The notes under the pieces were generated by a model. That model was not told where the DNA came from. It worked only from the letters and a program-made list of their open reading frames with translations, and ran no database searches. From NCBI GenBank assembly GCA_036012755.1, contig DASCPX010000070.1, positions 79,034-143,033 of the forward strand: a DNA stretch of 64,000 nucleotides. The letters run 5' to 3'. Positions 1 through 64,000 of the stretch are shown here, one piece after another. The translations under genes and the position numbers were made by a program. This stretch comes from Myxococcota bacterium (GTDB taxonomy: Bacteria; Myxococcota_A; UBA796; CAJQPC01). The stretch's first letter is position 1; the number at the start of each line of letters is the position of its first letter.

Positions 1-815
1 GCCGCAAGCTCGCGATCGCCTCCTGGGAGGCCCCTCGCGAGGGGAACATCTACGGCAAGCTCACGGTCGACGCGACCCAGGCGGTTGCCTACATCGACTG
101 GGCGCGGGAGCGGACCGGTGAGAAGGTCACCATCACCCACCTCGTGGGCCGCGCCGTGGGCGAAGCGCTGAAGCAGACCCCCTCGCTCAACGGGCGCATC
201 GCCTGGGGTGCCTACCACCCGCACGAGACCGTCGACGTGAGCTTCCTGGTCGTGCTGGAGGGGGGCAAGAACCTCGCCAAGGCCAAGATCGAGCGGATCG
301 ACGAGAAGTCCTGCGCAGACATCGCCGCAGAGGTCCGCGAGCTGGCGACTCGGCTTCGCGAAGGGCGGGACGATGCCTTCAAGAAGTCCCAGGGTCCGCT
401 CGCGATGCTGCCGACCTGGATCATTCGCCCCCTGGTCCACTTCACGGGCTGGCTGACGTCATCCCTGGGCGTCGAGGTCGGCTCCCTGGGGCTCGAGCGC
501 TACCCCTTCGGCAGCTGCATCATCACCAGCGTAGGCATGTTCGGCATCGACGAGGGCTTCGTCCCGCCGACCCCCTGGGCGCGGGTGCCGGTCTACGTGC
601 TCATCGGTGCCATCTCGGAACGACCGGCGGTCGTCGACAGCGAGCTCGTCGTGCTGCCTCAGCTGACGATCACCGCGACGATCGACCACCGCTTCATCGA
701 CGGCTTCCAGGGCGGCGTGCTCGCGAAGGTCATCCGCAGCGTGCTCGAGAATCCCTGGCAGCTCGAGGGCATGGACGGCCCCCCCGGAACTCAGTCCTCG
801 TCTTCCGAGGAGTAG
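1..815 (+). CDS. 2-oxoacid dehydrogenase (E2/CAT-like) acyltransferase catalytic-domain protein, 5' partial
   Basis: Frame 3 is open from nt 3 (RKLAIASWEAPREGNIYGKLTVD...) to the stop at 813-815. Carries the catalytic DHRFIDG motif near the C-terminus and a hydrophobic insert LPTWIIRPLVHFTGWL. Confidence 0.8.
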   Translation, partial: RKLAIASWEAPREGNIYGKLTVDATQAVAYIDWARERTGEKVTITHLVGRAVGEALKQTPSLNGRIAWGAYHPHETVDVSFLVVLEGGKNLAKAKIERIDEKSCADIAAEVRELATRLREGRDDAFKKSQGPLAMLPTWIIRPLVHFTGWLTSSLGVEVGSLGLERYPFGSCIITSVGMFGIDEGFVPPTPWARVPVYVLIGAISERPAVVDSELVVLPQLTITATIDHRFIDGFQGGVLAKVIRSVLENPWQLEGMDGPPGTQSSSSEE

Positions 816-1402
816 TCAGGCAGCTCCTGCCCAGCCAGGGTCAGGAGTGTCTCGTCGTAGAAGTCGACGACGTAGACGACGAGGGGCTCGGGGTCTCGTC
901 GCATGGCGGCCAGGTGCTCGATGTAGGACCAGTGAGTCGTGTCGTCGTCGAGCTTCACCAGGTGAAGGCTTCCGACCATGCGCTCGATGACGTCGGTGCC
1001 GTCGATCTTCTCGAAGCGGATCGCGACGAGCTCCATGTCGTCCTCGGTCCCCCAGACGAGCGCCTCTCGCCAGGCGGTGACCCACTCGATCGTGATGACG
1101 TCGTGGACCGTGTTGTCGAGCACGCAGCTCTCGTCGTACTCGGGCTCCGTGTCCCAGGTGATGTCCCACTCGTCGACCTGTCGGCGGTCGATGAAGACGT
1201 CCTCGACGAGGATCGCCGTCCACACCTCCGAGAGCGGAGCGTCGATGCGGCCCGCAGCGTGGACCCAGTCGTAGTCGTCCTCCTGCCCGCTGAGGACGTT
1301 GAGGGACTCGGTCTCCGGGAAGCTCGCCGTGTTGTCTTCCAGCGCCCTGAGCCCCTCGGGTATCGGGGGGAGTTCGTCGGCACAGGCGAGGAAGAGCAGC
1401 AT
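791..1402 (-). CDS. hypothetical acidic lipoprotein
   Basis: Longest ORF in its frame. N-terminus MLLFLAC (lipobox-like, Cys7), protein-like composition with many W/D/E. No family recognised. Confidence 0.6.
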   Translation of the reverse strand: MLLFLACADELPPIPEGLRALEDNTASFPETESLNVLSGQEDDYDWVHAAGRIDAPLSEVWTAILVEDVFIDRRQVDEWDITWDTEPEYDESCVLDNTVHDVITIEWVTAWREALVWGTEDDMELVAIRFEKIDGTDVIERMVGSLHLVKLDDDTTHWSYIEHLAAMRRDPEPLVVYVVDFYDETLLTLAGQELPDYSSEDED

Positions 1403-1410
1403 GGGCGAGC

Positions 1411-2544
1411 TTAGCGCTCCGTGGCGTCCATGGTCATTCGCCGCGTGAAGTCGTCCCAGTGCACCGGGCGAGCCTCGATGGTGATCCGGTGGCCGAAGCG
1501 GTAGGCCTCGATGTCGGGATTCCGGGCGGGCGGGAAGCGCACGACCAGCTTCTTGAGCGGGTGACCCGGTGGGTGCCCCTGGACCGTGCGGCCGCGCTTG
1601 AGGTCCTCTGGCAGGTCGCCGCTGGACCGCGAGACGCCGTCGACCTCGATGACGAAGGACAGGGGCCCGATAGCGGCGAGGATGTTCTCCTTCGCGGCCT
1701 CCGACAGGCTCCGTTCGAGCAGCGTCTCCATGATCTCGACCAGCGGGATCGAGAAGTCAGGGAGGGGGGCGGTGTCTTCCTCGGTGGCGGGGTCGACAGG
1801 AGCATCCGGGATGGGCTCGGGGGGCTCCTCGGTCCAGACCGGCGCGATGATGTCCTCCGTCCTCGGCGGCGGGGGAGGCGAGACCTCGGGGTCCGTGATC
1901 TCCTCGGCGGTGTCGACCATGCCGAGGGTCGAGCCCGTCAGGTCGCGGTTGGCGCGGTCGAGGGCGTCGGCGGCATTGGTCAGGGCGTCCAGCAGCGCCA
2001 CGAGGTCTTCTGGCGGGCGGGTCGTGCGCTTGCGAACCATCGACACCGAGTCCTTCTCTACGAGGGCGCCGGGGTAGCGGCTGAAGAGCTGGCCGAGGCG
2101 GCGGGCGACGGTCTTGTTGGAGAGCAGCGCGATGATGTGGCGCTCGCCGATCCCCTGGATGCGGAGCAGGTCGTCCAGGGCCTCGTTGCCTACTTGGATG
2201 TCCTGGAGTCCCGCATACTTGCCCATGGCCGCTGCGCCCTCCTCACGGCGCAGGACCAGGCCGGTGGCCAGCAAGGTGTCCGTGGGGACCTCGATGTGCA
2301 AGAGGCCGATCGGCGCGGGACCGCGCTCGATCTCGACGGCGCGTCCCTTCCAGTTCCCGGCCACCTGGGCGGGCCGCACGAGGTCGCCAGCGTCGAAAGA
2401 CAGGTCGTTGGCCTTCGCGAAGTCCTCCCAGAGCTGCAGGCTCGGGTCTCCGGCCTTGCCCAGAGCGCTCCGTAGTTTGAGGCCGATGACCACGAGCGCG
2501 AGCAAGGCAACAGCGGCGGCGATCCAGTTCATCAGTTGGATCAT
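1411..2544 (-). CDS. membrane-anchored hypothetical protein
   Basis: ORF 1411..2556. The preferred start is ATG at 2544 (MIQLMNWIAAAVALLALVVIGLKLR, N-terminal TM helix); GTG 2556 is the alternative. Contains a Pro-rich linker (PPPPP). No family recognised. Confidence 0.6.
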   Translation of the reverse strand: MIQLMNWIAAAVALLALVVIGLKLRSALGKAGDPSLQLWEDFAKANDLSFDAGDLVRPAQVAGNWKGRAVEIERGPAPIGLLHIEVPTDTLLATGLVLRREEGAAAMGKYAGLQDIQVGNEALDDLLRIQGIGERHIIALLSNKTVARRLGQLFSRYPGALVEKDSVSMVRKRTTRPPEDLVALLDALTNAADALDRANRDLTGSTLGMVDTAEEITDPEVSPPPPPRTEDIIAPVWTEEPPEPIPDAPVDPATEEDTAPLPDFSIPLVEIMETLLERSLSEAAKENILAAIGPLSFVIEVDGVSRSSGDLPEDLKRGRTVQGHPPGHPLKKLVVRFPPARNPDIEAYRFGHRITIEARPVHWDDFTRRMTMDATER

Positions 2545-2605
2545 AGTACTTGACACGTCAAGAAAAGGTTGATCTCATCGATAGGACGCAGCGAGCAGGG
2601 TTGCA

Positions 2606-3574
2606 GTGCGAAAGCGGATGTTGGTGAGAGTGGCGTCGACGGCCATCGTCTTGGCGATGGGCCTGTTCTGTACGGACATCGCTCTGGACGGCACGGCCCA
2701 GGCGGACCTCGGGCAGCCTGGCGTCGAGGAGCCCGAGCCGGACTGGGCGCCGCCTGACTGGCACCCCGACAGCGAGACCCTCCTGGGGCTCTCTGACCTG
2801 GACGCCGTGGGTCCGCGCGAGGGGCTGCGCTTGAGATCGCAGGCTGCCTTCGTCTACGACGTCGACTCGGGAGAGGTGCTCTACGAGAGAGCGGCGGACG
2901 ATCGGCGACCGGTCGCTTCGCTGACCAAGCTGGTGACGGCGCTGGCGGTGTCCAGCGAAGAGGTCGATCTCGACGCCGAGACCTGCGTCTCCGAGCTCTT
3001 CTGGCCCTCGAGGTCAGGGGCGCGCAGCCGGATGTCGACGGGGGAGTGCTACACGGGCTGGGACCTGCTGGGCGCGGCGCTGGTCGCCAGTGACAACCGG
3101 GCAGCCTACGGGCTCGGGGTCAGCTCCGGGCTGAGCTACTACGACTTCATCGCACGCATGGACGCCGTGAGCGTGGACCTCGGCATGACCCAGTCCACCT
3201 GGGCCGACCCCAGCGGGCTCGAGGACGACAACCTCTCTACTGCCCGGGACATGACCCGGGCGTCCCTGGCGGTGGCGGTCCACCCGGTCCTGTCGATTCC
3301 GGCATCAGCGCGGAGTTGGACCACGGAGAAGACAGTCGAGGTGGGCATCGGGCCGCGCGTCCGCTCGCTGCACACGACGAACCGGGCCTCTGGGCGCGAC
3401 GACATCGAGTGGCTCTCGGCGAAGACCGGCTACACCGACACGGCGCGCTACTGCTTCTCGGGGGTCTTCCGGACCATGGAGGGACGGACCATCGCGGTGA
3501 CGCTGCTGGGAGCGAACCGCGGGCACCACCGCTGGACGGACCTGGACCGGGTCATCCGGAGTGTTTGGGACTGA
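2606..3574 (+). CDS. D-alanyl-D-alanine carboxypeptidase/endopeptidase (peptidase S11, low-MW PBP)
   Basis: Signal peptide plus the three PBP motifs: SxxK (ASLTK), SxN (ASDN) and KTG (AKTGYT). Confidence 0.9.
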   Translation: MRKRMLVRVASTAIVLAMGLFCTDIALDGTAQADLGQPGVEEPEPDWAPPDWHPDSETLLGLSDLDAVGPREGLRLRSQAAFVYDVDSGEVLYERAADDRRPVASLTKLVTALAVSSEEVDLDAETCVSELFWPSRSGARSRMSTGECYTGWDLLGAALVASDNRAAYGLGVSSGLSYYDFIARMDAVSVDLGMTQSTWADPSGLEDDNLSTARDMTRASLAVAVHPVLSIPASARSWTTEKTVEVGIGPRVRSLHTTNRASGRDDIEWLSAKTGYTDTARYCFSGVFRTMEGRTIAVTLLGANRGHHRWTDLDRVIRSVWD

Positions 3575-4766
3575 AGCGGGCGACGAACTCCGCCATGCGC
3601 CGGATGCCGTCGAGGGTCGGCGCGCACACCTCTTCCAGGTCCGCGCCCTCGGCCAGTGCCGCGGCGCCGTCGAAGTCCACGTAGGCCAGGCGGAAGCTGA
3701 GCTCGCCGGCGGGTCGCATGAAGTCGGCGCCGGGGAGCACGGCCACCCCGGCTCCCTCGAGCAGCTCTTCGCAGAAGGCCCCTGCGTCGCCGCCGCCGGG
3801 GATCAAGCCGACGAAGTAGAAGGCGCCGGTGGGCTCATGGATCTGCACGCCGGCCGAGCGCAGCGGCCCGGTGCAGCGGGGTACGAGCCACCTCAGCACG
3901 GCGCGCTGTCGCTCCAGGAAGCCAGTCAGATCCTCGTTGAAGGCAGTGACTGCGGCGTACTGCGTGGGGGCGGAGACCGCCGAGAAGGTCTCGCTGGCGA
4001 CCACTGACATGGCTCGGTGGATCCAGGAGAGCTCCTGTGGGACGCGCAGGGTCCCTACGCGCCAGCCGCCTGCGCCGCACCACTTGGACAGTCCCCCGGA
4101 GACCAGGGTGCCCTCCGGGTAGAACTCTGCGAGGCTCCGGTGGTCGCCGTCGTGGGCCATCGGCCCGTAGATCTCGTCGCTCACCACGAGCACGCGGTGC
4201 CGCCGCAGCACCTCGGTCAGCGCCCGGAGCTCGGCGGGGGTGTAGGAGAGCCCGTCGGGGTTGCCCGGGTAGTTGAGGATCAGGAGTCGCGCTCGGTGTC
4301 GTGTGGAGCAGTGCCGGTCCAGCACCTCCGGCGTGAGCCGCCAGCGACCCGAGAACGAGGTCGGCAGCAGGGTGCAGGGGCGACCCGCGATGCGGGCCTG
4401 GGGCGCGTAGCTGACCCAGCAGGGCGATGGCACCAACAGCTCGGCGTCGCAGACGAGCTGCACAGTGAACAGGAGCTCCTTGGAGCCGGGGCCGACGAAG
4501 ATCTCGTTGGCTCGGGTCCGGAGCCCACCGCGTTCGTACCAGCTCGCGACGGCCTCGCGCAGGGCGGGCAGTCCGGCGACGTGCAGGTAGTCCTTCTCGT
4601 GGGCGTGGCTGCGGAGGGCTTCGACGACGACCTCTGGCACCGGGAAGGGCGACTGACCCAGCCCGAAGCGGGTGACGACCCGGCCCTCCGCGATCAGGCG
4701 CTTGCTGTCCTCGTTGATGGCGAGGGTCGCGCTCGGGCGCATTCCCTCGAGAAACGGAGCCCTCAC
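3552..4766 (-). CDS. pyridoxal-phosphate-dependent aminotransferase, class I/II
   Basis: NYPGNPDG (NPxNPTG-like) and SGGLSKWCGAGGWRVG (PLP-Lys region). 404 aa. The 3' end overlaps the convergent PBP gene by 23 nt. Confidence 0.9.
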   Translation of the reverse strand: MRAPFLEGMRPSATLAINEDSKRLIAEGRVVTRFGLGQSPFPVPEVVVEALRSHAHEKDYLHVAGLPALREAVASWYERGGLRTRANEIFVGPGSKELLFTVQLVCDAELLVPSPCWVSYAPQARIAGRPCTLLPTSFSGRWRLTPEVLDRHCSTRHRARLLILNYPGNPDGLSYTPAELRALTEVLRRHRVLVVSDEIYGPMAHDGDHRSLAEFYPEGTLVSGGLSKWCGAGGWRVGTLRVPQELSWIHRAMSVVASETFSAVSAPTQYAAVTAFNEDLTGFLERQRAVLRWLVPRCTGPLRSAGVQIHEPTGAFYFVGLIPGGGDAGAFCEELLEGAGVAVLPGADFMRPAGELSFRLAYVDFDGAAALAEGADLEEVCAPTLDGIRRMAEFVARFSPKHSG

Positions 4767-6457
4767 TCCTCGATGCCAGGGTCGGTCGGCGACTCGGCCT
4801 GTTCTCTCTCTACCTCTTCGGTGTGCTCCTTCTCCGTCGCCGTGGACTCCACCGTGCGGGCCTCCAGGCTGTCGGTCCGGCCTTCCATGCCGTGCTTCGG
4901 ATCTGCTGCGTCCGCTTCGTCGGTGACGATGCCGATGTCGTCGCCCTCGAGCCTCGCCATCATCGCGGTCACGCTGGAGTCACCGGCGATGTTGGTGGCG
5001 GTGCGGAACATGTCGAGGATGCGGTCGACACCGATGACCAGCGCGATGCCCTCGGCCGGCACGCCGATGGCGGTGAGCACCATCGCCAGGGTGACCATGC
5101 CCGCCCCGGGCACCCCGGCGGCGCCGACGCTGGCCAGGGTGGCGGTGCCGACGATGGCGGCCTGGTCGCCGAGCGTCAGGTCCATGCCGTAGATCTGCGC
5201 GATGAAGATGGCGGCGACGCCCTGGTAGAGCGCCGTGCCGTCCATGTTGACCGTCGCGCCGAGGGGCAGGACGAAGCTGGTGACGGCAGGGCTGACCCGG
5301 AGCTTGTCTTCGCAACACTCCATCGTGACCGGCAGCGTGGCAGAGGAAGACGAGGTCGAGAAGCCGACCAGCAGCGCCTCCTTCATGGCGCTCAGGAAGC
5401 CGAAAAACGGCAGCTTTGCGCCGAAGCGGATGATCAGCCCGTAGGTGATGCACAGGTGGAGCAGCAGGCCCAAGAGGACCACTCCGCCGTAGGCCATCAC
5501 GGCCAGGAGCACCGATATGCCGGTGTTCCCGACCACGTCGAAGAGCAGGGTCGCCACACCGATCGGCGCGATCTTCATGACGAGGTGGACGACCATGACC
5601 ATGGCCTGGTTGATGCCGTCGAGCATGTCGACGACGGGCTTGGCGCGAGCCACCTGCAACAGCGTGAGCGCGACTCCCAGCATCACCGCGAAGAAGATGA
5701 TGGCGAGCATGTCGCCGTCGGCCGCCGCGGCGACCGGGTTGGTCGGTACGATGCCTACGATCTGCTCCCCGATGGTCGGGGCCTCTGCCGCGCCCTCGAC
5801 GTAGTCCCCCGCCTTGTTCGAGTAGCTCGATAAGAGCAGCCGCTTGTCGGCGTCGCTGACCAGGGAGCCAGGATCCAGCAGGTTCGCGAGGGTGACGCCG
5901 ATGATCAGCGCGACCACGGTCGTGCCCGTGAAGGTGAGCAGGGTTCGCCCACCGATGCGTCCCAGCTTGCGGAAGTCGCCCAGGGAGGCGAGGCCCACCA
6001 CCAGCGAGCAGAACACCAGCGGCACGACGACCATCTTGATGAGCTGGAGGAAGAGCTTGCCGATCCAGACCGTCCACGCCACGAGCGAGTCGCCCAGGGG
6101 CGAGTAGGTCCGGTAGGTCTCTCGCCCGCTGTCCACCCAGCCCGTCGCGCTGTCTCCCTCTGGGACCTCGACGCCGTCCGCGGCCAGCCGGAGCTTGTCG
6201 GCGTTGGAGAGATCCCACTGGACCTGGACCCAGGCGCGCCCATCGTCGCTCCATGTGGCGCCGGTGAGCTCCGCCTTGGCCTCGCCGGCGGCGAGCCCCT
6301 CTTCTACGCCCTGGGGCGCGCCGTCCTGGTCCGCATAGACCGGCAGATCGCCCAGTCGAACGCCATCCTGGGGCATCAGCGAGCTGTTGGGTCCGAGGAG
6401 AAAGCCAGCCAGGATGCCGATGAACATCCCGATGAGGATCTTGGTGTAGAGCTTCAC
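4763..6457 (-). CDS. dicarboxylate/amino acid:cation symporter (DAACS family) with a long extracytoplasmic insert and acidic C-terminal tail
   Basis: GTG start. Typical DAACS core (…SSSATLPVT…, NMDGTALYQG, IAGDS). 4-nt overlap with the downstream aminotransferase gene. Confidence 0.9.
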   Translation of the reverse strand: MKLYTKILIGMFIGILAGFLLGPNSSLMPQDGVRLGDLPVYADQDGAPQGVEEGLAAGEAKAELTGATWSDDGRAWVQVQWDLSNADKLRLAADGVEVPEGDSATGWVDSGRETYRTYSPLGDSLVAWTVWIGKLFLQLIKMVVVPLVFCSLVVGLASLGDFRKLGRIGGRTLLTFTGTTVVALIIGVTLANLLDPGSLVSDADKRLLLSSYSNKAGDYVEGAAEAPTIGEQIVGIVPTNPVAAAADGDMLAIIFFAVMLGVALTLLQVARAKPVVDMLDGINQAMVMVVHLVMKIAPIGVATLLFDVVGNTGISVLLAVMAYGGVVLLGLLLHLCITYGLIIRFGAKLPFFGFLSAMKEALLVGFSTSSSSATLPVTMECCEDKLRVSPAVTSFVLPLGATVNMDGTALYQGVAAIFIAQIYGMDLTLGDQAAIVGTATLASVGAAGVPGAGMVTLAMVLTAIGVPAEGIALVIGVDRILDMFRTATNIAGDSSVTAMMARLEGDDIGIVTDEADAADPKHGMEGRTDSLEARTVESTATEKEHTEEVEREQAESPTDPGIEE

Positions 6458-6498
6458 GTCACCACCACTGAGCAGCGGGCGAGGCTACCATCGCCGTC

Positions 6499-7725
6499 GT
6501 GATCCCCACCCATGTCGTCACCGGCTTCCTGGGCGCAGGAAAGACGACCTTCCTCTTGGACCAGGTCCGTCGTAGGCCCGAGCGCTGCGCCGTCGTCGTC
6601 AACGACTTCGGCGAGGCCCGCATCGACGCAGGCGACTTCAGCGGCGAGGTCCCGGTCATCGACATCCCCGGTGGCTGTGTCTGTTGCACCGCGCCGGAGA
6701 ACCTCGTGCCCTCGCTGCGGCTGTTGATCCAACAGGCGCGACCCGACCGGATCTTCATCGAGGCCACCGGGCTGGCGCGCCCCGCGGACATCGTCGACAC
6801 GCTCGCCCGGAGTGATCTCGACCTGTCCCTGGCGCCGGTGATCTGCGTGGTCGATCCTCGCCGCGTGGACCCCTCTCGCCCCCTGCTCATGGAGCAGATC
6901 GACGCCTCGGACATCGTGCTCGCCAACCACGCGGGCGACTGCACCGAAGGGGACTTCACCGCGTTGGAGAACGCGCTCCAGGGGCGCTACCCGCCGATCC
7001 TCGCCGTGGAGCGCTGCGATCGAGGTGTCGTCGACCTCGACGTGCTCGAGCGGCGTCCAGAGGTCCTGTTCATGCGCGGCGCATCGGGGGCAGCGGCGTC
7101 GACCAGCGGCTATGTCGCCGCGAGCCGCGTGTGGCCTGCCGACAAGCTCTTCGACAGGGAGAGGTTGGTCGCCACCCTGCGCGAGTCCGACGCCGAGCGC
7201 GTCAAGGGCCTGTTCCGCACGGACCTTGGTTGGTTCCGCGTCGACCGCGCTGGCGGCGAGGTCCACGTCCTGGAGAGCCCTCTGCGCAGCGCCTCCGCTG
7301 TCGACGTCATCGCGGAGCGGGGGGCCGAGGAGCTGGTCGACCTGCTCGATCAGCTCGACGCCGTCGTGCTCGACGACGAAGAGGGCATCCGCCTCGGCGA
7401 GCACGTCTTGAACCGCTGGGCGCTGGCGGCCCTGCCCGGGCAGGTAGATGACGTCGGGGTCCTCGTGCCTGGAAAGGAGGGTCGCGGGGTGCGCTTGGTC
7501 GAGGTCCTCGATCTGGCCGACGGCGAGCACTTCATAGTCGTGGCCAGCGACGGGATGACCACGCAGCCGGTGCCCGTCGCGGCCGCCGGAGTCGCCGTCC
7601 TGGTCCACAGCCTGTCGGGGGACCTGCCGCTGCCAGAGGACCTCGGCGGGCCCTTCCGATTGCTCGCGCCGAAGGGCGGGACCTGCTCCAACGTGAAAGG
7701 CGTCGTACGCATCGAGGTCCTATGA
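6499..7725 (+). CDS. COG0523/CobW-family G3E GTPase with an extra C-terminal domain
   Basis: P-loop GFLGAGKTT, metal-binding GGCVCC and a CobW_C-like region. An additional ~115 aa follows (aa 293-408, …GGPFRLLAP…NVKGVVRIEVL). Confidence 0.85.
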   Translation: MIPTHVVTGFLGAGKTTFLLDQVRRRPERCAVVVNDFGEARIDAGDFSGEVPVIDIPGGCVCCTAPENLVPSLRLLIQQARPDRIFIEATGLARPADIVDTLARSDLDLSLAPVICVVDPRRVDPSRPLLMEQIDASDIVLANHAGDCTEGDFTALENALQGRYPPILAVERCDRGVVDLDVLERRPEVLFMRGASGAAASTSGYVAASRVWPADKLFDRERLVATLRESDAERVKGLFRTDLGWFRVDRAGGEVHVLESPLRSASAVDVIAERGAEELVDLLDQLDAVVLDDEEGIRLGEHVLNRWALAALPGQVDDVGVLVPGKEGRGVRLVEVLDLADGEHFIVVASDGMTTQPVPVAAAGVAVLVHSLSGDLPLPEDLGGPFRLLAPKGGTCSNVKGVVRIEVL

Positions 7726-9032
7726 GGTGGCGAGGTTGTGGAATCACCCTGGACGTGCGCCGGATGGGCCTCGTCGCGCTCGACTCGGGGAGGCGCGAGG
7801 CGGCCCTGGAGGCGATGCGCAAGCTCGAGGCAGGCGCGATCGCGAACCCCGACGAGGGGCGACGGGTCGGTCACTACTGGCTGCGCGCCCCTGGTCGAAG
7901 CCCGGAGGGGCCCGCGATCGCCGCGGAGTGGGAGGCCATCGAGGCGCTGGCGCGGAAGGCCGAGGACTATGACCACCTCGTCCTCTGCGGCATCGGCGGC
8001 TCCGCCCTCGGTCCCCAGCTGCTGGCCTCGGCGCTCCCGCGCTTCGGCCTGCGGCCTGTCTTCCTCGACAACACGGATCCTGTGGGCGTCGCAGATGCCC
8101 TCGACGACCTCGAGCTCTCTCGTGCGCTGATCCTCGTCGTCAGCAAGTCCGGGGGGACCAAGGAGACGAAGAACAACCTCGCAGAGGTGCGAGCGCGCTG
8201 TCCAGACCTCGCCGAGCGCGCAGTCGCCATCACCTGTGAGGGCTCTCCTTTGTGGGACGAGGCCGAAGGCTGGCTCGCCCGCCTGCGCATCTGGGACTGG
8301 GTCGGCGGACGGACCAGCGTCACCTCCGCGGTCGGGCTGTTGCCGATGGCCCTGATGGGCCAGGACTGGCGGGGCTTGCTCAGAGGCGCGGCCGCGATGG
8401 ACGAGGCCACCCGCGCGCCAGAGGACAACCCAGCGCTCATGCTGGCCGAGGCCTGGTGGCAGGCCCGCCCCCGAGCGATGGTGGTGTTGCCCTACCGCGA
8501 CCGCCTGGCGCTGCTCGGCCGCTACCTCCAGCAGCTCGTGAGCGAGTCCCTCGGCAAGGAGGGTCAGGGGATCACTGTCTACGGGAACAAGGGCAGCACG
8601 GACCAGCACGCCTACGTCCAGCAGCTGCGCGACGGCCCGGACGACTTCTTCGCCACCTTCGTCCACGGCCACGGTCGCACCCTCGGGGTCGAGGTCGAGC
8701 CGGGCGTCCACTCGGCTGACTACCTGGTGGGCTTCCTCATCGGGACTCGCAAGGCGCTGTCCGAGGCGGGCCGGAGGAGCTTGACCATCATCCTCGACGA
8801 CCTCACGGCCGTGCACCTCGGGGCCCTCATCGCGCTGCATGAGCGAGCCGTCGGTTTCTACGCGAGCTTTGCTGGCATCAACGCCTACCACCAGCCTGGA
8901 GTAGAGGCCGGGAAGCGAGGCGCCGCAGAGGCCCTCCGGCTCATAGCGCGCTTGAAGCTCGGCGAGGATCTCGACCACACCGATGATGTGGAGCTGCTGG
9001 CGGATCACCTCAGACGCACTCGGAGGCTCTGA
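7722..9032 (+). CDS. pgi: glucose-6-phosphate isomerase
   Basis: GIGGSALGPQLL and VVSKSGGTKETKNN SIS-domain motifs. ATGA overlap with the upstream gene; an internal alternative start is possible. Confidence 0.9.
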   Translation: MRWRGCGITLDVRRMGLVALDSGRREAALEAMRKLEAGAIANPDEGRRVGHYWLRAPGRSPEGPAIAAEWEAIEALARKAEDYDHLVLCGIGGSALGPQLLASALPRFGLRPVFLDNTDPVGVADALDDLELSRALILVVSKSGGTKETKNNLAEVRARCPDLAERAVAITCEGSPLWDEAEGWLARLRIWDWVGGRTSVTSAVGLLPMALMGQDWRGLLRGAAAMDEATRAPEDNPALMLAEAWWQARPRAMVVLPYRDRLALLGRYLQQLVSESLGKEGQGITVYGNKGSTDQHAYVQQLRDGPDDFFATFVHGHGRTLGVEVEPGVHSADYLVGFLIGTRKALSEAGRRSLTIILDDLTAVHLGALIALHERAVGFYASFAGINAYHQPGVEAGKRGAAEALRLIARLKLGEDLDHTDDVELLADHLRRTRRL

Positions 9033-9091
9033 GGCGGTGCACCAAGCGCTGGTGACCCTCGTGTGAGGGATCCAGGCCCCGATTCACCGAT

Positions 9092-10462
9092 TCACTCCGC
9101 CAGGAGCTCCTCGGCGGCCTCGTGCATCTCCTCCACCTGGGGGAACAGGATCTCCTCCAGCGAGCCCTCGAAAGCCGCCGTCGAGCTCAGGGTCGTGTAG
9201 GGCTCCTGCTCCTCCAGCGCGTAGGGCTCGACCAGGTCGTGGTAGCGGGTCATGCGCTGTCTTTGTGTCTCGAGCTCGAAGGGCGTCTCGACCATCTCCG
9301 CCATGTGCTCCAGGTAGCGCTCGCGGTAGACCGGGTCGTCTGCCAGGTAGCGGATCAGGGGCCAGTCGTCGTCCACCTCGTCCATGCCCAGGGTCAGGGG
9401 CGCTGCGTGGCCCTCCCAGCCGTAGCTCATGTTGAAGTCCCAGGGGATCCACACCAGCCGGCCGTCCTCTTCGGGGTCGCCGTAGAGGTAGTAGTTGTGG
9501 GACATGTTGCCGTAGCTGTCCCAGTTCTCCAGCAGGTTGTTCAGGGCCAGGTAGCGCAGGAAGGCGTCGACCTCGAAGGTGGCCTCGAGCCCCTCTCTCC
9601 AGGCCTCGGCGTCGCTGCGGTCGGCGTTGAGGGCATCCACGAAGGCCTCGACGTCGCCGAAGTCGTCCTCGGCCTCGTTGGTCTTCTTCTCGAAGCCGGT
9701 CGCGTCGAACTCCATCAGCTGGGCGGGACCCCCCTCGGGCTTGTAGGCGTTGCCGCTGTCGCCTCCGAACCAGTCGTCCAGCATCTCCCCCGCGGGGTCC
9801 TCGAAGGCGGTGTAGAGCCCCCAGAAGACCGGCCCGTCCCCGACATCGACGTAGACGCGCATGAAGCCACCCCGTGCCGCGGGCACGCCCGCATCTCGGA
9901 AGGTCTCCGCGGTCGCCTTGTCCCGGATCAGGCTGTCGTCCTTGAATCCGCTGGAGAACTTCAGGACCTTGAAGCCCCAGAAGCGCTGGTCCTCGATCTC
10001 CGGGATGTCGTCCTCGAACTGGTCGAACTCCAGGCGGAAGGGCAGCTTGCCGGAGCCCTCCATGTAAGCCTGCATCAGGCTGGAGTTCCCCTTGAAGCGC
10101 ATGCCCACGCTCGGCCAGGTGCGGTCGTCGAAGGAGACGTCGACCGGCACGTAGACCGGGTCAGCCAGCGCTTCTGGCGGCTCGCCCCCGGGTCCTCCTC
10201 CTCCCGGCCCGCCTCCTCCGGGTCCTCCGTCCATGTCCCCGTAGAGCGCATCGAGGTCATCCACCATGACCTGCCACCTCGCATCGCAGATGCTGATGTC
10301 GAGGCGAGGCACGGCATCCTCTGGCAAGACGAGGTCGGCCTGGCCGTCGACCCCCTTGGCGTGAGAGGTCTCGGACCAGCCGACGGCTTCCATGCTCGTG
10401 CAGTCGTCGTCGGAGTTGGTGGTGGTTTCAGGGCTGCAGGCGAGTACAAGGTAGAGAAGCAA
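9092..10462 (-). CDS. CotH kinase-family lipoprotein
   Basis: N-terminus MLLYLVLAC. CotH-type core WDSYGNMSHNYYLYGDPEEDGRLVWIPWDFN. Contains a Gly/Pro linker GGPGGGGPGGGGPGG. Confidence 0.85.
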   Translation of the reverse strand: MLLYLVLACSPETTTNSDDDCTSMEAVGWSETSHAKGVDGQADLVLPEDAVPRLDISICDARWQVMVDDLDALYGDMDGGPGGGGPGGGGPGGEPPEALADPVYVPVDVSFDDRTWPSVGMRFKGNSSLMQAYMEGSGKLPFRLEFDQFEDDIPEIEDQRFWGFKVLKFSSGFKDDSLIRDKATAETFRDAGVPAARGGFMRVYVDVGDGPVFWGLYTAFEDPAGEMLDDWFGGDSGNAYKPEGGPAQLMEFDATGFEKKTNEAEDDFGDVEAFVDALNADRSDAEAWREGLEATFEVDAFLRYLALNNLLENWDSYGNMSHNYYLYGDPEEDGRLVWIPWDFNMSYGWEGHAAPLTLGMDEVDDDWPLIRYLADDPVYRERYLEHMAEMVETPFELETQRQRMTRYHDLVEPYALEEQEPYTTLSSTAAFEGSLEEILFPQVEEMHEAAEELLAE

Positions 10463-10529
10463 CGCGCACTCGTGACAGGGGTCACCAGGTAAACGCAGCA
10501 GGGCGGAAAACCTGTGCCGGATACTCCTA

Positions 10530-12200
10530 TTACTTCAGCGCCTCCTCCGCGTAGGCCTCCAGCTGGCTCCAGTCCCCGGTCCAGGTCGTGTACATCATCC
10601 CGGCGAGCTCGATCCCGGCGGCCTCCTCCTTTTCCGAGGCCGCGGAGGCCGCGCCGTCGCCGCTGTCGTAGAAGCCGGCGATGACCTGGTCGTGGCCGAG
10701 GCCGTCGAAGTGGGCCAGGGACTCCGGGCTGTGGAGCCAGTTCACCAGCAGCACGTCCTGCTCCAGCCCCTCCCAGCTCCCGGAGATGTCTCCGTCGACG
10801 AGGTAGTAGTCGTCGTGGGCGTTGTGGTTGGGGTCGAACATGTCCGACCAGACCAACAGCCGGGACCCCGGCCGCGCGGTCTCCACCGCGGCCTGGATCG
10901 AGACCATGTGGTCGGCCAGGAGTTCGCCGGCGCTCTGGCCAGTTCCGGCGCAGGCCCCGCAGGTGTTCATGTGGCGCATCTCGTCGTGCATCGAGAACAC
11001 CGCCGGGGCCTCCGGGAAGCGCTCCGCGACCGCAGCGAGGTTGTCCGCCACCCAGGTGTGGACCGCGGGCTCGGTCAGGCAGGCGCCGACCTGGTAGCCG
11101 TAGACCGGCGCGACCGCGTAGTAGTCGAGTTCGACACGGTCTCCGACCGACAAGGAGCTCCCCTCCGGCACCGTGATCACGACCGGCTCGTGCCACTCGT
11201 CGAAGGTGCCGTCGTCCCTCAGTCGCGTGTCGACGAGGTCGTCGAGGTCCACCCCCTCGATCAGCTCGCGGCCATCCGAGCGGGCGTCGATGGGAGCCCC
11301 GTCCCGGCGGATCAGGTTCACCGGGGCGGTCTCGGTCACGCTCACGTCGTCGAACCACGCAGTGCCCGAGTGGTTGCCCCAGACGCCCAGGTAGAGCGAG
11401 ACGGTCTGCGCCTCTGCCGTGTTGACCGTGATGTCGTAGCGGGTCCAGTCCTGGGTCGAGGACATCTCCCAGGTGGTGCTGTTCAGCGAGCGCCCGGCGT
11501 CGGTGTCGTAGAGCATCACGTTGAACCAGTCCGCCGAGAAGTCCTGGGTCTTCAGGCGGAACGAGACGTGGAGCTGGCGGTGGGGCTCGACGTCCAGGGT
11601 CTGGACCAGGCGGGCGTTGTCCGAGCCCTCCTCGACACGGGCCGCGCCGTCGTCCGCGCTGACTCCGTCGTCCCACCAGGTCCAGCCGGCGAGGCCCGAG
11701 CTGAAGTCGCCGCCGGGCAGGGACACCTCGGAGTCCACCTCGAGCACCCCGGCGCTGCCCACGACGAAGGGCTGGGCGACCACCGCCTGGCCCTCCGCGA
11801 GGTTGGCGTCGCTTCGCAGGATGCCCTCGCTGTAGCCGAAGGGCAGCACCGCGGGGATGGCCACCATGCCGTGCTCCTCGATCCGCGCGAGCAGCGCGGC
11901 GAGGTGCTCGTCGTAGGTCTCGTCCAGGGCGCCGGTGTGCAGCAGGTGGACCTTGAAGTCCGCCACCACGACCCCGGTGTAGCCAGCGGCTGCGGCCCTA
12001 TCGACGATGGACAGGGCCTCGTCGAGGTTCTCGTCCACGAGGAGGTTGTGGCGCAGGTAGATCCAGAGCTGGAAGCCCTCTGGCCAGTCGGCCTCCGGAG
12101 GCTCGCTCTCGAGAGGCTCGCTCTCCGAGACGAGTCGGCTGTCGTCTTGGGGCTCGGGGGTGCTCGAGGGAGAAGGGCAGGCGAGCAAGGCGAAGAGCAT
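10530..12200 (-). CDS. lipoprotein, TIM-barrel hydrolase-like with an inserted CBM4/9-like carbohydrate-binding module (tentative)
   Basis: Real start taken as ATG 12200 (MLFALLAC). The 106-aa upstream extension in the track is Arg/Ser-rich junk. The central segment GGDFSSGLAGWTWW…GTAWFDDVSVTE resembles CBM4/9 jelly-roll modules. Confidence 0.65.
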   Translation of the reverse strand: MLFALLACPSPSSTPEPQDDSRLVSESEPLESEPPEADWPEGFQLWIYLRHNLLVDENLDEALSIVDRAAAAGYTGVVVADFKVHLLHTGALDETYDEHLAALLARIEEHGMVAIPAVLPFGYSEGILRSDANLAEGQAVVAQPFVVGSAGVLEVDSEVSLPGGDFSSGLAGWTWWDDGVSADDGAARVEEGSDNARLVQTLDVEPHRQLHVSFRLKTQDFSADWFNVMLYDTDAGRSLNSTTWEMSSTQDWTRYDITVNTAEAQTVSLYLGVWGNHSGTAWFDDVSVTETAPVNLIRRDGAPIDARSDGRELIEGVDLDDLVDTRLRDDGTFDEWHEPVVITVPEGSSLSVGDRVELDYYAVAPVYGYQVGACLTEPAVHTWVADNLAAVAERFPEAPAVFSMHDEMRHMNTCGACAGTGQSAGELLADHMVSIQAAVETARPGSRLLVWSDMFDPNHNAHDDYYLVDGDISGSWEGLEQDVLLVNWLHSPESLAHFDGLGHDQVIAGFYDSGDGAASAASEKEEAAGIELAGMMYTTWTGDWSQLEAYAEEALK

Positions 12201-12447
12201 GGAGCGGTCTAACTCGCGTCCCGATGGCCTCGGTGTGGTTTCTGGCATCTGCGCGCTCCTCGGGCCCTGGCTCCTGGCGCTGGTCCTGCTCCGACGACGC
12301 CCCGTCTTCCGAGCGGACGACCTCGGCTGAACCCAGCGCTCACGACGTTTCGAGCGCGACGACTCCAGGAGCAACGTGATCGTCACGACCCGGGCCCGAT
12401 TCGCCTGATAGACCGGCGTCAATCGAGATCCACTGCCCGAGGAGCCC

Positions 12448-14631
12448 ATGTCCGCCACCGCCCGTTTCGCTGCGATCCAGACCGCCAACTCCCGCACCCC
12501 CCGCAAGATGCAGCGCATCCAGGGAGAGGACGGGCGTCCCCTGACCGCAGCCGAGCTCTACGGCCGGAACACCTTCTCCCTCGAGTTGATGGGGAACAAG
12601 CTCCCCAAGGCGGTCTTCAAGCGCGTCGAGGCGAGCATCCTCAGGGGAGCCACCCTCGAGGCGGCTGACGCCGATGTCATCGCCCACGCCGTGAAGGAGT
12701 GGGCGCTGGATTGCGGCTGCACGCACTTCACGCACTGGTTCCAGCCGATGACCGGCTCCACCGCCGAGAAGCACGACGCCTTCCTCACCTTCGACGGCGA
12801 GGGCCGGGCCATCGAGCGCTTCAGCGGCTCCATGCTCATCCAGTCCGAGCCGGACGCCTCCAGCTTCCCCTCGGGCGGCATGCGCTCGACCTTCGAGGCC
12901 CGCGGCTACACGGCCTGGGATCCCTCCAGCCCGATGTTCATCATGGAGGGCGACAACGGCAAGACGCTCTGCATCCCCTCGGCCTTCATCAGCTACACCG
13001 GCGAGGCCCTGGACAAGAAGACGCCGCTGTTGCGGTCCATGCAGGCCATCAACGCCGCGGCCAACACGCTGTTGGCCAGCCTCGGCATGGAGCCCACCCA
13101 CGTCACGCCCACGCTGGGCTGCGAGCAGGAGTACTTCCTCGTCGACAGCGCTTACTGGGCCCTGCGCCCCGACCTCGCCATCGGCGGACGGACCGTCACG
13201 GGCGCCGCGCCCCCGAAGGGCCAGAGCCTGGACGACCACTACTTCGGCAGCATCAACGCCCGCGTGCAGGCCTACATGCAGGAGGTCGAGCAGGAGCTCT
13301 ACAAGCTCGGCGTCCCGGCCAAGACCCGCCACAACGAGGTCGCTCCCTGCCAGTTCGAGCTGGCTCCGGTCTACCGCGAGGCCAACGTCGGGGTCGATCA
13401 CAACCAGCTGACGATGGAGGTCCTCCGCCGCGTCGCGCTGCGCCACGACTTCCGCGTGCTGCTCCACGAGAAGCCCTACGCCGACATCAACGGCTCCGGC
13501 AAGCACAACAACTGGTCACTGTCGGACTCCAGCGGCGACAACTGGCTCGAGCCCACCGACAGCCCCAACGACAACATCCGCTTCCTCGCGGTGCTCGGCG
13601 CCGTGCTGCTCGGCGTCCAGCGCTACGGCGGCCTGCTGCGTGCCTCGGTGGCCAGCTACGAGAACGACTTCCGGCTCGGCGCGAACGAGGCGCCCCCTGC
13701 CATCATGAGCTGCTTCCTGGGCGAGATGCTGACGCGCATCTGCAATGCCCTGGCGGAGGGCGGCAACCTCCCGGCCGAGCCGGAGGCTGCGGTCATCGAG
13801 CTCGGCGTGAAGAACCTGCCCCACGTCGCAAAGGACAGCACCGACCGGAACCGCACCAGCCCCGTCGCCTTCACGGGCAACAAGTTCGAGTTCCGCGCGG
13901 TCGGCTCCAGCCAGAACCCCGCGTGGCCAGTCACGGTGCTCAACACCATCGTGGCCGAGGGCATGCTCCAGATCGCCGCCTGGGCCGACGATGCAGGCGG
14001 CGGCGCCCTCGGGGCCATGGACGCGATTTCTCGCGCCATGAAGGAGTCCGTCGCCGTCCGGTTCGAGGGCGACGGCTACAGCGATGAGTGGCTGGCGGAG
14101 GCCGAGAAGATCGGGCTCAAGAACCTGCGCAAGACGCCAGAGGCCCTCGACGAGCTCCGCCACGACGACGTCGTCAAGGTCTTCGTCAAGCACGGCGTGC
14201 TCAGCCCCGCAGAGGTCGAGAGTCGCTACAACGTTCTCTCCGAGCAGTACGTCACGGCGGTCGCCATCGAGGCCGACGCGCTTGAGATCGTGGTCGACGA
14301 GATGGTCCTCCCGGCAGCCATGGCCGACCGCGCATCCCTGGCCGATGGTCTGAGGGCGCTCTTGGACCTGCAGGCTCGCGGCGTGACCGTCGACACCACG
14401 CCAGAGGTCGCCCGCCTGGACGCCCTCGGCGGCGCCCTGGCTTCCCTGACCTCGGCCAGGGCCCGGCTGGACGTGGCGCTGGAGACGGCTGGCCACGACG
14501 CCCACGCCAACGTGCGCGAGGTGCTCCCGGTGATGGAGGAGATCCGCGTGGCCGTCGATACCCTCGAGGGTGTCGTGGCGGACGGCCTGTGGCCGCTCCC
14601 GAAGTACCGCGAGATGCTCTTCCTGGTCTGA
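12448..14631 (+). CDS. glnN: glutamine synthetase type III
   Basis: 727 aa. The N-terminus (…YGRNTFSLELMGNKLPKAVFKRV…THFTHWFQPMTGSTAEKHDAFL) and length are characteristic of GSIII. Confidence 0.92.
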   Translation: MSATARFAAIQTANSRTPRKMQRIQGEDGRPLTAAELYGRNTFSLELMGNKLPKAVFKRVEASILRGATLEAADADVIAHAVKEWALDCGCTHFTHWFQPMTGSTAEKHDAFLTFDGEGRAIERFSGSMLIQSEPDASSFPSGGMRSTFEARGYTAWDPSSPMFIMEGDNGKTLCIPSAFISYTGEALDKKTPLLRSMQAINAAANTLLASLGMEPTHVTPTLGCEQEYFLVDSAYWALRPDLAIGGRTVTGAAPPKGQSLDDHYFGSINARVQAYMQEVEQELYKLGVPAKTRHNEVAPCQFELAPVYREANVGVDHNQLTMEVLRRVALRHDFRVLLHEKPYADINGSGKHNNWSLSDSSGDNWLEPTDSPNDNIRFLAVLGAVLLGVQRYGGLLRASVASYENDFRLGANEAPPAIMSCFLGEMLTRICNALAEGGNLPAEPEAAVIELGVKNLPHVAKDSTDRNRTSPVAFTGNKFEFRAVGSSQNPAWPVTVLNTIVAEGMLQIAAWADDAGGGALGAMDAISRAMKESVAVRFEGDGYSDEWLAEAEKIGLKNLRKTPEALDELRHDDVVKVFVKHGVLSPAEVESRYNVLSEQYVTAVAIEADALEIVVDEMVLPAAMADRASLADGLRALLDLQARGVTVDTTPEVARLDALGGALASLTSARARLDVALETAGHDAHANVREVLPVMEEIRVAVDTLEGVVADGLWPLPKYREMLFLV

Positions 14632-14662
14632 GGCCGCGCCGGAGAGCCGGTACCCTGCGAGC

Positions 14663-16054
14663 GTGAAGCCCACCGACTGGCTCGGCCTGTCCCTAGCAGT
14701 GGCTTCCGGGGTGATCCTCGTCATGGTCACCCTGAACACCCCTGTCCCCGCCTCGGATCTGCCTGGCTACCTGGCCATGGCCCGGGACGGGGTCCTCGAC
14801 GTCGACGTCGGCACGTGGGCCGAGGGCCGGGAGTTCGTCAACGGCAGCTGGCTCTACCAGCGAGCGGCCTGGGAGCTCTTCCAGCTCGGCGGGTGGGAGC
14901 TCCTCGTCGCCCTCAACGCGCTGGCGGTAGCTGGTGCCCTGGTCCTGGTCGGGCGCGTGGGCTGGGAGCGTGGCCGGGGAGTCGGCGCTGGCGTCGCCGT
15001 GCTCATCGCCTCTCTGCTCATGATGCAGAACACGGCCATGCGGCCCCAGACCGCGGCCTTCCTGCTCGCGGCGCTCGTGCTGTGGGCGCCTCGGACCTGG
15101 CACGTCGGCGTCTTGACGATCCTGTGGGCCAACGTGCACGGCAGCTTCGTGCTCGCTCCCGCCCTCGCCGGGATCCGCGCGCGGGATCCCTGGCGTGTGG
15201 GCGTGGCGGCGCTGGCCTGGCTCGCCAACCCCTTCGGCTGGGAGCTGTTGTCCTACGTCTTCGACAACTCCTCGCTCCCTGCGGAGAGGGGGCTCGACGA
15301 GTGGTCCGCGACCCCCCTGTTGTCTCCGATCGGCTTGCGCCTGTTCTGCGCTCTGGCTGTCGGCCTCGGCCTCGCCATCAAGCGCCGGCCTCCGGTCTTC
15401 GAGGTCATCGTCGCTGGCGTGCTCGCCGTGCTCGCGCTCACCGCGGTGCGGCACGTGGCCTGGCTCGGCCTGGTGCTCGGGCCTCTCGTCGCCGGGTGGC
15501 TTCCGCGCGCTCCCGCTGGCCAGAGCCGCTTCGCTCGGGTCGTCTTCCTGGCTGTCGCCGCGGTCGCCTTGTGCGGGATCGTCCGCTTCCTGCCCTGGCT
15601 TCGAGCGCCGCCCACCTCGCGCGCAGAGGACGCCTGGCTCGAGCCCCAGGCCCCCGTAGAGGTCCTCTCTGCGCTCGATCAGCTCGATCCTGGCGAGGTC
15701 CTCGTGCCCTTCGCCGTCGGCGGGCTGGTGCGCTGGCGGCACCCTCGCTGGCGGGTGCCTGTCGATGTCCGTGTCTGGCTCTACAGCGACGCGGAGTGGG
15801 CCGCCTACGAGCGCACGAGGAGCAGCCCAGCGGCGCTCGTCCTCGTGGACCGCCACCGCGAGAGCGGCCTGGACCGCCACACGGGCCACTGGGTCGTGCT
15901 CGCCGAGGACGGTCGCTGGAGCCTGCGCTCACCCCCCGAAGAGGTCCCGGTTCCTGAGGTGCCGCTCCCGGACGAGCCCCTCCCCGCGGAGCTGCTCGAG
16001 CGCCTCGATGACCTCGACGACATCAGAGGGCTCGCTGCGCCCACCCCGCCTTGA
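14663..16054 (+). CDS. polytopic integral membrane protein, unknown family
   Basis: ORF 14570..16054. Start moved to in-frame GTG 14663 (VKPTDWLGLSLAVASGVILVMV), just after the glnN stop. At least 9 hydrophobic segments. The last ~40 aa are encoded antisense to the conserved TatD C-terminus. Confidence 0.6.
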   Translation: MKPTDWLGLSLAVASGVILVMVTLNTPVPASDLPGYLAMARDGVLDVDVGTWAEGREFVNGSWLYQRAAWELFQLGGWELLVALNALAVAGALVLVGRVGWERGRGVGAGVAVLIASLLMMQNTAMRPQTAAFLLAALVLWAPRTWHVGVLTILWANVHGSFVLAPALAGIRARDPWRVGVAALAWLANPFGWELLSYVFDNSSLPAERGLDEWSATPLLSPIGLRLFCALAVGLGLAIKRRPPVFEVIVAGVLAVLALTAVRHVAWLGLVLGPLVAGWLPRAPAGQSRFARVVFLAVAAVALCGIVRFLPWLRAPPTSRAEDAWLEPQAPVEVLSALDQLDPGEVLVPFAVGGLVRWRHPRWRVPVDVRVWLYSDAEWAAYERTRSSPAALVLVDRHRESGLDRHTGHWVVLAEDGRWSLRSPPEEVPVPEVPLPDEPLPAELLERLDDLDDIRGLAAPTPP

Positions 16055-16642
16055 CTGGGGGGCCTGACCGGGCCCGTCGGACTCCACGAAGAGCCGTTCG
16101 AGCGGCACGACCGCGGCTGCTCGTCTGGGTCTCCTGGCCTCCGTCCAGGTCACGGCCCCACCGAAGCTGAAGCACAGCCCGAGCTCTGAGAAGGCGGGCA
16201 CCAGCTCCGCCGAGCCCGAGTAGCTGTGCATCAACCCGCTCAGCGGCGCGAAGGGTCGGAGCATCTCGAGGAGCGCCACATGGGCGCGAACGCAGTGGAG
16301 CAGCACTGGCAGGCCCCAGTCCTTCGCGAGCTCGAGCTGGCGCCTCAGGACGGCCCGCTGCCGCTGCATCCGGGGTCGAGTCCCGTCCAGACCGCACTCC
16401 CCGACGGCGCAGGCCCCCTGAAGCGGGATGTCATCGAAGTCCGCCAGGAACCAGGGGTGCACACCGAGGGCCCAGGACAGGCCGTGCTCCTCTGCGCACG
16501 CCCGGGTGCGCGCCCAGGTCGACGGATGGGTGCCCGGGATCAGGACGCCGTCGACCCCCGCGGCGCGCGCCCGCGCCACAACCGCGTCGCGGTCTTCGTC
16601 GAACTCGGGGAAGTCGAGGTGGCAGTGGGTGTCGAGCGAAGC
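15929..16642 (-). CDS. tatD: TatD-family metal-dependent hydrolase (start codon unresolved)
   Basis: ASLDTHCHLDFPEF… begins immediately after the pal TGA, in the same frame. GECGLD, LHCV, MHSYSG and ESDGP motifs are present. The first canonical start (GTG 16579) lies downstream of the DTHCH motif. Confidence 0.75.
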   Translation of the reverse strand, partial: ASLDTHCHLDFPEFDEDRDAVVARARAAGVDGVLIPGTHPSTWARTRACAEEHGLSWALGVHPWFLADFDDIPLQGACAVGECGLDGTRPRMQRQRAVLRRQLELAKDWGLPVLLHCVRAHVALLEMLRPFAPLSGLMHSYSGSAELVPAFSELGLCFSFGGAVTWTEARRPRRAAAVVPLERLFVESDGPGQAPQSRRGGRSEPSDVVEVIEALEQLRGEGLVRERHLRNRDLFGG

Positions 16643-17182
16643 TCAGTCCGTGGACGACTTGACCGCGCCGTTGCCACCCCAGGTGACGATGAACTCGGCT
16701 CGCCTGTTCTGCGACCAGGCGCGCTCGTTGGAGTCGCCGGTGAGCGGGGCCTCTTCGCCGTAGCTGATGACCGCCAGCCGAGAGGGCGCCACCCCAGAGC
16801 TGATCATGTAGTCCTTGACCGCGTTGGCGCGCCTGTCGCCAAGGGCCAGGTTGTACTCGGTCGCCCCGCGCTCGTCGGCGTGACCCTGCACCTGCACCTT
16901 GACGTTCGGATGGACCTGCAGGATCTGGATGTTCGCGTCCAGCGCTGCGCGGGACTCCGGCGAGAGCTCGCTCACGTCGAAGTCGAAGTAGACCTTGTTG
17001 AAGTTGTCGACGATGGTCTGCACGTGCTGCGGGATTGTCGACGCGTCCTCGCTGCCGGAGCCGTCCGTACCGTCCGCCGTGCCGTCCGTGAGCTCGGGCG
17101 GGACCTCTGTGACCTCGCCCTTGTTGCGCTTGCAGGTCGCGGCCATGGTCAGTGTCAGGAACAAGAGCGTGGTGATGCGCAT
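16643..17182 (-). CDS. pal: peptidoglycan-associated lipoprotein (OmpA-family)
   Basis: ATG at 17182 (MRITTLLFLTLTMAATC lipobox). OmpA_C motifs GHADERGATEYNLALGDRRA and NRRAEF. The upstream 213 aa of the track ORF were rejected. Confidence 0.9.
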   Translation of the reverse strand: MRITTLLFLTLTMAATCKRNKGEVTEVPPELTDGTADGTDGSGSEDASTIPQHVQTIVDNFNKVYFDFDVSELSPESRAALDANIQILQVHPNVKVQVQGHADERGATEYNLALGDRRANAVKDYMISSGVAPSRLAVISYGEEAPLTGDSNERAWSQNRRAEFIVTWGGNGAVKSSTD

Positions 17183-17269
17183 GCTGGGATGCCTCCTATT
17201 CAGGATCCTATCGTGATCTTCAAGAGTTCGCACCGATCTTGGGCGTGATGGAATAGCCTCGCACTTGTC

Positions 17270-18259
17270 ATGTCGACACCGCCTCTCCATCACTGGTCGG
17301 AACTGGCCGGACTGCCATGGCGGCCGCTGTCCGGCGGCTTGATCAACAACACCTGGGTCGTCGGGGTTCCTCCTGTCGCGGTCGTGCAGGAGCTCAACCC
17401 GATCTTCCCGCCCCGCGTGAACGAGGACATAGAGGCCGTCACCGCTCACGTCGCCTCGCGGGGCATGTGCACGCCGCGGCTGCTCACAACGGTCGGAGGC
17501 GAGCTCTGCTCGGGTCGGTGGCGGGCCCTGAGCTTCGTGCCCGGGCAGACCTTCGACAAGCTCTCCGAGCCGCGCGTGGCGGCCGCTGCCGGCGCCCTGG
17601 TCGCCCGCTGGCACCGGGCCACCAGCGACCTCGAGCACGACTTCGCCTTCTCTCGGCCCCTGGCCCATCACACGCCTCACCACATGACCGTGCTGGAGAG
17701 CGCCCTGGACGAGCATCGGACACACCGGCTCAGGGGTGACGTCGCCGGGCTCGCAGAGGGCATCCTGGGGGGCTGGCGGAGCTGGCAGGGCGACCTCGAC
17801 GAGCCGACCCGCGTGGCCCACGGGGACCTCAAGGTCAGCAACCTGCGCTTCGACGAGGAGGGCGGCGGCGTCTGCCTGCTCGACCTGGACACGATGGGGC
17901 AGCTGCCGCTGTCGGTGGAGCTAGGGGACGCCTGGCGCAGCTGGTGCAACCCCGCCGCAGAGGACGTCCTGGACGCCCAGTTCTCCCTCCCGCTCTTCGA
18001 GGCCAGCGCCAGGGCCTACCTCGACGTCCACCCACTCTCCGCCGAGCAGCGCGAGCGCCTCCCCGCCGGCATCGAGCGCATCTGCCTGGAGCTCGCCGCC
18101 CGCTTCGCCGCCGACGCCTTGAACGAGACCTACTTCGGCTGGAGCGCCGAGGTCGCCCCCACCAGGGGCGAGCACAACCTCCTCCGTGCCCGAGGTCAGC
18201 TCAGCCTTGCCCGCTCGGTCCGCCGCGAGCGCGCCTCGATCGACTCGCTCATCGCCTGA
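17270..18259 (+). CDS. aminoglycoside/choline-kinase-like phosphotransferase family protein
   Basis: Brenner motif HGDLKVSNLRF followed by LLDLDT (Mg-binding Asp). Confidence 0.75.
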   Translation: MSTPPLHHWSELAGLPWRPLSGGLINNTWVVGVPPVAVVQELNPIFPPRVNEDIEAVTAHVASRGMCTPRLLTTVGGELCSGRWRALSFVPGQTFDKLSEPRVAAAAGALVARWHRATSDLEHDFAFSRPLAHHTPHHMTVLESALDEHRTHRLRGDVAGLAEGILGGWRSWQGDLDEPTRVAHGDLKVSNLRFDEEGGGVCLLDLDTMGQLPLSVELGDAWRSWCNPAAEDVLDAQFSLPLFEASARAYLDVHPLSAEQRERLPAGIERICLELAARFAADALNETYFGWSAEVAPTRGEHNLLRARGQLSLARSVRRERASIDSLIA

Positions 18260-19166
18260 GCAGGGCGACGACCTTGCCGAGCACCCCGCCCTCGAGGGCC
18301 GTGTGGGCCTCGGACAGGTCCTCGAAGACCCCTCCGACGTGAGCCCTCAACCGTCCCGCCCGGACCTCCTCCCACATGGCCTGGAGGTCCTCGCGGGTCC
18401 CCATCGTCGAGCCGATGAGCTCCTGCTGCTTGAAGAAGAGCACGCGCAGATCGATCTCCACCGTCGCGCCGGTGGTGGCGCCGCAGGTCACGAGCCGTCC
18501 TCTCCAGTCCAGGGCGCGCAGGCTGCGTGGCCAGGTCGCGGCGCCGACGTGCTCGATCACCACGTCGCTCCTCGGGAAGCGCTCGGCGTCGGAGTCGAGG
18601 ACCGTGTCGGCGCCGAGCTCGAGGCAGAGCTCGCGCTTGGCCGGGCTCCGGGCCGTCGCCACCACGTGGCACCCGGCGTTGTGAGCGATCTGGACGGCGA
18701 AGTGCCCGACGCCGCTGGTCCCCCCGATGACGAGGACTCGCTCACCCTGCTGGATCCTGGCCTTTCGCAGCATCTGCCAGGCCGTGAGCGCTGACAGGGC
18801 GATGGGCGCCGCGTCCACGGTCGAGAGCCCCTCGGGGATGGGCAGCAGGCTCTCCTCGGGCACTGAAACGAGCTCGCGGTACCAGCCGTCGATGGACTCC
18901 CCGCGGATGTGGCCGTCGAGGGTCTGGGGGGCCAGGGCGACCCGCTGACCGGTGTCGACGACGACCCCGGCTGCGTCCGAGCCGGGTACCAGCGGCAGGG
19001 GGAAGCGATGGCCCGGGACCCCTCGGCGGACCCAGAGATCCAGGTGGTTGAGACCCACCGCCTCGACGCGCACGAGCACTTCGCCCTCGGCCGGATCCGG
19101 GGCCTTCACCTGCTCCTCGATCAGGGCCTCGGTGCCCCCGTGTTCGTGGACGCGGATCTGACGCAT
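18249..19166 (-). CDS. zinc-type alcohol dehydrogenase / quinone oxidoreductase (MDR superfamily)
   Basis: ATG 19166 (MRQIRVHEHGG…). GSDAAG and the Rossmann motif VLVIGGTSGVGHFAVQIA. Only the last 305 aa of the 735-aa track ORF are real. Confidence 0.85.
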   Translation of the reverse strand: MRQIRVHEHGGTEALIEEQVKAPDPAEGEVLVRVEAVGLNHLDLWVRRGVPGHRFPLPLVPGSDAAGVVVDTGQRVALAPQTLDGHIRGESIDGWYRELVSVPEESLLPIPEGLSTVDAAPIALSALTAWQMLRKARIQQGERVLVIGGTSGVGHFAVQIAHNAGCHVVATARSPAKRELCLELGADTVLDSDAERFPRSDVVIEHVGAATWPRSLRALDWRGRLVTCGATTGATVEIDLRVLFFKQQELIGSTMGTREDLQAMWEEVRAGRLRAHVGGVFEDLSEAHTALEGGVLGKVVALLRR

Positions 19167-19180
19167 AGGGGGTCTCCAGG

Positions 19181-20105
19181 GTGTACAAACCGCGCGTGTT
19201 GCTCCTATCCCTCGCGCTGGCCTCGCCCCACACGGAGCAGCTCGTCGTCCCGCCTCGCGTGGGGGAGCGCGTGCCCCCCGGGCCGCCGCCCGAGGTCTGG
19301 GTCTACGGCTACTGGGCGTTCTGGGCCGGGGATCTGGAGGACATCGACTGGTCCCGGCTCCACACCCTCTATCGACTGGCGCGGCGCCTACGACTACGAC
19401 GAGCTGGCTTTCGCCTCCGACGGTCTGTTCATCATGGGCTACGGCTACCACTCGTCGGGGTCCAACCCGGGGCCGCTGTCTCCTCTCCACGGCGGGGACC
19501 CCTGGTCGCGCTACAGCCTCGAGTGGACCGTCGAGGACTACATCAAGTGGGGCTGTCCTCCGGACAAGATCATCGTCGGTCTCCCGCTGTATGGCCGCGA
19601 GTGGCCCACCACGGACAACTCCGTCCCTGGCACCGCCACCGCGGACAGCAGCTCGGTGACCTTCTCGAAGGCCTGGACCTACGCCGAGAGCAACGAGACC
19701 TTCTACGACACGGTCACCGACACGCCCTACATGTTCCGCAGCTCCACCTCGCAGCTCTGGTACGACGACACCGACAGCATCGGGGTCAAGATCGCCTGGG
19801 CGGTGGAGACGGAGCTCCTCGGCGTCGGCTTCTGGGCCCTGAACTACGATGGCGGCGATCCGGACTTCTGGCAGATGGTGTCTGACCAGACGACCTCTGA
19901 TGAGCCGGTCGACACGGGCTCGCTGGATTCCGGCACCGACTCGGCCTCCGACTCGGACGCGCGCCCCGGGCGAGGCTCGTCCTGGGGGGACGAGGACACC
20001 CCGCGCGCCTGCGGCTGCGACGGCAGCGGTGGTCTCGGCGCGGCCTGGGTCCTGACACTGATCCTCGTGTCCCGGTCCAGGCGCAGGGCTCCTGACGACA
20101 GTTAG
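19181..20105 (+). pseudogene. GH18-like (chitinase-fold) gene with a MYXO-CTERM-like tail, disrupted by a frame change near 19343-19379
   Basis: The signal peptide and the GH18 N-terminal motif (VWVYGYWAFW…DIDWSRLHTL) are in the 19181 frame. The remainder (…YDYDELAFASDGLFIMGYGYH…LPLYGREW…GVGFWALNYD… then CGCDGSGG-TM-RRR) is in the 18909 frame. No DxxDxDxE catalytic motif occurs in either frame. Confidence 0.6.
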
Positions 20106-20127
20106 TGATTCCGACCCCTTGGCCAGA

Positions 20128-20143
20128 TGGCACAATGCTTGCT
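20128..20143 (+). promoter_or_regulatory. sigma-54 (-24/-12) promoter
   Basis: TGGCACAATGCTTGCT is an exact match to TGGCAC-N5-TTGCW. GGAGG at 20156-20160 and ATG at 20167 follow at the appropriate distance. Confidence 0.7.
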
Positions 20144-20166
20144 GCAGGGCTGTGACGGAGGCCTGA

Positions 20167-20958
20167 ATGTCCGTCTTGTTGTTCCTCTCGCCTGCACACG
20201 CCGACGCCGACGCCATGGAGCCGGAGTGCAGTCTCGTCACCGTCACCGACACACTTCCCGGCCCAGAGGCCGTGGGTGTGCCCCTCGATGTGTCCCCGGC
20301 CGCTCTCTTCTGGGGTGACTGCGACGGTCCAGACCAGTGGACCCTCGAGATCACAGAGGACGGCGAGGTCGTTGCCAGCGACGTCTTCGACTTCGACTGG
20401 TCCGGGCGCCCCCAGCAGATGCGCCTCCACCTGGACGTCGAGCTCGCCCCCGACACCGACTACGAGCTCCGCGTCGTCCCCGGCGAGGGTGGCTACTCCG
20501 AGCCCGCGACCGTCGGCTTCACCACGGGCACAGAGCTCTCCGGTGGCCTCAGCGGCGACCCGCTCATCACAGAGGCCGAGGCCTGGTTCTACGACTTCGA
20601 CACCTCCGTCGAGGTCGGTGGGTCGTTCACGGTCTCCCCTGCCATCGACGCCGATGGGCTCTCACTGCTCCACTTCGTCGACGAGGACGGCGAGATCCTC
20701 CAGACCCGCGTTGTCGGTGATGGAGAGGTCGAGTTCACCGCCCAGACCACCTGGGCGACCTCTGCACCCACAGAGGACATCTGCTACTCCGTCTTCCAGG
20801 AGGACGCCGCGGGGCTGGCCTCGGCGGTGGAGACGGTCTGCGTCGGCGCCGACGAGCGCTTCGTCGAGGAAGACAGGCGCGGCTGCTCCACCGGTGGCCT
20901 CGCCCCCACGGCGCTCTTCGGTCTCATCGGTCTCCTCGGACTGCGGAGGCGGCGATGA
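20167..20958 (+). CDS. secreted Ig-like-domain protein with MYXO-CTERM tag (paralog 1 of 4)
   Basis: Short signal MSVLLFLSPAHA. An SbsA/Big_5-like segment …PGPEAVGVPLDVSPAALFWGDC…. C-terminus GCSTGGLAPTALFGLIGLLGLRRRR. Confidence 0.75.
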   Translation: MSVLLFLSPAHADADAMEPECSLVTVTDTLPGPEAVGVPLDVSPAALFWGDCDGPDQWTLEITEDGEVVASDVFDFDWSGRPQQMRLHLDVELAPDTDYELRVVPGEGGYSEPATVGFTTGTELSGGLSGDPLITEAEAWFYDFDTSVEVGGSFTVSPAIDADGLSLLHFVDEDGEILQTRVVGDGEVEFTAQTTWATSAPTEDICYSVFQEDAAGLASAVETVCVGADERFVEEDRRGCSTGGLAPTALFGLIGLLGLRRRR

Positions 20959-21677
20959 CGCTCGCGCTCATCGCGGTGGCCTCCGCGGACATGGAGATCC
21001 AGATCTGCGAGGGCCCCCGGGTCATCGCCAGCATCCCCCGGCACGGGGACGTCGAGGTCCCCGTCGACCTCGCCCCCGTGCTGGTCTTCGACTACTGCGA
21101 CGCCAGCCAGACCGCCACGGTCCGTCTCTACGAGGATGACCTGATGGTGCTGGAGGAGGACATCTCGGAGGACGGTCTCACGACCATCTTCGAGCTGGAC
21201 TGGGAGCAGTCGGCGGGCAGCAGCTACCACGTCCGCGTGACCCCCAGCGACGGCGGCGAAGAGGTCATCATCGACTGGCTCGTCGGTGAGGAGCTGCTCG
21301 TCGAGAGCGACATCGGTCCGACGATCAGCAGCGTCGACGAAGACAGAAGCGGCAGGATCGGCACGCTCTACGCCTACGTGGACCCGGGCCCCCAGCCGAA
21401 CGAGCTGCCAGCCATCTTCGAACTCCGCGACGACGACGGCGAGGTGCTCGACCGCACCTGGCGGTGGGACGCCGGCTCCTCGGTCACCCTCTGGGGCGCC
21501 TTCTCCGGCGAGCAGCGCTTCGACGCCTGCGTGACCGCCTTCCAGCGCAGCCCCGACGGCGCCTGGCTCGAGGGGGACACCCACTGCGAGTCGAAGGTCG
21601 GCTGCTCCACCGCCGGTGGTGTCGCCTCTCTCTTCGCGGTCCTGCTCAGCCTGCTCGGACTCAGGAGGCGCAAGTGA
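20955..21677 (+). CDS. secreted Ig-like-domain protein with MYXO-CTERM tag (paralog 2 of 4)
   Basis: ATGA overlap with paralog 1. Same layout. C-terminus VGCSTAGGVASLFAVLLSLLGLRRRK. Confidence 0.75.
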   Translation: MTLALIAVASADMEIQICEGPRVIASIPRHGDVEVPVDLAPVLVFDYCDASQTATVRLYEDDLMVLEEDISEDGLTTIFELDWEQSAGSSYHVRVTPSDGGEEVIIDWLVGEELLVESDIGPTISSVDEDRSGRIGTLYAYVDPGPQPNELPAIFELRDDDGEVLDRTWRWDAGSSVTLWGAFSGEQRFDACVTAFQRSPDGAWLEGDTHCESKVGCSTAGGVASLFAVLLSLLGLRRRK

Positions 21678-22423
21678 TCCACCTCCTGATGCTCTCGTCT
21701 GCCCACCCCTACGTCGCCGGTGACATGGCTCCGGCGTGCACCTTCGACCGCGTCACGGCGACCCTGCCTGCTGCGGAGGAGCTCGACGTCGCCACGGACA
21801 TCGTGCCGACCTTCTTCCTCTCCGACTGCGGTGCTGTGAGCTCTACGGGCACTGCCAGCGTCTACGTCGACGACGAGCTCGTTCACGAGCAGTCCGTCGA
21901 GGACATCGGCGGCGTCTACAGCTTCATCGAGGTCGACGTCCTCCTCGAGCCGGACACGGACTACGAGATCTGGCTCGCACCCGACGGTGGAGGCGAGGAC
22001 ACGCTGCTGAGCTTCAGCACGGGGTCGCGCTCCGCCGAACTCGGCGCCGGCGCCCCGGTCGTGGATGACGGTGTCGACTGGGAGTGGTACCGCAAGTCCA
22101 AGGTGGCGAGCTTCTTCCTGGAGTTCGACGCAGCGGTCGATCCGGAGGGTGTCAGCTACGTCGAGGCCATCGGACCCGACGACGAGATCTGGGGCACGGT
22201 GCTCGTGCTCGGCGAGGGCCCCCACTACCTCAGCGGTGATGTCGCCCAGGAGTCCCGGCCACGGGATGTCTGCTTGACCCTGTCCCACCGCCAGGCCGAT
22301 GGGTCCTTCGTCGAGGGAGACACCGTCTGCGAGGATGGCCGGGTCGGCTGTTCGACTGGGGCCCTTGGTGCGGCGCTGATGCCGGCGCTGTTCGGCCTCC
22401 TGATGCTGCGGAGGCGTAGATGA
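21674..22423 (+). CDS. secreted Ig-like-domain protein with MYXO-CTERM tag (paralog 3 of 4)
   Basis: GTGA overlap, with in-frame GTG at 21674 preceded by AGGAGG. VIHLLMLSSAHP… C-terminus VGCSTGALGAALMPALFGLLMLRRRR. Confidence 0.72.
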   Translation: MIHLLMLSSAHPYVAGDMAPACTFDRVTATLPAAEELDVATDIVPTFFLSDCGAVSSTGTASVYVDDELVHEQSVEDIGGVYSFIEVDVLLEPDTDYEIWLAPDGGGEDTLLSFSTGSRSAELGAGAPVVDDGVDWEWYRKSKVASFFLEFDAAVDPEGVSYVEAIGPDDEIWGTVLVLGEGPHYLSGDVAQESRPRDVCLTLSHRQADGSFVEGDTVCEDGRVGCSTGALGAALMPALFGLLMLRRRR

Positions 22424-23163
22424 TCTGGATGAGCCTGGCGCTGGCGGACCCTGCCGCGGACACCGGGATCGGCTGCTCCTCGGACTCGCTGTATGCCACG
22501 AGCCCGCACAACGACTCCAGCGACGTGCCCGTCGATCTGCTGCCGACCATCTTCTTCTCCGACTGTCCGGGTGTCGGCGCCAGCGGCCTCGTAGAGGTCC
22601 ATGTCGACGACGAGCTGGTCCACACAGAGGTCGTCGCTCACGACGGCGAGGGCGACTATTCCTGGGTGGCCCTCGGCCTGGAGCTGGAGGCGGAGACGTC
22701 CTACGTGCTGGTCTACACCCCGGAGGATGGCGGCCAGGAGACGCAGATCGGCTGGACCACCGGGACGCGCTCGGCGAGCCTGCTGTCCCGCGCACCGGAG
22801 CACGAAGAGCCCGTCGAGTGGGGCTGGAACCGCGGCACGGAGAGCGGCAACGTGGTCGTCCACGCCGACGCCGCCGGCAGCTCGGAGGGGCCGACCTTCA
22901 TCGAGGCTCGGGACTCGGAGGGAGAGCTCTGGGGCAACGCGGCACTCGCTGGCAGCCACAACGGCACGCTCTACGCCCGAGCCGCCGGCGAGCGTCCAGC
23001 GGACGTCTGCCTGACCTTGTGGCAGCGGGACGTCGAGGGGAGCTGGCTCGAGGGCGGCACGGACTGCCTCGACGGCAAGGCCGGCGGTTGCTCCACCGGG
23101 GGCCTCGCCGCAGGACTGCTTCCGGCTATCCTGGGGCTGATCGGGCTCCGGAGACGCAGATGA
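22420..23163 (+). CDS. secreted Ig-like-domain protein with MYXO-CTERM tag (paralog 4 of 4)
   Basis: ATGA overlap. Shares VDDELVH and FxSDC blocks with paralog 3. C-terminus GGCSTGGLAAGLLPAILGLIGLRRRR. Confidence 0.75.
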   Translation: MIWMSLALADPAADTGIGCSSDSLYATSPHNDSSDVPVDLLPTIFFSDCPGVGASGLVEVHVDDELVHTEVVAHDGEGDYSWVALGLELEAETSYVLVYTPEDGGQETQIGWTTGTRSASLLSRAPEHEEPVEWGWNRGTESGNVVVHADAAGSSEGPTFIEARDSEGELWGNAALAGSHNGTLYARAAGERPADVCLTLWQRDVEGSWLEGGTDCLDGKAGGCSTGGLAAGLLPAILGLIGLRRRR

Positions 23164-25097
23164 TCCTGCTCGGGCTGCTCGGCTGTCCGGAGCCCGAACC
23201 CATCGAGGGCTGGGATGACGGCCCATGCCTGGAGGCGGCCGAGGAGCTCGGCAAGCTGCCCTGCGTGCACAACGTGCCCGACCTCGATCACTGGGTGGAG
23301 ATCACGGTCTCCGCGCAGGCGGTGGACCAGACCCGGGCGACCAAGTGGATGATCCCGGCCGACCAGGACGGGATCCCGCCCCTGGTGCTGAACTCGAACG
23401 AGTACGAGCTCCACTCCGACATGCTCGCGGAGGCCTTCGCCGACCGCTACCCGGGGCTTCAGCACGCGGACTACGTGCGCATGGTGCTGGACGACCCGCC
23501 TCGGTACTACTCGGGGAACCTGGCCCACTACATCCAGCCCGGCGGCGCTCGCGTCTTCGGCTTCACCGTCTGGGACGACCCGGCGGACGACTCCACCACC
23601 ATCACCCTGGACGAGGCCCAGCTGGTCTACCAGGAGCTCCTGGAGATGGTGTCGCTGCGACCGCTGTTGTTCGTGCCGTCCTCTTCGAACCAGCGGACCG
23701 CCGTCGAGGGATGGGGCGACGCCATCCCGGTGCGCTCGGTCGATGGCGTCACCTACGAGCCCTACACCCGCGGCTGGGGCTACGGCACGCTCACCCTGGT
23801 GGACCTGGAGGACCTCGAGGATGCCGAGTACGGCTTCCAGGACATCCTCGTGCTCGACGAGGCCCCCCTCGACATAGAGCGCGTCGTCAGCGGTGTCGTC
23901 ACCGGGACTCGCCAGGCGGAGCTCTCCCACCTCAACGTGCGATCCGCCGCTCGTGGCACCCCGAACTGCTACCTCGCCGGCGCCCAGGACCAGCTCCGGG
24001 CCTGGGAGGGCCAGCTCGTCCAGTTCTGCTGTGGGGCCGACGGCATCGAGATCCGCACGGCGACCCAGGACGAAGCAGAGGCGTGGTGGGAGTCCATTCG
24101 CCCCGAGCCCGTCGAGATCGTGGAGCCGGACTTCTCGGTCGAGGACCTCGTCGGGCTCCTCGACCTCCCGACCTCCTCGGCGACCGAGCGCGAAGCTGGC
24201 GTCGCCGCATACGGCAGCAAGGGCACGAACCTGGCCACGCTCTACCAGCGCATCGACGCCGAACTCCAGCTGGAGGGTCTCCTGGTTCCGATGTCTGCCT
24301 ACCAGGCACACCTGGACGACAACGGCATCGGGATCGGAGGTGACCTCGAAGATCTGCGGGCAGCGATCGAGCAGGCGCCGAAGGACCCCGAGCTCGTCCT
24401 GGATCTCTACGACGCGATCTTGGAGGTCTACGGCGACGACACGACCATGGTGCGGTTCCGGTCATCGTCGAACGCAGAGGACGCCGTCGGTTTCTCTGGC
24501 GCGGGCCTCTACGACTCGGAGAGCGTCTGCGCCGCGGACAGCTTCGACGGCGACGACCTCGGCCCATCCCTCTGTGATCCGGATCAGGATGAGGAGAGGA
24601 CCATCGAAGCTGGCCTCGGGAGTGTCTGGGCCAGCCTCTGGACCGAGCGGGCAGTCGAGGAGCGCGCCTGGTACGGCATCGACGACGACGACGTCGCCAT
24701 GGCCATCCTCGTGAACACTCGCAGCGAGGATGAGCAGGCCAACATCGTCGCGTTCACGGGAATCCCCGGATACTCGAGTGATGACCGGTACATGGTCGAG
24801 TCCCAGATCGGTGAGCTCGACGTCGTCTCGAACCGCTCTGGCACCTGGCCCGAGCGAGTGCTGCTGCAGCTCGATGGGGGCGAGGTCGTGGACATCGACC
24901 GGGTGTCAGCCTCCACCGAGGTCGATGTCGTCCTGGAAGACGCCGCGCTCGAGGAGCTGGGGTCGAACCTCTGGGACATCGAGCAGATCTTCCCGGTCGA
25001 TGGCTCGGCCGAAGGCAGGGTGCTGCTCGACACGGAGTGGAAGGTGCTCGCGGATGGGCAGCTGGTCGTGAAGCAGGTGCGGCCCTTCCTGGACTGA
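23160..25097 (+). CDS. lipoprotein with PEP-utilising-enzyme swivel (phospho-His) domain followed by a PPDK_N-type ATP-grasp nucleotide-binding domain
   Basis: ATGA-coupled ATG 23160 (MILLGLLGC). Swivel-like ILVLDEAPLDIERVVSGVVTGTRQAELSHLNVRSAARGTPN. PPDK_N-like YGSKGTNLATL, VRFRSSSNAEDAVGFSGAGLYDS and WASLWTERA. Confidence 0.75.
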   Translation: MILLGLLGCPEPEPIEGWDDGPCLEAAEELGKLPCVHNVPDLDHWVEITVSAQAVDQTRATKWMIPADQDGIPPLVLNSNEYELHSDMLAEAFADRYPGLQHADYVRMVLDDPPRYYSGNLAHYIQPGGARVFGFTVWDDPADDSTTITLDEAQLVYQELLEMVSLRPLLFVPSSSNQRTAVEGWGDAIPVRSVDGVTYEPYTRGWGYGTLTLVDLEDLEDAEYGFQDILVLDEAPLDIERVVSGVVTGTRQAELSHLNVRSAARGTPNCYLAGAQDQLRAWEGQLVQFCCGADGIEIRTATQDEAEAWWESIRPEPVEIVEPDFSVEDLVGLLDLPTSSATEREAGVAAYGSKGTNLATLYQRIDAELQLEGLLVPMSAYQAHLDDNGIGIGGDLEDLRAAIEQAPKDPELVLDLYDAILEVYGDDTTMVRFRSSSNAEDAVGFSGAGLYDSESVCAADSFDGDDLGPSLCDPDQDEERTIEAGLGSVWASLWTERAVEERAWYGIDDDDVAMAILVNTRSEDEQANIVAFTGIPGYSSDDRYMVESQIGELDVVSNRSGTWPERVLLQLDGGEVVDIDRVSASTEVDVVLEDAALEELGSNLWDIEQIFPVDGSAEGRVLLDTEWKVLADGQLVVKQVRPFLD

Positions 25098-25108
25098 GTC
25101 CCACACCC

Positions 25109-25135
25109 CATCGAGGCGAATTCGCAGCTTCGATG
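25109..25135 (+). terminator. candidate intrinsic terminator hairpin after the sigma-54 operon
   Basis: CATCGA-G-GCG-AATT-CGC-AGCT-TCGATG sits 12 nt after the stop. There is no T-tract. Confidence 0.35.
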
Positions 25136-25206
25136 CCGATCCCTCCGGATTGCGCGCTGGCGAGGAACGTGCGAAAACGCGCCTGGAAATCCACCCGGAG
25201 CCCAAC

Positions 25207-25581
25207 ATGCGCCTTGCCGCCGCCCTCTTCCTCGTCCCGCTCGTTGCTTGCGGGACCGCCGAGACCCCTCCCGAGCCGCCTGCGCCGACAGTTGAGCCAG
25301 CCCCGCCAGCGGAGGAGGCCCAGCCTGCGGAGGCAGCCGAGCCCGCCGAAGCAGAAGCGGCGGCAAGCTACTCCTGCGCGATGCACCCCGAGGTGACCTC
25401 TGCCGAGGCAGGGGCGTGCTCGGAGTGCGGAATGGACCTCGTCGCGGTCGAGCCCGCCGAAGAGGCTGAGGGAGAGGCTGAGGGAGAGGCCGAGCCCGCC
25501 GAGGAGGCTGCCGAGGAGGCTGCCGAGGAGGCTGCCGAGGAGGCTGCCGAGGAGCCCGCAGCAGAGCCCGAAGGGACCTGA
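25207..25581 (+). CDS. small lipoprotein with a heavy-metal-binding domain (YxCxMHP…CxxCGM) and an acidic Ala/Glu repeat tail
   Basis: ATG 25207 (MRLAAALFLVPLVAC). The motif YSCAMHPEVTSAEAGACSECGMDLV. Tail AEEA x4. Confidence 0.75.
   Translation: MRLAAALFLVPLVACGTAETPPEPPAPTVEPAPPAEEAQPAEAAEPAEAEAAASYSCAMHPEVTSAEAGACSECGMDLVAVEPAEEAEGEAEGEAEPAEEAAEEAAEEAAEEAAEEPAAEPEGT
25498..25554 (+). repeat. 12-bp in-frame tandem repeat GCCGAGGAGGCT x ~4.75 (AEEA)n
   Basis: Read directly from the sequence. It lies inside the HMBD lipoprotein CDS. Confidence 0.9.
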
Positions 25582-25606
25582 GAGCTGTAGTCCGCGCCTT
25601 CGCCGG

Positions 25607-25625
25607 CACCCGAGCAGATCGGGTG
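25607..25625. terminator. candidate bidirectional terminator hairpin between convergent genes
   Basis: CACCCGA-GCAGA-TCGGGTG, a 7-bp perfect stem with a 5-nt loop. No T-tract. Confidence 0.35.
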
Positions 25626-25648
25626 CGCGGCGGAGCTGACTCTGCTGG

Positions 25649-25984
25649 TCAGCCCGTCACGGACAGGGCCATGAGCCGCACCTGGGCCATGCGGGCCTCC
25701 TGGACCCAAGCCGGTGTGAGCGCCCGTCCTTCCCAGCGCTCGAGCACCTGGGCGAGGCGTGTGATGACCCCGATGCGAAGCTCCTGCACGGGACCACGCT
25801 CCAAGACGGGACTGCCCACCTGCCAGAGCTTGTAGCGCCCCGGGTCCTCTGTCGGGCGGGGGTCGATGAGCCAGCGCGTACCCTCGTCGGGGAGGATCTC
25901 GATGATGCGACCATCGGCGATGGAGTGGCCGACATGCCCAAGGTCCTTGGCAGCCACCGCGTCCAGGGCGGTGCTCAGACTCAC
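25649..25984 (-). CDS. hypothetical 111-aa protein, third gene of the toxin-like operon
   Basis: In-frame GTG 25984 forms a GTGA overlap with the stop of the 241-aa ORF. The sequence downstream of that start is protein-like (…RYKLWQVGSPVLERGPVQELRIGVITRLAQVLERWEG…). The upstream part of the track ORF is Arg-rich junk. Confidence 0.5.
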   Translation of the reverse strand: MSLSTALDAVAAKDLGHVGHSIADGRIIEILPDEGTRWLIDPRPTEDPGRYKLWQVGSPVLERGPVQELRIGVITRLAQVLERWEGRALTPAWVQEARMAQVRLMALSVTG

Positions 25985-33837: not shown

Positions 33838-35099
33838 GGCACGACGCAGGGTCCGAACTCGCCCTCCAGTGCGGGACCGAGCTCGTCTTCGAGGATCACG
33901 TCGACCTCGAAGGGAAAGGACAGCGAGATCCCCCAGTCGTCCTGGACCAGGGACAGGGTGCGAAAGGTCTGGGCTGTGTGGCCGGCGTCGAAGGCGCCGC
34001 TCTGGCCGGTGGGCTCCCAGTCTGGCCAGTCGACCTCGAAGAGCTGGCCGGCGCGGGTGCACTCGGTGATGTCCGGGTTCTCGCAGCCGCTGTCGACGAC
34101 GAAGAGCCGGTCCCCCTCTGGAGCCAGCTCGATCTCCCGGACGAAGCCGAAGCCCTCGAGCCCCTCTGGCAGGATGCCGTCGCCAAGGTAGATCGGGCCG
34201 TCCAGGTCGAACTCGGCGACGCCCACGGAGCCGTGGAAGCCCTCGTAGGACTCGCTGGCGCCCAGGCTGTGGGCGTAGACGAGGAAGCGCTCGCCCCCGA
34301 CCTCCATGATCTTGCCGTGGTGGACCGCTGCGATGAAGCCCTCTGGCGGGTAGGACCAGGCGTGCTGTGGGTCGCTGGGATCTGTGACGTCCCACAGCAC
34401 GATGCGGCCGGTGTTGCGCGAGGCGACGTCGGGGAAGTCTCCGCTCTTGAAGGTGGTGAGCAGCCAGGTGCGGCCGTCCTCTTCGAAGAGCTCGACGTTG
34501 TTCGCGTAGAGGAAGCCGTCCCACGCGGGGTGCTCGTCGTCGAGCACGGCGTAGACCTGCGGCGGGTCGCCCGGGAGCAGCCAGACCACCCGGGAGCTCA
34601 GGGTGTCGGCGAGGACGAGGTAGCGCCCGTCGGGGCTCGGCGTCGTCACGTGGGTCATGTTCAGGTGGCAGTCCCCGCTCCACCCGTCGCTGTCGATGCA
34701 GGCGCCGTCCCGGTAGCCCGGGAGGTGCTCGTCGTAGGCCAGGGTCTCGATCTCCCAGATCGTCGACGGCGGGTGACCCGGTTCGAAGGCGGTGACGTAG
34801 CCGGGCAGGCCGCTCTCGATGTCCGTGTCGCGCCGGGCCCAGGTCAGCCTCAGCGACTCGAGACCGTCCTCGAAGGCGTAGTCGACGCCGAAGGGCAGGC
34901 ACTCTGCGATCTTGCTGCTCTTGGCCGGGCGGCAGAGCTCCGGGGCGAGCTCGAACATGCACTGGGTGCCGCGCACGACGTACTCGTTGCGGTCGATCAA
35001 GGTGAGCTGCGAGCGCCCGGTCTCTACCAACAAGAGCGCGTCGCCGGAGGGGGGCTCCGGGTCGGGTCTGCAAGAGAGGCCGGTGAGGATGAGCAGCAT
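33834..35099 (-). CDS. lipoprotein, beta-propeller-like, unknown function
   Basis: ATG 35099 (MLLILTGLSC) shares one nt with the upstream stop (TGATG). Alternative GTG 35132 would add MGPPLRVRRPL. Confidence 0.65.
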   Translation of the reverse strand: MLLILTGLSCRPDPEPPSGDALLLVETGRSQLTLIDRNEYVVRGTQCMFELAPELCRPAKSSKIAECLPFGVDYAFEDGLESLRLTWARRDTDIESGLPGYVTAFEPGHPPSTIWEIETLAYDEHLPGYRDGACIDSDGWSGDCHLNMTHVTTPSPDGRYLVLADTLSSRVVWLLPGDPPQVYAVLDDEHPAWDGFLYANNVELFEEDGRTWLLTTFKSGDFPDVASRNTGRIVLWDVTDPSDPQHAWSYPPEGFIAAVHHGKIMEVGGERFLVYAHSLGASESYEGFHGSVGVAEFDLDGPIYLGDGILPEGLEGFGFVREIELAPEGDRLFVVDSGCENPDITECTRAGQLFEVDWPDWEPTGQSGAFDAGHTAQTFRTLSLVQDDWGISLSFPFEVDVILEDELGPALEGEFGPCVVP

Positions 35100-36928
35100 C
35101 AAGGGTCGTCGAACTCGGAGGGGAGGGCCCACTCGGTCGTGCCGTCGAGCACGAAGCGGGCGTGGACATCGAAGAGCCAGGCTTGGAGCCTCGCCCCTCC
35201 ACAGTCACCCGACCAGAGCCGGCCGTCCACGGTGCACCCTTCTGTGTAGTCCCAGGCGCCGAGATCCGGAAGGTGGAAGGTCCAGGTTCCGTCCTCGGCG
35301 GCCAGCGCGCGGTGCAGCAGCAGGTCCAGCACGATGATGTCCTCGTCGTCGAGGATCTGACCGCCGCCGCGGCCCAGCTGCTGGCACTCCCGCAGGAAGA
35401 GGTTCGCGCAGCCGCCCTGGGAGAAGGCCGGGATGTTGTCGCCGGCGTGCAGCGAGGCCTGTCCCTCGGTCCACGGGGCAGTGAGCTCATCGAGGCGCTG
35501 TGGCCACTGGTCCTTGCTGCGCGGGTCGGTGTGGTGGGCGATCTCCGGCAGGACCGACATGCCGAAGAAGACGAAGCGCAGCGGGAGGTCGGTCTCCGCG
35601 AGGGCGTCGGACCAGGACAGGCCGAGGTCCTCGACCGGCGACAGACCGCTCACCCAGGTCGGCTCGCTGAGCTCGCGGATCGCCTCTGCCTCGGAGAGGA
35701 GGAAGTCCGCAGCGCAGGCCTCGTCGTCGCACTCCTCCGGCTCCTCGTGAAAGAGCACGCCGACCTCTGTCCTCTCGTCATTCCAGACGGGCTCGAAGGC
35801 CTCGCGCACCCCGCAGCTCTGGGCGCGCCGAGACAGGTGCGGCGTGATGCCCAGGGCCACGCTGGCGGGGAGGTCGTCCAGCAGGCAGCGGTTCTCGGCA
35901 GCGGTCTCGACCAGGCGGGTGACGGTCTCGCAGTCCTCGTTCTCGGCCGGGCTGCGGGGCTGCTCGGCGAAGGCGGCGATCGCGATCTGCAGGCCACCGA
36001 GGCGCGTCTCGTCGAAGTGGACGGCGACCGCTGTGTCCTGCAACAGGGCGATCTCAGGGCCGCGGAGGTCGAGGTCCACGGCGGCGCCCGGGTAGAGCTC
36101 GCCGTCGAGCCAGATGCCGTCGGGGGTGGTGAGCGCGACGTGGTCGCCGTCGGCGGCGACCGGGCCCAGGGCGCTCAGGGACGTGGTGCTCCCCGTGGCG
36201 ATCTCGTAGAGGCCGACGGTCGTGGTCGCGAAGCCGGGGGCAAGCCCCAGGACATCGAGCTCGACGAGGCCCTCTGGGCTCCACAGGCCCTCGGCGACGT
36301 GGACGACACCGTCCTCGACGGCCAGGGCGGTCGAGGGCAGCGCGTGCACCTCCAGCTCGGCGCCGTCGAGGGCCCGGATCTCGAGTGAGTCCCCGGCGAT
36401 CCAGAGCTGGTCTTCGTAGACATCGATCATCCCCGGGGCGACCTCGGCGATGTGCTCGGGGCGGAGGTGGTCCCAGGGGTTGTCGAGGCGGGGATTGGCG
36501 TCGGCGCGCCAGAGGCCACCGTCTGTCGTCACCACGAAGACCTCGCCATCACCGACGGCAAGGTCGACGGGCTCGGAGTCGAAGACCCAGGCCCCCCGGC
36601 GCAGGTAGACCTCGCCCTCGGCGCAGCGGCCCTGGCGTCCCTCTGTCTCGAACTGGGGCCAGTCCTCCGTGTCGAGGCAGGCTGGGGCAGCGCTCTGGTG
36701 CCAGCGGCTGTCGAAGACGTGGACGCGATCCCCGTCCAGCACCAGGGCGAGAGGGTGTGTCTCGAGGAGCTCGATGCGGCTCGGCGCGATGGGATCCTCG
36801 ATGGGGGCCTCGAGCAAGGCACGGAAGGGCTCTCGCTCGATGGGGGCGAGCTCGGCCCAGGGCTCCGGCACGACCGGATCGGAGTCCGGCGTGGCGGCGG
36901 GTCGACAGGCCAGCGACAAGAGCAGCAA
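35099..36928 (-). CDS. lipoprotein, 609 aa, unknown function
   Basis: TTG start 36928 (MLLLSLAC), 17 nt after the radical SAM stop. Cys-rich C-terminal half. Confidence 0.65.
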   Translation of the reverse strand: MLLLSLACRPAATPDSDPVVPEPWAELAPIEREPFRALLEAPIEDPIAPSRIELLETHPLALVLDGDRVHVFDSRWHQSAAPACLDTEDWPQFETEGRQGRCAEGEVYLRRGAWVFDSEPVDLAVGDGEVFVVTTDGGLWRADANPRLDNPWDHLRPEHIAEVAPGMIDVYEDQLWIAGDSLEIRALDGAELEVHALPSTALAVEDGVVHVAEGLWSPEGLVELDVLGLAPGFATTTVGLYEIATGSTTSLSALGPVAADGDHVALTTPDGIWLDGELYPGAAVDLDLRGPEIALLQDTAVAVHFDETRLGGLQIAIAAFAEQPRSPAENEDCETVTRLVETAAENRCLLDDLPASVALGITPHLSRRAQSCGVREAFEPVWNDERTEVGVLFHEEPEECDDEACAADFLLSEAEAIRELSEPTWVSGLSPVEDLGLSWSDALAETDLPLRFVFFGMSVLPEIAHHTDPRSKDQWPQRLDELTAPWTEGQASLHAGDNIPAFSQGGCANLFLRECQQLGRGGGQILDDEDIIVLDLLLHRALAAEDGTWTFHLPDLGAWDYTEGCTVDGRLWSGDCGGARLQAWLFDVHARFVLDGTTEWALPSEFDDP

Positions 36929-36945
36929 GGCCTCAGTCTAGCCGC

Positions 36946-38970
36946 TCAGACCTGGAGCAGCCCGATGCGCCTCAGGTCCGGCCAGAAGGCCTCGGCAGAT
37001 GCGGGGCAGGTAGCCACGGCCTCATTGACCGACAGCGGTTCGGTCCCTGGCCTGGCGGCCTCGAGGACCTCGGTGAGCCAGTCGAGCACGTCCGCCTCAG
37101 CGCTGATCAGCGTCCTGCCCCAGCGTCCGTGAAGGGCCAGGGCGCCGTCCTCGTCGAGGGGCTCGCCGCCGATCCAGACGAGCTGACTCCCGCCCTCGGA
37201 CCGGGGCACGTGGAGGGCGCGGTGGATGCGGTCGGGGGCCTCGGTCGTGCCTGGCAGGGGGTGCTCCAGATCCTCACCCTTCATCCAGCGGCCCAGCCAG
37301 CGCGGCAAGAGCGCATCGAAGCGGTCGTGGTCACCGCCGGCTGGGTCCAAGTGGTCTATATCGTTGGCAGCAAAGGCCGCCGGCTGGTCCTGGATCTCGA
37401 CACCGTAGCGAGCCGGATCCTGGAAGATCGGCGCGTGTCGCGTCAGGACGAAGCGGTGCCAGAATGCCGAGTCCAGTGCGCCCTCGTTGAACAATTGCCG
37501 AACGATCTCCGCACTATCCAGCGTCTCCTGGTCGCTCTGGGACGGGAAGCCGTACATGAGGTAGGCGTGCACCATGACGCCGGCGTAGCGGAAGTTGCGA
37601 GCGGCGCGGGCCACCTGCTCTACGGTGACGCCCTTGTCCATGAGTTCGAGGATGCGCGTGTTGGCCGCCTCGAGACCTCCCGTCACGGCCACGAGCCCGC
37701 TGGCGGCTAGCAACCTGCAGAGATCGTAGGAGAATGCCGTCTCGAACCTGATGTTGCCCCACCAGGTCGCTTGCACGCCACGGCCCAGCAACTCCAGGGC
37801 GAGGGCCTTCATGCCGCGGGGCGGCGCGGCCTCGTCGACGAAGTGGAAGCCCCGCCGGCCGCTCTGGACGATGCGCTCCTCCATCGCGTCCACGAGGCGC
37901 TCGGTGGAGGCTGCCTGGTAGCGGTTGATGTAGTCGAGCTCGACGTCGCAGAAGGTGCAGCGGCGCCAGTAGCAGCCGTGGGCGAGCGTGATCTTGCTCC
38001 AGCGCCCGTCCGCCCAGAGGCGGTGGGCCGGATTGAGCCTGTCGATAAGGTCCAGGTACCTGAGATCGTCGAGCTCTCCATACCAGCCGGCGCAGGTCAT
38101 CGAGGACGAGGGCTGCTCCATCCGGAGCACTCCAGCGGCTGTCCGGGTGCGATGCCGGTCGTCCTCGCCGGTCTCGCGGTGTTTGATCAGGGCGAGCAGG
38201 GGCTCCTCGCCGTCGTCGTAGGTGAGGGCGTCGACGCAGTGCCAGAGCCGAGGCTCGTCGACCTCGCGCAGCTCGGTGTTGATGTAGCCGCCGCCCATCC
38301 AGACCTCGGCGCCGCGCGCCCGCAGTCGCCGACCGAGGCGCAGTGCCCCGTACAGGCTCCCGGGGAAGGGCACGCTCAGGCCGACGACCTCGGTGTCGAT
38401 CGTGTCGGCGAGCTCATCCAGCAGCTCGTCCACCACGCTGGTCATCTCCAGGCGGCTCCACAGGTCGTCGAAGCTGGCCGGACCGACGGCGAGATGGTGC
38501 TGGTAGCGCGCGAGGCCGAAGCCATCGTCGACACAGGTCGTGACGAGGTCGGCGAGGTCTTCGAGATAGAGCGTCGCCATGTGGCGGGCGGCGTCTTGGC
38601 CCGACATGCGCCCGAAGTGACTGAGATCGTTGTTGTCCAGCCTGGGTCCACCGGGAAGAGCGCCGGAGAGGATGCGGGGACCAAAGCTGCGGTCGAGGCC
38701 TTGGAGGAAGCGAACGAGCGGCTCGACGACCTCCAGGTGCTGCTCGCGCATGGACAGGGCGCGCCAGGCAGGCTCGGGGAGGTCCTCTGGCAGTGCCTCG
38801 AAGATCCTCGTGAGCCCCTCGCGAGAGAAGAGCCGCAGCGCGAGCTCCAGCCCGAGATCCCGCTGGACGCAGGCGACGCCGTGGTCCCGCAGAAAGGCCG
38901 CGAGGTAGGCGGTCGAGGGATAGGGCGTGTTGAGCTGGGACAGCGGCGGCAGGACGAGGGTGAGGGTCAC
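36946..38970 (-). CDS. B12-binding-domain radical SAM protein (674 aa)
   Basis: GTG 38970 in a GTGA overlap with the GT2 stop. N-terminal B12-type Rossmann region (LVLPPLSQLNTPYPSTAYLAAFLRDHG). Cluster motif HGCYWRRCTFC. GGLE and MYGFP blocks. Confidence 0.85.
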   Translation of the reverse strand: MTLTLVLPPLSQLNTPYPSTAYLAAFLRDHGVACVQRDLGLELALRLFSREGLTRIFEALPEDLPEPAWRALSMREQHLEVVEPLVRFLQGLDRSFGPRILSGALPGGPRLDNNDLSHFGRMSGQDAARHMATLYLEDLADLVTTCVDDGFGLARYQHHLAVGPASFDDLWSRLEMTSVVDELLDELADTIDTEVVGLSVPFPGSLYGALRLGRRLRARGAEVWMGGGYINTELREVDEPRLWHCVDALTYDDGEEPLLALIKHRETGEDDRHRTRTAAGVLRMEQPSSSMTCAGWYGELDDLRYLDLIDRLNPAHRLWADGRWSKITLAHGCYWRRCTFCDVELDYINRYQAASTERLVDAMEERIVQSGRRGFHFVDEAAPPRGMKALALELLGRGVQATWWGNIRFETAFSYDLCRLLAASGLVAVTGGLEAANTRILELMDKGVTVEQVARAARNFRYAGVMVHAYLMYGFPSQSDQETLDSAEIVRQLFNEGALDSAFWHRFVLTRHAPIFQDPARYGVEIQDQPAAFAANDIDHLDPAGGDHDRFDALLPRWLGRWMKGEDLEHPLPGTTEAPDRIHRALHVPRSEGGSQLVWIGGEPLDEDGALALHGRWGRTLISAEADVLDWLTEVLEAARPGTEPLSVNEAVATCPASAEAFWPDLRRIGLLQV

Positions 38971-39617
38971 CGCAGGCCCTCTCGCAGGGTGCGCGCCGTC
39001 ATGCCGCCCAGGTAGCGCAGGGCGCCGCGGTCGTGCATGGAGGCCCCGCCCGAGCGCGGTCGCATGTTCACGGGGACCTCTCGGATGAGCAGGTCGTTGC
39101 GCCTCGCGAGCACGAAGATGTTGGCGTCGGCGTAGTCCTCTGGGAAGCACTCGGCGAAGACCCCGACCGCTCTGGGGCTCAGGGCCTGGAAGCCGCTGGT
39201 GACGTCCCGGATGCGCTGGCCGATCAAGGCCATCGTGAGCCAGGACAGCCCCTCGATGGCGACCCGACGGCGCAGCGACATCCGGTAGCCCGAGGGCTCG
39301 AGGAAGCGGGAGCCGATGACCAGGTCGGCCTCTCGGAGACCCTCGCGCAACAGCGGGATGGCCTCTGCCGGGTGCTGTCCGTCTGCGTCGAGCTGCACTA
39401 CCGCTGATCCCTGGAGGTGGCGATAGCCGGCCTTGAGCGCCTGGGCGTACCCGGCATCGGACTCCATGACCTCTGCGCCGGCGGCTCGGGCCTGCTCGGC
39501 CGTGTCGTCGATGCAGCCGTTGACGACGACGAGGACGCCCTCGACGTGTGCGCTCGCAGCCCGGACGACCTCGCCGACGCGGGGACCCTCGTTTCGCGCC
39601 GGGATGAGCGCGAACAC
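38967..39617 (-). CDS. family 2 glycosyltransferase (polyprenyl-phosphate glycosyltransferase-like)
   Basis: GTG start directly abuts the upstream TAG. IPARNEG…, the DXD motif QLDADGQH, and the typical short GT2 length of 216 aa. Confidence 0.85.
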   Translation of the reverse strand: MFALIPARNEGPRVGEVVRAASAHVEGVLVVVNGCIDDTAEQARAAGAEVMESDAGYAQALKAGYRHLQGSAVVQLDADGQHPAEAIPLLREGLREADLVIGSRFLEPSGYRMSLRRRVAIEGLSWLTMALIGQRIRDVTSGFQALSPRAVGVFAECFPEDYADANIFVLARRNDLLIREVPVNMRPRSGGASMHDRGALRYLGGMTARTLREGLR

Positions 39618-40475
39618 CTACAGGAGCCAGTGACGGCCGCGACCCTCTGGGGCTTCGAGCACGTCGCCGGAGGCGTCGAGCCATCGGGCTCGGTTCTCTC
39701 CGACGATGCGGAAGCGCCGTCGCCAGATGAGGGTGCCGCCGTCTCGGATCTCGAGCTCCAGCCTCACCTGCTCTGCAGGGGGTTGCACGGCGGTGTCGCG
39801 GGCGCGGCTGAACACGCCGACCGCCATGGTCCCGGGCTCCTGCGCCAGGCGGATGGCGAGGTCGCCAGCGGCGTGCTCGTCGCAGTCGCGAGGCAAGAGC
39901 CGGACCTCGAGCTTGTTCTCCTGGAGCCGCACGACGCTGGGGGGCACGAAGCCATGGCTGACGAAGAAGGACTCCATGAGGTGCCCGGCCATGCGGGCGA
40001 CGTCCTGTTCGGTGGCTCCCTCGGGGACGTCCTGAACAGCGGCGGGCGCGATGGTCTCGTCAGAGTCGCGGAGGAAGCGGATCCGGGCGTTGCGGGGCTT
40101 GGGGAAGAGCGGATGGAGCAGGTCGTGGCCTGGCTCGAGGCCGGCGTGGCGGGTCCAGCCGCCGAGCCAGACGAGATCGTCGGCCCCGATGAAGGGACGG
40201 ACAGCGGCTTCCCAGGAGCCATCGGGGAAGGTGCGCAGCACGAAGACGTGGCGGAGCACTCCCATGCCAGAGGCCAGCACGGCCTCGCCGCAGGTGAAGA
40301 CCCAGGCGATGTCGTCGCGCTCGAGCAGCGTGGTGCCAGCCAGCGCGCACTCCTCTGGATCGAGGTCCGGACGCGAGACGGCGAGCCGCTCCCGCCCTGT
40401 CCCGGCGATGACGGTCCAGGACAGACCCTGGTTGCTCTCGGCGTTGGCCTCCGCCTCTCGCGTCATCCAATCCAT
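39618..40475 (-). CDS. hypothetical protein, first gene of the GT2/radical-SAM operon
   Basis: C-terminal 285 aa of the 937-aa track ORF, from ATG 40475 (alternatives ATG 40466, GTG 40526). GC3-rich with protein-like composition. The upstream part is antisense to DUF2779 and the acyltransferase-like gene. Confidence 0.6.
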   Translation of the reverse strand: MDWMTREAEANAESNQGLSWTVIAGTGRERLAVSRPDLDPEECALAGTTLLERDDIAWVFTCGEAVLASGMGVLRHVFVLRTFPDGSWEAAVRPFIGADDLVWLGGWTRHAGLEPGHDLLHPLFPKPRNARIRFLRDSDETIAPAAVQDVPEGATEQDVARMAGHLMESFFVSHGFVPPSVVRLQENKLEVRLLPRDCDEHAAGDLAIRLAQEPGTMAVGVFSRARDTAVQPPAEQVRLELEIRDGGTLIWRRRFRIVGENRARWLDASGDVLEAPEGRGRHWLL

Positions 40476-40688
40476 GGGGTCGCCCTCGGGCAACGGGAAG
40501 CGCGTCAGAGGTAGCACGAGGTCCACGGCTCGATCGTAGCAGGCCGGGCCCGAGGGCAGGATCGCGGGGGGCGCGTGTTGGCGGTCGGGAGTGGCTACCG
40601 TCAACCCGGGGGCGCTACGTGGAGGTCCCCCTTGGGCCCCTGACACGGAGCCCTGGGACGTCGACGCCGCCTTCGAGGAGCTCTTGTC

Positions 40689-41483
40689 ATGGCCTACCAC
40701 CGCGACCGCGACATCACTAGCGAGATCCCCGGCTTTCGGCGAATGCTGGCGCACGTGACCCCCTCCCGGGTCCACGCGCAGGTCACCTATGTCCAGACCC
40801 TCGATGTCACCCGCACCCTGGCTTGGATGCGTGAGCGTGACGAGCCGGTGACGCTGCTCCATGTCTTCACCGCAGCGGCGGCCCGGCTGTTCCACGGACG
40901 ACCCCGGCTGAACCGCTACGTCACGGGCACGCGGTTCTTCCAACGGGACGGCGTGAGGGTCAGCCTGTCCGCGAAGAAGTCGATGAAGGACGGCGCGCCA
41001 CTGGTGGTGATCCCACTGGAGCTGCCGGCGGACGCCGACCCGGTGATGGTGGGCGCCCTGCTCCGGGAGCGCCTCGACCCGCCTCGTCGCGGCGAGGTCA
41101 TGCGGCAGGAGAAGGAGAACGCCCTGCTGCTGAAGATCCCGGGCTTCCTGATGGGCCCGCTCCTGGCGCTGGCGATGTGGCTCGACCGTCGCCACTGGCT
41201 GCCCAAGGCGCTGGTCGATCCAGATCCGTTGTTCTGCTCCCTGTTCATCGCGAACCTCGGCTCTGTCGGCCTGGAGGTCGCGCACCACCACCTCTTCGAG
41301 TGGGGAAACTGCCCCTTCTTCGCCGTCATCGGCCGCATCCACGAAGAGGACGGTCGGGCCGAGGTCCAGGTCGGTTGGACCTTCGACGAGCGGGTCGAGG
41401 ACGGCATGGCCTGCGCCTTGGCGATGAAGGACCTCCAGGCGCTCGTCGAGGATCCAGCGGGCTTCGCGGTGGTCTCCGCGTAG
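40689..41483 (+). CDS. 2-oxoacid dehydrogenase acyltransferase-like protein with a degenerate active site
   Basis: Same layout as the gene at 1..815, including the hydrophobic insert (IPGFLMGPLLALAMWL). FDERVEDG stands in place of DHRFIDG. Confidence 0.65.
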   Translation: MAYHRDRDITSEIPGFRRMLAHVTPSRVHAQVTYVQTLDVTRTLAWMRERDEPVTLLHVFTAAAARLFHGRPRLNRYVTGTRFFQRDGVRVSLSAKKSMKDGAPLVVIPLELPADADPVMVGALLRERLDPPRRGEVMRQEKENALLLKIPGFLMGPLLALAMWLDRRHWLPKALVDPDPLFCSLFIANLGSVGLEVAHHHLFEWGNCPFFAVIGRIHEEDGRAEVQVGWTFDERVEDGMACALAMKDLQALVEDPAGFAVVSA

Positions 41484-41492
41484 AGTGCCTCG

Positions 41493-42764
41493 ATGAGGAT
41501 CGGACTCGTGGTCTCCGGCGCCCAGTGCCGGCGGCGCCAGTGGCTGGAGGTCAACAGTCCCGTCGAGGGTCGGAACCTGCGCGCCTCTACGACGAACAGC
41601 CGGCGCCTGCGCGAGGCCATCCGGGGCAGCGTGTCCGGGCGCTTCGACGAGGTCTTCGAGGCGGAGGGCATCCGTGTCCGCGCCGACTTGCTGGAGGAGC
41701 TCGATGGAGGGCTCGGGCTGCGCAGGTTCCGGGCGGCGACGCGGCGGCGGCCCTGGCATGTCGATGAGCTCGCGCTGCAGGTCCACGTCCTGCGTGCCTG
41801 CGGCCTCCGGGTGGTCAGCGCCCAGCTCTGGCGCCTGAACCGGCGGTATCGGCGAGGGTCGGAGCTGGACGTCATGGCCGCGCTGAAGCGCCTCGAGGTG
41901 ATCGACCAGGTCGACGCCCGGCTCGAGGCGTGGATCGAGCGCCTGCCCGAGCTGGCCGTGCTGCCTGCAGAGGAGCCGGAGATCGAGGCGGGTCCGCACT
42001 GTACGCGGCCCCGACAGTGTCCCTTCCGGGAGCGCTGCGGGTGGGTCCCGCGTGCCCTCGAGCCGAGCCCCTTGACCGAACGCATCGATCGAGCGCGGGT
42101 GACCGGGGCTCCGGTGGTGGACGCCTCGTTGGCAGAGGACCTCCGAGCCGAGGGGACCGTGCACGCGCTGGACTTCGAGGCCTGGGCGCCGGCCCTGCCG
42201 GCCTTTCCAGGGACCGCACCCTTCGAGTCCGTGGTGGTCCAGTGGTCGCTCCACACGAGGAACGCCTCGGGGCTGGTACACCGGGAGGGGTTCATGGAGC
42301 CGCACTCGGACGGGCGCCGGGCGCTGGTGGAGGCGCTGTTCGACGCCCTCGAAGAGCCAGGTCCGATCTATGTCTTCTCCGAGTTCGAGGGGCGAGCCCT
42401 GGGTCGGATGCGGGAGATGATGTCGGCGCACGCCGAGCGGCTGGAGGCGATCCGTGCCCGCCTCGTGGACCTGCTGCCGCTGCTACGCGAGAAGTACGTG
42501 CACCCCGACTTCGACGGAGCCTTCGGGCTCAAGCGTGTCCTCCCGGTGCTCGTTCCGGGTGAGGGCTACGAAGACCTCGACCTCGATGACGGCGGCGAGG
42601 CGGCGTTGGCCTACGGGGAGCTGGCGGACCCGTCGACGACGGGGCCGAGGCGCCAGCAGATCAGGGAGATGCTGTCGGCCTATTGCGCGCGGGACTCGTG
42701 GGCGCTGTTGCGCATCAGGGAGGCGCTGCTGGCGAAGCTGGGAGTAGGATTCGAGCCATGTTGA
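41493..42764 (+). CDS. DUF2779-domain protein (PD-(D/E)XK/Cas4-like N-terminal part plus RNase-H-like exonuclease part)
   Basis: Cys cluster HCTRPRQCPFRERC. VHALDFEAW…FESVVVQWSLH… and IYVFSEFEGRAL blocks are typical of DUF2779. Confidence 0.75.
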   Translation: MRIGLVVSGAQCRRRQWLEVNSPVEGRNLRASTTNSRRLREAIRGSVSGRFDEVFEAEGIRVRADLLEELDGGLGLRRFRAATRRRPWHVDELALQVHVLRACGLRVVSAQLWRLNRRYRRGSELDVMAALKRLEVIDQVDARLEAWIERLPELAVLPAEEPEIEAGPHCTRPRQCPFRERCGWVPRALEPSPLTERIDRARVTGAPVVDASLAEDLRAEGTVHALDFEAWAPALPAFPGTAPFESVVVQWSLHTRNASGLVHREGFMEPHSDGRRALVEALFDALEEPGPIYVFSEFEGRALGRMREMMSAHAERLEAIRARLVDLLPLLREKYVHPDFDGAFGLKRVLPVLVPGEGYEDLDLDDGGEAALAYGELADPSTTGPRRQQIREMLSAYCARDSWALLRIREALLAKLGVGFEPC

Positions 42765-43750
42765 CCCGAAGATGCCTGCTCGGTGGGGCCGCGGCGCTTG
42801 TCCTCGCGTGCAACCGAGACCCTGGTAACAACAACGATATCGACGAGTTGGCCAGCGAGCCGCTGGACGTTGACGCCTACGCCAGTGCCTTGGAGGAGGC
42901 GCTGGCTGGCACGGGACACGAGGACGCCGTGGCCCCGGGCTGCGCTGCCTTCGAGGACATCCGGGTCCTGTTGGCCGAGCACGCGCCCATCAGCGCCGCT
43001 GTCTTGTCCCGGACCTTCAACGAGCTGGCCGTTCCGATGGCCCAGGGGCTTGCCGCCTGCCGGGACCAGACGGATCCGACCACCATCCGAGAGGCCCTGG
43101 CCGCCGGCATGGACGCAGCGGCCTTCGCCGAGATCGCCGGGCTCTGGGGGCGCATGAACGAAGAGCTGGAGGGGCTCGGCGTGCAAGGCGCCGCGGACGA
43201 GGATCGCCTGGACGAGGTCCGCTCCTACTTCACCGACATGCCCCGGGCCCTGGCCCAGGCGAGCATCGATCTCGAGGACATGCAGCCGGGGCTGGAAGAC
43301 AGCCCGGTGACCCTCGGGACCCTCTCCCAGCTGCACGACTTCATCGCCCACATCGGTCGGGACGACCTCGACGAGGCCCTCGACGACGGCGCGGTGCTGG
43401 CGAACCTCTCGACGCTCTACTTCGGAATCGCGGAGGGCAAGGCTGTCGCGCTGCCGCCTCCGTTGGACTGCGAGTCCGAGTGGGAGGAGATCAAGTACTG
43501 GCTCACGGTCATCGCGTTCATCATCGCGGTGTTGGCCATCGCTGCAGCTGTCGCGGCCCTGTTGGGCGGGCCCGCGGGGCTGTTCGTCGTCGCCTTGCTC
43601 GGCGCGGTCTTCTCAGAGGGCTCGGCGATGATGATCGCCACCCTGTTGGCCTTCATCTTCGTCGGGCTCACCATCGCGAAGTCCAGCGGTGAGACGGTCG
43701 TCACCAAGCCGGTCGACTGTGTCTGCCAGGCCATGACGGGGGCGGAGTGA
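42758..43750 (+). CDS. lipoprotein with a Tat-like signal and C-terminal TM helices
   Basis: ATG 42758 (MLTRRCLLGGAAALVLAC) overlaps the end of the DUF2779 gene. The C-terminal hydrophobic block is WLTVIAFIIAVLAIAAAVAALLGG…. Confidence 0.65.
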   Translation: MLTRRCLLGGAAALVLACNRDPGNNNDIDELASEPLDVDAYASALEEALAGTGHEDAVAPGCAAFEDIRVLLAEHAPISAAVLSRTFNELAVPMAQGLAACRDQTDPTTIREALAAGMDAAAFAEIAGLWGRMNEELEGLGVQGAADEDRLDEVRSYFTDMPRALAQASIDLEDMQPGLEDSPVTLGTLSQLHDFIAHIGRDDLDEALDDGAVLANLSTLYFGIAEGKAVALPPPLDCESEWEEIKYWLTVIAFIIAVLAIAAAVAALLGGPAGLFVVALLGAVFSEGSAMMIATLLAFIFVGLTIAKSSGETVVTKPVDCVCQAMTGAE

Positions 43751-45210
43751 TGCTGGTTCTGACCCTGATCGGCTGCATGTTCGAGGTCGTCGACTGGCTG
43801 GGAAACGCGGCCAGTCGCGGCTACGAGAGCCTGGAGTTCGTAGCGCTCGACATGGACTGTGCTGCCGACGTCTACACGCTCGATGCCTACCTCCAAGGCG
43901 AGACCCCCTCGACCGTGACGGCGGAGATCTACACGGACGAGACCGGCTCCACCGTAGACCGGAAGGTGGCGCTCTCGGCGGACTACGAAAACGGCGGCGC
44001 TGGCATCCACCGCTTCTACGCGGAGGACATCGAGCTCCCCTGCACCTCCTCCCGCCTGGTGGTGATCTCGGCGACCAACATGTGCGAGGAGCTCTCGGAG
44101 CAGGTCACCTGGGAAGCAGCGGAAATAGGCGACATCGTTCCGGATGTAGGTCCGTCAGACGGTGGACAACAGGTGCTGGTCGGGCTTCGAGAGGGGAGCT
44201 ACGACTGGTCGTCTGTGGAGCTCTACTTCGGACAGGGCTCCTCGACGTGGGCGGCCGCATCCGACGTCCAGATAGGGACCGACTGCTCGGATCTCGAGAC
44301 CGACGCCTGCATCACGGCGACCTCCCCCGACTACGGCTCGGCGGAGACCGTCTCGCTGCGCCTCGTTGACGCCAACGGCAACGAGACCCTGTCGCAGGAC
44401 GCCTACACCTTCCACAGTCCCAACCGCGACATGCCCACCGGACTGGGCCGAGCGATGATGATCGCCTTCGACCCGACCTGGTTCTACCTGGGCAGCCCCT
44501 ACGGCAGCATCGGCGAGTCCTACGAGTACCTGCAGGTCGATCTGCTGATGCACGAACCCATCGACGGGCCCTACCACATGTGGGACGCGGCGCCCGCCGT
44601 CGGCGAGTGCTCCTGGGGCGAGTCCATGTGGACCACCTTGGATGTCGGCACCTATGTCGAGCTCCACGGGGACGTCGCCGACGCGACGCTTCCCAACGTC
44701 GGAGGTGGGGTCTACTACTACCTGGACTCCAACAGCGGACACGAACTGTACGCCGGCGAGGCGGTCGACCTGGAGATCCCCGATGGTGTGGAGAGCTATC
44801 CAGCACAGACCATACCCGACGCTTTCGTCTTCCCGGAGCTGCTGAGATCCACCTCCTTTGGGGATCCCTCAGAGGACGAGTTCGGCGTCCAGATCGTTCC
44901 GCGCGGGGACGACATCGTGCTGAGTTGGACCCCGGGCGAGGACATGGACGGTCTCACCTACACCCTGTCCGCGGTCCAAGACTACACGACGCTCTCGACG
45001 ACGACCTGCACGGTCGACCCTGACGCGGGTGTCCTCGTCGTTCCGTGGACGGACCTCGTCGAGAGCGGCGACACCGGCTCGGTCGATGGCATCCTCGTGG
45101 ACATGGAGTTCTGGAAGGACAACCTCGCGGTGGTGCCGCATGACGGCTCGACCTTCTGGGCTCGCTCCACCATCTGGCTCGAGAGCTACGTCGCGGTGGT
45201 GGAGCCGTGA
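43747..45210 (+). CDS. lipoprotein, 487 aa, possible IPT/TIG-like domain
   Basis: ATGA overlap. MMLVLTLIGC. Acidic and Trp-rich. No confident family assignment. Confidence 0.6.
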   Translation: MMLVLTLIGCMFEVVDWLGNAASRGYESLEFVALDMDCAADVYTLDAYLQGETPSTVTAEIYTDETGSTVDRKVALSADYENGGAGIHRFYAEDIELPCTSSRLVVISATNMCEELSEQVTWEAAEIGDIVPDVGPSDGGQQVLVGLREGSYDWSSVELYFGQGSSTWAAASDVQIGTDCSDLETDACITATSPDYGSAETVSLRLVDANGNETLSQDAYTFHSPNRDMPTGLGRAMMIAFDPTWFYLGSPYGSIGESYEYLQVDLLMHEPIDGPYHMWDAAPAVGECSWGESMWTTLDVGTYVELHGDVADATLPNVGGGVYYYLDSNSGHELYAGEAVDLEIPDGVESYPAQTIPDAFVFPELLRSTSFGDPSEDEFGVQIVPRGDDIVLSWTPGEDMDGLTYTLSAVQDYTTLSTTTCTVDPDAGVLVVPWTDLVESGDTGSVDGILVDMEFWKDNLAVVPHDGSTFWARSTIWLESYVAVVEP

Positions 45211-45605
45211 TCGTGCTGCTGGCCTGCGTGGGCACACCGGACTCGGGGGGGAGCGCCGCCCCGGACGACAGCACCGCAGAGGGGCTCGATGTCGCAGGTG
45301 ACTGGCTCGACGTCGACTCGGGCCTGTACGTGATCAAGAACGAGACCTGGCGCTACCAGGCCTTCGAAGACACCTGGAGCGACGACGAAATCATGAGCTA
45401 TGACAACGCGTTGGGGTACGTCATCGCCCAGAATGATCCCGACCACGAGCCGAACGCCGCGCTCTTCAGTCGCTACGACTTCAAGGCCGTCGATGGCTTC
45501 TGGAACTACTGCCACTCGACCGACGAGGCCCAGAGCGCAGAGGTCGCGGAGGCGGCCTCGGCTCCCGCGGACTGTGCCTGGATCGAGCTGATCCCCTCGA
45601 TCTGA
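45207..45605 (+). CDS. small lipoprotein (132 aa)
   Basis: GTGA overlap. MIVLLAC. Confidence 0.6.
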   Translation: MIVLLACVGTPDSGGSAAPDDSTAEGLDVAGDWLDVDSGLYVIKNETWRYQAFEDTWSDDEIMSYDNALGYVIAQNDPDHEPNAALFSRYDFKAVDGFWNYCHSTDEAQSAEVAEAASAPADCAWIELIPSI

Positions 45606-45606
45606 T

Positions 45607-46161
45607 CTAGAGGAAGGCCACGAACAGCGCCGTGAGCGCCGCCTGGAAGGCCGCTGCGAGGAGGAAGGCCTTCGTACGCGAGCGCACGAATGACCCCAGC
45701 ATCAGGCCGATCATCGTGCTCTCGACGATGTTGATGAAGGTGAGGGTCACCAGCCCCGCGAGGCCCATGTCCGCAAACGGCATCAGGGCGGGGATGAGGT
45801 TGTGGAGGATGGCCCAGGTCCCGAGGCTTCCGATGGTGGCGGCGATGAAGGGGTCCGCTGGGATGTTGCCCTCGCCGCGGGGGATGAGGACCTTCGGCTT
45901 CAGCCGCCCGATGGTGACCACGCAGGCACCGGCGAGGACGCCGTAGGCTATGCCCCCGGCCCAGAAGCCGTCGAGCAGGCCAGGGAAGAGGCCGAGGAGC
46001 TCCGCCCCGAAGGGCAGCACGGCGTAGGCGGTGAGGAAGGAGAGCCCCAGCCAGGCGGCGGTCGCCTTCTGGAGCTGCCGCGGCTTGGGCACCAGGTAGT
46101 GGCGCTCGATGATGGCAGCGTCGGGGATCCCTCGCTGGAAGACGACTGGGGTGTTGGCCAT
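45607..46161 (-). CDS. integral membrane protein (184 aa), unknown family
   Basis: 4-5 hydrophobic segments. The stop is 1 nt from the convergent stop at 45605. Confidence 0.6.
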   Translation of the reverse strand: MANTPVVFQRGIPDAAIIERHYLVPKPRQLQKATAAWLGLSFLTAYAVLPFGAELLGLFPGLLDGFWAGGIAYGVLAGACVVTIGRLKPKVLIPRGEGNIPADPFIAATIGSLGTWAILHNLIPALMPFADMGLAGLVTLTFINIVESTMIGLMLGSFVRSRTKAFLLAAAFQAALTALFVAFL

Positions 46162-46227
46162 GGCAGTTCCGACAGCTGTCGCGCGTGCGCGTTCCGAGCA
46201 CGGTACGCGCGGCGCCTGCCGGATCTT

Positions 46228-46776
46228 TCACTCTCGGCTGCGCTGCTTCCTCTTTCGCTTCTTCTTGAAGCTCCAGGTGAAGGTGAAGCGGGCGACCTCG
46301 ACGCCGTCGGGGTTCGTCCCGATGGTCTCGGCGGTGCACTCGACGGACTCCCCGGTAGCCAACGCAGTTGCCACGGCCTGGGCCATCTCTGCGCCGGCCC
46401 TGCACGTGAAGGTCGTGAGATCGGTAGCCTTCTTCACGAACTGGCCCTCCATGCGGACGATCAGGATGGAGATCGGCTCGGGGGCTGCCTCGACCACGCT
46501 CAGGCCGAGGGCGCCGGTGGACATCTCGGCGGCCATCGACAGGGCGGCGAAGTAGGTCGAGCGAAAGGGGTTCGTTGTCAGCCAGCGGTAGGGCACGCTG
46601 ACGGCGCAGTGGTCCGCGTCGAAGCTGCGGATCCGCAGCCCCGCGATGAGCGCCAGGGGCAGCTTGGCCAGCATGTACGCGGACAGCAGGGCCGGGCTGA
46701 GCATCTTGTCGCGGAGCGCCTGGACCTCTGCGCTGTCGGTGTCGAAGCGCGGTTCGTCTCGCTCGGGGTTGGTCAC
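46228..46776 (-). CDS. hot-dog fold / DUF4442-like protein
   Basis: GTG 46776 in a GTGA overlap. …LPLALIAGLRIRSFDADHCAVSVPYRWLTTNPFRSTYFAAL… resembles PaaI/DUF4442 thioesterase-like proteins. Basic tail KKKRKRKQRSRE. Confidence 0.55.
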   Translation of the reverse strand: MTNPERDEPRFDTDSAEVQALRDKMLSPALLSAYMLAKLPLALIAGLRIRSFDADHCAVSVPYRWLTTNPFRSTYFAALSMAAEMSTGALGLSVVEAAPEPISILIVRMEGQFVKKATDLTTFTCRAGAEMAQAVATALATGESVECTAETIGTNPDGVEVARFTFTWSFKKKRKRKQRSRE

Positions 46777-47597
46777 CAAGGGGCCTCCGGGAGGACGAGC
46801 TCGCGCTCGCAACGCCTGGTGGCGTTTGCCCAGGCGATCTCGTCGTCGGTGTAGGGCGTCGGAGAGGTCTGTATCTCGAAGAGGATGTACTGCTCGACGG
46901 CGACGCGGACGGCGTCCCCGTAGGGGTTGTCCGTGCGGCTGATCCAGTAGTCGAGGATCGCGCGGCGGCGCTCTTCGGGGGTCTCGTAGGGAGGCACGTC
47001 GTGCCAGGCGTCGGTGCCCTCGTACCAGATGCCGTCGAGCCAGTCTGGCAGGTCCTCGTAGACCTTCTTTGCGAGCTCGCGTCCGGCGACCGCGTCCCCG
47101 TAGTCGGCGACGAGCCCCCCGGCTGCGCCGGCGACTCGCTCCTTGTCCTGCTCGATGAGCTGGGGACGCACGGTCCACGAGCCGAGGCTGACGCAGGCGA
47201 GGGGGTTCACGAGGCAGGGGGTCCACTCGACGACCGGGACCCCTTCCCACCACGCGCCTCGGATGGTCCTCGGCTTCTGGATGTGGGGGTTGCGCTTCCG
47301 GATGTACATCCAGCCGTCATCGTGGATGACCACCGTGTTTCGCCAGCCCGTGTCGTGGTGGTAGAAGACGCGGTCGCCCTTTCGCCTGGCCGAGTAGCCC
47401 ATCGCGATGAGCTCTTTGGCGATGGCGTTCCGGGCCTCCGCCACCGCGGCGTCGTCGCTGACCAGGATCTGGAGTTCGGGCACGTTGAAGGCGAGGCCGT
47501 CGTAGACGACCTCGTCGCCCATCCGTGTCTCTTCGGCGTCGAGGTCGGCGGCCTCCGGGAGCTCCCCTGCGAGCGCGATGGTCAGACAGAGCCACAC
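46773..47597 (-). CDS. hypothetical secreted protein (274 aa)
   Basis: GTG start, MWLCLTIALAG. Trp/Tyr-rich, protein-like composition. Confidence 0.6.
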   Translation of the reverse strand: MWLCLTIALAGELPEAADLDAEETRMGDEVVYDGLAFNVPELQILVSDDAAVAEARNAIAKELIAMGYSARRKGDRVFYHHDTGWRNTVVIHDDGWMYIRKRNPHIQKPRTIRGAWWEGVPVVEWTPCLVNPLACVSLGSWTVRPQLIEQDKERVAGAAGGLVADYGDAVAGRELAKKVYEDLPDWLDGIWYEGTDAWHDVPPYETPEERRRAILDYWISRTDNPYGDAVRVAVEQYILFEIQTSPTPYTDDEIAWANATRRCERELVLPEAPW

Positions 47598-47698
47598 GCC
47601 ATCAAGCTAACGCGAGCGATTCCGAAGGACTGTGAAGACCTCGAAGGACCAGGCGGCGCCTGCGTCAGCTCCCGTGAACCCCAGGCACTGGAGCCACC

Positions 47699-47953
47699 AT
47701 GTTCAGCACCCTCGTTGTCCTCTCCGCTCTCTCCATGACCGCCGACGCCCACAACCCGCCGCAGCTCTCGAGGGACTGCTTGGAGGACGTTCGCGACCGT
47801 CGCGAGGACCGCCTCGACCGGGCAGAGGACATCCGCGACGCCCGGACCTTCACCGGCCCCGCGGACCTGCGCGAAGACCGCCTCGATCGGCTGGAGGACA
47901 TCCGCGACCTGAAGGAGGACCGCCGCGACCGGTTGACCGGCCGCTGCAGCTAG
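47699..47953 (+). CDS. small secreted charged-repeat protein (84 aa)
   Basis: Signal MFSTLVVLSALSMTADA followed by two 23-aa repeats REDRLDR(A/L)EDIRD…. Confidence 0.5.
   Translation: MFSTLVVLSALSMTADAHNPPQLSRDCLEDVRDRREDRLDRAEDIRDARTFTGPADLREDRLDRLEDIRDLKEDRRDRLTGRCS
47801..47908 (+). repeat. 69-nt-period internal duplication (CGCGARGACCGCCTCGAYCGG…GAGGACATCCGCGAC)
   Basis: Copies begin at 47801 and 47870 and lie in frame within the small ORF. Confidence 0.8.
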
Positions 47954-47985
47954 AGTCGTGGTGGGTCGGCAGGCCGACCTCGTGG

Positions 47986-49722
47986 TCACGGGCCCACGAC
48001 CACCACCCTGTCCGGCCAGGACCACACCATCGCGTCCCCGATCTGCTTCACCGTCACCGGGGCGCCCGAGGCGTGGATCAACCGCAGGTGGCAGCACCGA
48101 CACAGGGTGATCTGCCGCTCCGGGTCGTCATCGCTCCCCTTGGAGCGCCACCAGACGTGGTGCGCCTCCACCGTCGAGGACCGGCGTCCGCACTCGGGGT
48201 TCTGGCAGGTGTAGCGGTCGCGCTCCTTGACCTGTCCCGAGACCCCCTTTCCGCGAGGCTCCGGCACCGTGTCCAGGAACCACCGAGCCGCCTCCACGAG
48301 GTCCGGGTCCACAGGCAGGTAGTGGGGGGTCTTGCGCCCTCGAGCAGCGACGCGGCCCAGATCCCCGAAGGCGATCCTGGTGACACGACCGCCGGTTTCT
48401 GTCGCGCTGGGGGCACCGCCGGTTTCTGTCGCCTCGCCACCGCCGCCGGAGAGGCCGCCGGTTTCTGTCGCGCTGGTGGCACCGCCGGTTTCTGTCGCCT
48501 CGGGGACAGCGCTGCTCGGAGGCCCGCCGTGCTCCGCCGGCTCCGCTGTCTTCGCGAGCGCCGGTGCCGCACTGAGCCGGCGCCGACACTCCGCCAGCAC
48601 CCGCCGGCTTCCCCGCTCGATGACGTGGTCGCCCACCTCTGCCAGCATGCGGGCTCCCAGACAGCGGCAGACCCCGATCCAGTCCCGAGCCTCGCGACCG
48701 CTCTGGGCGATGCCACCCACGAAGCAGGCCCGGTCCAGATCCAGGCCCTCGGCGACCGCGGCTCGGATCTCGGGGTGCATGTCGAAGGTCTGACCCAGCT
48801 TGCGGTAGCGCTCCAGGCTCCGCTGGCTCACCCCGACGACCTGGGTGGCGAAGGCGTCGAGGGTGTCGAAGCCCATGTCGAAGTGGAGTCCCTGTCGGAC
48901 CACCGTCTCGGCCAGCTGCCCCAGGGCCGCGACGCGGCCATCCCGAACGGCCACCAGGGCGTCGAGGAGCTCGAGGGCGTGCCAGGGATCTCGCGGCTCT
49001 GTCCACGGGCCCAGCAGGGACGTGGCCGGATCCGGGGTCTCGCACCACGAGGGGCTGAACTCGAGCCTGGGCCGCGGCACTCGGGCGTCTGCCCGTATCT
49101 GCTCGGCGCTCCGCCCCTGTCTCCAGCAGGCCAGGATGTAGCGGTCGACCTCTCTCGATGGAAGGTGCGCGCCCAAGTACAGCCGCGCCCTCCGCCGGGC
49201 CTGCTGGATGTCGGCCACGTCCTGCCCGAAGACGAAGACCCGGAAGCCGTCGTCTTCGCCGCCGCGATCGATGCCGGTGGGGCAGCGTCGAGAGACCAGC
49301 CCCGCCCGAGCCCTGGACAGCCACTCGAGCTGGTCGACTACCTCGACCCTGCCCGGGGCCAACAGCGCGATCGAGAGGGGGATCAGGCCGCTGGAGGCCG
49401 CCTCCTTCACCAGCTCCAGCGGGCTCCCCACCAGCCGCAGCAGGTCTCGGAGCTGGCTCGTGCGCCAGGGGACCCGCTCCTTGCAGAAGGCGGTGAAGCT
49501 GGAGTAGCCGAGCCTCGCGACGTCGTTGGCCCTGATCCAGCCGATGAGACGGGCCAGCCGAAGGTCGATGGCGGCGCCCTCTGTGGCCAGCTGCTCGACG
49601 GTCCCTCGCAGCTCCGCTAGCCGATCAGCTCGAGGGTGGAGCGGCCACGGCCCCAGCAGCGCGGCGATCACGGGGGATCGCAGCGCGGCAGGAGTGACGG
49701 TGGGGTCTTCTGGCGAGAGCAC
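47986..49722 (-). CDS. HNH endonuclease domain protein (DUF222-like N-terminal region)
   Basis: The C-terminal HNH region is ERDRYTCQNPECGRRSSTVEAHHVWWRSKGSDDDPERQITLCRCCHLRLIH. The start is tentatively GTG 49722. The rest of the 896-aa track ORF is antisense to the FG-GAP gene. Confidence 0.72.
   Translation of the reverse strand: MLSPEDPTVTPAALRSPVIAALLGPWPLHPRADRLAELRGTVEQLATEGAAIDLRLARLIGWIRANDVARLGYSSFTAFCKERVPWRTSQLRDLLRLVGSPLELVKEAASSGLIPLSIALLAPGRVEVVDQLEWLSRARAGLVSRRCPTGIDRGGEDDGFRVFVFGQDVADIQQARRRARLYLGAHLPSREVDRYILACWRQGRSAEQIRADARVPRPRLEFSPSWCETPDPATSLLGPWTEPRDPWHALELLDALVAVRDGRVAALGQLAETVVRQGLHFDMGFDTLDAFATQVVGVSQRSLERYRKLGQTFDMHPEIRAAVAEGLDLDRACFVGGIAQSGREARDWIGVCRCLGARMLAEVGDHVIERGSRRVLAECRRRLSAAPALAKTAEPAEHGGPPSSAVPEATETGGATSATETGGLSGGGGEATETGGAPSATETGGRVTRIAFGDLGRVAARGRKTPHYLPVDPDLVEAARWFLDTVPEPRGKGVSGQVKERDRYTCQNPECGRRSSTVEAHHVWWRSKGSDDDPERQITLCRCCHLRLIHASGAPVTVKQIGDAMVWSWPDRVVVVGP
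48389..48498 (-). repeat. 66-bp tandem duplication containing four CCGCCGGTTTCTGTCGC cores (encodes ATETGG x4)
   Basis: Cores are at 48389, 48416, 48455 and 48482 (spacing 27/39/27). They are in frame in the HNH gene linker. Confidence 0.85.
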
Positions 49723-49851
49723 CAGTGCATGTATCGAGGGGGTAGGCCAGAAACTGTCCGGCCCGCGAGGCGTGGAGCGAAAGCGGCGAAGGGGCTTTCC
49801 GCCGGCGCTTCGCCCGCCCGTCGCGCGGTGGGCGGCTGTTAGGCTCCACCA

Positions 49852-51738
49852 GTGCGCCTCGCTGTCGCCGCTTCGCTGACCCTCCTGCTGTCCGCGTGCA
49901 TCACGGCCCCGGCCGGCTACCAGGCGCTCGTGCGCGACGTCGTCGACACGGACGGTGACGGCTACGCCGAGGAAGGCCTCGAGGAGCGGGGCGCGGAGCT
50001 CGGGCTGGAGCCCGGGGACTGTGACGACGAGGATCCCGACGTCAACCCTGGCGCCGACGAGGTGCTCTACGACGGCGTCGACGACGACTGCGACGCTTTC
50101 ACCAGCGACAGCGACGGCGACGGTGACGGCTTCGACGCCATCGAGGTCGACGGTGACGACTGCGACGACACCGATCCGAGCGTCAATCCGGCCGCTGATG
50201 AGAGCTGGTACGACGGCGTCGATCAGGACTGCACCGGCGGCAGCGACTACGACGCCGACGGAGACGGAGAGGACCACATCGACCACGGCGGGGCGGACTG
50301 CGACGATGACGACCCGGAGGTCACCGGGGCCTTCACCTTCTACGAGGACCTCGACGGCGACGGATACGGCACCACCGAGATCCTCGCCTGCGCGCAACCC
50401 GCGGACAGCGCCCAGCTCGACGGGGACTGCGACGACTCGACCTCCGAGCGCGCCCCGGACCTCGACGAGGAGTGCGACGACGGGCTCGACAACGACTGCG
50501 ACGACACGACGACCTGCCGGTGGGACGGAGATGTGTTGCTCGACCACGGCGTGCGGCTCAGCGGGGACGCCGGGTCTGGGTTCGGGAATGGCGTCGCCCC
50601 ATTGGGGGATGTCGACGGCGACGGTGTGGCCGACTTCATCCTCGGGGCGCCGAACGAGGGTCACGGCTGCGCGCACATCTACCGGGGGGGCACGCGCGCA
50701 CCGACTTCACCTTGGCGCTCCATTTGCGATGAGGGGAGCGAATACGAGTTCGCCTATTCAGTAGGCGGCGGGCGGGATGCCGACCTGGACGGGGCGAACG
50801 AGTATCTGGTGGGGGAGAGTAGCGGCGCCGTCTACCTCTACGATGGGGCATCCGGTACCGAAGTGGCCGTGTTCGGCTCGGTTCAAATGGGCAGGCCAAG
50901 CTTGATCCAGTCTCTGTCGGGGGCTCCTTACCCAGACCTCCTGACGGGCGACTCGTTTGGGATGGACGTGGGCGGCCACGTGTACCTGTTTCAGGGCATG
51001 GAGGGCGGTTGGTCTGGGAGCTACACCGAGAGCGATGCTATCGCCGTGATGCGAGACGAAGAGGCTGGACTCTTCGCCGCCACCTTCGGGACGGCTGACC
51101 TGAGCGGTGACGGGCTGCCCGATGTCGCGGTTGGCGACCCGGACGCAGATGCCGGGGGCTTCGATGCCGGGGCGGTGTTCGTCTTCGAGGGGCCCGTGGA
51201 GTCCACGCTTGGGCCCGCCGATGCTTCCACCAGCTTGCTCGGTGAGGACGCTGGAGACAAGGCGGGAAGTGGCATCTGTGCGGGAGATCTCGATGGCGAT
51301 GGAGCTGCCGACCTGGTTGTGACTGGACTCGGTGCCAGTGCCGGCACGACCTGGGTTCTGATGAGCGCCGACCAGCCTGATGAGCTGGCGGATGCAGGAC
51401 TCCGTGTCGAGGCGTCCTCAGCAGACGAGGGAGTTGGGTACGGCTGCGCTGTCGGCGACTTCGACGGCGACGGGGCCGCTGATCTCGCGCTGGGCACGCC
51501 GGCCAACGGTGCGGGTGGTAGCTACGCCGGAGGCCTCCTCGTGGTCTGGGGGCCCGCGTCGGGGACCGCACTCCCCGGAACCACGCTCGCTGGGGACACA
51601 CCGGGGGAGCTTGCGGGCTTCCGCGCCGCAAACCTGGGGGATTTCGACGGCGACGGCACGGATGACCTGCTGCTCACCGCGACGGCGAGCTCTGAGGCGG
51701 ACGGCGCGGTGTATCTCATCTTCGGGCGGGGTTTGTAG
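49852..51738 (+). CDS. lipoprotein with MopE-type Cys/Asp repeats and FG-GAP (integrin-alpha-like) repeats
   Basis: GTG start, MRLAVAASLTLLLSAC. DGDGY/DCDDxDP repeats, followed by repeated GDVDGDGVADFILGAP / GDLDGDGAADLVV / GDFDGDGTDDLLL. Confidence 0.85.
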   Translation: MRLAVAASLTLLLSACITAPAGYQALVRDVVDTDGDGYAEEGLEERGAELGLEPGDCDDEDPDVNPGADEVLYDGVDDDCDAFTSDSDGDGDGFDAIEVDGDDCDDTDPSVNPAADESWYDGVDQDCTGGSDYDADGDGEDHIDHGGADCDDDDPEVTGAFTFYEDLDGDGYGTTEILACAQPADSAQLDGDCDDSTSERAPDLDEECDDGLDNDCDDTTTCRWDGDVLLDHGVRLSGDAGSGFGNGVAPLGDVDGDGVADFILGAPNEGHGCAHIYRGGTRAPTSPWRSICDEGSEYEFAYSVGGGRDADLDGANEYLVGESSGAVYLYDGASGTEVAVFGSVQMGRPSLIQSLSGAPYPDLLTGDSFGMDVGGHVYLFQGMEGGWSGSYTESDAIAVMRDEEAGLFAATFGTADLSGDGLPDVAVGDPDADAGGFDAGAVFVFEGPVESTLGPADASTSLLGEDAGDKAGSGICAGDLDGDGAADLVVTGLGASAGTTWVLMSADQPDELADAGLRVEASSADEGVGYGCAVGDFDGDGAADLALGTPANGAGGSYAGGLLVVWGPASGTALPGTTLAGDTPGELAGFRAANLGDFDGDGTDDLLLTATASSEADGAVYLIFGRGL

Positions 51739-51762
51739 GGACCATCCGGCCCGGCGCGGCAG

Positions 51763-52623
51763 CTATCTCACAGAGGTGTAGACCAACAGACGCGCCGGCT
51801 TGGCGTCCTCGCCGAAGTCGACGCAGACGAGGTCCGGGTGGAGGTAGTCCTCGAAGTCCCAGCCGCTCCGAAGCGCGGATAGGTGTGCATTCGCGGCGAG
51901 TCCGAGGTCGAGGCGGATCTGGTCCACGCCCTGCCAGGCCAGGCTGGCTGTCTCGGGCCGGTGGGACTCGGGCATCCACATGAGCTTGTCACCGCCTCGG
52001 CCTCCAGCGGTGACCCGGCGACCCCAGAGATAGCGCCGGTTCTCGAAGAAGGGATTCCAAGGCAGGCGGTCTCGCCAGTCCACGAGGACCTCGGGCACCT
52101 GCCGAAAGTCACCCGGGCGATCCTCGGCCATCCAGTAGTCCTTGGCCGCAACGATGGCGTCGTCGCGGATGTCCAGGCAGACCGCGACCGGTCGCCAGCC
52201 TTCTGGCCGAGGGGGTGGCTGGTGGCCAGCCAGCGCGAAGACCGCGTCGATCAGCTCGGCATCATCGAGCTCCTCGAAGTACAGCCCGATCCGGTCGAGG
52301 CGGCCGTTGCGGTACTTGAAGGAGGCGGTCGTCTGGACAGCGCCGGGAGGGGACAGGGCCAGAAAGGCTGCTGTGACTCGTAGACCGAGAGTCTCTAGAC
52401 GCTCACGAAAAGCGCTGGGCTCACCCTTGTCATTGAGCGACCAGCGCACCTCGCTGTCGCCGCAGGCGAAGGAGACGTCGAACTTGAAGCGCCGGGCCTC
52501 GCGGCTGGCCACATCCCAGTCGATGAAGCTGGTGTCGGGTACCGAGGCGAGGACGCGCTCGATGGCTTCGCGCGGGACCGGGTGCTCGGGGCGGTGGTCG
52601 GGTCCCCGAGAGCTGGAGGCCAT
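51763..52623 (-). CDS. hypothetical protein (286 aa)
   Basis: Protein-like composition and GC3-rich. Divergent from the tandem kinase-like gene. Family not established. Confidence 0.55.
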   Translation of the reverse strand: MASSSRGPDHRPEHPVPREAIERVLASVPDTSFIDWDVASREARRFKFDVSFACGDSEVRWSLNDKGEPSAFRERLETLGLRVTAAFLALSPPGAVQTTASFKYRNGRLDRIGLYFEELDDAELIDAVFALAGHQPPPRPEGWRPVAVCLDIRDDAIVAAKDYWMAEDRPGDFRQVPEVLVDWRDRLPWNPFFENRRYLWGRRVTAGGRGGDKLMWMPESHRPETASLAWQGVDQIRLDLGLAANAHLSALRSGWDFEDYLHPDLVCVDFGEDAKPARLLVYTSVR

Positions 52624-52675
52624 TGGTCCTCGGCGCGTGGTCTTCCCGACGATAGCGCGGCGGTAGGCTCCGACA

Positions 52676-54313
52676 ATGGCGAAGCCCCCTCACCACCTCG
52701 GACCAGCGGTCCCGGTCGGAAGCCATGCTGGGGTCCAGGTCTTCAGGGTGGAGACAGGCTTCGTCAAGTGCTTCGACGAGCCATCCCGCTGCCGGCGGGA
52801 GCTCGCGGTCCTTCGCGACCCGCCGCCCTGCGTCGTGCCGGATCTCCTCGAGGCAGGCGACGACTGGCTCATGACCGCCGATGTCAGGGCCGGACGCGAC
52901 CCGCGGGTGCGGCGGGTGGAGGCCCTCGTCGAGGCGGCTCGGGTCCTCGCCCGGGTCCACGGCCACCGGGTGTCGGGCAGCCTCCCTGCCGCGGAGCACA
53001 TGCGCAACCTGGACGCGCGGGTTCACAGCGCCGGTGTGCAGGGTGTCTTCTCGGGGTTCATCGGCGTCGGGGACGCCTTCTGTCATCACGATCTGCACGC
53101 CTCGAACTGGATCATGGAAGGGGGGCGACCCGTCGGGTTGCTGGACTGGGCCAGCTCGGGACACGGCGACCCCGAAGAGGATCTCGCCCGCCTGCTGCGC
53201 GGCTCGTCGTCCGATGTCGAAGTCGCCGTGATCGCCGCCTGGGAGAGAGAGGGGCAGCGCGCTCTGGACCGTCGGAGGCTGCGGGCCTACGCGGCGCTGT
53301 TGGCTAGCGAGGAAGGAGGGGTCGCCCCAGCCCTCGAGGGTGCTCCCTTCCACGGTCAGCGCAGGACCGTCCGTTGCGTGGACAAGGAGGAGCACCCCGC
53401 CCTGCGCTGGCTCCCGATCTCGGCACCGGCGATCGAGGTCGCGCTGGAGAGGGAAGGTCTCCGCGACGCCCAGGTGGTCTCCAGCTTCGCCGCTCACGCC
53501 TGCAACGACGTGCTCCGCATTCGCTGGCAGGACCGGGACCTGATCCTGAAGGTCTACAACAAGCCAGTCGAGACCTGGCTCTTCGAGCTCGAACGAGGGC
53601 TCGCCAAGGTACTGGAGCAGACGGCTGCCTGTGTCCCGGCACCGCTCGCGCTCCCAAGTGGCGGACACCTCCTACGCATCGGCCCGCGCCTCGCCGCGGT
53701 CTACCCGGACTGTGGGGACGAGCGTCCCGACCTCTCCGCGGCTTGCTTGAGGCGTCTGGCCATGGCCCAGGCCGCCTTCGTCTCCGCCGAGTCGATGAGC
53801 GTGCCACTTGCGGGCCTGCCTGATCCGGCGGTGGACCGATGGACCGGTGGTGGGCTGTCCGAAGACACTCGCGGGCGCCTGGCGGCCATCCTGGAGCGCA
53901 CTCGGGAAGCCTCCGTGGGTCTACCTGTCTCGACGATCCATGGCTCCTTCCATCGGGATCACACGAGCCTGATGGCGGACGGGCGAGTCGCCATCTTCGA
54001 CCTGGAGAAGGCTCGGCGCGGCCCGAGGATCGTCGACGTCGTGAACACGGCCTACCACCTGGGCTACCGCAACAACGACGAGCGCCTCGAACCACGCCTG
54101 ATGGTCTTCTACCTCTGCGAGGTCCATCGTCACCTGCGGCTCGGTGCCGAGGAGATCGAGCGGATCCCGAACCTGCTGTTGCGTGCCTTCGTTCTGGACC
54201 TGGCGGCTGTCGGGGCCTCGCCGGCGCACCTGTCTTCACACCTGCGGCTCACCTTCGAGTTCGAGGCCAACGTGCACAACATCGCGAGATCGCTCGACCG
54301 CTACCTCGACTGA
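52676..54313 (+). CDS. tandem two-domain aminoglycoside-phosphotransferase-like protein
   Basis: Domain 1 has HHDLHASNWIM plus LLDWASSGHGDPEEDL. Domain 2 has a degenerate FHRDHTSLM plus IFDLE. Confidence 0.75.
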   Translation: MAKPPHHLGPAVPVGSHAGVQVFRVETGFVKCFDEPSRCRRELAVLRDPPPCVVPDLLEAGDDWLMTADVRAGRDPRVRRVEALVEAARVLARVHGHRVSGSLPAAEHMRNLDARVHSAGVQGVFSGFIGVGDAFCHHDLHASNWIMEGGRPVGLLDWASSGHGDPEEDLARLLRGSSSDVEVAVIAAWEREGQRALDRRRLRAYAALLASEEGGVAPALEGAPFHGQRRTVRCVDKEEHPALRWLPISAPAIEVALEREGLRDAQVVSSFAAHACNDVLRIRWQDRDLILKVYNKPVETWLFELERGLAKVLEQTAACVPAPLALPSGGHLLRIGPRLAAVYPDCGDERPDLSAACLRRLAMAQAAFVSAESMSVPLAGLPDPAVDRWTGGGLSEDTRGRLAAILERTREASVGLPVSTIHGSFHRDHTSLMADGRVAIFDLEKARRGPRIVDVVNTAYHLGYRNNDERLEPRLMVFYLCEVHRHLRLGAEEIERIPNLLLRAFVLDLAAVGASPAHLSSHLRLTFEFEANVHNIARSLDRYLD

Positions 54314-54318
54314 GTCGC

Positions 54319-55638
54319 TCAGGTCCCAGAGAACTGCACCCCATCGAAGACCAGGGTCGGCACGCGGTAGCTCGAGTGCTTCCACACGTCGCTGGCGGGC
54401 TCGACGAAGCGGGAGATGAGGTCGATGAGGTTTCCCGTCACGTTCATCTCGCTGAGGTTCTGGGCCCACTCGCCGTGGCGGTAGAGCTGGCCCCGGATGC
54501 CGAAGCTGAAGTCCCCGCTGGCGGGGTTCGAGTTGCCGCCGAGGAAGCTCGTGACTCGGATGCACTCGGGGTAGCTCGCGGCGATCTCCCGCCAGGAGCG
54601 TGGGCCGGGGGCGATGACCACGTTCCCGGCTCGCCCGGTCGTCGGCTCCACGCCGAGCTTGCGGGAGTGGTAGAGGCCGACGTACCAGGTGTTCAACACA
54701 CCCTCTGTGAAGATGGGACGCGCGCGGGCGACGAAGCCGTCTCCGTCGAAGGGCTTCGAGCCGAGGCCACGCGGGATGGTCGGATCGTCGAGGACCGAAA
54801 AGGCGCTGGAGCCGAGCTTGTCTCCGAGCTTGTCGTGCATGCAGCTGCGGCCGTGATGAAGGGAGGTGCCAGAGAGCGGGCTCAACAGGGCGCCGAGGAG
54901 CCGGGGGGCGACCCGGGCGTCCAGCAGCATCGGGCAGACCGTGGAGGCGCAAGCAGAGGTGTCCCGGACGGCCGCGGCGCGGGTCCAGAGGTCCTCTGCC
55001 ACCGCGCTCATGGTCGGCAGGTCGTCGAGGTGGGCGGCGTTGATGAAGCTGTAGGCCTCTGGCAGCTTTCCGCTCGGCTCCTTCAGCGTCACCATGCCGC
55101 CGAAGCCGAAGTGGGTGCGCTCGGAGTGACCCTCGAAGCCGTTGCTGAAGGCGCAGTCGGAGCGATTCCGCATGTCCCACAAGAAAGCCGTGGCGGAGAC
55201 CAGGTCGTCGCCGGCGCCTGCGAGCACGGCCTCCTCCAGCCGGGCGATGCCCCCTCGCCGGATCACGCTGTCTCGCCCGTCGAAGCTGGTCTCGTCAGCG
55301 GCGTCCAGGGAGGCGACGTCCAGGCTGCCCATGCGCTCCCGCGCGGCCATCGCCCGGTCGGGATCGGGCTCCAGGTAGCGGGTCCCGTCGACCGCCCGCT
55401 GGAGGAAGGCCTCGACAGCCTCGGGCCGCAGATCAGAGGTGCTGTGAGAGGAGAAGCGCTCGTCGACCAGGAGGCTCACGGAGAGACCGAGGGTGCTGGC
55501 CTCGTGGACCCGCTCGAGCTTGCCGGCGCGACGCTCCAGCTCGACCTCGCTGCCCGAACGCACGTAGGCCTTGACCTCGTCGGCGCCCAGTCTCCGGGCG
55601 GTCTCGACCGCGTTGTTGGCCGTCTCGATCGGTGTCAT
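54319..55638 (-). CDS. pmbA: PmbA/TldE metalloprotease subunit
   Basis: The N-terminus (…AVETARRLGADEVKAYVRSGSEVELERRAGKLE…) is typical of the TldE family. ATGA overlap with tldD. Confidence 0.85.
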   Translation of the reverse strand: MTPIETANNAVETARRLGADEVKAYVRSGSEVELERRAGKLERVHEASTLGLSVSLLVDERFSSHSTSDLRPEAVEAFLQRAVDGTRYLEPDPDRAMAARERMGSLDVASLDAADETSFDGRDSVIRRGGIARLEEAVLAGAGDDLVSATAFLWDMRNRSDCAFSNGFEGHSERTHFGFGGMVTLKEPSGKLPEAYSFINAAHLDDLPTMSAVAEDLWTRAAAVRDTSACASTVCPMLLDARVAPRLLGALLSPLSGTSLHHGRSCMHDKLGDKLGSSAFSVLDDPTIPRGLGSKPFDGDGFVARARPIFTEGVLNTWYVGLYHSRKLGVEPTTGRAGNVVIAPGPRSWREIAASYPECIRVTSFLGGNSNPASGDFSFGIRGQLYRHGEWAQNLSEMNVTGNLIDLISRFVEPASDVWKHSSYRVPTLVFDGVQFSGT

Positions 55639-57086
55639 CCCTCACCCCCGACGGTCAGCGAGCCCACCCGGACCGTGGGCTGGCCCTGGCTCACGGGCAC
55701 GCCCTGGCCGTCCTTTCCGCAGGTCCAGCCGCCCTCGTCGAGCAGCAGGTCGCCGCCGACCATGTCCACCTGTTCCAGCGCCGCGGGGCCGTTGCCGATG
55801 ATGTTCACGTCCTTGATCGGTCGCGTCAGCTTGCCGTCCTCGATGAGCCAGCCGGTCTTCATGTAGAAGGTGAAGTCGCCCGCTCCGATCTGGACCGCGC
55901 CGTTCTGGAAGGAGGTGCAGTAGATGCCTCGCTTCGTGTTGGCGATGATCTCCTCGGGGGAGTGGGGACCAGGCTCCATGTAGGTCGCCCGCATGCGCGG
56001 GATCGGGTGGTGGCGGAAGCTCTCCCGCCGGCCGGATCCGGTGGGCTGCACCCCGTAGTGGGCGGCGCTGATCTCGTCGTGCATGTAGCCGCGCAGGACA
56101 CCCTCCTCGATGAGCACGGTGCGCTCGGCGAGGTTGCCCTCGTCGTCCACGTTGATGGCGCCCCTGCTGCCCTCGACCGTGCCGTCGTCGACGACCGTGA
56201 CGAAGTCGGGAGCGACCTTCTTGTTCAGGCGAGAGGCATAGATGCTGATGCCCTTGCGGTTGAAATCAGCCTCCAGCCCGTGTCCGATGGCCTCGTGGAG
56301 CAGGATGCCGCTGGCTCCGGCGGCGAGGACGACTGGCATCTCCCCAGCCGGGGGCTTGCCCGCGTCCAGGAGGAAGGTGGTCCGCTCGACGGCCCTTCGA
56401 ACCATGCGATCCTGCCGCTCCAGGTCGTCGAAGTACTCGAGCCCGGCGCGAGCGGCGAGGTTGTAGCTGTTGCTCTCCAGGCGGCCGCCCTCGGCCTCTG
56501 CGGAGCAGACGACCATGGCCCGGCACATGGGCTGGTAGTCCTCTGCCAGGCGTCCGTCCGGGCGCACGATCAGCAGGACCCTCTCTCCGTCGACGAGGTG
56601 GGTCTGGACCTTCTGGATGCGTTCGTCGAGGGCGAAGGCCTGCTCCTCCCAGCGACGCACCATCGGCACGCGCAGGTCCATGCCGACGGCCTCCCAGCGC
56701 CTCTGGACCGGGTAGTAGGAGGGCAGGTCCAACAGCGCGAGGTCCACGGTCTCCCTCGAGCCACCACCGGCAGCGATGGCCGAGGCGGTCTTCGCAGCAG
56801 AGAGCATCGAAGCCAGGCCGAGGTTCTCCGTGTAGGCGTAGCCCACGGCCTCGCCGAAGCGGGCGCGCACTCCGAGGCCGAGGTCCACGTGGGTCGAGGC
56901 CTTGTTGACGGAGCCGTCCGACAGGGAGACCGAGGTGACCACGCTGTGCTCGAAGAAGAGGTCGCAGTCCGTGGCCCCTCCCGAGAGGGCGGCGGCGAGG
57001 ACGTTGTCGAGGACCTCTCGGCTGATGCCGAAGCGCTCGAAGTAGCGTCCACGAGGAGCCCCGTGGACCGTGATGGGCTGACTCAT
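55635..57086 (-). CDS. tldD: TldD metalloprotease
   Basis: HEAIGHGLEADFNRKG zinc-binding motif. 483 aa. Confidence 0.9.
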   Translation of the reverse strand: MSQPITVHGAPRGRYFERFGISREVLDNVLAAALSGGATDCDLFFEHSVVTSVSLSDGSVNKASTHVDLGLGVRARFGEAVGYAYTENLGLASMLSAAKTASAIAAGGGSRETVDLALLDLPSYYPVQRRWEAVGMDLRVPMVRRWEEQAFALDERIQKVQTHLVDGERVLLIVRPDGRLAEDYQPMCRAMVVCSAEAEGGRLESNSYNLAARAGLEYFDDLERQDRMVRRAVERTTFLLDAGKPPAGEMPVVLAAGASGILLHEAIGHGLEADFNRKGISIYASRLNKKVAPDFVTVVDDGTVEGSRGAINVDDEGNLAERTVLIEEGVLRGYMHDEISAAHYGVQPTGSGRRESFRHHPIPRMRATYMEPGPHSPEEIIANTKRGIYCTSFQNGAVQIGAGDFTFYMKTGWLIEDGKLTRPIKDVNIIGNGPAALEQVDMVGGDLLLDEGGWTCGKDGQGVPVSQGQPTVRVGSLTVGGEG

Positions 57087-57095
57087 GGGGTGGGC

Positions 57096-57944
57096 TTAAC
57101 TCCAGACCGCCAGCTCCAGGGCGGTGGCGCTGATGTTCAGGCAGACGTGAGCCACGATGGCGCTCTCGACGCCGCTTCGGCGTGCCAGCCAGCCGAAGAA
57201 GAGGCCGATGAGGAAGATCTGGAGGATCTTCATCCCGGGGGCGGTCGTGTTCGGCGCGTGGAGGATGGCCCAGAACACCGAGGTCAGGACGATGGCGACC
57301 CAGCCGGCTCTCTCGGTGCCGCCGAACCACTTCTCGAGCCAGCGCTGGACCACGCCACGGAAGAGCAGCTCCTCGCCGACCGCCGCGGCGCAGACCGCCG
57401 GCAGCACCACCCCCCACTGGAACCAGCCGGCGTCGCGGTCGAGGTCGGGTGTGAGATCCATGGCGAAGTCGAGGAGCGAGCCGATCTCTATGCCGAGGAG
57501 GTGGAAGGCCAGGGTGCTCAGGATGCCGAAGAGCAAGCCGGCGCCTGCCCCGATGAGCCATCCCGAGGTGGCGTCCGGCAGCCCGTAGAGCTTCGGGAAG
57601 GGGTGGCTCGGCCCCCCTGCTCGAAGCGCCACCGGCACCATGATCCCGTACAGCCCGAGGGTGATGAGCGCGCCGGTGACCACCCCGGTCAGCGCGGCCG
57701 CCGGGTTGTCCTGGTTCGGCAGGAAGGGGATCAGCTCGCTGATGTCCGTGTACAGCGCCCCGACCACCCGGTTCGGGAGGTCGAGCAGCACCATCCCCCC
57801 GGCGATGACGAGGCCCTTCTTGAAGTTCGCCGTGGTGTGGGTCCAGGACCGCGCGGCGGCGATGAAGACAGCCAGCATGGCGCCGCCCTGCAGCGCGGCC
57901 CCGAAGAAGGTCAGGAGCAGGACGGGGATCGAGACGTTGTCCAT
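57096..57944 (-). CDS. CPBP-family (CAAX-type) intramembrane glutamic endopeptidase
   Basis: EELLFRGVVQ and FWAILH motifs with multiple TM segments. The start is taken as ATG 57944 (MDNVSIPVLLL). Upstream alternatives at 57968 and 58019 would overlap the divergent gene. Confidence 0.8.
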   Translation of the reverse strand: MDNVSIPVLLLTFFGAALQGGAMLAVFIAAARSWTHTTANFKKGLVIAGGMVLLDLPNRVVGALYTDISELIPFLPNQDNPAAALTGVVTGALITLGLYGIMVPVALRAGGPSHPFPKLYGLPDATSGWLIGAGAGLLFGILSTLAFHLLGIEIGSLLDFAMDLTPDLDRDAGWFQWGVVLPAVCAAAVGEELLFRGVVQRWLEKWFGGTERAGWVAIVLTSVFWAILHAPNTTAPGMKILQIFLIGLFFGWLARRSGVESAIVAHVCLNISATALELAVWS

Positions 57945-57966
57945 CGCGCGCAGGTTAGCGGAGGGC

Positions 57967-58512
57967 ATGGCGTGGATTCGGACCGTTGGCGACGACGAGG
58001 CCCTCGGCAGCCTCGCCAAGCACTACCGAGGCGCGCTCAGGCGCGCCGGGCGGGTCTTCGGGATCGTGCGGCTCCACAGCCTGGACCCCCGGCTGCTCGG
58101 GGCCTCGATGCGGCTCTACCACGCCACGACCACCGACGAGGACCTCCCCCTGACCCGCGCGCAGCGAGAGCTGATCGCGGTCGTGACGTCGAAGGCCAAC
58201 GACTGCTTCTACTGAACGGAGGCGCACGGAGAGGATCTCCGTGGTGCTGGCTTCCCGGACTCCCTCGTCGATCACATCGTGCGCGACTGGAAGAGCGCCG
58301 AACTCTCCAGCGTGGATCGGGCTCTGTGCGAGTACGCCGAGAAGCTGACGCTGTCACCCTCCGAGATGAAGCGCGCGGACGTCGACGCCCTGAGGGCAGT
58401 CGGGCTGACCGACGAGCAGATCCTCAACGCCGCCGCCACCTGCAGCTACTTCAACTTCATCAACCGGATGGCGGACGGGCTCGGGGTGGATCTGGAGCCC
58501 GAGATGAGGTGA
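57967..58512 (+). CDS. AhpD-like 'peroxidase-related' (carboxymuconolactone decarboxylase family) protein with in-frame TGA at 58213-58215: candidate selenoprotein (CxxU), or a nonsense-disrupted gene
   Basis: MAWIRTVGDDEALG…VTSKANDCFY-TGA-TEAHGEDL…YFNFINRMADGLGV. The two track ORFs (57640..58215 and 58279..58512) are in the same frame with no other stop between them. The TGA replaces the second Cys of the family motif NxCxYCxxxH. Confidence 0.7.
58222..58247 (+). promoter_or_regulatory. SECIS-like hairpin downstream of the in-frame TGA
   Basis: Core stem CACGGAG/CTCCGTG (58225-58231 paired with 58237-58243) with loop AGGAU. It can be extended by G-C, C-G and G-U pairs with one bulged G. The loop begins 19 nt downstream of the U of UGA. 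Confidence 0.55.
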
Positions 58513-59992
58513 GCTGCCGCCCGCAGAGGGTGGCCAGGGCCAGGATGCTGGTCTGGGGGTTCACGCCGGTGTTGCTCGGGAACACACTGGAGTCCGCCAC
58601 GTAGAGACCCTCGATGTGGTGGTGGCGGAAGTCCGGGCGCACCACCGAGGTGGCCGGATCGCTGCCCATGCGGCAGGTGCCGAAGAGGTGGGTGACGGCC
58701 ATGGAGTAGTGCGTGCCGAGCAGGGGGCCGTCGTCTTCGAAGGCGCGCATCTGCTCTGCCCCGGTGACCACCGACGGCATGCCGAAGACCCCGGGCTCGA
58801 CCTGCTCCGCGCCTGCCGCGAAGAGCAGCTCTCCGAGGACCCGCACCCCCCGACGCACCTTGAACAGGTCCCCACGACCCAGGTCGAAGCGAACCACCGG
58901 ACGGCCCCGGCGCAGGACGACCCGGCCCTCGCTCTCGGCGCGGACCGCGCAGCCCCAGTGGGCTGCCTCGTGCATCCGCTCCAGCTCACGGGCGAAGTCG
59001 ACGCCGAAGCCTCTCAGGCGAGCGGCGAGGATGGTCAGGTCGTAGCCAAGGGCCTCGAACTTCAGGCCCTCTCCCCTCAGCCCGGTGACCTCGTGGCCCT
59101 GGGTCGCGCCGGTCCACATGCGCACGGGCTCGCCGAAGCGTCCGGCGACGGCCACACCCGGATGACACTGGAAGTGCCGGCCCACGGGGCCCTGCCGGAT
59201 GCCCGAGGCCAGGAGCAGGGCAGGGGACTGCACCGCGCTGGCGGCGAGCACGACCGCGTGGGTGGCCCGCACCGAGACCCGGGCTCCTCCTTCGGCGCGT
59301 CCCGTGACACCGACGGCGCGACCTTGGGCTGTCTCGATCCGCTCCACGCGCACGCTGGCGGCGACGCGCGCCCCTCGCTCGCAGGCCTCTGGTAGCCAGG
59401 TTCGCTCCAGGCTCTGCTTGGCGCCGACGGGGCAGCCCTGCAAGCAGCGCCCAAGGCCCTCGCAGTCCCGCACGTTTCGGCGAATGGGTCGGTGAGCCAG
59501 CCCCAGCGCCTCCGCGCCACGGGCGAGCAGGGTGTTGTTGCGCCCGGCCACGGCCGGATCCGTCGGCGTGATGTGGAGGCCGGCTTCGACCTCGTCCGTG
59601 GCGGCCTCGATCCACTCCCAGGGCAGGGCCTCGGCCAGCGCCGGATCTTCGCGACGCCAGCCGTCGAAGACGTCCTCTGGGAGCCGCCAGCTGATGGCCC
59701 CGTTGACGACGGAGGTACCTCCGACGGCTCTGCCCTGGAGCAGCGCCATGGCCGGCTTCCCCCGCGTCACGCCGACGCCCATGTCCCGGTACAGGCTGCT
59801 CATGGCTCCGAAGCTGTCGCTCGAGGTCTCCGCCGGCTGCGGCATCGGGCCCTCCTCCAGCACCAGCACGTCGGCCCCCGCTGACGCCGCCGCTCGGGCC
59901 ACCGCTGCACCGGCCGGACCGCTGCCGATGATCACGACCTCGGCCTCCAGGCGCTCGTCGCCGCGCCAGCCTCGGCCGTCCAGCAGCTTCAC
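58460..59992 (-). CDS. GMC-family FAD oxidoreductase
   Basis: GTG 59992 (GTGA overlap). The FAD motif VVIIGSGPAGAAVA…VLVLEEG. C-terminal …LYVADSSVFPSNTGVNPQ. The 3' end overlaps the convergent AhpD-like gene by 53 nt. Confidence 0.85.
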   Translation of the reverse strand: MKLLDGRGWRGDERLEAEVVIIGSGPAGAAVARAAASAGADVLVLEEGPMPQPAETSSDSFGAMSSLYRDMGVGVTRGKPAMALLQGRAVGGTSVVNGAISWRLPEDVFDGWRREDPALAEALPWEWIEAATDEVEAGLHITPTDPAVAGRNNTLLARGAEALGLAHRPIRRNVRDCEGLGRCLQGCPVGAKQSLERTWLPEACERGARVAASVRVERIETAQGRAVGVTGRAEGGARVSVRATHAVVLAASAVQSPALLLASGIRQGPVGRHFQCHPGVAVAGRFGEPVRMWTGATQGHEVTGLRGEGLKFEALGYDLTILAARLRGFGVDFARELERMHEAAHWGCAVRAESEGRVVLRRGRPVVRFDLGRGDLFKVRRGVRVLGELLFAAGAEQVEPGVFGMPSVVTGAEQMRAFEDDGPLLGTHYSMAVTHLFGTCRMGSDPATSVVRPDFRHHHIEGLYVADSSVFPSNTGVNPQTSILALATLCGRQLTSSRAPDPPRARPPSG

Positions 59993-60357
59993 CGAGCCTC
60001 CGCGGCCCGTCGGACGTCCGGTCGTTGGAAGTGGGCGAAGCAGAGGACCAGCTTCAGGACCAGCGCCACCTGCCTCAGGGGGTACAGCGCCGAGTCCCCG
60101 AGAGCCTGCACCAGCTCCGCGCGCTGCGGTGGACTGAGCGAGCCCAGGCAGCGCCCCCGAGCGAGCGCCGAGGCCCAGACCACCCAGACCGCAGCTCGCA
60201 GACCCCAGCGCAACAGCGGCGGCGCGTGAGACTCGAGCTCTGGCCAGAAGAGCTCGACCGCGGCTGGCTCGAAGCCCGGCTGGCCTGGCAGCGGCGGGAG
60301 CATCGCGCTCAGGATCTGGTCGCGGGCCCGGCGCTCGGGCGAGGTCCAGGTCTTCAA
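59989..60357 (-). CDS. small hypothetical protein coupled to the GMC oxidoreductase
   Basis: 122 aa. Start and stop overlap both neighbours. One hydrophobic helix (LRAAVWVVWASALA). Confidence 0.55.
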   Translation of the reverse strand: MKTWTSPERRARDQILSAMLPPLPGQPGFEPAAVELFWPELESHAPPLLRWGLRAAVWVVWASALARGRCLGSLSPPQRAELVQALGDSALYPLRQVALVLKLVLCFAHFQRPDVRRAAEAR

Positions 60358-61040
60358 GCGAGGCGGGCCAGCGTGAGGGCGTCCAGCGCCTCGAGGGTGG
60401 TCGACACGACCCCGCGGGCCTGCTCCGGATCACCGGCTCGAAGCAGCGCCACCACCGCCGGGTAGCTGGCCGCGACGGCCGCGCGGTCGGTGTGCATCGC
60501 GGCCGCCAGCTCGGGGTGGACGGCGTAGGTGCGCATGACCGTGTTGAAGAGCAGGACCAGGGCCGGGTTTCCGGCGGCGCGGACCACGCGCTGGGAGAAG
60601 GCGATGTCGCGGGCGGCGAAGGCCTCTGCGTCGAGTTCGGCGGCGCCGACCTCGGCCTGCTGGGCGCGGGCCATGACCTCGAGGTCCTCGATGTCACCGT
60701 CGGAGGCTCGCTCGCAGGCCCGGGCCACGGCCTCTGCGGCGACACAGCGGCGCAGCTCGAGGAAACCCGCAGCCAGGGCACGATCGGGCTGCGCGAGCAG
60801 GTGCGGCAGCAGGTCGAAGCCGCCCGTCTCACGCCAGCTCCGGACCCTGTAGCCCGAGCCCTGGCGAGCGCTCAGCAGGCCAGCAGCGCAGAGCTGCGCC
60901 AGCGCCGCTCGCAAGGTCGGGCGACTGACGCCCATCGACTCCGCCAACCGCCGCTCTGCGGGCAGCACGCTCCCTACGGTCCACTCGCCCGCGATGACCC
61001 GGCGGGTCAACGCCTCTGCCGCTTGCTCGGTCCTCGTCAT
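60354..61040 (-). CDS. GntR-family transcriptional regulator (FadR/FCD subfamily)
   Basis: The wHTH region is LPAERRLAESMGVSRPTLRAALAQLCAAGLLSARQGSGYRV, followed by an all-helical FCD-like C-terminal domain. Confidence 0.9.
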   Translation of the reverse strand: MTRTEQAAEALTRRVIAGEWTVGSVLPAERRLAESMGVSRPTLRAALAQLCAAGLLSARQGSGYRVRSWRETGGFDLLPHLLAQPDRALAAGFLELRRCVAAEAVARACERASDGDIEDLEVMARAQQAEVGAAELDAEAFAARDIAFSQRVVRAAGNPALVLLFNTVMRTYAVHPELAAAMHTDRAAVAASYPAVVALLRAGDPEQARGVVSTTLEALDALTLARLA

Positions 61041-61048
61041 CTTCCTCG

Positions 61049-64000: not shown

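Follow-up and report, generated by a model that had tools for sequence, protein, structure and literature searches.

Transcription from sigma-54 (RpoN) promoters depends on an activator, the enhancer-binding protein (EBP), for which the usual distance of the binding site is about -90, and the C of the GC dinucleotide in these promoters lies at -12. Among the sites of such activators, that of NtrC reads TGCACC-N5-GGTGCA and that of NifA TGT-N10-ACA. The sigma-54 promoter consensus itself is TGGCAC-N5-TTGCW (PMC9765219, PMC12316311). Myxococcota carry rpoN together with many EBPs, rpoN is essential in M. xanthus, and cell-envelope and surface functions are enriched among the predicted sigma-54 targets of the Myxococcia (PMC12316311). 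For the most part, the sigma-54 promoters characterised in M. xanthus show one to several departures from the consensus; 9 of 12 are found within coding sequence, some of them far from the gene, and the half-sites of Nla28 are tandem 8-bp sequences of the form CT(C/G)CG(C/G)AG (PMC9765219). MYXO-CTERM surface proteins, of which TraA is the prototype, are sorted by the myxosortase MrtX (PMC11980579). No paper mentioning MYXO-CTERM together with sigma-54 was found in the literature searched.

The DNA analysed here, referred to as the window, is a 64-kb stretch from a member of the Myxococcota. The original prediction, made from the letters of this stretch, had placed a sigma-54 promoter directly before an array of MYXO-CTERM genes:

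20128 to 20143, plus strand: sigma-54 type -24/-12 element TGGCACAATGCTTGCT, with GG at 20129-20130 and GC at 20141-20142

All 11 specified positions of TGGCAC-N5-TTGCW are matched at this place, as had been claimed, and the GG (-24) and GC (-12) are spaced by exactly 10 nt. The element lies inside a 61-nt intergenic gap and is co-oriented with the gene that follows (gene A). When both strands of the window were searched, it was the only perfect match to the consensus, with 0.03 perfect matches expected per window and one found in 3 of 100 dinucleotide shuffles. Matches with one mismatch were absent from the 64 kb and for up to two mismatches the count was 9, where 17 were expected; the claim that the element has no equal elsewhere therefore holds for the whole window. 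Neither sigma-70-type matches nor terminator-like sites were found in 18800-26100.

Downstream of the element, five genes follow one another on the same strand:

20167 to 20958, plus strand: array gene A, 263 aa, with a short signal peptide, two FN3/Ig-like beta-sandwich domains, and GCSTGG, a hydrophobic helix and RRRR at its end
20955 to 21677, plus strand: array gene B, 240 aa, a paralog of A whose start overlaps the stop of A (ATGA)
21674 to 22423, plus strand: array gene C, 249 aa, with a GTG start at 21674 after AGGAGG, overlapping the stop of B
22420 to 23163, plus strand: array gene D, 247 aa, overlapping the stop of C
23160 to 25097, plus strand: gene E, encoding a 645-aa lipoprotein-like protein (MILLGLLGC...) with a C-terminal PPDK_N ATP-grasp domain, overlapping the stop of D

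From A to E, the stop of each gene is overlapped by the start of the next, which speaks for one operon of five genes, and the gene order of the array recurs in the related locus L033. The ATG of gene A had been placed correctly at 20167, and its frame offers no earlier start. The 249-aa call for gene C is also found in the population contigs L027-L030; these near-identical contigs were not informative for conservation because they are identical in the promoter region.

The paralogs A-D share 27-30% identity, very short signal peptides and conserved cysteines, and all four, as well as their homologs, end in GCS(T/A), a hydrophobic stretch and RRR(R/K). An AlphaFold model of protein A (pLDDT 83) shows two beta-sandwich domains, the best fold matches of which are tandem FN3/Ig modules. 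With the NCBIfam model TIGR03382 (GC_trans_RRR), only protein B passes, at 19.0 bits for a cut-off of 15.85; with TIGR03901, A and B score 16.9-17.6, below the cut-off of 20, and C and D gave no match to either model. A Pfam scan of the array proteins returned no covering family; the homolog in L002 is named a MYXO-CTERM protein by NCBI. In an exhaustive search, the array family comprised 327 cluster representatives at E <= 1e-10, with no name and no Pfam model. Protein E is matched by PF01326 at 8.1e-15 and by PEP synthase (8a8e) at 1.9e-12, and homologs of E are found after the array in L001, L002, L003, L005, L033, L037 and L041.

Several further observations concern these two protein families. 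Array paralogs number from 1 to at least 8 per lineage at ~25-35% identity (L031, L032, L035 and L041 compared with the window, L033, L037 and L001); expansion and divergence are rapid in this family. The array proteins and E (window 20167-23200; E starts of L011, L012 and L026) have unusually short signal peptides devoid of a charged N-region, the AxA site or lipobox Cys being preceded by only 6-12 residues (MILLGLLGC and MLLLLIAC are examples). E and its homologs (L001-L026) have lipobox-type N-termini yet carry the PPDK_N ATP-grasp nucleotide-binding domain; outside the cytoplasm, a fold that uses ATP is unexpected. For many E homologs, neither the array nor the sigma-54 motif is present. 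At one such E-only locus (L024, 3187-5844), genes for an ABC ATPase and for a fused ABC-2 permease/CPBP-like protein precede E, CPBP being the protease family of myxosortase. The match TGGCGCTGTTGTTGCT at this locus was considered as a promoter of E and rejected, as it sits inside the ABC-2/CPBP gene.

Upstream of the array, two features can be placed:

18249 to 19166, minus strand: zinc-type alcohol dehydrogenase, diverging from the GH18 gene
19181 to 20105, plus strand: GH18 pseudogene with a MYXO-CTERM-like Cys / hydrophobic / Arg-rich tail, of which Pfam covers only profile positions 157-317

That the GH18 gene is disrupted had already been suspected from the window itself, and alignment to the intact orthologs of L031 and L033 (415 and 425 aa, respectively) bears this out: a 338-nt deletion at 19353/19354 shifts the frame and removes the catalytic-motif region (residues corresponding to 62-175, HGVSVDCEG among them). 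Independent assemblies of this population carry the truncated gene as well, which rules out an assembly error. On either side of the junction stands a ..(I/V)DW.. codon stretch (EDIDW|RGAYDYDEL), and this points to a deletion between short repeats. A MYXO-CTERM-like tail is also present in the intact GH18 orthologs. On the other side of the operon, 110 nt after E, there is a small lipoprotein gene (25207-25581, plus strand) with a CxMHPxV...CxxCGM metal-binding-like motif; its 12-nt tandem repeat at 25498-25554 (4.8 copies) encodes (AEEA)n, and its product varies in length between strains (124 and 116 aa). A CotH kinase-family protein (PF08757, 6e-54; 9092-10534, minus strand) and a 1408-aa protein with only a weak eCIS_core match (26699-30925, minus strand) have no evident link to the operon.

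Between the -24/-12 element and gene A, the following can be placed:

20153 to 20156, plus strand: predicted transcription start, at about 20154 when the C of GC (20142) is taken as -12
20157 to 20161, plus strand: Shine-Dalgarno sequence GGAGG, read from the sequence, 5 nt before the ATG at 20167

The predicted start falls within the interval of 20153-20156 expected at the outset, whereas the GGAGG had been given as 20156-20160 and needs moving by one base. The predicted leader would be 13 nt long (GACGGAGGCCTGA) and the Shine-Dalgarno sequence would take up its positions +4 to +8; so short a leader counts against the promoter reading. L031, L033 and L035 have the block CGGAGGCC without any change.

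Related loci were gathered from Myxococcota MAGs and metagenomes by searches with E, and closer relatives were added with a profile of the array proteins. Every distinct lineage in which the first array gene is in view (10 of 10) has a -24/-12 element, with no more than one mismatch, 21-42 nt before the ATG, as listed here with the gap from the end of the motif to the ATG:

window: TGGCACAATGCTTGCT, 23 nt to the ATG at 20167
L031/L032: TGGCATAGTGCTTGCT, 23 nt
L033: TGGCACAATGCTTGCT, 21 nt
L035: TGGCACACTGCTTGCT, 22 nt
L001: TGGCATCACCATTGCA, 27 nt
L002: TGGCCCATGGTTTGCA, 29 nt
L003/L039: TGGCACAGACCTTGCT, 42 nt
L005: TGGCACGGGACTTGCT, 30 nt
L037/L038: TGGCACGGCCCTTGCT, 28 nt
L041: TGGCCCGGCTCTTGCT, 31 nt

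Over the window and the first 26 loci (628 kb of strand-bases), 13 matches with at most one mismatch were counted, 6 of them at the position before the array, and the background rate of such elements is ~1e-5 per strand-base. The six-gene array of L041 has only one long gap, and this gap holds a second element, with two mismatches, 32 nt upstream of the fourth gene. The element is also retained before E in L006 (TGGCACCACCATTGCA), although the array there has been reduced to a 19-codon remnant. The upstream neighbours of L006 are on the opposite strand, as is the nearest upstream gene of L001 (~0.9 kb away), and a promoter is therefore required upstream of the array or of the E gene in these two loci. 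Most E-only loci are without a sigma-54 motif, and L004 and L019 have only candidates with two mismatches, which was counted against the promoter reading.

Two of these loci deserve a separate remark. In L006 (1695-1800), the array gene has been lost; a remnant ORF (MIVATTQALLSSLSGRFRC) begins 27 nt after the sigma-54 element, and the promoter now stands directly before the E gene. In L003 (6768-6783; also L039, 1416-1431), a second perfect sigma-54 consensus (TGGCACGACCCTTGCT) is found 50 nt before the gene of a 90-aa Cys-rich lipoprotein (6834-7106) and 433 nt upstream of the array promoter. This second consensus does not have the ATGTCGYGATC element upstream, and the small lipoprotein has no homolog in the window.

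Conservation was resolved further by comparing the three syntenic relatives of the window (L031, L033 and L035), the A proteins of which are 57-63% identical. Over the GH18 linker and tail, the three-way DNA identity amounts to 0.17-0.43; it climbs to 0.63-0.87 over 20104-20163 and drops to 0.13-0.5 in the signal-peptide codons that directly follow the ATG (~20164-20221). Among the distant lineages, the consensus positions (TGGCAY, TTGCW and the 5-nt spacer) and the Shine-Dalgarno sequence alone are common, whereas the spacer bases and the flanks differ. Since ten diverged lineages of the Myxococcota all have this element directly ahead of their first array gene, 20128-20143 is almost certainly a working sigma-54 promoter, as far as comparison of sequences can tell. 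The claim that such a promoter serves the unit 20167-25097 is likewise supported, by the recurrence in all ten lineages, by the stop-start overlaps and by the gene order shared with L033.

The original prediction had further placed an enhancer inside the disrupted GH18 gene, where TCCTGAC occurs twice. A first motif search for exact k-mers, with one mismatch allowed, in nine upstream regions found nothing above shuffles. An EM-type de novo search was then run over -160 to -12 relative to the -24 box in one representative of each of seven lineages, and it returned a conserved element, CC(C/A)ATGTCG(Y)GATC (consensus CCCATGTCGYGATC), with starts clustered 50-73 nt upstream of TGGCAC. Its leave-one-out score of 89.3 is significant against both null models used, 20 shuffles (57.8 +/- 4.3, maximum 69.8) and 60 sets of real segments drawn at random from these records (67.9 +/- 5.2, maximum 81.2). 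The element is often the right arm of a dyad, TCGYGACA-N4-TGTCRCGA. This dyad is a perfect 8+8 in L003 (TCGCGACA-N4-TGTCGCGA at 7120-7139, the element being the right arm), where a third half-site, TCGTGACATG, follows 28 nt after TGTC; 6/8 dyads were recognised by eye in L002 and L005. The corresponding features of the window, together with a box nearer the promoter, are as follows:

20064 to 20077, plus strand: CTCGTGTCCCGGTC, the window copy of CCCATGTCGYGATC and a candidate activator site, about 85-90 nt before the predicted start
20043 to 20058 and 20067 to 20082, no strand assigned: imperfect inverted repeat GCCTGGGTCCTGACAC / GTGTCCCGGTCCAGGC, 75% complementary, with 8 nt between the arms
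20090 to 20101, plus strand: second TCCTGAC with GACAG, possibly a weak third half-site
20106 to 20122, plus strand: box TGATTCCGACCCCTTGG, after the stop of GH18 and before the -24 element, also conserved in L031, L033 and L035

The left arm of the inverted repeat holds the first TCCTGAC, its inner bases read GACAC ... GTGTC, and the whole repeat (20043-20082) is analogous to the perfect dyad of L003, with the GACA of the second TCCTGAC copy 29 nt after the TGTC at 20068. The two heptamers are present as described (20050-20056 and 20090-20096). As evidence, their repetition was rejected: of 130-nt windows taken at random from this sequence, 64% contain an exact 7-mer repeat 10-100 nt apart, and the matching alignment columns of L031 and L035 do not keep the copies. 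What stands of the predicted enhancer is thus its place in the GH18 remnant, where the conserved element at 20064-20077 lies between the two TCCTGAC copies; what falls is the repeat itself, which is at chance level. The heptamers may be degenerate half-sites of a real element, centred ~90 nt before the predicted start.

The alternative that survives best accepts the promoter and places the activator elsewhere than 20043-20101, either further upstream, at the box 20106-20122 or acting from solution, and we regard it as unlikely though by no means negligible. It draws on the weakness of the window copy, which scores 9.2 with the PWM (background 5e-4 per position, or ~0.08 expected per 150 nt) and is the most degenerate of all, matching 10 of 14 consensus positions; this was counted against the assignment, as were the null result of the cruder k-mer search and the chance level of the heptamers. 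The spacer of the window dyad is also 6 nt longer than in the other lineages and sits in former GH18-tail coding sequence, and in the window group the box 20106-20122 is the better conserved of the two. Against this, a PWM trained without the window group has its best window match precisely at 20064-20077, and the offset is 63-64 nt in all four members of the group (the window, L031, L033 and L035; background 1e-4 to 6e-4 per position) and 62-63 nt in L001, L005 and L037. The duplicated promoter inside the L041 array has its own copy of the element (TCGATGTCGCGGTC, at 51 nt), and a centre at about -90 is the usual distance of an EBP site. The element at 20064-20077 within the dyad 20043-20082 is the likeliest place for the activator to bind, and it is the best enhancer candidate in the window.

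The box at 20106-20122 bears more directly on a second alternative, in which the conserved block serves some other role, such as a repressor site, the site of an activator of sigma-70-type transcription, or a signal for translation or processing of an RNA spanning GH18 and the array, and its likeness to a sigma-54 promoter is a coincidence. Close relatives do conserve the whole block from 20106 to the ATG, beyond the -24/-12 positions, and this box has no assigned role. A similar TGATYTCA...CTTG is found at the same 21-nt offset in L001 and L006 and is absent from L002, L003 and L005. A reading of the box as an IHF site was tried and rejected, as the L006 copy (CAAAGGCCTGATT) fits the reverse IHF consensus and the window copy does not. 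Distant lineages, in contrast, keep exactly the sigma-54 consensus positions while all else changes, and L001, L002, L003, L005, L006, L037 and L041 have a different or a divergently oriented gene upstream, so that read-through RNA from GH18 is not the common factor. Folding of 20100-20175 likewise gave no unusual RNA structure (z = +1.07). We therefore consider a role other than that of a sigma-54 promoter improbable.

The last alternative, a chance match without function before an array that is transcribed from another promoter (for instance by read-through from GH18, which is possible as no terminator was found between GH18 and gene A), has in its favour the 3 shuffled windows in 100 with a perfect match but is effectively refuted by conservation and has next to no probability left, given the position in a 61-nt intergenic gap in the correct orientation, a background of only ~1e-5 per strand-base and the recurrence at this place, in nine further diverged lineages with unrelated flanks, of an element with no more than one mismatch. 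The same comparative pattern leads us to reject the GH18 read-through signal.

Searches were also carried out for the proteins that a sigma-54 promoter would call for. The EBP signatures GAFTGA and ESELFGH were not found in a six-frame search of the window and 42 loci (417 kb), and a Pfam scan of the ten window ORFs of 440-675 aa gave no Sigma54_activat domain, these ORFs having other assignments or none. Neither did the window or these 417 kb of related loci yield an rpoN gene. The genes for the EBP and for RpoN must therefore lie in another part of the genome. Sigma-54 is expected in this uncultured lineage from what is known of the phylum (PMC12316311).

The account favoured here is that of a sigma-54 promoter activated from the dyad. 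Sigma-54 RNA polymerase would bind the GG at -24 and the GC at -12 of 20128-20143 and wait as a closed complex, which an EBP bound upstream would open with the use of ATP. The predicted activator site would be 20064-20077 in the dyad 20043-20082, inside the 3' end of the dead GH18 gene, and the activator itself would be encoded at an unlinked place in the genome. Transcription would then proceed from about 20154 and give one mRNA with a 13-nt leader that covers 20167-25097 and encodes four translationally coupled FN3-like proteins of the MYXO-CTERM type and the PPDK_N lipoprotein. Judged on the sequence comparisons, we put the probability of this account as a whole at roughly 0.88.

A wider proposal is more speculative, and we hold it doubtful as a whole. 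It is that the locus represents an undescribed cassette of uncultured, apparently largely marine Myxococcota, in which a dedicated, unlinked EBP acting at TCGYGACA-N4-TGTCRCGA switches on an expandable array of quickly diverging, two-domain FN3-like MYXO-CTERM proteins together with an extracytoplasmic ATP-grasp (PPDK_N) lipoprotein that possibly modifies the array proteins. If this were true, the cassette would be a regulated and variable surface coat. The promoter itself leads to the prediction that the surface-protein arrays stay silent until their specific activator fires. It provides a firm regulatory handle on a sizeable family (327 cluster representatives) that has neither name nor Pfam model, and the candidate activator site could be used to find the activator and its regulon in Myxococcota genomes.

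Compared with described systems, the sigma-54 promoter itself is ordinary, one more case in a phylum already known for its heavy use of sigma-54. As in other sigma-54 promoters, a candidate activator site lies ~90 nt upstream, in a phylum rich in EBPs, and, as in NtrC- and NifA-type activator sequences, this candidate is a short conserved element with dyad symmetry (a perfect 8+8 in L003). The sequence TCGYGACA-N4-TGTCRCGA presumably matches neither the NtrC nor the NifA site. Like the promoters targeted by Nla28 and Nla6 in M. xanthus, the window promoter has GG and GC 10 nt apart and is co-oriented upstream of an operon, whereas it differs from the M. xanthus examples in its perfect consensus, its intergenic position and its predicted leader of ~13 nt to the ATG (PMC9765219). 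Its candidate element resembles EBP sites and the tandem Nla28 half-sites in being centred roughly 90-100 nt before the predicted start, with extra half-site-like copies nearby, and it differs from the Nla28 half-site in its sequence, TCGYGACA-N4-TGTCRCGA, with the arms in the window 6 nt further apart (PMC9765219). The cargo is related to the cell envelope and surface, a class enriched among the predicted sigma-54 targets of the Myxococcia. The array proteins share with other MYXO-CTERM proteins of the Myxococcota the three-part tail of Cys signature (GCSTGG), hydrophobic helix and Arg-rich end (PMC11980579). Unlike the prototype TraA, they are small (~250 aa) two-domain FN3-like proteins, and their genes form tandem arrays, with from 1 to at least 8 copies and a linked gene for a PPDK_N lipoprotein.

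Follow-up and report, generated by a model that had tools for sequence, protein, structure and literature searches.

A probable selenocysteine-encoding AhpD-like gene, divided at an in-frame TGA, in an uncultured Myxococcota genome

An interrupted reading frame and its surroundings

On the forward strand of the window, by which we mean the whole 64-kb stretch of DNA that was analysed, a single frame of 181 codons runs from an ATG at 57967-57969 to a TGA at 58513-58515, and its sole internal stop is a TGA at 58213-58215 (Table 1). Translated through that stop, the frame gives a product of 82 + 1 + 98 = 181 residues, with ...VTSKANDCFY[TGA]TEAHGEDLRG... at the junction. A first-pass annotation of this DNA had described two ORFs sharing one frame with this TGA as the only stop between them, and a 181-aa protein made by read-through; translation reproduced both, to the exact coordinates and sequence. 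Homologues of the gene align from residue 1 and have their C-termini at or a few residues from ...DLEPEM(R). Downstream of the internal TGA the frame is intact, with a GC3 of 0.86. In a scan of the 64 kb for in-frame TGA codons, the one at 58213-58215 was the sole candidate with coding-type GC3 on both sides, and three others were rejected as adjacent genes that share a frame.

Table 1. Positions of the gene, its predicted selenocysteine codon and associated features
Feature	Position	Strand	Basis and remarks
GGAGG Shine-Dalgarno-like motif	57960..57964	+	Read from the sequence; 2 nt 5' of the ATG, a short spacing; presumed function
Complete AhpD-like (TIGR01926) predicted selenoprotein CDS, 181 codons plus terminal TGA	57967..58515	+	Translation, TIGR01926, PF02627
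Cys80 codon TGC, first residue of the C-x-x-U redox motif	58204..58206	+	Cys in 80/80 homologues (best 80 of 579)
In-frame TGA, predicted selenocysteine codon U83	58213..58215	+	TGA in 80/80 loci (best 80 of 579)
His87 codon CAC, +4 from Sec; also the first three bases of the hairpin 5' arm	58225..58227	+	His in 80/80 homologues (best 80 of 579)
Putative SECIS hairpin: CACGGAG (58225-58231), loop AGGAU (58232-58236), CUCCGUG (58237-58243)	58225..58243	+	Fold, bSECIS criteria, covariation
Terminal TGA stop, without hairpin context	58513..58515	+	Translation

The suspicion that ORF calling had missed the gene proved right. In the ORF listing, as in the output of all public gene callers, the region appears as two ORFs, one of 82 aa that ends at 58215 and one of 77 aa that starts from a GTG at 58279. 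An exact-sequence look-up found the locus on a contig of 336,836 bp from a "Myxococcota bacterium" MAG (TPA), with the two halves in GenBank as HJN74549.1 (82 aa) and HJN74550.1 (77 aa), both named "peroxidase". Taken at face value, these calls favor two genuinely separate small genes, or a frame broken by a sequencing or assembly error. Neither fragment alone, however, matches the full family model, which covers residues 3-178 of the read-through protein, and the 63 nt that lie between the called ORFs encode the conserved TEAHGEDLR... segment. A 591-nt region that includes the TGA has the same sequence, at 100% identity, in each of four independent assemblies (ERZ9811087, ERZ23491593, GCA_002896315.2 and GCA_024712055.1), and the TGA is therefore no sequencing error; TGC or TGT at this site, named beforehand as a sign against selenocysteine, occurs in none of the four. 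A fifth contig, from a strain variant, differs by one base elsewhere (Y82D) and carries the same TGA. We see practically no chance that an error or a pair of separate genes accounts for the locus.

The gene is flanked by a divergent gene for an Rce1-like protease and a convergent gene for a GMC oxidoreductase, and no ahpC or lipoamide-system gene adjoins it. Across the best 80 of the 579 homologous loci introduced below, no gene family in the neighborhood was common to more than seven loci. Since no neighboring family is widely shared, no partner is inferred.

Family membership and conservation of the TGA

Profile searches were run on the read-through protein with Cys substituted at the TGA. 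It matches the NCBIfam model TIGR01926, "peroxidase-related enzyme", with 133.6 bits (cutoff 81.8), residues 3-178 lying on model positions 2-177 of 178, and this full-length match above cutoff bears out the initial assignment to the AhpD-like 'peroxidase-related' family. Residues 46-118 match Pfam CMD (PF02627) with 42.4 bits against a gathering score of 23. Within the motif N-x-C-x-Y-[C/U]-x-x-x-H, the residues N78, C80, Y82 and H87 do not vary among the best 80 of 579 homologues (80/80 for each). Residues 93-135 are variable family-wide.

Another family model, NF041238 (AhpD_rel_CFYUT, 'alkylhydroperoxidase-related (seleno)protein'), shares the C-F-Y-U-T motif and a related AhpD/CMD-type domain with our protein, in a model of 357 positions; it corresponds to 'hypothetical protein 1' of the Sargasso Sea study cited below. 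The match is confined to positions 211-339 of that model and reaches 68.7 bits against a cutoff of 175. Because it is partial and below cutoff, we rejected membership of NF041238.

The closest solved structures are 6K40 (DR1765), 2OYO, 3C1L, 2PFX and 2PRR (E = 2.7e-28 to 2.4e-19), which have N-x-C-x-Y-C-x-x-x-H-G and a C-terminal part in common with the read-through protein. Their NRCVYCAVSHG aligns to its NDCFY[TGA]TEAHG, such that Cys80 falls on the first Cys of the CxxC in 6K40, 2OYO and 3C1L. At the second position all five structures have Cys, whereas the AhpD-like gene has TGA, predicted to encode Sec. Alignment with Cys-containing homologues had been recommended as a check; here too a Cys is aligned with the TGA, in the proteins P0011, P0013, P0019 and P0020, and the TGA stands opposite the second Cys of CxYC. 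Homologues and structures together thus place it exactly at the second Cys of NxCxYCxxxH, as the first-pass annotation had it.

The AhpD of Mycobacterium tuberculosis has CxxC-x3-H on a CMD-type fold in common with the read-through protein; the sequence match is marginal, and the corresponding model, TIGR00777, was rejected (16.7 bits, E = 0.005, cutoff 191.95). The second Cys of the M. tuberculosis enzyme is said to be the nucleophile that attacks AhpC, and Sec at the second position would fit for this reason. According to PMC8945050, M. tuberculosis AhpD is reduced via lipoamide proteins, and a dr1765 mutant of Deinococcus radiodurans is sensitive to H2O2 and its complementation requires the CxxC cysteines (Zhao et al. 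2020, in PMC8945050).

Sec-containing AhpD-like proteins of the CxxU type had been cited as already reported in the first-pass annotation, and the literature confirms it. Zhang, Fomenko & Gladyshev described "AhpD-like protein (COG2128), CxxU" in 2005 as a new selenoprotein family of the Sargasso Sea, with 27 sequences and a predicted SECIS (PMC1088965). As 'AhpD-like 1' it ranks fourth in abundance among the selenoprotein families of GOS, where it has 299 sequences (PMC2398784), and a 2026 review carries the entry "AhpD-like protein, TIGR01926, CxxU" (PMC13188914). The gene described here agrees with that family in belonging to the same HMM family, in having its predicted Sec at the second Cys, in the hairpin with a G-bearing loop just after the UGA, and in encoding a stand-alone single-domain protein of about 180 aa. 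Nothing essential differs; the present copy belongs to a Myxococcota MAG of 69% GC and is unannotated as a selenoprotein.

Homologues were collected from a search of 5.8 billion proteins and from a scan in which each GTDB species was represented by a single genome. The protein search returned three classes of sequence. A few relatives are full-length, at ~184 aa, and have W where the TGA stands; ~100 hits are fragments, roughly 104 aa long, that start directly after the TGA (MEAHGDDLR...); and more distant full-length relatives have Cys there (CAYC, CEYC). The species scan gave 579 confirmed relatives, and in the best 80 loci, which represent 80 species, the aligned codon is TGA without exception (80/80). 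These 80 loci include members of the Acidobacteriota, Planctomycetota, Chloroflexota, Actinomycetes, Gemmatimonadota, Verrucomicrobiota, Marinimicrobia and delta-proteobacteria, among others.

The full-length relatives with W raise the question of whether UGA is here read as a standard amino acid, either as Trp or Gly, if the code were reassigned, or as Cys, if a tRNA(Sec)-like tRNA(Cys) had the anticodon UCA. Six predictions (P0001-P0006) have W at the TGA position, and recoding of UGA from Sec to Cys has reportedly been seen in a few bacteria. Yet two of the "W" proteins, checked at the DNA level, have an in-frame stop there under table 11, and the W calls are an artefact, because gene callers applied code 4 or 25 to short contigs. 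In the window, TGA is the stop of 17 of the 20 genes checked, the AhpD-like gene's own end among them, so the code is not reassigned, and the TGA at issue is the only in-frame one in 64 kb with coding signal on both sides. Under simple reassignment a conserved, covarying hairpin, such as the one described in the next section, would moreover be needless. We give decoding as a standard amino acid an extremely low probability.

The hairpin downstream of the TGA and its two registers

A hairpin begins nine nucleotides 3' of the TGA. Its perfect 7-bp stem, CACGGAG/CTCCGTG, and its loop, AGGAU, had been pointed out in the first-pass annotation and lie precisely where it put them (58225-58243). Folded alone, the hairpin has a free energy of -12.4 kcal/mol; the loop starts 16 nt after the UGA, and an A-U pair is able to close it down to GGA. 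As quoted in a review (PMC13188914), the bSECIS model calls for an apical loop of 3-9 nt, an upper stem of 4-16 bp and an MFE of -7.5 kcal/mol or lower; for a G within the first two bases of the loop, mostly as N1-G-[G/U]-N-N2 with N1-N2 pairing; and for 16-37 nt from UGA to loop. The hairpin agrees with the model in four of four criteria, its 16-nt spacing standing at the lower limit; the earlier remark that the spacing is comparable to that of bacterial SECIS elements holds within the same 16-37 nt range.

Taken by itself, the stability of the hairpin is unremarkable. A 66-nt segment of this 69% GC sequence has z = -0.10 relative to dinucleotide shuffles, and when synonymous codons were resampled with the codon usage of the window, p was 0.22 for the MFE and 0.06 (5.8%) for the length of the stem. 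Since the thermodynamics of the hairpin alone are not significant, its support rests on comparative evidence. Three of the six hairpin codons are rare at the genome GC3 of 0.89, namely GGA (10% of Gly codons), GAT (13% of Asp codons) and CGT (7% of Arg codons). No Rfam family matched the window at gathering thresholds, and a permissive Rfam scan of 58150-58320 gave only chance snoRNA hits.

The first-pass annotation had also noted that the stem can be extended past a bulged G. The extension is present in the MFE fold, where G58224 is bulged and C58223-G58244 and G58222-U58245 pair. It is not conserved: of 28 sequences, 5 form pair 17-38 and 17 form pair 16-39. We rejected it as part of the element; judged from the aligned sequences, it is a local coincidence.

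The SECIS elements of E. coli fdhF and fdnG are, like the present hairpin, located within the CDS directly after the UGA and have G residues in a small apical loop. They differ in sequence and have a bulged U and a GGUC-type loop, whereas the conserved stem here is bulge-free with the loop A-GGA-U. We rejected an fdhF-type SECIS, given a conserved stem without a bulged U, the loop AGGAU and a sole bulge, G58224, that is not conserved. The resemblance is limited to the loose bSECIS consensus.

The region after the TGA aligns gap-free among homologues, and the hairpin falls in one of two registers. Register A, the form found in the window, extends from +12 to +30, counted from the T of the TGA, and has the pattern CACGGRG / NGGAU / CUCCGUG; register B spans +21 to +38 and has the pattern GACCUC / CGNGCN / GAGGUC. 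A CUCCG segment is common to both, as part of the 3' arm in A and of the 5' arm in B. Scored as at least 6 of 7 pairs for A and at least 5 of 6 pairs for B, one or both hairpins are formed by 79 of 82 Sec-type genes, and both are possible in 13 of the 82. In the window A is perfect (7/7) and B poor (3/6). Most of the sampled AhpD-like CxxU homologues use B, and in this the window copy, with its upstream A register, differs from them.

To avoid circularity, sequences were grouped by amino acid, according to whether Gly follows His87, and not by pairing. In the 28 "HG" sequences, 91.8% of register A cells are paired, as against 31-57% in controls with slid partners. Five cells of register A are compensatory, a number reached by 1 of 500 shuffles: three are C-G to U-A changes, made through His CAC to CAU together with Arg-to-His CGU to CAU (L033, L049 and L064), and the other two are G-C to A-U. 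Register B, in 52 sequences, has 94.6% of its cells paired and nine compensatory cells, which none of 500 shuffles reached. RNAalifold, given no structure, returned the 5-bp core of A on the HG set and B on the other set. The same TGA in relatives without any conserved downstream structure had been put forward as a mark of a pseudogene; what the relatives have instead is a hairpin that is both conserved and covarying.

Codon choice follows the RNA as well. Leu91 is encoded by CTC in 70 of 71 sequences, with an entropy of 0.11 bits, compared with 1.7-2.2 bits at ten other conserved Leu columns in which CTG, or a mix of CTG and CTC, is dominant. For Arg92 the codons are CGT (44), CGG (30) and CGC (1), with CGT or CGG in 74 of 76, compared with six other Arg columns at which CGC is commonest. 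By these codon counts, synonymous sites are frozen at the shared CUCCG segment. In a small control of four Cys-type homologues no comparable hairpin was found: the longest stems measure 3-6 bp, where the 82 Sec-type genes have a median of 7 bp, and the MFE averages about -8 kcal/mol, compared with -14.1 kcal/mol in the Sec-type.

The protein motif follows the register, HGEDLR occurring with A and HAxDLRAEV with B. This points to a family SECIS that might exist in two mutually exclusive registers sharing CUCCG, with the protein sequence co-evolving with the RNA, a proposal that we make tentatively and hold to be rather doubtful. Our literature search, which was not exhaustive, found no description of a two-register SECIS. 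If true and new, it would be a natural case of a SECIS 'sliding' along a CDS within the spacing that SelB tolerates. Such an element, if real, might also be bistable and so modulate Sec insertion. Seen across the whole family, these comparisons illustrate the constraints that a SECIS places on codon choice and on the amino-acid sequence alike.

Decoding of the TGA and annotation of the gene

The nearest relatives of the gene, L005 and L086, are 69% identical; in them, too, the TGA is followed by the hairpin core, and the divergent Rce1-like neighbor is retained. Between these two, dN/dS is 0.04 upstream of the TGA and 0.06 downstream, and these low values on both sides indicate that each half of the gene is translated and under constraint. 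For the window compared with L005, dN/dS is 0.29 upstream and 0.52 downstream; synonymous divergence is compressed by a GC3 of ~0.9, and the downstream part includes the variable residues 93-135. The C-terminal SYFNFINRMADGLGVDLEPEM is identical between the window protein and L005, and all family-invariant residues are retained.

The higher downstream value would be in keeping with a pseudogene or relic, in which Sec decoding has been lost, the TGA acts as a stop after residue 82 and the 98 codons beyond it are in decay; so would the two fragments shown by GenBank, and the lack of any Sec machinery found in the 64-kb window. Decay is hard to reconcile, however, with a downstream frame that is intact at a GC3 of 0.86 and retains its invariant residues and the C-terminal stretch of L005, with a hairpin that is perfect (7/7 pairs) and maintained with three rare codons, or with the same arrangement in 80 of 80 homologous loci, the best 80 of 579. 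We consider a relic very unlikely.

As for the decoding machinery, ARAGORN found no tRNA within the 64-kb window, and Pfam annotation of 30 window ORFs gave no SelA, SelB or SelD. In 60 homologous loci ARAGORN reported one tRNA-Trp only and no tRNA-Sec in the flanks, and tblastn with an approximate E. coli SelD sequence had no match in the window or in any of the fetched loci. Another member of the Myxococcota, Anaeromyxobacter dehalogenans, has 11 selenoproteins (PMC1794560).

On the favored reading, that the TGA encodes Sec, the hairpin 9 nt further on would act as a bacterial SECIS when a ribosome arrives at the UGA. From the established bacterial Sec pathway we infer that SelB-GTP carrying Sec-tRNA(Sec) would bind the hairpin and that selenocysteine would be inserted in place of termination; SelA, SelB, SelD and tRNA-Sec would presumably be encoded elsewhere in the genome. 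The terminal, hairpin-free TGA at 58513 would then end translation. The product would have a selenol/thiol redox centre, C80-F-Y-U83, followed by His87. By analogy with its Cys-type relatives it would most likely be a peroxide-detoxifying or peroxiredoxin-reducing oxidoreductase, in which U83 may be the attacking nucleophile, C80 may resolve the intermediate as a selenenylsulfide and a reductant may recycle the product.

The proposal with which the analysis began, a Sec-containing AhpD-like (CxxU) protein with a SECIS, is supported by the family, by the conservation of the TGA and by the covarying hairpin. On this evidence, which is drawn from sequence comparison, 57967-58515 is very probably a Sec-encoding gene with a functional SECIS. 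The gene is an ordinary unannotated addition to the established AhpD-like selenoprotein family, and the finding leaves established knowledge of selenoproteins unchanged. It marks this uncultured Myxococcota population as a probable user of selenium.

The practical value lies in an annotation fix, by which HJN74549.1 and HJN74550.1 would become one selenoprotein. Mis-splitting of AhpD-like selenoprotein genes is systematic in databases: among the 120 best protein hits, ~100 are C-terminal fragments of roughly 100 aa and six have a spurious Trp at the Sec position. BSepDB uses the AhpD-like family as a worked example, such genes being routinely truncated in annotation (PMC13326102).

Two hairpin registers downstream of the predicted Sec codon

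Across the AhpD-like family (82 genes: the window gene and the homologous loci L005-L084 and L086), positions +12 to +38, counted in nt from the T of the TGA, accommodate two mutually exclusive predicted SECIS hairpin registers. Both make use of a common CUCCG segment, which serves as the 3' arm in register A (+12 to +30) and as the 5' arm in register B (+21 to +38). Register B alone is found in 47 of the 82 genes and register A alone in 19, the window gene among them, while either hairpin is possible in 13 and neither in three. In three homologous loci (L033, L049 and L064), a base pair with the CAU codon of His87 is regained through replacement of Arg92 by His.

A strain variant on a contig from sample ERZ23491172 (L085:873-1121) differs from the window gene by one base, a TAC to GAC change that converts Tyr82, the residue immediately preceding the Sec codon, to Asp. 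Given that Tyr82 is invariant in 80/80 homologues, this change may be deleterious or may stem from an error in sequencing.

Misannotation of the predicted Sec codon in public gene predictions

In public gene predictions matching the read-through protein (P0001-P0006), Trp occupies the Sec position. A DNA-level check covered two of these proteins, P0003 and P0005, and in both (L091:104-682 and L092:301-843) table 11 reads the Sec-position codon as an in-frame stop; the gene callers therefore used code 4 or 25 on short contigs. Furthermore, approximately 100 of the 120 best database matches are C-terminal fragments of ~104 aa that begin right after the TGA. Together, the Trp calls and the fragments show that misannotation across the AhpD-like family is systematic.

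Gene neighborhood

Only 22 nt separate the start of the Rce1-like gene from the AhpD-like ATG (57967, +), and the AhpD-like promoter must therefore be located inside the protease gene. This gene pair is retained in L085 and in L086, a relative of 69% identity, and showed no conservation across the wider family. On the 3' side, the GMC gene, a 122-aa ORF and the GntR/FCD regulator gene appear to form a minus-strand operon.

Features of the window around and beyond the AhpD-like gene
Feature	Position	Strand	Remarks
1431-aa ORF	26702-30994	-	weak eCIS_core (PF13699, E = 1.3e-06) near N-terminus
MopE-type repeat protein (eight repeats, putatively metal-binding)	31253-33076	+	PF11617, E = 9.8e-71
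TldD/PmbA metallopeptidase pair	54319-57086	-	adjacent genes, overlapping 4 nt
990-aa open frame	55632-58604	+	antisense or out of phase over TldD, Rce1-like and AhpD-like genes
Rce1-like / CPBP intramembrane protease gene	57096-57944	-	divergent from AhpD-like gene
AhpD-like / GMC-family oxidoreductase 3'-end overlap	58460-58515	+/-	~56 nt, convergent
GMC-family oxidoreductase gene stop	58460-58462	-	
AhpD-like gene stop	58513-58515	+	
GntR/FCD regulator gene	60354-61040	-	

Farther away, eCIS_core is the sole Pfam match of the 1431-aa ORF, the remainder of which has none, and several large adjoining ORFs (e.g., 33837-36937 and 43693-45207) are likewise without a Pfam match. FG-GAP repeat proteins are annotated close by on the same contig (L001 annotation). 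The 990-aa frame is a spurious long ORF, typical for a 69% GC genome, and ORF length alone is thus no evidence for a gene here.
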